Positions 1 to 20,000 of a stretch of 20,000 nucleotides of DNA are shown piece by piece. Made by a program: the position numbers and the translations under genes. The notes beneath the pieces are model-generated. The model was given only the letters and a program-made list of their open reading frames with translations, was not told the origin of the DNA and made no database searches. The stretch is from an uncultured virus (IMG/VR IMGVR_UViG_3300011202_000008). Its lineage: Duplodnaviria > Heunggongvirae > Uroviricota > Caudoviricetes. The stretch lies in the IMG/VR virus record IMGVR_UViG_3300011202_000008. The stretch is one strand, 5' to 3'. Position 1 is the stretch's first letter. The number at the start of each line of letters is the position of its first letter.

Positions 1-1
1 A

Positions 2-622
2 GATTCTTTAATTATTGGTATTAATGCGGGGAATGTTGGATTTTTAACTCCTTATGAAATTAGTGATCTTAATAATGATTCTCTTTTTAAATTTTTAGAA
101 CCCGGCAGCAATCCTCGTATTGAAAAACGTTGTATTCTTGAATATGAATTTGAAGGTCAACGATTTGGTGCAGTCAATGAATATGCATTTACCGCTAATC
201 ATCCTAATAATGTAATTAGTTTTACTGTTGAATCTGAGATAGATGGTATTATAAGTAAAACAGGATTATATAAAGCTAATACATTGCTTTTATCTACACC
301 ATCTGGTTCTACGGCTTATAACATGAATGCTGGTGGCGCTATTGTAGACCCTTCTATGAGATCTATACAAATGCTTATGATTGCCCCTACGGTATTAGGG
401 AATAGACCTCTAATATTTAATGAAAAAGCGACATTACATGTTACCTTTACAACAGATATTGAAGTCTTTTCAGATGCTTTACTTACTTCTACTATTCCTG
501 CAGGTAAAACATTATCTATTGGATTAATGAAAAAAGACTCTAGGATTTTAGTTCCTGATGATTGGAATTTTTATAGCATTCTTAGTAAAAAACTTCATTG
601 GAATAATGGTAGAGATGTTTAA
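2..622 (+). CDS. nadK: NAD kinase, 5'-truncated by the window edge
   Basis: The frame is open from base 2: DSLIIGINAGNVGFLTP (GINxGxxGFL), then AVNEY (NE motif) and STPSGSTAYNMNAGG, ending ILSKKLHW. The ORF-track call 284..622 is only the C-terminal part. Confidence 0.92.
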   Translation, partial: DSLIIGINAGNVGFLTPYEISDLNNDSLFKFLEPGSNPRIEKRCILEYEFEGQRFGAVNEYAFTANHPNNVISFTVESEIDGIISKTGLYKANTLLLSTPSGSTAYNMNAGGAIVDPSMRSIQMLMIAPTVLGNRPLIFNEKATLHVTFTTDIEVFSDALLTSTIPAGKTLSIGLMKKDSRILVPDDWNFYSILSKKLHWNNGRDV

Positions 623-625
623 AAT

Positions 626-645
626 AAAAGCCCGTAAGGGCTTTT
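626..645. terminator. Bidirectional intrinsic terminator
   Basis: AAAAGCCC-GTAA-GGGCTTTT between convergent genes. Confidence 0.8.
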
Positions 646-1256
646 TAATCTTCATATTCTTCATAAAAGTCGTTATCGTTTTCTAAAGAATCTTTTATAA
701 AGCTATCGTAGTTTTTAATATCATCTTCAATATACGAAAAACCTTCATTTTCGAAAACGATAGGAAGATTATTTTTTTCTCTTAACTCTTTCATAACTTT
801 AATCAAATTAACAACTTCATCTTCATATTGCTTTCTTTCAAATGTTAAAATATATTCTTTATCTTTTTCTTCCAATAAACTCTTACTTTCATCTGATAAC
901 AAATTATCATAATGATGCTTATTCATCTTCCAGAAGATGTTATCTATTGTTTTGGATACTTTAATTGGAGACCAAATACCAGCACATCCCGGAATACCAC
1001 AAGAACAATTATAAATGTATAACGATTGTTCTTCCGATACCCTTTGAGAAAGATCTAAACTAATAACACAAACATTTCGCGGGATAAACTTTTTATCATT
1101 TACTTTTATATCTACGCTGAAAACATCATAAATCATTAGGTCTTCATCAGGATTCATGTATTCAGCATCTTTCGTGTTAGTAAAATCTAAATTTTTTAAT
1201 TTATAGTCCAACTTAAGTTTAGATATCATTATGCTCTCCGATTTTATAGATATCAT
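645..1256 (-). CDS. Hypothetical protein with CSCGxPGC Cys motif; start may be 1229
   Basis: 203-aa ORF. A GGAGAG SD-like sequence precedes the ATG at 1229. Confidence 0.7.
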   Translation of the reverse strand: MISIKSESIMISKLKLDYKLKNLDFTNTKDAEYMNPDEDLMIYDVFSVDIKVNDKKFIPRNVCVISLDLSQRVSEEQSLYIYNCSCGIPGCAGIWSPIKVSKTIDNIFWKMNKHHYDNLLSDESKSLLEEKDKEYILTFERKQYEDEVVNLIKVMKELREKNNLPIVFENEGFSYIEDDIKNYDSFIKDSLENDNDFYEEYED

Positions 1257-1349
1257 ATTGTATTATATTATTACCTTAATATCTACCTTTTTTTGATTTC
1301 ATATAACTAAAAATGATAGCATTAAACATAATAAAAAAGAGGACAAAAT

Positions 1350-1742
1350 ATGGGACTTTGTTTAAAATCAAATAAAAGCACAATGAATGTACGTATGCCT
1401 TATAGTGCTTTTAATCGAATGAGATACTTAATTCTTGCTTATGTACAAAATGAAAAATTAGAAACGGTAAGTAATAATGATTACCTTTATCATTTCCTTT
1501 CTGCCTATTCTGACGACTCCTATTCTTTTAAATATTTCATAGAACATAGTGATTGTGATGGTTCATGGAACAAAGAAAAAATAGATACTTTAATATCAGA
1601 GTTTAATGAGCATTATTCTCGAATAGTTGAACATAATAAAAAACATAATGATTTTCAAGATGGCTATGATGATGAAATACTTTTTATTCCTTTAATTAAA
1701 TTACTTAACGAAAGTAAAAATGGAAAAATAGTTTTTAGTTGA
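1350..1742 (+). CDS. Hypothetical protein with phage-like HSDCDG motif
   Basis: 130-aa ORF with GAGGA SD upstream and a hairpin downstream. Confidence 0.7.
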   Translation: MGLCLKSNKSTMNVRMPYSAFNRMRYLILAYVQNEKLETVSNNDYLYHFLSAYSDDSYSFKYFIEHSDCDGSWNKEKIDTLISEFNEHYSRIVEHNKKHNDFQDGYDDEILFIPLIKLLNESKNGKIVFS

Positions 1743-1777
1743 AAACAAAAAAGGAGACTTAACATCTCCTTTATTCA

Positions 1778-2071
1778 TTAAAAATCTTTTATTTTATATT
1801 CATATACTTTTAAGCTACATAAACCTTTATCTTTTCTCATTCTCCAAAACTCTAACAAAGCATCTTTAGTTTTATGAAGAGCAGTTACTATTTCAGCAGA
1901 TACAAATCCTGATTGTTTTAAGCTTTTATCTCTTTTCTCCATCAGCTCATATTCACTTTTTATGAGACTCTTTAAACTTTCAATTTTACGTTCATCTATT
2001 TCTAAATAACTTAAAAACTGAGCATTTATCTCAGCTATTTTTTTATCGTGATAATATACATTTAAATCCAT
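1778..2071 (-). CDS. Hypothetical protein
   Basis: 97-aa ORF with AGGAG SD upstream. Confidence 0.65.
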   Translation of the reverse strand: MDLNVYYHDKKIAEINAQFLSYLEIDERKIESLKSLIKSEYELMEKRDKSLKQSGFVSAEIVTALHKTKDALLEFWRMRKDKGLCSLKVYEYKIKDF

Positions 2072-2166
2072 AACAAACTCCTTAATATTCGCATGTATTT
2101 TAAATATATCACAATTAATTTTCGATTCAAATAAAAGCTGATATTTTTACGTATCAGCTTAATATT

Positions 2167-3375
2167 TTATTTCATCTTCCTACTTCTGATTATTGCAGGT
2201 TCTTTTTCGTTTTCCAATTTTGGTAGATCCAAATAAGCCAAACTATAATCTTGAAGTTTATTTCTTTCAAAATAAGTTATTAAATCTGGTTCTTTTCCTC
2301 TTAATGAGATTAATACAAAACCTTTTAATGGATTATCAGGCATTTCATTATTTATCTTCAAAGCAGCAGTCTTCATATCAAGACCTTTTAATAATTCAAC
2401 GTTTTCTGCTATATATGTTTCCATTTTATTTAGTTCTGCTAATACATTACTTTCTATCGATTCAAGTTTAGTAATATCATAACCATCTGTTTTTAAAGCA
2501 CCCTTTACATCATCAAGAGTGCCGTCTAAGAACATTTTAGCAACATCTCTTTCTCTTAATCCAGCTTCTGCTCTATGTTGGGCATTATACCAGTCACTTT
2601 TTATTTTAATCATTCTTCCATCATTAAATTGCATTACATATCCTTCAATGCCTTCAATAACTTTTAAATCTTCCAAAACAGAATCTATATCAAGTACACC
2701 TTTTTCTGTTTGCTTAAGATTTAATGGAGCTAACCTTCTAACATTGTGTTTCTCAACTAATGCTGTTAAGTCAGGATCATTAAATGGAATATAACTACCT
2801 GTTTTTATATGTCTTACATGAAGTAAAACAACATCCATTTTTTTATGACTAATAACTATCGTATTTTCAGGATCTGTAAACTCAAATACTGGAGTAAACT
2901 CATCAACTAATTCATTACAGAATTTTAGAATATTCTGATTTTCTGGTTTTGATAAAAATTGAGTTGCTCTTTTAGCTTCATTACTTAAAAAGCTTTTCTT
3001 TGTTTTTACAGCAAGATTACCATTAACCCTATGTAGGGAAATCATTGTTCCATCTATTTTATCCCAAATAGAGAAAATATCTGAAAATTTTACATTACTC
3101 TTTAATGTATCTTCTCTTTCTCCAAGATTGAAAAACTTATGCAGTGGTCTACCAATAATATTGCCAGTCTCTTTATCAAATGTAATACCCCTTGCCTCAC
3201 AAGCTAATGGATCTTTAAAAGTATTTCTGTCTGAAATATTGTAAGCTACAGATAATGTTCCAAGACCACTATCTATTAATCTTAATTCTGGTCTTGCTTC
3301 TAAAACAGGTTTCATTTGTGAAAGATTTTCAATGTATGGAAAATCCGTTTCTGGCACTTTAATTTTTATAGTCAT
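2167..3375 (-). CDS. T4 Rnl1-like RNA ligase
   Basis: EARGITF, KFFNLGE, nucleotidyltransferase motif I KIDGT, FEF, EGIEGYVM and KIKSDWY match the Rnl1 motif order. Confidence 0.9.
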   Translation of the reverse strand: MTIKIKVPETDFPYIENLSQMKPVLEARPELRLIDSGLGTLSVAYNISDRNTFKDPLACEARGITFDKETGNIIGRPLHKFFNLGEREDTLKSNVKFSDIFSIWDKIDGTMISLHRVNGNLAVKTKKSFLSNEAKRATQFLSKPENQNILKFCNELVDEFTPVFEFTDPENTIVISHKKMDVVLLHVRHIKTGSYIPFNDPDLTALVEKHNVRRLAPLNLKQTEKGVLDIDSVLEDLKVIEGIEGYVMQFNDGRMIKIKSDWYNAQHRAEAGLRERDVAKMFLDGTLDDVKGALKTDGYDITKLESIESNVLAELNKMETYIAENVELLKGLDMKTAALKINNEMPDNPLKGFVLISLRGKEPDLITYFERNKLQDYSLAYLDLPKLENEKEPAIIRSRKMK

Positions 3376-3499
3376 CTATTTATCCTTTTTAACATGATAT
3401 TTTACTATTATACTTGGTAAATTATTTTTCGTATAGCATTAAAACAAAAAAGCCCGAAATTTCTATTTCAGGCTTTAGGTATTTTTTAACTTGAATATT

Positions 3500-3802
3500 C
3501 TATTTAGAGAGTTTAGAATGAAGAATAAAACCAACTTCTGTTATATTTGTTTTTATACCTTGTCGCCACGATTCTTCAAAAATCAAATTCCACTCTTGCT
3601 TAAATGCCATTTCATTTAGCTTACTTTTACCTACACCTTTTAGAAAATTATGAACATCCTGTTTAAACTGCTTCATTATGATAACTTTATCATTTTTATT
3701 TAATGCCTTATCAAATCTATTTTGATGGAACCAACATAAAAAGTTCAGTTCTTCTGGATTTGTTTCTATCTTTGTATAATTTCTTAGTTTAGTATTGCTC
3801 AT
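3500..3802 (-). CDS. Hypothetical protein; likely start MSNTK at 3802
   Basis: ORF directly downstream of the MYG1-family gene, with GGAG SD before 3802. Confidence 0.6.
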   Translation of the reverse strand: MSNTKLRNYTKIETNPEELNFLCWFHQNRFDKALNKNDKVIIMKQFKQDVHNFLKGVGKSKLNEMAFKQEWNLIFEESWRQGIKTNITEVGFILHSKLSK

Positions 3803-3806
3803 ATTA

Positions 3807-4721
3807 TTACTCCGCCTTTTCAATATTAATAATGGTTTTTGCTAACTCTTTTACTTCCTGTTCTGAACCTTCTAAAACACAAATAAAACCACCTTTATGA
3901 CAAAAACGGAGATTAAAACCGGAGATATCTTTAAGTGCTTGCCCTTCTACTCCACACCATGCTTTAGGCATTCTTTGGCGAGAACTAAAGGGATCATTTA
4001 TATCAGAAGGAATAGATTTTACTGACCATTCCATTAACCCTTTTTCTTCATCTTTATAACCAGCAATATATAATTTTGCTTTTGATTTCTCTATAGCAAT
4101 ATCTCTACCACCCGGTAATGAATCATATACAATCAAAAAATCTTCATGATTACCATCAATACTTTCTTTAATAGCTTTCTCAATTTTTTCATTGTTTTCT
4201 TTTTCTAATTCAGCTTTAAAGATAAGATTATCAATATAATCTTCTGCTGCTCTTAAAGCTTTTCTAAACTGTTTATTTTCAATAGTTCTATCATCAGAAT
4301 GGTTGTAAGCTCTGAAAAACTTATTATCTTCCCAAATTTGTTTACCATTATCATGCTGATCAACAGTGTAAGCAAAATCTTCTAATTTCGAGATAGTATA
4401 ATCTGAAATAGATTTTAATTTTCCTTCTTTTTTTAGCCATCTAAAAATAAGACCGCAAGAAGATAATGGTCCACCATTTTCCCACACCAAGTTAGGATCC
4501 GATTGATGATGATCAAAGTTTAGTTTTTCAGAACTGTATTCACGACCAACATCAATAACAAAATCGTTACTGTTTTTGGCTACAGAAAGGATATTTTCAT
4601 CGCGGGTTCGAATAACGTTGAGGTCTTCCACAGAAACATCAAAATGAAATCTTGCTAACAAGGCAATGGCCATTAATTCATCAGCATGAAAAGAATCACA
4701 ATGGGTATAAATATTAATCAT
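3807..4721 (-). CDS. MYG1-family (UPF0160) metal-dependent hydrolase/exonuclease
   Basis: THCDSFHADE, IRTRD, DVG, FDHHQ, LSSCGL and FCHKGGF motifs. Confidence 0.88.
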   Translation of the reverse strand: MINIYTHCDSFHADELMAIALLARFHFDVSVEDLNVIRTRDENILSVAKNSNDFVIDVGREYSSEKLNFDHHQSDPNLVWENGGPLSSCGLIFRWLKKEGKLKSISDYTISKLEDFAYTVDQHDNGKQIWEDNKFFRAYNHSDDRTIENKQFRKALRAAEDYIDNLIFKAELEKENNEKIEKAIKESIDGNHEDFLIVYDSLPGGRDIAIEKSKAKLYIAGYKDEEKGLMEWSVKSIPSDINDPFSSRQRMPKAWCGVEGQALKDISGFNLRFCHKGGFICVLEGSEQEVKELAKTIINIEKAE

Positions 4722-4822
4722 TAAAATAAGACTCCTTATTATGTTACTTCTAATATTACATTAAAATAAGTGTAACAAAAGTCTTAGTTACTTACAACAA
4801 ATATTTTTCCAGTTTTTTCCAA

Positions 4823-4848
4823 AAAAAAAGCAACCCGCAGGTTGCTTC
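4823..4848 (-). terminator. Intrinsic terminator after the second Nudix gene
   Basis: AAGCAACC-CGCA-GGTTGCTT hairpin with an A-run on + (U-tract on -). Confidence 0.7.
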
Positions 4849-4863
4849 ACATTTTTCTAATAT

Positions 4864-5445
4864 TTATTTTTTAGTTGCCATATACCAATAAAGAGCAATA
4901 TTATTTGTTCCAGCGTTTAACTTACCTTCTTTTAACATTTTAAATGCTTCGTCAACAGAACATGTATAAATCTCAATCAATTCATCTTCTGTAGAACAAC
5001 CAGCATACTCTGGAAGATTACTCAAATCAGCTTCCGCATAATAAAGACTAACTTTCTCACTACAAGCACCACAAGAAGGGTAATACTCAGAAATAAACTC
5101 AATGTTATGAAGTTCAGTAACACCAGCTTCTTCCATACTTTCACGTTTGATAGTTTCTACTGGATCTTCATTACCATCCAACATGCCAGCGACAACTTCA
5201 TACATCCACGGCTGACCATTAGCATAGCTACCCGGACGAAACTGCTTAGTAAATAAAAATGTTTCTGTTTTAGGATCTTTAATCAGAACAGCAGCAGCAT
5301 GACCACGATTAATCAACTCTCGTGTAAAAGGCTTAGTCCAGCTACCATCAGGCAGCTCTTGAGTAAGAGTTAACTTATCTACTTTAATAAAACCAGCATA
5401 GGCACGTTCTTTTGCTACTTCTTGAAAACCGAGTTGTTTAGTCAT
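4864..5445 (-). CDS. nudF: ADP-ribose pyrophosphatase-like Nudix hydrolase (NudF family), copy 2
   Basis: Nudix box GMLDGNEDPVETIKRESMEEAGV, plus RGHAAAV, QFRPG and EDELIE. Confidence 0.85.
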   Translation of the reverse strand: MTKQLGFQEVAKERAYAGFIKVDKLTLTQELPDGSWTKPFTRELINRGHAAAVLIKDPKTETFLFTKQFRPGSYANGQPWMYEVVAGMLDGNEDPVETIKRESMEEAGVTELHNIEFISEYYPSCGACSEKVSLYYAEADLSNLPEYAGCSTEDELIEIYTCSVDEAFKMLKEGKLNAGTNNIALYWYMATKK

Positions 5446-5555
5446 TTTTATTTACCTTTTTTATTATCCTCTATAGTTATTGATAATAATACAATAAGTA
5501 AGATAAAGCAAGTTTTATTTGCATTTAATGTAAAAAAAGAGGCTCCCATAGCCTC

Positions 5556-6152
5556 TTATATTTTTCCAAGCAATCTTTCTTTCATTAACCAATACAAAGC
5601 CGCATGTCCATTTGCTGTTCCAAATTTTCCTTTTTCAAGCCATTTAAAAGCTTCATCAACTGATATCAAAAGTGTTTCAATAACTTCATGTTCTTCTGGA
5701 CAACCTCCATATTCAGGAACATTACTTAAATCAGCTTCTGCATAATATAAAAATACTTTTTCAGAGCAGCCCCCACAAGATGGATAATATTGAGAAACTT
5801 CTTTTATATTCTTTAGATTTTCTATACCAGCTTCTTCTTTTGCTTCTCTTCTAAGAGCTGTTATTCTATCCTCATCAGGATCTATTAATCCTGCGACCAT
5901 TTCATAAATCCAAGGTTCATTTTGGATATATGATCCAGCTCTTAATTGTTTCGTAAATAATAGAGTGTCTGTTTTAGGATCTCTAATTAATACAGCTACA
6001 GCATTTCTTCTATATATTACTTCTCTGCTGAACTCTTCTGTCCATATTCCAAACACATCTTCTTGTTTAAAATAGATCTTATCTATTGCTAAAAAACCTT
6101 TATATACTCTTTCTCTTTTTATCTCTTTAAACTTCAAATCATTATTATTCAT
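5556..6152 (-). CDS. nudF: ADP-ribose pyrophosphatase-like Nudix hydrolase (NudF family), copy 1
   Basis: Nudix box GLIDPDEDRITALRREAKEEAGI; clear paralog of 4864-5445. Confidence 0.85.
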   Translation of the reverse strand: MNNNDLKFKEIKRERVYKGFLAIDKIYFKQEDVFGIWTEEFSREVIYRRNAVAVLIRDPKTDTLLFTKQLRAGSYIQNEPWIYEMVAGLIDPDEDRITALRREAKEEAGIENLKNIKEVSQYYPSCGGCSEKVFLYYAEADLSNVPEYGGCPEEHEVIETLLISVDEAFKWLEKGKFGTANGHAALYWLMKERLLGKI

Positions 6153-6221
6153 TAATTGAAAATCCTATTTATCCTTAAAAATCCTTATTTTAAATTATAA
6201 CAGATTCTTAATCTGATAAAA

Positions 6222-6467
6222 CTATAATTTTATAATATTACTTACATATTCATTATTTTTTTCTATTTTGTATTTTATATTATTTTCTTTTAGTAAAAGA
6301 GATATACTATCAATATAATTTATAGGTACTTCGAAAACTTCCCTTGTTTCTCCATCTATTATTTTTTTCACTATAAATCTTATCGCTATATTTTGTTCTA
6401 TTTGTGGTTCTAAATTTACAACAATCTCTAGTTTATCTTTAATCAGATCTTTAATTAACATACTCAC
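6222..6467 (-). CDS. Hypothetical protein
   Basis: 81-aa ORF with AGGA SD; GTG or nearby ATG start. Confidence 0.5.
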   Translation of the reverse strand: MSMLIKDLIKDKLEIVVNLEPQIEQNIAIRFIVKKIIDGETREVFEVPINYIDSISLLLKENNIKYKIEKNNEYVSNIIKL

Positions 6468-6758
6468 TCCTATTTTTATTCATAATATAATATGTATTTA
6501 TTAAAAGCAAAAACTCATACTTTAATTATTTTAACGTTTTTGAAGCAGTATTCATATACAATCATTTTTACTCATAAATAATCACTTAATGATTAACAAA
6601 AAATCAGAAGTCTTTATTTTTAATCAATAAATAAAAAAATATATAAAACATAAAGTTATATAGACCGAATAGCATAAAAAATTGGATTTTTACATTTTGA
6701 TACATATACTAAAAATTTAAAGAATATATCATATATTTTTAAACCATTAGGAGTTCTT

Positions 6759-8285
6759 ATGTATTTAAATTATAAAAAAGGTTTTAGTCTATTAGAATTG
6801 ATTTTAGTATTAGGTGTAGGGATCGCATTTGCTTTTATGAGATTTCAGGAAATGTTACAGCAACAAGACGAAATAAGAGCAAGCGTATCTGGAAAACAAA
6901 TAAAACAAATAGGTGATGCTACAAATGGTTATATTTCTTTAAGATATGATAAAATTTCATCATTATCTAATGCAGCAGGAAACGGTACCGATCCGGGGCC
7001 AAGAAACTGTTCTGGAAATATCTGTACTATAACATATCAAACTTTGGTTAATGAAGGTCTTCTTCCTTCAACATATGTTGCTAAGAATGGTTTTGGATCT
7101 GGATATAATATTCAAATTAGCCGTTCAGGTATCAGTCCTAACTATATCATAGATGGTGTAGTATTAACCAATGCTGCTTGGGTTGAAGGCGGTAAAGTTC
7201 GGTATGATCTGTTGGGTAAAGCTATGCAGTCAGCAGGGATTGACAGTGGGGTAAGTAAAAATACAACCACTGTAAATGGGTATGGTGGTGGATGGAGTTC
7301 GTCTTCTTCGACCTATTCTTTAATAAATAAAACTGGATTATTAGCTTATCGTACAGGATATAACTCTTTTGCTTATTCTGCTTATTTAAGACGTGATGGC
7401 ACACTCCCTATGACCGGAAATCTTGATATGGGGGCCAATGATATCAATAATGCTAAAAATATTACAGCTTCTGGTAACGCATCCTTTGGGGGAACTGGAA
7501 ACTTTATAGGAAATTTAATAACAATGGGGAGCGTTTTAGCAGCAAAAGAGCTAATAGCTCATAATGGTTATGGTGATGCTATTTATTTTGGTGGAGACAC
7601 GGCAAACAATGATTATGAAATACGTTTAGGAGCACCTAAACAACTTACTATATATTCACCATCAGCAGGAAATTATACTACCGTATTACAAGTTAATAGA
7701 AACGTCAAAATAGATCAAAGACTTGGATTAATGGGATACGATCCCAATGATATACCTATTGGATGGAATGGAGGCTTACGAACAGTTGATGTTTATGCTG
7801 AAGGAGCTATTGGAATAAAAAGAGCCAATGGTTCAGGAAATAGTGATTTAGCTTTTTCTGCTAACAATGATGGTAATGTTTTCTCATCTGGTAATATTAC
7901 TACAAATCAAAGAGTTATAGCTAATGATATTCAAATTAAAAAAATATACTCTGTCGGCTCACCATGCACTCCAAATGGTCTTATTGGCATTAGTAGTGAT
8001 GGTAACTCATTATCCTGTATTAACGGTTTATGGCAGAAAATATCTTTTAATTATTCTCAATATGAACTTACATACACTGCGCCTACAGAAGGAACTCAAG
8101 ATATTATTCAAACTAAAGTTATGGGCAAACATTTAGTTTGTTTTTTAACTGGAGATCAACATAATCCGGGGCTTCAAAAACACTCTTTAGTCTTTAGAAA
8201 TGGCGATGAGTGGATTTTAGAACAGAGAATGATAAAATGGCCTGCCCAAATCATAACATGGGCAAAAGCCACCTGCATTGACTAA
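6759..8285 (+). CDS. pilV: PilV-like type IVb pilus tip adhesin (shufflon N-terminal domain) with an unassigned C-terminal tip
   Basis: Prepilin motif KKG/FSLLEL, YLRRDGTLPMTGNLDM, and the C-x-PNG...LSCINGLW junction typical of PilV. Confidence 0.85.
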   Translation: MYLNYKKGFSLLELILVLGVGIAFAFMRFQEMLQQQDEIRASVSGKQIKQIGDATNGYISLRYDKISSLSNAAGNGTDPGPRNCSGNICTITYQTLVNEGLLPSTYVAKNGFGSGYNIQISRSGISPNYIIDGVVLTNAAWVEGGKVRYDLLGKAMQSAGIDSGVSKNTTTVNGYGGGWSSSSSTYSLINKTGLLAYRTGYNSFAYSAYLRRDGTLPMTGNLDMGANDINNAKNITASGNASFGGTGNFIGNLITMGSVLAAKELIAHNGYGDAIYFGGDTANNDYEIRLGAPKQLTIYSPSAGNYTTVLQVNRNVKIDQRLGLMGYDPNDIPIGWNGGLRTVDVYAEGAIGIKRANGSGNSDLAFSANNDGNVFSSGNITTNQRVIANDIQIKKIYSVGSPCTPNGLIGISSDGNSLSCINGLWQKISFNYSQYELTYTAPTEGTQDIIQTKVMGKHLVCFLTGDQHNPGLQKHSLVFRNGDEWILEQRMIKWPAQIITWAKATCID

Positions 8286-8307
8286 AATAAAGATGGAAAG
8301 GACTCCA

Positions 8308-8586
8308 TTAATGTTGTACTGACATAAAAGATTGAAGAACCAATCCTAACTCTTTCAGTTTTCCACTTGAACGTAACTGATATACAAGATCTAACTGTTT
8401 ATTATCTATTTTTCTTCTTCCACTATCAACTAAACCATTAAGATACCCATGATAAAAACTTCTTGTATAAAGATGAGGCGAAGGGAGTTCTTCCCCCTTA
8501 ATACCTGACATATAACCCTTTACACATTCTTCGTCATCGATCTTATCATAATCTTCAATTGTTTCTATTTGTTTATACTCGCCCAT
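8308..8586 (-). CDS. Hypothetical protein
   Basis: 92-aa ORF with GGAG SD upstream. Confidence 0.65.
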   Translation of the reverse strand: MGEYKQIETIEDYDKIDDEECVKGYMSGIKGEELPSPHLYTRSFYHGYLNGLVDSGRRKIDNKQLDLVYQLRSSGKLKELGLVLQSFMSVQH

Positions 8587-8644
8587 GTTTTTCCTCCAGA
8601 TGATTTTTACTATAATATCATTTTTATCTACTGAAACACAAGGT

Positions 8645-8673
8645 TTGAATTTAATAAGACTTTTTGCTATACT
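8645..8673 (+). promoter_or_regulatory. Sigma70-like promoter of the metallophosphoesterase gene
   Basis: TTGAAT-17 nt-TATACT with an extended -10 TG. Confidence 0.55.
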
Positions 8674-8702
8674 GACTATCTGTTAAAAAAGAGATTTAAA
8701 AT

Positions 8703-9443
8703 ATGAATATTCAAATTATGAGTGATTTACATTTAGAGCATGATAACCGTTTTATTTTCAAAAAAGCGGAAAATGCTGACATCTTAATTTTAGCAGGAGA
8801 TATCGGCTCTTATACTTTTCAGTCTGATTTTGTTCGTGAGTGTGCTTCTCAGATTACTACTATCATGATTATGGGAAACCATGAACCTCTAGGTTATTCT
8901 ATCAAAGAAACAGTTGAGGCATGGAAAGCTTTAAACATTCCTAACCTTTACATTCTTGATAATGAAACTATAGAGATTAATGGAGTTCATTTTATTGGCT
9001 CTACTTTATGGAGTAATATAAATGCCGATCCGATTAATCAGATTGCAATCATGGATACTTTCTGCGATTTCAAAAAGATTTTTAATGAGGTAAAAACAGA
9101 TTTAATATCCATTGCTGACTATCAAAGAGAGTTTGAAAAGAGCCTTTATTTCATTGAAAATGAATTAGCTAAAAATTATACAAAGAAGGTGCTTATTACA
9201 CATCATCTTCCTACTTTAAGCAGTATCTCTGATAGATTTATTAACTCTCCATTCAATGCAGGAATGGCATCCAATCTATCTAACTTATTACTGTATAGTG
9301 ATAACTTAGTTTTAGTAATTCATGGACATACTCATGATTATATGGATTATATGTTAGGTGATACGGTTAGGATTGTTTGTAATCCTCGTGGTTATCATGG
9401 AGAAAATAAACAATTTAATCCTTTAAAAGTCGTTAGTATTTAA
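8703..9443 (+). CDS. Calcineurin-like metallophosphoesterase
   Basis: SDLH, AGDI, GNHE, THH, HGHTH and NPRGY motifs. Confidence 0.92.
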   Translation: MNIQIMSDLHLEHDNRFIFKKAENADILILAGDIGSYTFQSDFVRECASQITTIMIMGNHEPLGYSIKETVEAWKALNIPNLYILDNETIEINGVHFIGSTLWSNINADPINQIAIMDTFCDFKKIFNEVKTDLISIADYQREFEKSLYFIENELAKNYTKKVLITHHLPTLSSISDRFINSPFNAGMASNLSNLLLYSDNLVLVIHGHTHDYMDYMLGDTVRIVCNPRGYHGENKQFNPLKVVSI

Positions 9444-9445
9444 TT

Positions 9446-9469
9446 AAAAAGGAGGCTTTGCCTCCTTTT
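9446..9469. terminator. Bidirectional intrinsic terminator
   Basis: AAAAAGGAGGC-TTT-GCCTCCTTTTT between convergent genes. Confidence 0.8.
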
Positions 9470-9472
9470 ATT

Positions 9473-11269
9473 TTATAGCGCTCTTACAATATACATAAAA
9501 GCAGTGTTAGTTGGTCTTGCTCCACCATAGAAACCATTAGAACCATTATTAGATAAAGAAATACCATTACCTATCGCTTCATTTTTACCTGAAGATGGTC
9601 CAGTTCCAGATGACATGTGTACCCAATATTTAGGATCTTGACCATTACTTCCTGTGGTATAATCATATACGTTTATCGAATCTCTTGAATAAGCCGAACT
9701 TGGACCATGTAGAACACCAAAATCATTATCAGACCAGTTATCATCTGTTCCACCAACAACTGATGCTCTTTGCTCACTTAGTAATGTTCTTCCACCATCT
9801 TTACCTCTACCGTTATCCAAACCTCTTATAAACTGACCTCTTAAATCTGGAAGAACACCAGATGGATATGCTTTAGCAAGTAATGGATACTGTGATTTAT
9901 TGAAAGTTTGACCATTACATTCTAACCATCCTGTTGGTATCGTTGCAGAAGGCCAAGGTTGCGGTATACCTACAGGCATTTCAGGACTCCATATTCCACC
10001 CTTACAACTTAAAACTTGACCAGTACTATCTCTACCTAATAATCCTGCAGGAGAACAAGAGGCTCCAGCAGTTACAACGCTTCCTATTTCTAAATATTCA
10101 CCCGTTTTTATTCTTCCATCTACAGTCATATTGCCAGAAGCTTTAACATTACCATCCTGTCTCGCATAGAAACCAAATTTTCCTTCTGAAATCGTTGTTC
10201 CTGCTAATATAGAATAAAAAGAACCTGTTGCTACCACATCAACTGTTCTTACACCACCTGCACTGAATCCCGGAGGCATTTCATTAGGATCAAGCCCATT
10301 TGTTGCAAGTCTTTGTTGTATTTTTGTATTTTTATAAACATTTAATACTGTTGTATAATCTGCTGCATTAGGGGAATAAATACTTAATGGTTTCGTTCCA
10401 TTATATAGTCTTATTTCGTAATCATTACCATCACCTCCAGCAAAGGCTATAGAATCACCAGCACCGTTATGTGCTATAACTTCTCTCCCAGCATTAACAT
10501 AACCGCCAGATGTAACATCTCCTGTAAAAACACCTTTACCACCAAAAGTTGCTGTTCCAGACGCTGTAACATCTTTAGCATTATAAATATCCTGATTACC
10601 CATGTTTAAATTCCCTGTCATGGGTAAGGTTCCATCACGGCGTAAGTAGGCTGAATATAACGAGGCATTATATCCTACTCTAAAACCTAATACTCCTTGT
10701 TTATTTATTGCGGAAAAATCACTTTGTTGTAATGTCCATGCTCCACCAAACCCATTCATTTGAGAAGTTGTTTTAGTGGTTGCGCTATCAATTCCAGCCG
10801 ATTGCATAGCTTTACCTAAAAGATCATAACGAATGCTTCCACCCTCTATCCAAGCAGCATTGGTTAATACTACACCATCTATGATATAGTTAGGACTTGT
10901 TCCTGAACGCTTTAGTTGTATTGTGTAATCTGTCGATGAAAACGAGTTTTGAGGAACATATCCAGATGGTAATATTCCTTCATTGATTAATGTTTGATAT
11001 GTTATTGTACAGATACTTCCAGAACATGTTCTTGGACCCGGATCGGTACCGTTTCCGGCAGCATTAGATAAAGTTGATAGTTTATCATATCTTAATGATA
11101 TATAGTTATTAACAGCACTACCTATTCTTTGTATCTCTTGCCCTGCTATGTTGGCATTTATATTTTCTTGTTCATGCTTCATATCTTGAAATTTTATAAA
11201 TGCTACAGCAACGCCTATACCAAGCACTAATGTTAATTCAAGTAAGCTAAACCCCTTCTTTAATTTCAT
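9473..11269 (-). CDS. pilV: PilV-like adhesin fused to a phage tail-collar/tail-fibre C-terminal domain
   Basis: KKG/FSLLEL prepilin motif and shufflon N-domain. After LSCKGGIW comes PVGIPQPWPSATIPTGWLECNGQ...LPDLRGQFIRGLDNGRG...RPTNTAFMYIVRA, the tail-collar signature. Confidence 0.88.
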   Translation of the reverse strand: MKLKKGFSLLELTLVLGIGVAVAFIKFQDMKHEQENINANIAGQEIQRIGSAVNNYISLRYDKLSTLSNAAGNGTDPGPRTCSGSICTITYQTLINEGILPSGYVPQNSFSSTDYTIQLKRSGTSPNYIIDGVVLTNAAWIEGGSIRYDLLGKAMQSAGIDSATTKTTSQMNGFGGAWTLQQSDFSAINKQGVLGFRVGYNASLYSAYLRRDGTLPMTGNLNMGNQDIYNAKDVTASGTATFGGKGVFTGDVTSGGYVNAGREVIAHNGAGDSIAFAGGDGNDYEIRLYNGTKPLSIYSPNAADYTTVLNVYKNTKIQQRLATNGLDPNEMPPGFSAGGVRTVDVVATGSFYSILAGTTISEGKFGFYARQDGNVKASGNMTVDGRIKTGEYLEIGSVVTAGASCSPAGLLGRDSTGQVLSCKGGIWSPEMPVGIPQPWPSATIPTGWLECNGQTFNKSQYPLLAKAYPSGVLPDLRGQFIRGLDNGRGKDGGRTLLSEQRASVVGGTDDNWSDNDFGVLHGPSSAYSRDSINVYDYTTGSNGQDPKYWVHMSSGTGPSSGKNEAIGNGISLSNNGSNGFYGGARPTNTAFMYIVRAL

Positions 11270-11402
11270 TTACTTTAATCCCATTGCCCATAAAATAATT
11301 TATCTTAATTCATTTATAACGCTATATTATTTTATGGCAAGGATAAAATCTATAATTGGTATGGTAAAACGTGCTTTTTATTATTTAAAACTAACCAATT
11401 TT

Positions 11403-11750
11403 TTACTTTTTTGAACCTACACAGATAAAATACTTCTCTTTATGCTCATTAGGACAATATTGGAAGAAATAACCTTTATCTTCATAAGTTTGTTTTAGAT
11501 ATTGTTCATTTTTAGTAGTTAATGGGTAATCCAACTCTATAATTATGGTTATTCCCTTATCTTCTAAAAAATTCAATGTTTCTCTGTCTTCATATTTTAA
11601 ATGATCTAACCTTTCTTTTAATTCCAAATTCACTAATGCTATAACTTTTTCTACACCTGTTGACTTACTTACAACTTTTTTATTACTTTTACTGTTAACT
11701 ATTGTTTTGATTTTTTCGTTGATAAAATCAGAACTCCATTTTATTTCCAT
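11403..11750 (-). CDS. Hypothetical protein
   Basis: 115-aa ORF with AGGGG SD. Confidence 0.6.
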   Translation of the reverse strand: MEIKWSSDFINEKIKTIVNSKSNKKVVSKSTGVEKVIALVNLELKERLDHLKYEDRETLNFLEDKGITIIIELDYPLTTKNEQYLKQTYEDKGYFFQYCPNEHKEKYFICVGSKK

Positions 11751-11849
11751 TTTTATAACCCCTTTTCATTTATTGTTAAAAAATGATAATACTTTAAAAA
11801 ATGATAGCAAGATCACAAAATATTTAATTCATATATAATATGCAAAAAT

Positions 11850-11871
11850 AAAGCCTCCCGAAGGAGGCTTT
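11850..11871 (-). terminator. Hairpin, probable intrinsic terminator
   Basis: AAAGCCTCC-CGAA-GGAGGCTTT (UUCG loop on the - strand). Confidence 0.7.
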
Positions 11872-11927
11872 ATCTTATAAGTATAACGACTTATTTTTAG
11901 CGCAATACTTTATCGCTGCTGGATTCT

Positions 11928-12704
11928 TCAGCTCATTTTTAGTATACGTTTAACGGAAGTCGATTTCAACTCTTTTTCAGAAAAATCGAAAACATCTTCA
12001 ACCATTTTTTCTAAATCAATATTAATAGTTCCTAAAAGCTCCCTTCCCTCTCTTTCTACTATTTCTTCATTTATTTGGTTATACGATTTATCTTTATTAG
12101 CATACCCATCAGTGAAAAAATAATCCTCAAGTCTTTCGAGATTACATCCTGATACGCAATCAGAAATATCATTATCGAACTCATCACTTATATAAGCAAT
12201 ATCTATTTGATGAGGGGTTAATCCTCCTGATGATTCAATAAATACTAATGCATGTTTTAACTCATGTGTAACTGTTGCTAAAGCAATAAACAAAGAGGAC
12301 TCAATACCTGAAATAGAATAATTATTATCATTTATCATTTTATAATATTCATCATTTGATGGACAAAAAACAAAAACTTCAAAACTATCTACATGATACT
12401 TTTCTTCCAAAAAACCATCACCTGTTGAAACAGCATAGAATCCAAGTGTTTTATTTTCATCAAAACCAAAATATGAACATAGTTCATCTTTTTGATTAGG
12501 AGATACAAAATTAACGTTTATAGTTACTTCATTAGGAAAATCTAAATCATAACAACTTGTTAATTTATCTACTGATAAATCTATCTTATCTTTTAGCTTT
12601 TCAACAACTTCAAATGCATGACCATAGAATAAATTATCATCTAACGAAGGGGACTCTAATTCTTCATGTTCAAAAACTACAGGGTTCAGTTTTACTTTTA
12701 ACAT
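11928..12704 (-). CDS. Hypothetical acidic protein with HExxH zincin-like motif
   Basis: ATVTHELKHAL followed by a downstream NEE; basic C-terminal tail. Confidence 0.6.
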   Translation of the reverse strand: MLKVKLNPVVFEHEELESPSLDDNLFYGHAFEVVEKLKDKIDLSVDKLTSCYDLDFPNEVTINVNFVSPNQKDELCSYFGFDENKTLGFYAVSTGDGFLEEKYHVDSFEVFVFCPSNDEYYKMINDNNYSISGIESSLFIALATVTHELKHALVFIESSGGLTPHQIDIAYISDEFDNDISDCVSGCNLERLEDYFFTDGYANKDKSYNQINEEIVEREGRELLGTINIDLEKMVEDVFDFSEKELKSTSVKRILKMS

Positions 12705-12862
12705 TTATAATTCCTTGTTAATCTTTACAATATTCTTATATTATACCAAAAAAATTAGAAATACATAGCAAAAAAGTAACCAAAAAAATAAAATTTTTGT
12801 TGTATAGCATGAGAATTTTCGCTATTATAACCATCTACTTTGATTACATAAGGAATAAAAAT

Positions 12863-13489
12863 ATGACTACCCGTTTTCATGCTGTAACTCAAACATCAGC
12901 AGACTTGGGACTTAAAAATACGGACAACCTTCGTACTAATAGTTATGTTTACACAAAGATTTCAGAAGAATTTCATGAACTGCATGAAGAAATTCTTGTC
13001 CAACAAGGTTTTCTTAATCAACCTCAAGGAAAAGATGGTATTTTTGGCGAAGCAATGGATCTTTTGATTAGCGCTATTGATTTGTTTGCTCTTAACACCC
13101 AAAATGATAAGACACCAGTAGAAGTTGAAACACTGTTGTTTAAGCATATTTCACATAAACTGGATAAAAATGTAGAATCATTGGATGATTTGATTACGTA
13201 TCTTAACTTAGAACACATTGGAAAAGATGCATCTTTCAATATGCTTTCTATGACAATGAATAAGGTTTGTGTCGGATATCAGATTGACGATGGCATTAGC
13301 TATAAGAAACAAGAAAAAAGCGTATTTTTGGATAATATTGCTCAACTGTGTATTGATAGCTTAGCTGTTTACGTTTCTTATACTAAAACAGCACCTCAAG
13401 ATCAGGTTTATGAAATTGTTAATATTATTGTTTCCAAAACCAATAAATGGCGTAAAAATCGTTGCTTAACGCAGTTTAAAGTTAAATAA
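12863..13489 (+). CDS. MazG-like NTP pyrophosphohydrolase-fold protein (putative)
   Basis: KISEEFHELHEE...GEAMDLL matches the EExxE...ExxD pattern. AAGGA SD precedes the ATG at 12863; the ORF track starts at TTG 12797. Confidence 0.55.
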   Translation: MTTRFHAVTQTSADLGLKNTDNLRTNSYVYTKISEEFHELHEEILVQQGFLNQPQGKDGIFGEAMDLLISAIDLFALNTQNDKTPVEVETLLFKHISHKLDKNVESLDDLITYLNLEHIGKDASFNMLSMTMNKVCVGYQIDDGISYKKQEKSVFLDNIAQLCIDSLAVYVSYTKTAPQDQVYEIVNIIVSKTNKWRKNRCLTQFKVK

Positions 13490-13496
13490 AACAAAT

Positions 13497-13528
13497 AAAA
13501 AAGCCCATAGGACTATGGGCTTTTTTTT
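13497..13528. terminator. Bidirectional intrinsic terminator
   Basis: AAAAAAGCCCATAG-GA-CTATGGGCTTTTTTTT between convergent genes. Confidence 0.85.
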
Positions 13529-13529
13529 A

Positions 13530-13721
13530 TTAGAAACGCTCTTCTATTTTTTCAATAATTTCTTCTGGTTCATCATCAAGCCATCCATTTCCAATTAATG
13601 ATAAACCAGCGTCTTCCAATACAGCTAAAATATCTAAAGCAAGTTCTTCTTTATCGTTAAAGTTAATTTTATGACCTAATCTTACTTCTATTGCCTTTTC
13701 TATATCTCTTCTTAATGCCAT
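13530..13721 (-). CDS. Small hypothetical protein
   Basis: 63 aa, coupled to the upstream gene by a TAATG stop/start overlap, GAGG SD. Confidence 0.65.
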   Translation of the reverse strand: MALRRDIEKAIEVRLGHKINFNDKEELALDILAVLEDAGLSLIGNGWLDDEPEEIIEKIEERF

Positions 13722-14149
13722 TATAGCGCCTCTCTTTTCATTTTGTTATTGAAGTTATCTAATGTTTTAGCCCATACTTTACCATTATTGCCTTGATATA
13801 CAACAGTAATAGGATAATCTTCAGATTCTGCATGTGTATTTGCTATCTGTAATACGGTATATTCATTTCCATTATGATGCTTATATATACTTCCGATTTC
13901 AGGATATTCTACACCATCTTTATTAAGTACATTATATCCTATTTGAACAGGAGCATGATTTTCAACCAATTTCATTCCAGAATTAAATCTTTCAATACCT
14001 TTTGCCCAAACTTTACCTGCCTCAACATCAACATAAATTACTTGAGGTGGATATTCTTCTTTTTTTGAATCTATGTTAGCTATAAACATAACATAATATT
14101 CGTTATTATTTTTATGTTTATATATTGCTCTTTTTATTGGTAAAGTCAT
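13721..14149 (-). CDS. Protein with two tandem DUF1653-like repeats
   Basis: YKH..NNEY.V..IAN....E.YP..V.Y....GKVWAK occurs twice. Confidence 0.65.
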   Translation of the reverse strand: MTLPIKRAIYKHKNNNEYYVMFIANIDSKKEEYPPQVIYVDVEAGKVWAKGIERFNSGMKLVENHAPVQIGYNVLNKDGVEYPEIGSIYKHHNGNEYTVLQIANTHAESEDYPITVVYQGNNGKVWAKTLDNFNNKMKREAL

Positions 14150-14162
14150 ATTTATCTCTCTT

Positions 14163-15026
14163 TTAATATTTTAGTTTTCTTTTTAAAGGTGTTTTATACT
14201 CTTCAACTTGCTCGAACAGTTTTACCATATCTATATTATATAATCCAGAAGCATTCCAACAATTATATTCTACGATTTTAAAATCATTCCCATTTTTTGC
14301 CAGATCCATCACAAATATATCGCTTGGATTATATAACTTAGCAAAATCTGATGCTATATATAACAACTCTTTATCTACTTTTTCATCAAGCTTTAATTTT
14401 CCATCTTTTAAATATGATGATCCTGCTATAGCTTCATTGCCAAAGCAAACAAATCTAAATTCAGTTCCGGGACATTTAACTTCATCTAAAAGAATTGTTT
14501 CATCCTTATAAGTTTTTTGATAATGCGTACTCAATATATAGTCTTCTACATTTGTTCCTGCTTTTAGAATTCCAGCTGTGAAGCATTTTAAATCACTTGA
14601 TGGTTTAATAAACATATCTCTATTAAATACTTTGTTTTTTAATGATTCAAAACTTTCATAAACAGCACTATTATTTAATAAAGGCAAATCAAGTTTAGAA
14701 TAGATTCTTTGATCAAATTTATTAAAATCATAAGATATACCATCTTTTAATTTTTCAAGCGTGCCTTGATTAACGTTTTCTACTTTTCCAATAGACAACA
14801 TATTTATAACTTTTACACCACATCTAAAAATATAGTTAGTATCATTAAAATCTTCTTCATAAAGCCCCGTTAAGACATTCTCATTTTTCAGTACACCAAA
14901 AACAGAAAAAGATTTATTCAAAGTATTAAGAGATGTTAACTCTTGATTCACAATATTTAATAATCTATCTGTATCCTGTATTAACCATTTCATATATTTT
15001 CCTTTTATTTTTATATATTTTATCAT
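14163..15026 (-). CDS. ATP-grasp domain protein (DUF4343/R2K-like); start possibly 14993
   Basis: FIKPSSDLKCF, EFRF, FVMDLA and KIVEYNCWNASGLY motifs. Confidence 0.75.
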   Translation of the reverse strand: MIKYIKIKGKYMKWLIQDTDRLLNIVNQELTSLNTLNKSFSVFGVLKNENVLTGLYEEDFNDTNYIFRCGVKVINMLSIGKVENVNQGTLEKLKDGISYDFNKFDQRIYSKLDLPLLNNSAVYESFESLKNKVFNRDMFIKPSSDLKCFTAGILKAGTNVEDYILSTHYQKTYKDETILLDEVKCPGTEFRFVCFGNEAIAGSSYLKDGKLKLDEKVDKELLYIASDFAKLYNPSDIFVMDLAKNGNDFKIVEYNCWNASGLYNIDMVKLFEQVEEYKTPLKRKLKY

Positions 15027-15052
15027 ATTATTTCTTTCATTTCATCTCAAAT

Positions 15053-15080
15053 TTGATTTTTTACTTTCGTATGTTATTAT
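15053..15080 (+). promoter_or_regulatory. Sigma70-like promoter for the riboswitch-gdx transcript
   Basis: TTGATT-16 nt-TATTAT with extended TG. The expected start site falls at the first riboswitch hairpin. Confidence 0.5.
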
Positions 15081-15086
15081 TTATAA

Positions 15087-15138
15087 ATCTTGGACGACCA
15101 AGATATTCATTATTTATACAGGACGACCTGTAAAGGAG
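15087..15138 (+). ncRNA. Guanidine-II (mini-ykkC) riboswitch
   Basis: Two hairpins with ACGA loops, ATCTTGG-ACGA-CCAAGAT (15087-15104) and TACAGG-ACGA-CCTGTA (15117-15132), directly followed by the AAGGAG SD of an SMR gene. Confidence 0.93.
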
Positions 15139-15143
15139 ATTAT

Positions 15144-15464
15144 ATGAATATCTACTGGTTGTCTTTATTTTTTGCAGGTATACTTGAGATTATTTGGGCT
15201 TTCTTTATGAAGCAATCAGTAGGCTTCACAAAAATATTTCCATCTATTATCACAATTATTACCATGATTGGAAGCTTCTTCTTACTTTCTTTTTCCATGA
15301 AAAATATACCATTAAGTACGGCATATGTCATATGGACAGGCATTGGAGCTATTGGTTCTTTTCTTGTTGGAATATATTTATTAGGCGATTCGGTAAATAA
15401 TATAAAAATTATTGCTGCTATTTTTATTTTAATAGGTATTATTTTAATGAAAGCTTCTTCTTAA
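15144..15464 (+). CDS. sugE: SMR-family guanidinium exporter Gdx/SugE
   Basis: WLSLFFAGILEIIWAFFMKQSVGF and PLSTAYVIWTGIGAIG, four TM helices, guanidine-II riboswitch upstream; ATG at 15144. Confidence 0.9.
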   Translation: MNIYWLSLFFAGILEIIWAFFMKQSVGFTKIFPSIITIITMIGSFFLLSFSMKNIPLSTAYVIWTGIGAIGSFLVGIYLLGDSVNNIKIIAAIFILIGIILMKASS

Positions 15465-15514
15465 TTTTATTATTTGGTATATATTAGAAAAAATAAAAAA
15501 GGAATAACATAAAC

Positions 15515-16528
15515 ATGCAAGAACAATATATTTTTAATATGATTAATGCTATGGCTTTGGGAGATTCTTTTGGTTTTCCTTATGAAAACATGTCTCCTAA
15601 TTTAATCAACAAAATTAAACCAGAGTTAACATATCCTCTCAATTTTAATAAAATAAAAAATACCATAACTGATGATACGGAACATCTTGTTATGACTTAT
15701 TTAGCGCTTATCGATAGCCAAAATAGTCAGCAGATTGAAAAAGATTTTGAACGCTCCTTATCTAAAAGATTAAGAACATGGTTTCTTACTTTACCAGCGG
15801 GTATTGGTATGGCTACACTAAAATCTTTATCTAAATTAACGATAGGAATAAGCCCAAGTAAAACAGGCGTATTTTCTGCAGGTAATGGGCCTCTTATGAG
15901 AGCACCAATAATAGGCGCTTTTTATTTTGACAATGAAGATCTAAGAAAGAAAATAGTGCATGTATCAACAACAATTACACATACCGATCCATTAGCAGAA
16001 CTTGCGGCACAATCAGTTGCTGATATTGTAGCCTTCCTTATTAACAAAAATAATAATATGAAAGAAAATAAGGAAAACATTAAAAAAAGTATTTTAGGTA
16101 TTCTTAAAAAAAGCACTCAAAAAGTAACGATTGATGAAAAAACAACAGATATATGGCAAGGATTTATCAGAGATACAGATAAGAAGCTGTCAACTCATGA
16201 ATCATATCAAAAATGGACATCTAACACATTTCCAAAAGGTATTTCTGGGTTTTCACTTCACACTCTTCAAGCAATAATTGCTCAGCTATATTATCATAAT
16301 ACGATTGAAGAAGTCGTGATTTCATCTGTTTACTCTGGTGGAGATACTGATACAACAGCAGGGATTTCAGCATCTGTTATAAGTATTATTTCTAATCCTG
16401 TAGATATTCCAACAAATATTATAATCAAAAAATTAAAAAGACCTTATCCAATAAAACTTTTTAACTCTTTTATTAGTTGGATAAGATCTATATTTAGTTT
16501 ATGGCGTTTTATTTATATATTTTTATAA
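15515..16528 (+). CDS. ADP-ribosylglycohydrolase (DraG/ARH family)
   Basis: ALGDSFGFPYE, TDDTE, SAGNGPLMR, THTD and GGDTDTTA motifs. Confidence 0.9.
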   Translation: MQEQYIFNMINAMALGDSFGFPYENMSPNLINKIKPELTYPLNFNKIKNTITDDTEHLVMTYLALIDSQNSQQIEKDFERSLSKRLRTWFLTLPAGIGMATLKSLSKLTIGISPSKTGVFSAGNGPLMRAPIIGAFYFDNEDLRKKIVHVSTTITHTDPLAELAAQSVADIVAFLINKNNNMKENKENIKKSILGILKKSTQKVTIDEKTTDIWQGFIRDTDKKLSTHESYQKWTSNTFPKGISGFSLHTLQAIIAQLYYHNTIEEVVISSVYSGGDTDTTAGISASVISIISNPVDIPTNIIIKKLKRPYPIKLFNSFISWIRSIFSLWRFIYIFL

Positions 16529-17266
16529 TTATTTTAATTTATTTTTATTCTGAACATCTTCGCCTATAATATTTTTCTCTTTTAAAAAACCTTTTAGTGA
16601 TTTTATTCTATTTCCTAAAGGAGGTTTTTTATCGTCATTTAAAAAATCATAAAGTTCGGTAGGATTCATAGATATAACATTTATTTCTTCAGATAAAACA
16701 TTTTCTCTATGTAATAATTTTATATGATTTTTATGAAAATAATCATTAACTCTTTCATCTTTCGCATCAGGATAAATATTTTTAATTATTTCAGGATAAT
16801 TTTTCTCTGCTATTTCTAACATTATTTGTTTTATTTTTAACCTTTCCTCTCCATTATTTATACTTGACATAAAACTACTAATATCATTTTCCATAGAAAG
16901 AGGTTTTAATGGATTAGTCTCTATTAAATTTCTATAAAAATAATTATCATCTGGATTTACTACCTTTTTTATTTCATTGGGATTTTCTATTACTTTTAAA
17001 ACCCTTATTAAATTTGATATTTGATATTCATTTAGTGATCTTAATATGTTTTTATTTTCTAAATTAGGGGTATCTTTGTATTCTTCAAATAAATGCTCAT
17101 TTTTTTTGTGTAACATTTTCACTAAAGCGGGATTATTTTTATATGGCTCAATAAGTTTTTCATAACTTTTTTCTAGTGATATTTTATTTAACTGTTTTGT
17201 TAATATATTTAAGTCATTTTCGTAATTTTGATTGTATTCCATGTTATTTCTCCAATTTTTTATCAT
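16529..17266 (-). CDS. Hypothetical protein; likely start 17242
   Basis: 245-aa ORF, GGAG before MEYNQ, basic C-terminus KNKNKLK. Confidence 0.6.
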   Translation of the reverse strand: MIKNWRNNMEYNQNYENDLNILTKQLNKISLEKSYEKLIEPYKNNPALVKMLHKKNEHLFEEYKDTPNLENKNILRSLNEYQISNLIRVLKVIENPNEIKKVVNPDDNYFYRNLIETNPLKPLSMENDISSFMSSINNGEERLKIKQIMLEIAEKNYPEIIKNIYPDAKDERVNDYFHKNHIKLLHRENVLSEEINVISMNPTELYDFLNDDKKPPLGNRIKSLKGFLKEKNIIGEDVQNKNKLK

Positions 17267-17361
17267 AATAATATTATATAGTTTTATTTTTATTTTAATA
17301 TAGTTAAGAGAAAAATTATTTTAACAATGACCATATAAAGATATTATTAAAAAAAATAAAT

Positions 17362-17390
17362 AAAAAAAGACACCCGGAGGTGTCTCTTTT
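17362..17390 (-). terminator. Intrinsic terminator closing the tRNA/ncRNA cluster
   Basis: Minus strand reads AGACACC-TCCG-GGTGTCT-TTTTTT. Confidence 0.85.
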
Positions 17391-17392
17391 AT

Positions 17393-17724
17393 AATGTTTT
17401 CCTAAAAAACATCCTATCCAGTTATCACTTTCGATCCGCCTTGCGCGAATACAGAATTATCTGCTGAAGGACGCTTTCTCAACTGGTTTATCGTCCTGAA
17501 ATTATTAGTAGGAGTGAGTTAGTAGCTTTAAACACTCTCTATATTTTGTTGATGGACCGCAATCACATCAACCAGACAAGTTTTAGGCGCTACTCTTGTC
17601 GGGGATTCAATGGGTTTATTTGCTATTACAACGCGCCTTCGGTTGTTCTTTTTTACTGTATTCCCTTTTTATACTCTAGAAATATAATCCAGTTTACTAC
17701 GCTACAGTGCATATAAACCACTTC
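17393..17724 (-). ncRNA. Candidate ~330-nt highly structured non-coding RNA, unassigned
   Basis: No ORF and higher GC than the flanks. Many stems plus complementary loops; lies between a tRNA CCA end and a terminator. Confidence 0.65.
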
Positions 17725-17801
17725 TGGTAGCGGGAGCAGGATTTGAACCTGCGGTCTCTAGGTTATGAGCCTAGTGAGATGCCATGCTTCTCCATCCCGC
17801 G
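17725..17801 (-). tRNA. tRNA-Met(CAT), initiator-like (C1:U72 mismatch)
   Basis: CGCGGGA...CTAGG-CTCATAA-CCTAG...GCAGG-TTCAAAT-CCTGC-TCCCGCT-A-CCA. Confidence 0.92.
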
Positions 17802-17877
17802 ATTATATGTTGAGATAATCGTATTTTCACCAACCTGTATTAACAGTAAATTCTACAGGTACTTCTACTTTCTCTCT

Positions 17878-17946
17878 TGGATGCTCCGGTAGGACTCGAA
17901 CCTACGATCTCCGGCTTGTGAAGCCAGTCATCTCCTCTAGGGAACA
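17878..17946 (-). pseudogene. Degenerate tRNA with anticodon CAC and a collapsed D-arm; paralog of 19082-19158
   Basis: CTGGC-TTCACAA-GCCGG AGATC GTAGG-TTCGAGT-CCTAC CGGAGCA-T-CCA. The 3' half is nearly identical to the 19082 tRNA. Confidence 0.7.
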
Positions 17947-18027
17947 ATTCATTCTTCAATTTCTTCTAATATAATAAAAAACATCATTTTATAATACATA
18001 GTCTTAACAAAATACTCTTGATTCTAC

Positions 18028-18363
18028 TTAGATAACTGTAACTTTCTTTCTTTCTTTAATTTCATCAAAGACTCTTTTTATAATTAGTATAATAATTGTT
18101 AGCAGATAAAAAATAGGGTAACCATTTAAAAGAAGCGAATCTATTTCTTTTGAGTATACAAAACCACGTATCGGAGCGTCAGAAAGAAACACATGAAGTA
18201 CCACATCAACACTGTCAGTGAAATAAACTTTTAAAAAAGGCATTGAGAGTAACGCATAAAAAATACCAAACAAAATAGCCCAATGTGAATCATTATTTTT
18301 TAAAAGTAAAATTATACTCATACTAATCATAATTGCCGCTGCTACTACATATACACCTACCAT
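18028..18363 (-). CDS. Small predicted membrane protein inside the tRNA cluster
   Basis: 111 aa, about three hydrophobic segments, GGAG SD. Confidence 0.65.
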   Translation of the reverse strand: MVGVYVVAAAIMISMSIILLLKNNDSHWAILFGIFYALLSMPFLKVYFTDSVDVVLHVFLSDAPIRGFVYSKEIDSLLLNGYPIFYLLTIIILIIKRVFDEIKERKKVTVI

Positions 18364-18385
18364 AATATATACTCCAAATTAATAT

Positions 18386-18574
18386 TGAGGCATTGACGCA
18401 TTACCTCTGTTACGCTACTAACTACGTTTGGGAAGCCCTTACGGTGTCGGTGGAGTAGCCCATTGAACCTACTTTTTCCACCCTATTTTTTTATCAACTT
18501 GCCTTACGGCGTCAGTGGAATGACTTGATAAATCATTTTAATCCACTCAGAAATATTCAGCTAAATATTTCAAC
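18386..18574 (-). ncRNA. Candidate structured RNA with two tandem pseudoknot modules and a terminal hairpin
   Basis: Repeats GTGG..stem..CCAC-YGAC-[GTAA hairpin] and covaries with the copy at 18707-18837. Confidence 0.7.
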
Positions 18575-18650
18575 TGGTTGCGAAGGCAGGAATTGAACCT
18601 GCGACCTCCAGATTATGAGCCTAGCGAGATAACCACTTCTCCACTTCGCG
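18575..18650 (-). tRNA. tRNA-Met(CAT), initiator-like (C1:A72 mismatch)
   Basis: CGCGAAG...CTAGG-CTCATAA-TCTGG...GCAGG-TTCAATT-CCTGC-CTTCGCA-A-CCA. Confidence 0.9.
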
Positions 18651-18705
18651 GGGTTGTTCTTGTAGGAATCGAACCTACTATTCTGTTGAATAACCAATAG
18701 AACAA
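18651..18705 (-). other. Miniature tRNA-like element (acceptor stem, short hairpin and T-arm)
   Basis: TGTTCT/AGAACA stem, TATTC-AACA-GAATA, GTAGG-TTCGATT-CCTAC, ending ACCC. Confidence 0.55.
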
Positions 18706-18706
18706 T

Positions 18707-18837
18707 TGGTGGAGCATTGACGCGCTACTCCATGCAGAGCCACCTGCTACGTTTGGGCTTTCTCTTACGAGGTCAGTGGCGTAGCCCCATGCGCATACTA
18801 CGTTTACCCACTCAGGATTACTTGGCATTAATCCGAC
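18707..18837 (-). ncRNA. Candidate structured RNA with one pseudoknot module and a CCA-terminated hairpin
   Basis: Homologous to 18386-18574; ends GGAGTA-loop-TGCTCC-A-CCA. Confidence 0.7.
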
Positions 18838-18894
18838 TTGTTTATTTATAGGAATCGAACCTATACTCTTACGAGGTTTACCACAACAATATAT
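18838..18894 (-). other. Degenerate or miniature tRNA-like element
   Basis: D-like GTTGTGGTAAAC, CTC-GTAA-GAG hairpin and T-arm ATAGG-TTCGATT-CCTAT; weak acceptor stem. Confidence 0.45.
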
Positions 18895-18904
18895 TCTTGT
18901 TAAG

Positions 18905-18927
18905 AAAAGCTACCCGGAAGTAGCTTT
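18905..18927 (-). terminator. Hairpin, possible terminator or processing signal
   Basis: Minus strand reads AAAGCTACT-TCCG-GGTAGCTTT-TCTT. Confidence 0.5.
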
Positions 18928-18973
18928 AAATTTGTTATAATACTTAGTTATGAATAAATCTAAGCTTTGTATT

Positions 18974-19081
18974 TGGTTTAAAGGTTTTGTTTTCACAAAA
19001 AATGGCTTACTGATTCATCAGAAGTGCTACCATTAAAGTCGGATATTTTCTTTTTCAAGCGAACTTGAACTTCCTTTAAAC
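18974..19081 (-). ncRNA. Candidate ~105-nt multibranch RNA immediately 3' of tRNA-Met
   Basis: GTTTAAAGG/CCTTTAAAC closing stem; TTCAAG-TTCG-CTTGAA, AATGG/CCATT and TTTGT-GAAA-ACAAA hairpins. Confidence 0.5.
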
Positions 19082-19158
19082 TGGTTGCTCCGGTAGGATT
19101 CGAACCTACGATCTCTGGCTTATGAGGCCAGCGAGGACAACCACTCCTCCACGGTGCT
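19082..19158 (-). tRNA. tRNA-Met(CAT) with A1:A72 and A4:A69 mismatches
   Basis: AGCACCG...CTGGC-CTCATAA-GCCAG...GTAGG-TTCGAAT-CCTAC-CGGAGCA-A-CCA. Confidence 0.85.
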
Positions 19159-19194
19159 ACTGAATAACTCATTGTGTTTGCTGAGTAGAAACGT

Positions 19195-19223
19195 ATAATA
19201 CGCTTTATTAAAATGCAAGTCAA
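19195..19223 (-). promoter_or_regulatory. Sigma70 promoter driving the tRNA/ncRNA cluster
   Basis: TTGACT-17 nt-TATTAT with an AT-rich UP-like tract upstream. Confidence 0.7.
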
Positions 19224-19255
19224 ATACTTTTTTATATATTTTTATTCATTTTTTG

Positions 19256-19328
19256 CCACCTTAGCTGGACTCGAACCAGCAACCTTTTCTTTCGGAAAGA
19301 ACTGCTCTATCCATTGAGCTATAAGATG
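19256..19328 (-). tRNA. tRNA-Arg(CCG); CCA not encoded (CAA follows)
   Basis: CATCTTA/TAAGGTG acceptor, GCTC-AATGGATA-GAGC D-arm with A20, loop TTCCGAA, GCTGG-TTCGAGT-CCAGC. Confidence 0.88.
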
Positions 19329-19400
19329 AGATTTTTAATTGAATATTTCCATTAATATATATTAAACTATCTCATAATACAACTAAAAAAGGTTCATAGA

Positions 19401-20000
19401 ATGAATGCAGAGAATATCATAAATCAAATATCAAAAGAAAAAGAAAGTTTCCTTGATCAATTCAATGAAAAAAAACGATTTGATAAAGAAACAAGAGATT
19501 ACTTTGATTTTTTAAGTTCAGATGATGGAGCAGCAGCTTTTGTTTTATGTTTTATGAGTTCTATGGTTATTTCAGCCATATCTGGCATCACTTTAGCTCA
19601 TCTTTTTCCAGCAATAAAGGATATTCTTGATGGTTTCTTTATTTTCCCTTTATCTATATGTTTTGGTGTGCTTATTGTTTTTACTGTTAATAAAAGTATT
19701 TCTAGACTTATTTTCAATAGACTTTATAATAACAGAGATAAAAATAATATTATAAGTAAACTTTTTAAATCTTATTTTTACAAAGCAAATATCTCTGATG
19801 AAATTCATAACATGCTAAAAGTTTATCTTTCAGATGATGATTATGTTCATTTGGTTAAAAAAGGAATTACCTATAAAAACGCATATAGTATTCTCAATGA
19901 AATTGTTGAAAACGAAAAGATTATAGCCAATAAAAGAGAAGTCTTTTTAACACCAGAAGAAATTAAAAAATACCAATATTCAAATAATAAGGATTCATAA
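19401..20000 (+). CDS. Hypothetical membrane protein with two TM segments
   Basis: 199-aa ORF with AAGG SD, ending TAA at the window edge. Confidence 0.7.
   Translation: MNAENIINQISKEKESFLDQFNEKKRFDKETRDYFDFLSSDDGAAAFVLCFMSSMVISAISGITLAHLFPAIKDILDGFFIFPLSICFGVLIVFTVNKSISRLIFNRLYNNRDKNNIISKLFKSYFYKANISDEIHNMLKVYLSDDDYVHLVKKGITYKNAYSILNEIVENEKIIANKREVFLTPEEIKKYQYSNNKDS

Follow-up and report, generated by a model that had tools for sequence, protein, structure and literature searches.

A pseudoknotted RNA beside a tRNA gene of a phage-like element belongs to an apparently undescribed RNA family carried on plasmids

Introduction

What kind of RNA, if any, lies in the roughly 330 nt between a tRNA-Met gene and a transcription terminator in a phage-like element? 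The stretch in question, positions 17393-17724, is part of a 20,000-nt DNA of an uncultured virus (IMG/VR record IMGVR_UViG_3300011202_000008), and we use "the window" for this whole DNA. An earlier note, made from the sequence alone, described the stretch as ORF-free and as one ~330-nt noncoding RNA with several pseudoknots, perhaps a distant relative of the large RNAs GOLLD and ROOL. In the passages of PMC5737381 that describe their setting, GOLLD and ROOL lie next to tRNAs in phage-like DNA and are possibly co-transcribed with them.

Results

Setting of the stretch

The window has a G+C content of ~30% and resembles the accessory DNA of a large phage or prophage. Its genes encode a T4-type RNA ligase 1, an MYG1 exonuclease, two NUDIX proteins and a metallophosphoesterase, together with an R2K ATP-grasp protein, an ADP-ribosylglycohydrolase and tail-collar/shufflon-type fibre proteins. 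A search of 50,697 phage records gave no near relative of the window, and searches of viral contigs, phages and genome contigs found no relatives of its neighbour proteins. The SMR protein of the window has relatives at 51-64% identity only, nearly all from Pseudomonadota, which give no clear pointer to the host, and a protein atlas search for a host clue returned nothing.

ARAGORN finds five tRNA genes in the window, all on the minus strand. The stretch begins directly 3' of the encoded CCA (17725) of a tRNA-Met (CAT) gene at 17725-17801 (minus strand; ARAGORN; Rfam tRNA model, 59 bits), in which the 1:72 pair is mismatched and Rfam flags the first pair as non-standard. At the other end of the stretch is an intrinsic terminator with a 12-pair stem and a U-run (17363-17390, minus strand; terminator scan), which at 17368-17385 also reads as a terminator on the plus strand. 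Between 17200 and 19500, 17390-17363 is the only strong minus-strand terminator in the scan; the other minus-strand row, 17733-17718, has 5 pairs and falls on the tRNA acceptor end. Because the tRNA-Met with its encoded CCA and the terminator are both on the minus strand, any RNA between them should be read from that strand as well. A promoter-like site, TTGACT-17-TATTAT, is present at 19223-19195 (minus strand), and these sequence signals suggest a tRNA transcription unit of ~1.85 kb that has the stretch as its tail.

Past the terminator, a gene for a 237-aa protein on the same strand (16529-17242) starts after 120 nt, and the AT-rich gap before it holds a promoter-like site of its own at 17324-17297. 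Relatives of the 237-aa protein range from 96% to 53% identity. Because some of their contigs reach 1.37 Mb, the element is probably also found as a chromosomal insertion. The description of the stretch as ORF-free is nearly true, the exception being one 56-aa ORF with a TTG start on the plus strand (17546-17716). Apart from one weak 14-nt pair with the array, there are no direct repeats within 17393-17724.

Folding statistics of the stretch

All ten of the complementary segment pairs listed in the earlier note are present where it placed them, and AGTAGC, for which it gave no position, is at 17521-17526. The minimum free energy of 17393-17724 on the minus strand is -76.0 kcal/mol, compared to -68.0 ± 4.9 kcal/mol for shuffled sequences (z -1.63; 6 of 100 shuffles as low); this is 12 kcal/mol better than the fold of the plus strand, for which z is -0.25. 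When the 5' 219 nt are folded alone, z is -0.92 and 36 of 200 shuffles fold as well. The stretch contains 28 perfect 6-mer complements as compared to 15.1 ± 4.9 in 500 dinucleotide shuffles, 6 of which reach 28. The comparison with shuffled controls therefore gives a divided answer on the proposed folding: 6-mer complements are enriched, and the folding energy of the whole stretch is barely above chance. As about 15 such "helices" are expected by chance, no lone 5-6-bp helix is significant.

Close relatives of the locus

A metagenome scan found at least two near-identical loci, L001 and L002, with 96% protein identity and with RNA regions identical to each other. In both, 172 extra nt are inserted exactly at window 17500|17501 (L001 4570-4741; blastn and MAFFT), and the insert in L001 has many hairpins and GNRA loops. 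This insertion point, 17500-17501 on the minus strand, marks the joint between the 5' region and the conserved module described below.

In the 3' part through the terminator, the window and L001 differ at 11 positions and none of the differences breaks a helix. From window to L001, an A-U pair becomes G-C in the helix AGGACG/CGUCCU (H1 below), an A-U pair becomes U-G in the next hairpin after H1, a U-G pair becomes C-G in the third hairpin and a U-A pair becomes U-G in CCAGUU/AACUGG. The other changes in the 3' part are in loops, and the sole change in the terminator is also in a loop. The minimum-energy fold offers a different long helix here, CGUCCU/AGGAUG, which we rejected: both L001 changes weaken it, whereas H1 covaries.

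The 5' region (17506-17724, minus strand, 219 nt) is specific to this lineage and holds the hairpins at 17628-17646, 17575-17600, 17548-17572 and 17512-17537. By blastn it has no relatives in phages or plasmids, and its homologues are confined to the close relatives, so that the comparison covers two distinct versions only, the window and L001/L002. The first 143 nt are identical in L001. We considered this identity as a sign of constraint and set it aside; it is a mosaic identity block, and the neighbour gene is likewise 97-100% identical. About 8 changes turn the hairpin GTTGATG/CATCAAC (17548-17572) into another perfect hairpin in L001, and this is the only place in the 5' region with compensated change. 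The pairs ACAAC/GTTGT, GACAAG/CTTGTC, GAGTG/CACTC, AGTAGC/GCTACT, TACAGT/ACTGTA and GGATT/AATCC are invariant in L001/L002. The proposed kissing pair GCGCCT/AGGCGC is not conserved: L001 and L002 lose 2 of its 6 pairs, as the loop GCGCCU is changed to GCAACU. The 5' 219 nt are probably a spacer or leader, or a separate local RNA, and with one hairpin compensated they may be functional.

Searches for known RNA families

At gathering scores, Rfam 15 matches only the five tRNAs and a guanidine-II riboswitch in the whole window, so that the stretch belongs to no listed RNA family, in line with the new class that the earlier note allowed for. When rows up to E <= 10 were admitted for window 17200-19500 and L001 4340-4890, only rows far below threshold appeared; they fall at the terminator or next to it or, in L001, on the module. 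The L001 rows are RsmY, with 26.3 bits against a gathering score of 57, and Ref1C, with 25.8 bits against 90. The RsmY row suggested a CsrA sponge, an idea that we dropped because the H1 loop of the window has not retained the GGA. In five plasmid loci of the family described below (E <= 10 or E <= 1), Rfam again gave only sub-threshold rows, mostly on the terminator.

In window 17200-19500 and L001 4340-4890, there is no row at E <= 10 for ROOL (RF03087) or GOLLD (RF01998), and the suggested distant relationship with these RNAs thus finds no support in Rfam; RNase P RNA and group I introns are likewise without a row at E <= 10 in these regions. ARAGORN finds no tmRNA and no Rfam tmRNA row covers the stretch; a tmRNA-like tag frame was considered and rejected, as a 1-nt deletion in L001 shifts the frame (by eye). 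The sroH model (RF00372) has no match in the window, L001 or the plasmid loci. The survey that covers ROOL and GOLLD reportedly has 224 motifs in its supplements, all of which Rfam should contain.

A ~95-nt RNA family on plasmids and viral contigs

A blastn search with the L001 RNA against 72,556 plasmids gave a single match, on a 2.3-kb ColE1-type Klebsiella plasmid; the match spans 74 nt within the 3' part and is 79.7% identical (E 4e-8). In the alignment of the two sequences, we found compensatory changes in every helix. With the Klebsiella plasmid version as query, 29 plasmid records were found (in Aeromonas, Pseudomonas, Advenella, Cronobacter, Escherichia, Enterobacter and others), and this version is present in 13 of 5426 E. 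coli genomes, nearly always on ~4.9-kb plasmids. RefSeq annotates no RNA feature at the plasmid member loci.

From 17 Pseudomonadota sequences, with the window and its relatives left out, we made a MAFFT alignment (A6) and built from it a covariance model (R1) that does not include the pseudoknot; its calibration was shortened, so its E-values are rough. In viral contigs, pattern scans with an exact 26-mer and with a two-part 3' pattern found nothing, and an 18-mer gave 6 chance matches in coding DNA. Two scans with degenerate patterns found 11 member contigs in total. In the first, 9 of 12 loci were judged member-like by eye, the other 3 looking like chance matches in coding DNA, and R1 matched the same 9 and none of these 3; in the second, R1 matched 11 of 40 loci, 9 of them on contigs already found by the first. 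Beyond the window there are 22 homologous loci, on Pseudomonadota plasmids and viral contigs. Since an R1 search of 151 sampled Gammaproteobacteria genomes and 5 others did not find the family, it appears to be rare.

The members share four helices and a pseudoknot. H1 has 6 bp and closes a loop of 18-20 nt, H2 is of variable length and often capped by a GNRA loop, H3 has 6 bp and a GCAAG loop, and H4 varies between a minimal C-GNRA-G and a longer hairpin; in a 6-bp pseudoknot, the H1 loop pairs with a strand 3' of H4. In A6, 99.5% of 390 cells are paired, as compared to 31-40% when the partners are slid, and both sides change in 7 of 23 pairs; the covariation score, 0.323 as compared to 0.134 ± 0.015, is matched by none of 500 shuffles. 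When the window was added (A8; 24 members, 23 of them distinct), 99.6% of 529 cells are paired, 11 of 23 pairs change on both sides and the covariation score is 0.374 as compared to 0.153 ± 0.013. A8 was fitted to the R1 model, but the pseudoknot is outside that model; 98.6% of the pseudoknot cells are paired, with 14 GC and 9 AU at one pair and 19 AU and 2 UA at another. Covariation thus supports all four helices and the pseudoknot.

The window copy matches R1 at 17412-17505 on the minus strand with 75.1 bits (E 1e-16) over model positions 1-96 of 96, and there is no second R1 copy in the 20 kb. For comparison, R1 scores L001/L002 at 80.2 bits and known members at 89-117 bits, with one divergent contig at 54. 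Within this conserved core, covariation supports H1 at 17492-17497 with 17468-17473, the pseudoknot at 17481-17486 with 17418-17423, H2 at 17451-17464, H3 at 17434-17450 and H4, a C-GAAA-G mini-hairpin, at 17428-17433, all on the minus strand. The pseudoknot of the window, CCAGUU/AACUGG, forms 6 of 6 pairs and differs from the family's CCGGAU/GUCCGG by A-U for G-C and U-A for A-U. The invariant loop motifs ACCRGWUGAGA, CAGC, GCGCRAGGCG and AGUGRU are all found in the window. Between the core and the terminator, alignments A3 and A4 place a further hairpin, H5 (17394-17412, minus strand), AUGUUUU-UUAGG-AAAACAU; at this site the Klebsiella and Aeromonas versions have a hairpin with a wholly different stem and a UUUGG/UUGG loop. 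The minus strand is the RNA strand, because the G-U pairs would read as C-A on the opposite strand. We conclude that window 17412-17505 is almost certainly a member of the R1 family.

A structured, pseudoknotted noncoding RNA between the tRNA-Met CCA and the terminator is therefore present, as the earlier note proposed, but in the 3' part of the stretch. The note's pseudoknot of CCAGTT/AACTGG crossing AGGACG/CGTCCT is borne out by covariation in 23 distinct homologues, and the conservation that it looked for in related elements exists for the 3' part, which has covariation-supported homologues at the 22 loci beyond the window. Its single ~330-nt RNA does not hold up: the nearest relatives carry their 172-nt insert at 17500|17501, and the 3' ~95 nt stand alone in 22 replicons. 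The stretch is probably a composite. Most of the 5-6-bp helices that can be listed in an AT-rich spacer arise by chance, and it was comparison with relatives alone that singled out the real module. Rfam 15 has no family for these RNAs and we did not find them in the limited literature searched, so the R1 family is apparently an undescribed class.

Genes and signals around the family RNA

In Pseudomonas-type members, a promoter-like TTGACN-17-TAnATT site ends a few nt before H1 (by eye), and of two plasmid loci put through a promoter scan, one gave support for a promoter. After the core, members have a GC-rich hairpin followed by a U-run (by eye); in the terminator scan of two plasmid loci, no terminator was called on the plus strand, which is the RNA strand there, in either. 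From these signals, the module on plasmids and viral contigs looks like an sRNA gene of its own. In the window, the scan finds no promoter-like site directly before the module (17505, minus strand), and the module seems to share the transcript of the tRNAs. A promoter of its own belongs to the plasmid genes and is no part of the fold.

In 17 of the 22 loci outside the window, a gene of the YjaZ/HtrC family converges on the RNA, with 3' ends 30-67 nt apart; the remaining 5 have no convergent YjaZ-like gene. We found no YjaZ-like gene in the 20 kb of the window, in L001 or in L002 (tblastn and profile HMM; positive control 1.7e-92). As the window, L001, L002 and these 5 loci lack the gene, the RNA does not need it in cis.

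The YjaZ-like plasmid proteins are ~140-190 aa long and 44-52% identical to one another; they are genuine relatives of K-12 YjaZ, with 30% identity to it (E 5.5e-8). They match NCBIfam NF007263 (YjaZ) at E 1e-6, which is under its cut-off, and have no Pfam family in our local copy and no PADLOC match; their relatives are assigned PF27200.1 and bear names like "heat shock protein C". A table in PMC5864857 lists htrC as ColE1 plasmid cargo. Among the listed papers that mention yjaZ, titles and abstract openings point to no functional study.

By sequence, no solved relative of the YjaZ-like protein was found. An AF2 model made with 49 relatives has pLDDT 92.7 (a single-sequence fold, pLDDT 44, was discarded), and Foldseek gave no match to it at E <= 0.001. 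In a wide VIA-align search, 20 of the top 22 rows are RelE, HigB, BrnT, YoeB, ParE, YafQ and related toxin chains, with Z 3.7-5.0 and an rmsd of 2.6-5.1 Å across 69-91 residues, where a Z below 8 may mean a common arrangement only. The model thus gives a weak lead towards a RelE/ParE-like fold.

We also looked at antisense action of the RNA on the yjaZ-like operon at 11 loci and rejected it: the longest complements are 7-10 nt, scattered and no better than in shuffles. That the RNA core has no conserved complementarity to the yjaZ-like operon argues against control by base pairing and for action through the fold.

Discussion

The reading that best explains these data, to which we give a probability of about 60%, is that the stretch is the composite tail of a tRNA operon, ending in a family sRNA that depends on its fold and here acts in trans. 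The stretch would be read from the minus strand as the end of the tRNA operon, from the putative promoter at 19223-19195 to the terminator, and the tRNA precursor would release a discrete ~130-nt RNA, a release that we assume. This RNA would work through its conserved three-dimensional fold and not through antisense pairing, and would most likely bind a protein, as an RNA antitoxin or regulator does; a YjaZ-family protein is the obvious candidate. Because no YjaZ-like gene is near the window copy, the window RNA would act in trans; the phage-like element's orphan copy might do so, for example, against a host- or plasmid-borne partner. The window copy sits at the end of the tRNA operon amid RNA-repair-type and possibly counter-defence genes. 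A protein-binding or antitoxin-like role for the family RNA is a tentative proposal, and we judge the odds to be against it. We would go further only as a doubtful suggestion: that the ~95-nt RNA and the YjaZ/HtrC protein form an unrecognised mobile RNA-protein pair in which the folded RNA restrains a RelE/ParE-like protein, that sroH-yjaZ is its chromosomal analogue and that the window copy is a decoy which disarms the host system.

Other explanations of the stretch have to be weighed against this reading. It could be one large ornate RNA, ~330 nt here and ~500 nt in the relatives, a distant relative or analogue of ROOL and GOLLD whose 5' hairpins and 3' domain co-fold, perhaps by loop-loop contacts. 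Like ROOL and GOLLD, whose setting is given in the relevant passages of PMC5737381, the locus is tRNA-adjacent in a phage-like region and encodes a pseudoknotted noncoding RNA whose role is likewise without assignment; the enrichment of 6-mer complements (28 as compared to 15.1 ± 4.9), the compensated 5' hairpin and the abundance of hairpins and GNRA loops in the L001 insert fit such an RNA as well. We nevertheless hold it to be distinctly improbable, since ROOL and GOLLD rows are absent from both the window and L001, the 5' 219 nt reach a z of only -0.92, the kissing pair is lost in L001, the 172-nt indel falls at the joint, on the 5' edge of the module, and the 3' module occurs without the 5' part in 22 other replicons. 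ROOL averages 581 nt, as compared to a conserved unit of ~95 nt here, and no covariance model of that class matches.

A second explanation, which we rate as unlikely but somewhat better, concerns the 3' module alone: as a riboswitch-like cis sensor of a ligand or protein, it would govern terminator read-through, which would lead into the 237-aa gene in the window and antisense to the yjaZ-like operon on plasmids. There is no conserved antiterminator pairing between module and terminator (by eye), the spacer between pseudoknot and terminator varies freely in length and content, with H5 present or absent, and the convergent yjaZ-like gene is missing in 5 of 22 loci; yet in every member the module's compact pseudoknot, whose loops are invariant, is followed at once by an intrinsic terminator, and on plasmids its read-through would indeed be antisense to the convergent gene. 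In the window, a same-strand gene does start 120 nt past the terminator, but the gap with the promoter-like site at 17324-17297 parts the two. In a third explanation, which is extremely improbable, single-stranded DNA and not RNA would be the active form of the conserved element, which might, for instance, serve plasmids and phages as a signal for priming or replication. Its presence on many plasmid replicon types and phage-like contigs, and the position of an Aeromonas plasmid copy 47 nt after a RepB initiator gene, would suit a replication signal; the GNRA tetraloops and G-U pairs are typical of RNA, however, Pseudomonas-type members have a promoter-like site a few nt upstream, in all members a terminator-like hairpin and U-run come after the element (by eye), and the window copy is inside a tRNA transcription unit.

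The preferred reading, a fold-dependent sRNA at the end of a tRNA operon, has partial likenesses among known systems. In type III (ToxI-like) antitoxin loci and in the convergent type I par locus of pAD1, a small RNA gene is tightly linked to a protein gene on mobile DNA, and in par-type loci one terminator serves both the RNA and the converging mRNA. Compared to a ToxI-like type III RNA, the family RNA in the window is without tandem repeats; compared to par-type loci, the partner protein has 140-190 aa and is not a small hydrophobic peptide, and there is no antisense complementarity to the operon. The stable RNAs C and D of phage T4 are noncoding RNAs of unassigned role that are encoded in, and cut from, a tRNA transcription unit. 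RNAs C and D are not known from phages other than T4-like ones, whereas the present module is common to plasmids of distant bacteria.

In E. coli K-12, the sRNA gene sroH converges on the 3' end of yjaZ (htrC) with a 1-nt gap, and the plasmid family has the same layout at 30-67 nt. We found no homology between the RNAs: R1 gives nothing in the K-12 sroH region at E <= 10, and the Rfam sroH model, which matches K-12 at 201 bits, has no structure except the terminator. In the literature searched, we did not find yjaZ and sroH treated together.

Between a phage-like element of 30% G+C and plasmids of Klebsiella, Aeromonas, Pseudomonas and Advenella, the RNA keeps ~80% identity and a covarying pseudoknot, and such conservation across distant replicons points to strong functional constraint. 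Should the RNA turn out to be an ordinary antitoxin, the novelty of its class would shrink. ToxIN is known to be defeated by orphan RNA antitoxin copies that phages carry, and if the phage copy described here were a decoy, it would be a second, structurally unrelated phage RNA that defeats a host system. The frequent pairing of the family RNA with a YjaZ/HtrC gene gives a starting point for understanding sroH and yjaZ, which have long been orphans in E. coli K-12.

The RNA region and its close relatives

In the two near-identical metagenome loci that are close relatives of the window (L001 and L002), we found a 172-nt insert (L001 4570-4741, identical in L002) between the 5′ region of the RNA and its conserved module, the pseudoknotted sRNA core at 17412-17505 (–) in the window. 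Hairpins and GNRA loops are abundant in this insert, which matches nothing in the window, the phages or the plasmids; it could represent either an additional domain of the RNA or a small mobile insert. Also in L001, the Rfam model Ref1C (Enterococcus sRNA 1C) gives a sub-threshold row at 4726-4885, with 25.8 bits as compared to a gathering score of 90. This row covers the entire conserved module and the terminator, and a distant low-GC relative may lie behind it.

G-U pairs and folding energy favor the minus strand of the RNA region. The opposite strand has a promoter-like AAGACA-17-TATAAT (10/12) at 17367-17395 (+) that overlaps the terminator and is directed into the RNA region, which also contains a 56-aa ORF with a TTG start at 17546-17716 (+).

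tRNA genes and a riboswitch in the window

The 'tRNA-Val (cac)' call at 17878-17946 (–) represents the last 50 nt, at the 3′ end, of a tRNA-Met copy present in full in L001 (4116-4193). In place of the 5′ part of this tRNA-Met, the window has a 457-bp segment (17928-18384) that is missing from L001 and L002 and carries a hydrophobic 111-aa ORF (18028-18363). Of the three tRNA-Met(CAT) genes, those at 17725-17801 and 18575-18650 (–) carry C1/A72 as their first acceptor pair. This non-standard pair is a hallmark of bacterial initiator tRNA; thus, the element has several initiator-like tRNAs. The tRNA array spacers (18385-19081, –) contain repeated modules (repeat families D3, D6, D7 and D8), and two T-arm-like hairpins with loops of GGTTCGATTCC type, at 18652-18681 and 18838-18867, have no tRNA call. 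These modules and hairpins, which the earlier note referred to as 'upstream modules', may be what is left of tRNAs, or they may be additional structured RNAs.

A guanidine-II (mini-ykkC) riboswitch at 15086-15130 (+), scoring 35.2 bits against the Rfam gathering score of 32, lies immediately 5′ of an SMR/Gdx-type transporter gene (15144-15464, +), and this pair is set within a region that is phage-like in all other respects.

Plasmid and chromosomal neighborhoods

On an Aeromonas plasmid with a member of the sRNA family (L090 2160-3088), the RNA starts 47 nt past the stop codon of a same-strand gene for a RepB-family replication initiator, and there is no nearby YjaZ-like gene. In E. coli K-12 (4189786-4190487), sroH (161 nt) is convergent with yjaZ across a gap of 1 nt, the same arrangement as in the plasmid pairs of RNA and YjaZ-like gene. 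This shared layout may offer a functional clue for both orphans, sroH and yjaZ.

Follow-up and report, generated by a model that had tools for sequence, protein, structure and literature searches.

Two paralogous RNAs built on a covarying pseudoknot module in a phage tRNA operon

Two non-coding intervals, here called units A and B, lie within a tRNA operon of an uncultured virus. What kind of RNA do they encode? The window, by which we mean the whole 20,000-nucleotide stretch that was analysed, has a GC content of 30% and is phage-like, with a tail collar fibre gene (phrog_523) and a gene of the phrog_562/T4 Rnl1 type; its tRNAs all lie on the same strand. The G+C content of the units is 0.39–0.49, against 0.19–0.25 in the neighbouring genes, and further G+C-rich non-coding stretches adjoin the tRNAs at 17724–17362 and 19081–18911. 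The original prediction had proposed a modular, pseudoknotted and covarying RNA in two units, with three copies of the module on the minus strand and each unit starting at the 3′ end of a tRNA or tRNA-like element.

A repeated pseudoknot module in two units

All three copies are found as predicted, with every listed sequence element in place (Table 1). The pattern GTGGN{15,35}CCACYGACNNCGTAAG matches the window three times (18811–18764, 18546–18503 and 18481–18438) and has 0 matches in each of 200 dinucleotide shuffles. In the module, which is about 60 nt long, an outer helix (P1, RGUGG/CCACY) runs into the S1 hairpin across an A-rich bulge of 4–5 nt that ends in AA. The S1 loop pairs with the 3′ tail of the module to give an H-type pseudoknot, and the connecting strand holds GAC, which is invariant, and the small P4 hairpin, the loop of which is a GNRA tetraloop (GTAA, GCAA or GAAA) in 9 of 10 distinct modules. 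P1 has one further covarying pair that the original prediction overlooked, A–U in seven and G–C in three of these modules, and mean column identity among the modules is 59%.

Units A and B are two paralogous RNAs. The opening hairpins (P0) followed by TGAGTGG, the GTRGC hairpins, the covarying closing hairpins and the terminal ACCA of unit A are all present as described. Both units end in the same kind of tail, in which AACGUAG is followed by two hairpins, the first with a GURGC loop and the second with an invariant U–G pair and a loop ending in CGUCAA. Unit A resembles unit B with the segment from mid-M2 to mid-M3 removed, as if by deletion. The GCGTCA loop is indeed complementary to TGAC(GC), as had been noted; covariation is no test of this pairing because both sides (GUC/GAC) are invariant. 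A coding role for the units was considered and rejected, as the overlying open reading frames (ORFs) overlap tRNAs and are not common to both lineages of the family.

Table 1. Features of the tRNA and RNA array in the window, listed 5′ to 3′ along the minus strand.
Feature	Positions	Strand	Description
Promoter-like site	19195..19223	−	TTGACT-17-TATTAT, 5′ of the tRNA/ncRNA array; consensus match only
tRNA-like element 1	18839..18910	−	Degenerate; precedes unit A; T-arm ATAGG-TTCGATT-CCTAT at 18864–18848
Unit A	18707..18834	−	128 nt; P0, one module (M1), two-hairpin tail, ACCA
Unit A P0	18834–18815	−	GGATTA/TAATCC; opening hairpin, then TGAGTGG
Module M1	18754..18812	−	Covariance model R1, 70.1 bits, E 9e-20
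M1 P1	18812–18808 / 18779–18775	−	AGTGG/CCACT; A-rich bulge GTAAA
M1 S1	18802–18798 / 18784–18780	−	CGTAG/CTACG
M1 pseudoknot	18789–18786 / 18757–18754	−	TGGG/CCCA; S1 loop to module tail
M1 P4	18771–18762	−	CTC-GTAA-GAG; GNRA hairpin, preceded by GAC
Unit A AACGTAG	18753–18747	−	Start of tail
Unit A hairpin 1	18747–18734	−	GCAG/CTGC; GTRGC loop
Unit A hairpin 2	18731–18711	−	GGAGTA/TGCTCC; loop GCGCGTCAA (..GCGTCAA)
Unit A ACCA	18710–18707	−	Terminal
tRNA-like element 2	18654..18705	−	Armless; 7-bp acceptor-like stem TTGTTCT/AGAACAA; T-arm GTAGG-TTCGATT-CCTAC
tRNA-Met (CAU)	18575..18650	−	Unpaired C1/A72; directly upstream of unit B in 4/4 loci
Unit B	18387..18571	−	185 nt; P0, M2, A-rich linker, M3, tail of unit A type
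Unit B P0	18571–18550	−	GAAATATT/AATATTTC; opening hairpin, then TGAGTGG
Module M2	18490..18547	−	R1, 76.9 bits; S1 AATGA/TCATT; P4 GCC-GTAA-GGC
M2 P1	18547–18543 / 18518–18514	−	
M2 pseudoknot	18532–18525 / 18497–18490	−	8 bp, TTTATCAA/TTGATAAA
Module M3	18429..18482	−	R1, 57.5 bits; S1 AGTAG/CTACT; P4 (A)CC-GTAA-GG(G)
M3 P1	18482–18478 / 18453–18449	−	GGTGG/CCACC
M3 pseudoknot	3′ strand 18432–18429	−	TGGG/CCCA
Unit B AACGTAG	18428–18422	−	Start of tail
Unit B hairpin 1	18422–18409	−	GTTA/TAAC; GTRGC loop
Unit B hairpin 2	18407–18387	−	GAGGTA/TGCCTC; loop ATGCGTCAA (..GCGTCAA)

The predicted attachment to tRNA 3′ ends also holds. Unit B begins 3 nt past the CCA of the C1/A72 tRNA-Met, in the window and in all three of its relatives described below, and unit A follows tRNA-like element 1. 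This element receives no ARAGORN or Rfam call at default settings and is read by ARAGORN at a relaxed threshold (-ps80) as a 72-nt tRNA-?. It bears a CTC-GTAA-GAG hairpin identical to P4 of M1, with GAAA in place of the GTAA loop in two relatives (L040 and L048). CCC alone separates element 2, on the far side of unit A, from tRNA-Met. ARAGORN gives no call for this element, mitochondrial mode included, and its sole Rfam matches are a T-arm fragment of beta_tmRNA (18662–18678, 17 nt, E 1.5) and a weak antisense match to Plastid-ycf2 (18653–18704, E 0.039). A truncated tRNA lies further along the array at 17878–17946.

Relatives and compensatory changes

A pattern search of metagenome contigs returned 73 loci, three of which are true relatives: L040 and L048, 90–95% identical to the window, and L108, 76% identical over 244 nt. 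Unit A differs from that of the window at one position in L040 and three in L048, and unit B has homologues in all three. In L108 the order is a promoter-like site (271–299, with the same TTGACT and TATTAT hexamers as in the window), tRNA-Met (315–391), tRNA-Met (397–472), unit B (473–692), a terminator (693–716) and a convergent ORF. Covariance model R1 detects 11 modules in these four loci at E ≤ 1.4e-8, and nothing in the rest of the window falls below E 0.76.

Pattern scans of viral contigs (IMG/VR) matched 18 loci for the module with GTAA, 37 for the module with GNRA, 17 for the strict tail, 3 for a relaxed tail and 2 for module plus tail; no family member was left after inspection or a check against the covariance model, for which the best score among these pattern-preselected loci was 17.3 bits. 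A scan of genome contigs gave at least 120 matches, with no real member among the 10 listed that had five S1 pairs or a G+C content below 0.42. The pattern also recurs in a set of 19 L044-type metagenome loci, which has no adjoining tRNA and no Rfam match and was not counted as a member; the one locus scored reached 19 bits against R1. In blastn and megablast comparisons with phages and plasmids, only the tRNAs were matched, or nothing, and no related loci were found through the ADP-ribosylglycohydrolase.

The nested helices of the 10 distinct modules comprise 130 cells, 96.9% of which are paired, and 8 of 13 base pairs have changed on both sides; when the partner strands are slid, pairing falls to 27–49%. 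For whole units with their pseudoknots (seven rows), 98.0% of 246 cells are paired and 16 of 45 pairs show double-sided change. Neither score was reached in 500 shuffles, a comparison that overstates significance because the family comprises four loci in two lineages, so that kindred rows may beat shuffles even without structure; alignment A4, moreover, was made to fit the model and is biased towards structure. Double-sided changes are found in the core of the M2 pseudoknot (3/5 pairs, four loci), hairpin 1 (3/4), hairpin 2 (3/6) and P0 (2/8), and P0 and both tail hairpins covary between units A and B. The first pair of the M3 pseudoknot is U–A in the window, L040 and L048 and U–G in L108. No variation is seen in four of the five P1 pairs, in S1 of M3 or in GGG/CCC of the M1 and M3 pseudoknots, all of which are thus uninformative.

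RNAalifold on its own recovers P0, the P1, S1 and P4 helices of M2, most of P1 and S1 of M3, and hairpin 2. For unit B, the RNAfold prediction agrees with the model and is equalled by 1 of 200 shuffles (z −2.50); for unit A, the minimum-free-energy fold differs from the model and 113 of 200 shuffles are as good (z +0.20). It is covariation, not energy, that supports the fold. Two competing pairings were rejected. A hairpin proposed by RNAalifold (CGU..GGG/CCC..ACG) in place of P4 and the pseudoknot of M3 in window-type sequences is broken in L108 and, as its sequence reads, impossible in unit A. That the tail CGUAG pairs with the S1 3′ strand is contradicted by the outer S1 pair, in which a C–G to A–U change is compensated in the S1 5′ strand while the tail keeps its C.

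Known RNA families and competing explanations

The original prediction had matched the module to no hammerhead, twister, pistol, HDV/theta or riboswitch consensus, and the Rfam check agrees: no family covers the modules at the gathering threshold, among the 15 matches at E ≤ 10 (17600–19500, both strands), or at E ≤ 1 in L040 and L108. The same searches gave no match to hammerhead, twister, twister-sister, pistol, hatchet or hairpin ribozymes, nor to any riboswitch class. ARAGORN and Rfam call the flanking tRNAs alone, with no tRNA or tmRNA over the modules. Annotation pipelines miss the family because Rfam has no model for it. No description of the module was found in literature on T4 rnaC/rnaD, theta ribozymes, pseudoknot RNAs of tRNA clusters and the manA cryo-EM structure, which is no proof of its absence from print. 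About 10,000 candidate viral RNAs are listed in a catalogue drawn from IMG/VR, which could in principle include the module (PMC10690425).

Could the modules, alone or with P0, be a cis-acting trailer element, either a new self-cleaving ribozyme or a structure directing a nuclease, that gives tRNA-Met its 3′ end as HDV-like theta ribozymes behind phage tRNAs are proposed to do? We consider this improbable. The constant spacing of unit B from the same tRNA-Met in 4/4 loci argues for it, as does the compact multi-helix pseudoknot with few invariant unpaired residues (AA, GAC). An HDV-like or theta ribozyme, however, is a nested double pseudoknot with the order P1-P2-P3-L3-P3′-P1′-P4-J4/2-P2′. When the module was threaded by hand, the 5′ strand of its long-range helix fell inside the S1 loop instead of separating P1 from the inner hairpin, at odds with the HDV order P1-P2-P3-P1-P4-P2, and the bulge (GTAAA, ATTAA or AAAA) has no complement at the module 3′ end. 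No HDV-type model is among the 15 Rfam matches at E ≤ 10 (17600–19500), a search in which theta ribozymes may have no model of their own. PMC10879173 gives ±5 nt around the end of the tRNA as the range of theta cleavage sites, whereas P1 of the first module in unit B lies 28 nt past the CCA (18575 to 18547), with the covarying P0 between. On these points, membership of a known self-cleaving class is not supported. In addition, only a degenerate tRNA-like element precedes unit A, the number of modules varies between one and two, and a trailer ribozyme would have no need of the conserved 60-nt tail. The units might instead be functionless debris of tRNA-gene duplication or recombination. The degenerate tRNA-like pieces (18910–18839 and 18705–18654) and the truncated tRNA in the array would fit this, as would the resemblance of the M3 S1 hairpin (AGTAG-GTTCAAT..) to a T-arm, the CTC-GTAA-GAG hairpin common to element 1 and M1, and the deletion-like relation of the units. 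Nine helices, including a pseudoknot, are nevertheless kept by compensatory changes between paralogues and between lineages, the T-loop likeness is missing in M1, M2 and the M3 of L108, and no tRNA model matches the modules, all of which makes debris very improbable.

Tandem similar pseudoknotted modules also look like the tandem aptamers of a riboswitch or other cis-regulatory leader, and 23 nt separate the end of unit B in the window from the start codon of the ORF at 18363–18028. That ORF, however, sits in a 457-bp stretch (17928–18384) that is absent from L040 and L048, where tRNA-Met follows unit B; in L108 a terminator and a convergent gene follow it, and a tRNA-like element comes after unit A. 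With an ORF, a tRNA or a terminator downstream according to lineage, there is no consistent 5′ untranslated position, nor does any expression platform overlap the tail, and the context has already largely refuted this reading, which we give very little credence. GOLLD and ROOL RNAs are found in phages near tRNAs, and the further G+C-rich non-coding stretches beside the tRNAs could be taken for other parts of one large ornate RNA of that type spanning the region, an idea that was also part of the original prediction. Each of these RNAs is one continuous molecule of several hundred nucleotides. Here, neither family matches even at E ≤ 10, and the region is interrupted by canonical tRNAs with their own CCA; tRNAs delimit the units, which measure 128 and 185 nt, and in L108 unit B is on its own, with a tRNA on one side and a terminator on the other. 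This layout already contradicts the idea, which retains the slightest credence of all.

Proposed role and comparison with known systems

The reading that we favour, with somewhat more confidence than doubt, is that units A and B, as paralogues, represent a so far uncatalogued family of small structured RNAs that lie in a phage tRNA operon, are co-transcribed with the tRNAs and are probably released by tRNA-processing enzymes. The RNAs would be made as part of a tRNA precursor, as the L108 order of promoter, two tRNAs, unit B and terminator suggests, and they would be excised by the maturation enzymes of the adjoining tRNAs and tRNA-like elements, through 3′-end processing of the preceding tRNA and through RNase P cleavage where the next tRNA or tRNA-like element begins. 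The units may then persist as compact, stable RNAs, with the invariant single-stranded and loop residues making tertiary or partner contacts; candidates are contacts of the GNRA loop with the P1 CC:GG step and of the terminal-loop GUC with GAC. As to their action, we offer the tentative and speculative proposal, by analogy, that they might be trans-acting, multivalent binding RNAs, a scaffold or decoy for a host or phage protein, of the same general kind as T4 RNAs C and D. A bolder version, which we think unlikely, would see the module as an undescribed functional fold that large phages attach to initiator-like tRNA-Met genes, either a new catalytic RNA acting in the processing of the tRNA transcript or a multivalent decoy for a host tRNA-targeting nuclease or tRNA-maturation enzyme. 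Were the decoy reading true, the tRNA supply of the phage would be protected during infection.

Several known RNAs share features with the units. The preQ1-II riboswitch is an H-type pseudoknot with a hairpin embedded in its last loop; in it, as in the module, a hairpin loop pairs with the 3′ tail and a small hairpin lies in the connecting strand. The module differs in its extra outer helix P1, its A-rich bulge, and its lack of a gene-control context and of an Rfam match. Phages carry pseudo-ToxI mimics of type III antitoxin RNAs. Such antitoxins (ToxI, CptI) are, like the units, tandem pseudoknotted RNAs with A-rich linkers, ToxI being an antitoxic RNA pseudoknot according to PMC5772629. The modules here, by contrast, are not near-identical repeats, number only one or two per unit, and occur without a toxin gene in the window, as Pfam finds no ToxN/AbiQ-type domain in its 20 proteins. 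The wcaG and manA motifs of T4-like cyanophages (RF01761 and RF01745) are likewise phage-borne structured RNAs, with a role given as unknown in PMC2864571; unlike them, the units match neither family at E ≤ 10 over 17600–19500, nor at E ≤ 1 in L040 and L108.

Theta ribozymes are, like the units, small pseudoknotted RNAs directly 3′ of phage tRNAs. In PMC10879173, tRNA-Met is among three tRNA types that jointly give more than 70% of hits, and an action on the tRNA 3′ trailer is proposed. The units differ from them in helix order, in matching no HDV-type Rfam model, in the hairpin between the tRNA and the first module, and in having one or two modules each, followed by a conserved tail.

Small stable RNAs have long been known in phage tRNA clusters, without explanation. 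T4 RNA C and RNA D (rnaC and rnaD, the species 1 and 2 RNAs) are small and structured, and PMC3014915 and PMC12685909 give their function as unknown in 2010 and 2025; like the units, they are a pair of neighbours within a cluster of phage tRNA genes, a likeness and not membership. Enterobacter phage Entb_45 has an rnaC homologue immediately next to tRNA-Met, which is also the neighbour of unit B. The minimum-free-energy fold of T4 rnaC has a UGAC tetraloop and a CGUCAA hexaloop, both invariant in 4/4 aligned homologues, which recall the YGAC element and the ..CGUCAA terminal loop of the units; unlike the units, it is cloverleaf-like with a T-arm and has no pseudoknot modules. Homology was rejected: R1 has no match on rnaC/rnaD (positions 1909–2172 of locus L019), nhmmer profiles in both directions (units against T4-like loci; rnaC against the window and its relatives) gave a best E of 6.4, and the shared words GAGTAGCG, CCGTAAG and CGTCAA have neither covariance-model nor profile support. 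Judged by sequence, T4 rnaC and rnaD are analogues by position, not detectable homologues. To these RNAs the locus adds an unrelated family, with a covariation-backed fold, a modular and copy-number-variable build and a fixed place behind a C1/A72 tRNA-Met, and its units offer a compact, easily synthesised object (130–220 nt) on which roles for such companion RNAs, as processing signal, decoy, scaffold or catalyst, can be tested.

Module architecture and layout of the array

A modular pseudoknotted RNA family, real and uncatalogued, lies in a phage tRNA operon. In the window it comprises two paralogous minus-strand RNAs, each with a P0 hairpin, modules of ~60 nt (M1 in unit A; M2 and M3 in unit B) and a tail with hairpins 1 and 2. 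The module described in the original prediction is real: the pattern GTGGN{15,35}CCACYGACNNCGTAAG has exactly three matches in the window and none in 200 shuffles, and every helix that had been listed was found on the minus strand at its coordinates. Each module begins with R-GUGG and a bulge of 4–5 nt whose last residues are AA; the 5-bp S1 stem follows, with a loop that supplies the 5′ pseudoknot strand, and after S1′ come CCAC-Y, GAC, the small P4 hairpin, 2–4 nt of linker and the 3′ pseudoknot strand. Because S1′ abuts CCAC, S1 prolongs P1 into a single helix that is broken at the A-rich bulge. The P4 loop is GUAA, GCAA or GAAA, with a longer hairpin instead in M3 of the metagenome homologue L108, and the M2 pseudoknot is AUCAA/UUGAU, CUCAA/UUGAG or UUUGA/UCAAA, depending on the locus. 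Invariant elements are the GUGG/CCAC helix, the AA bulge, GAC, the GNRA loop (L108 M3 excepted), AACGUAG and a CGUCAA loop with a conserved U–G pair. The terminal-loop GUC(A) is complementary to (U)GAC, a proposed pairing on which covariation is uninformative.

Features of the tRNA/ncRNA array
Feature	Coordinates	Strand	Remarks
Promoter-like site	19223-19195	-	First in array order, minus-strand reading
tRNA-Met	19158-19082	-	ARAGORN
Spacer, ~170 nt	18911-19081	-	From first tRNA-Met to tRNA-like element 1
tRNA-like element 1	18864-18848 (T-arm)	-	Degenerate, good T-arm; upstream of unit A
Unit A	18834-18707	-	
tRNA-like element 2	18705-18654	-	Armless; between unit A and tRNA-Met
tRNA-Met	18650-18575	-	ARAGORN; immediately before unit B
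Unit B	18571-18387	-	

All five tRNAs called by ARAGORN in the window are on the minus strand. Three have a CAU anticodon (17725-17801 and the two tabulated); their position 1:72 is unpaired, an initiator-like trait, and none has three G–C pairs in the anticodon stem. The metagenome loci L040 and L048 have four CAU tRNAs each. tRNA-like element 2, called by neither ARAGORN nor the Rfam tRNA model, combines an acceptor-like stem of 7 bp with a canonical T-arm, lacks a D-arm, and is followed by CCC and at once by tRNA-Met; RNase P cutting of the latter could leave a ..CC end, completable by CCA-adding enzyme. The spacer, which may be a structured RNA too, contains hairpins TTCAAG-TTCG-CTTGAA and CTTAG../..CTAAG (with different loops), both kept in L040 and L048. 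A non-coding stretch of ~360 nt (17362-17724, -) with raised G+C (0.34-0.41), which follows the last tRNA-Met and extends to a strong hairpin with a T-run, is 95% conserved in these two loci and may contain further small RNAs; the loop of its GACAAG/CTTGTC hairpin holds AGTAGCG, a word also present in the unit tails and T4 rnaC.

Covariation and relatives

A covariance model of the nested module helices, R1, detected 11 modules in the window, L040, L048 and L108 (E<=1.4e-8), with a best E of 0.76 in the rest of the 20-kb window. Across 10 distinct modules, 96.9% of 130 cells in the nested helices were paired and 8 of 13 pairs changed on both sides; across seven unit rows, pseudoknots included, the values were 98.0% of 246 cells and 16 of 45 pairs. 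Neither was reached in 500 shuffles, a control that takes no account of kinship among rows, and these figures come from two lineages plus paralogues in an alignment made to fit the structural model. Sliding the partners in the module alignment lowered pairing to 27-49%. Covariation was seen in S1 (5/5 pairs), P4 (2/3) and the outer P1 pair, and in the unit alignment both sides changed in the M2 pseudoknot core (3/5), hairpin 1 (3/4), hairpin 2 (3/6) and P0 (2/8). GUGG/CCAC, S1 of M1 and M3, and GGG/CCC of the M1 and M3 pseudoknots are unchanging and thus carry no covariation information. RNAalifold, which is independent of the proposed model, recovered P0, the M2 helices, most of P1 and S1 of M3, and hairpin 2. 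The folding energy of unit A is unremarkable.

Three of the 73 loci from a metagenome pattern scan were true homologues. L040 and L048 share the layout of the window at 90-95% identity. The operon in L108 (31% G+C; 76% identical over 244 nt) is compact and runs from a promoter-like site through tRNA-Met, a C1/A72 tRNA-Met and a unit-B homologue to a rho-independent terminator, beyond which lies a convergent gene. Five pattern scans of IMG/VR gave chance matches alone after checking, and a scan of genome_contigs gave nothing real among the matches listed (at least 120 loci). A recurrent intergenic sequence matching the module pattern (L044, L046, L049 and L061 type; 19 of the 73 metagenome loci) has the hairpin CGCC-GAAG-GCG, then GTGG..CCACCGAC-CTC-GTAA-GAG; these loci have no tRNA nearby and no Rfam match, and L044, the sole locus of its type scored, reached just 19 bits against R1.

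Phage setting and rearrangement

The window (30% G+C) looks like a piece of a large phage; none of the GenBank phages or PLSDB plasmids is similar to it in DNA. It encodes a T4-type RNA ligase 1 (PF09511, phrog_562), whose best protein match is in Ralstonia jumbo phage RsoM2USA (37.6% identical), and a paralogous pair of fibre genes (6759-8285, +; 9473-11269, -) with a tail-collar domain (phrog_523) and a type-IV-pilin-like/shufflon-like N-terminal region in both proteins. Other genes encode NAD kinase, two Nudix hydrolases, MYG1, an R2K ATP-grasp protein, ADP-ribosylglycohydrolase and a metallophosphoesterase. At gathering thresholds, Rfam 15 returned from the window tRNAs and one guanidine-II riboswitch away from the units, nothing more. 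The riboswitch hit (mini-ykkC; 15086-15130, +), at 35.2 bits against a gathering score of 32, stands directly before an SMR-family transporter gene (15090-15464, +), within phage-like DNA.

In the MAFFT alignment, unit A resembles a unit B lacking the segment between mid-M2 and mid-M3, and tRNA-like element 1 and M1 have a CUC-GNRA-GAG hairpin in common, which suggests that modules and tRNA fragments may recombine within the array. A 457-bp insert (17928-18384) is absent from L040 and L048, which have a full tRNA-Met in its place. A weak 'tRNA-Val' call (17878-17946, -; 30.7 bits), whose last 50 nt are those of that tRNA-Met, is probably a tRNA truncated by insertion.

Proposed action and comparison with known systems

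Several roles were weighed. Within the insert, an ORF (18363-18028; 111 aa) with no Pfam or PHROG match could have had unit B as its leader; this is excluded, because L040 and L048 lack the ORF-bearing insert. The original prediction had offered a GOLLD/ROOL-type domain and an Rfam search as the check on novelty. That search left the modules unmatched at E<=10 over 17600-19500, with no ribozyme, riboswitch, GOLLD, ROOL, wcaG or manA, which speaks for novelty and against such a domain; in the relatives, a search of L040 and L108 at E<=1 likewise matched none of these families. A module number of one or two is easier to reconcile with a multivalent binder than with a catalytic core, and the invariant elements suggest tertiary contacts or a surface that binds a partner. 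Together, these invariant elements and the variable module number favour, with low confidence, a scaffold or decoy RNA acting in trans. Each end of a unit sits flush against a tRNA, a tRNA-like element or a terminator, and the simplest reading is that the units would be transcribed on the tRNA precursor, released by the enzymes trimming the adjacent tRNAs and then last as compact RNAs.

Theta ribozymes, located behind phage tRNAs including tRNA-Met according to passages of PMC10879173, share this position with the units, but their topology and spacing differ. Nearest in kind are T4 RNAs C and D, an adjacent pair within a tRNA cluster, whose function is given as unknown in passages of PMC3014915 and PMC12685909; an rnaC homologue in Enterobacter phage Entb_45 adjoins tRNA-Met. 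R1 and profile searches detected no homology between rnaC/rnaD and the units. In the minimum-free-energy fold of T4 rnaC (L019, the T4 locus, 1909-2047, -), a UGAC tetraloop and a complementary CGUCAA hexaloop, unchanged in four of four aligned homologues (L270-L272 included), may form a loop–loop contact; these predicted loops echo elements of the units, as a lead only. The family of units A and B belongs with the 'stable RNAs of phage tRNA clusters', which are poorly understood.
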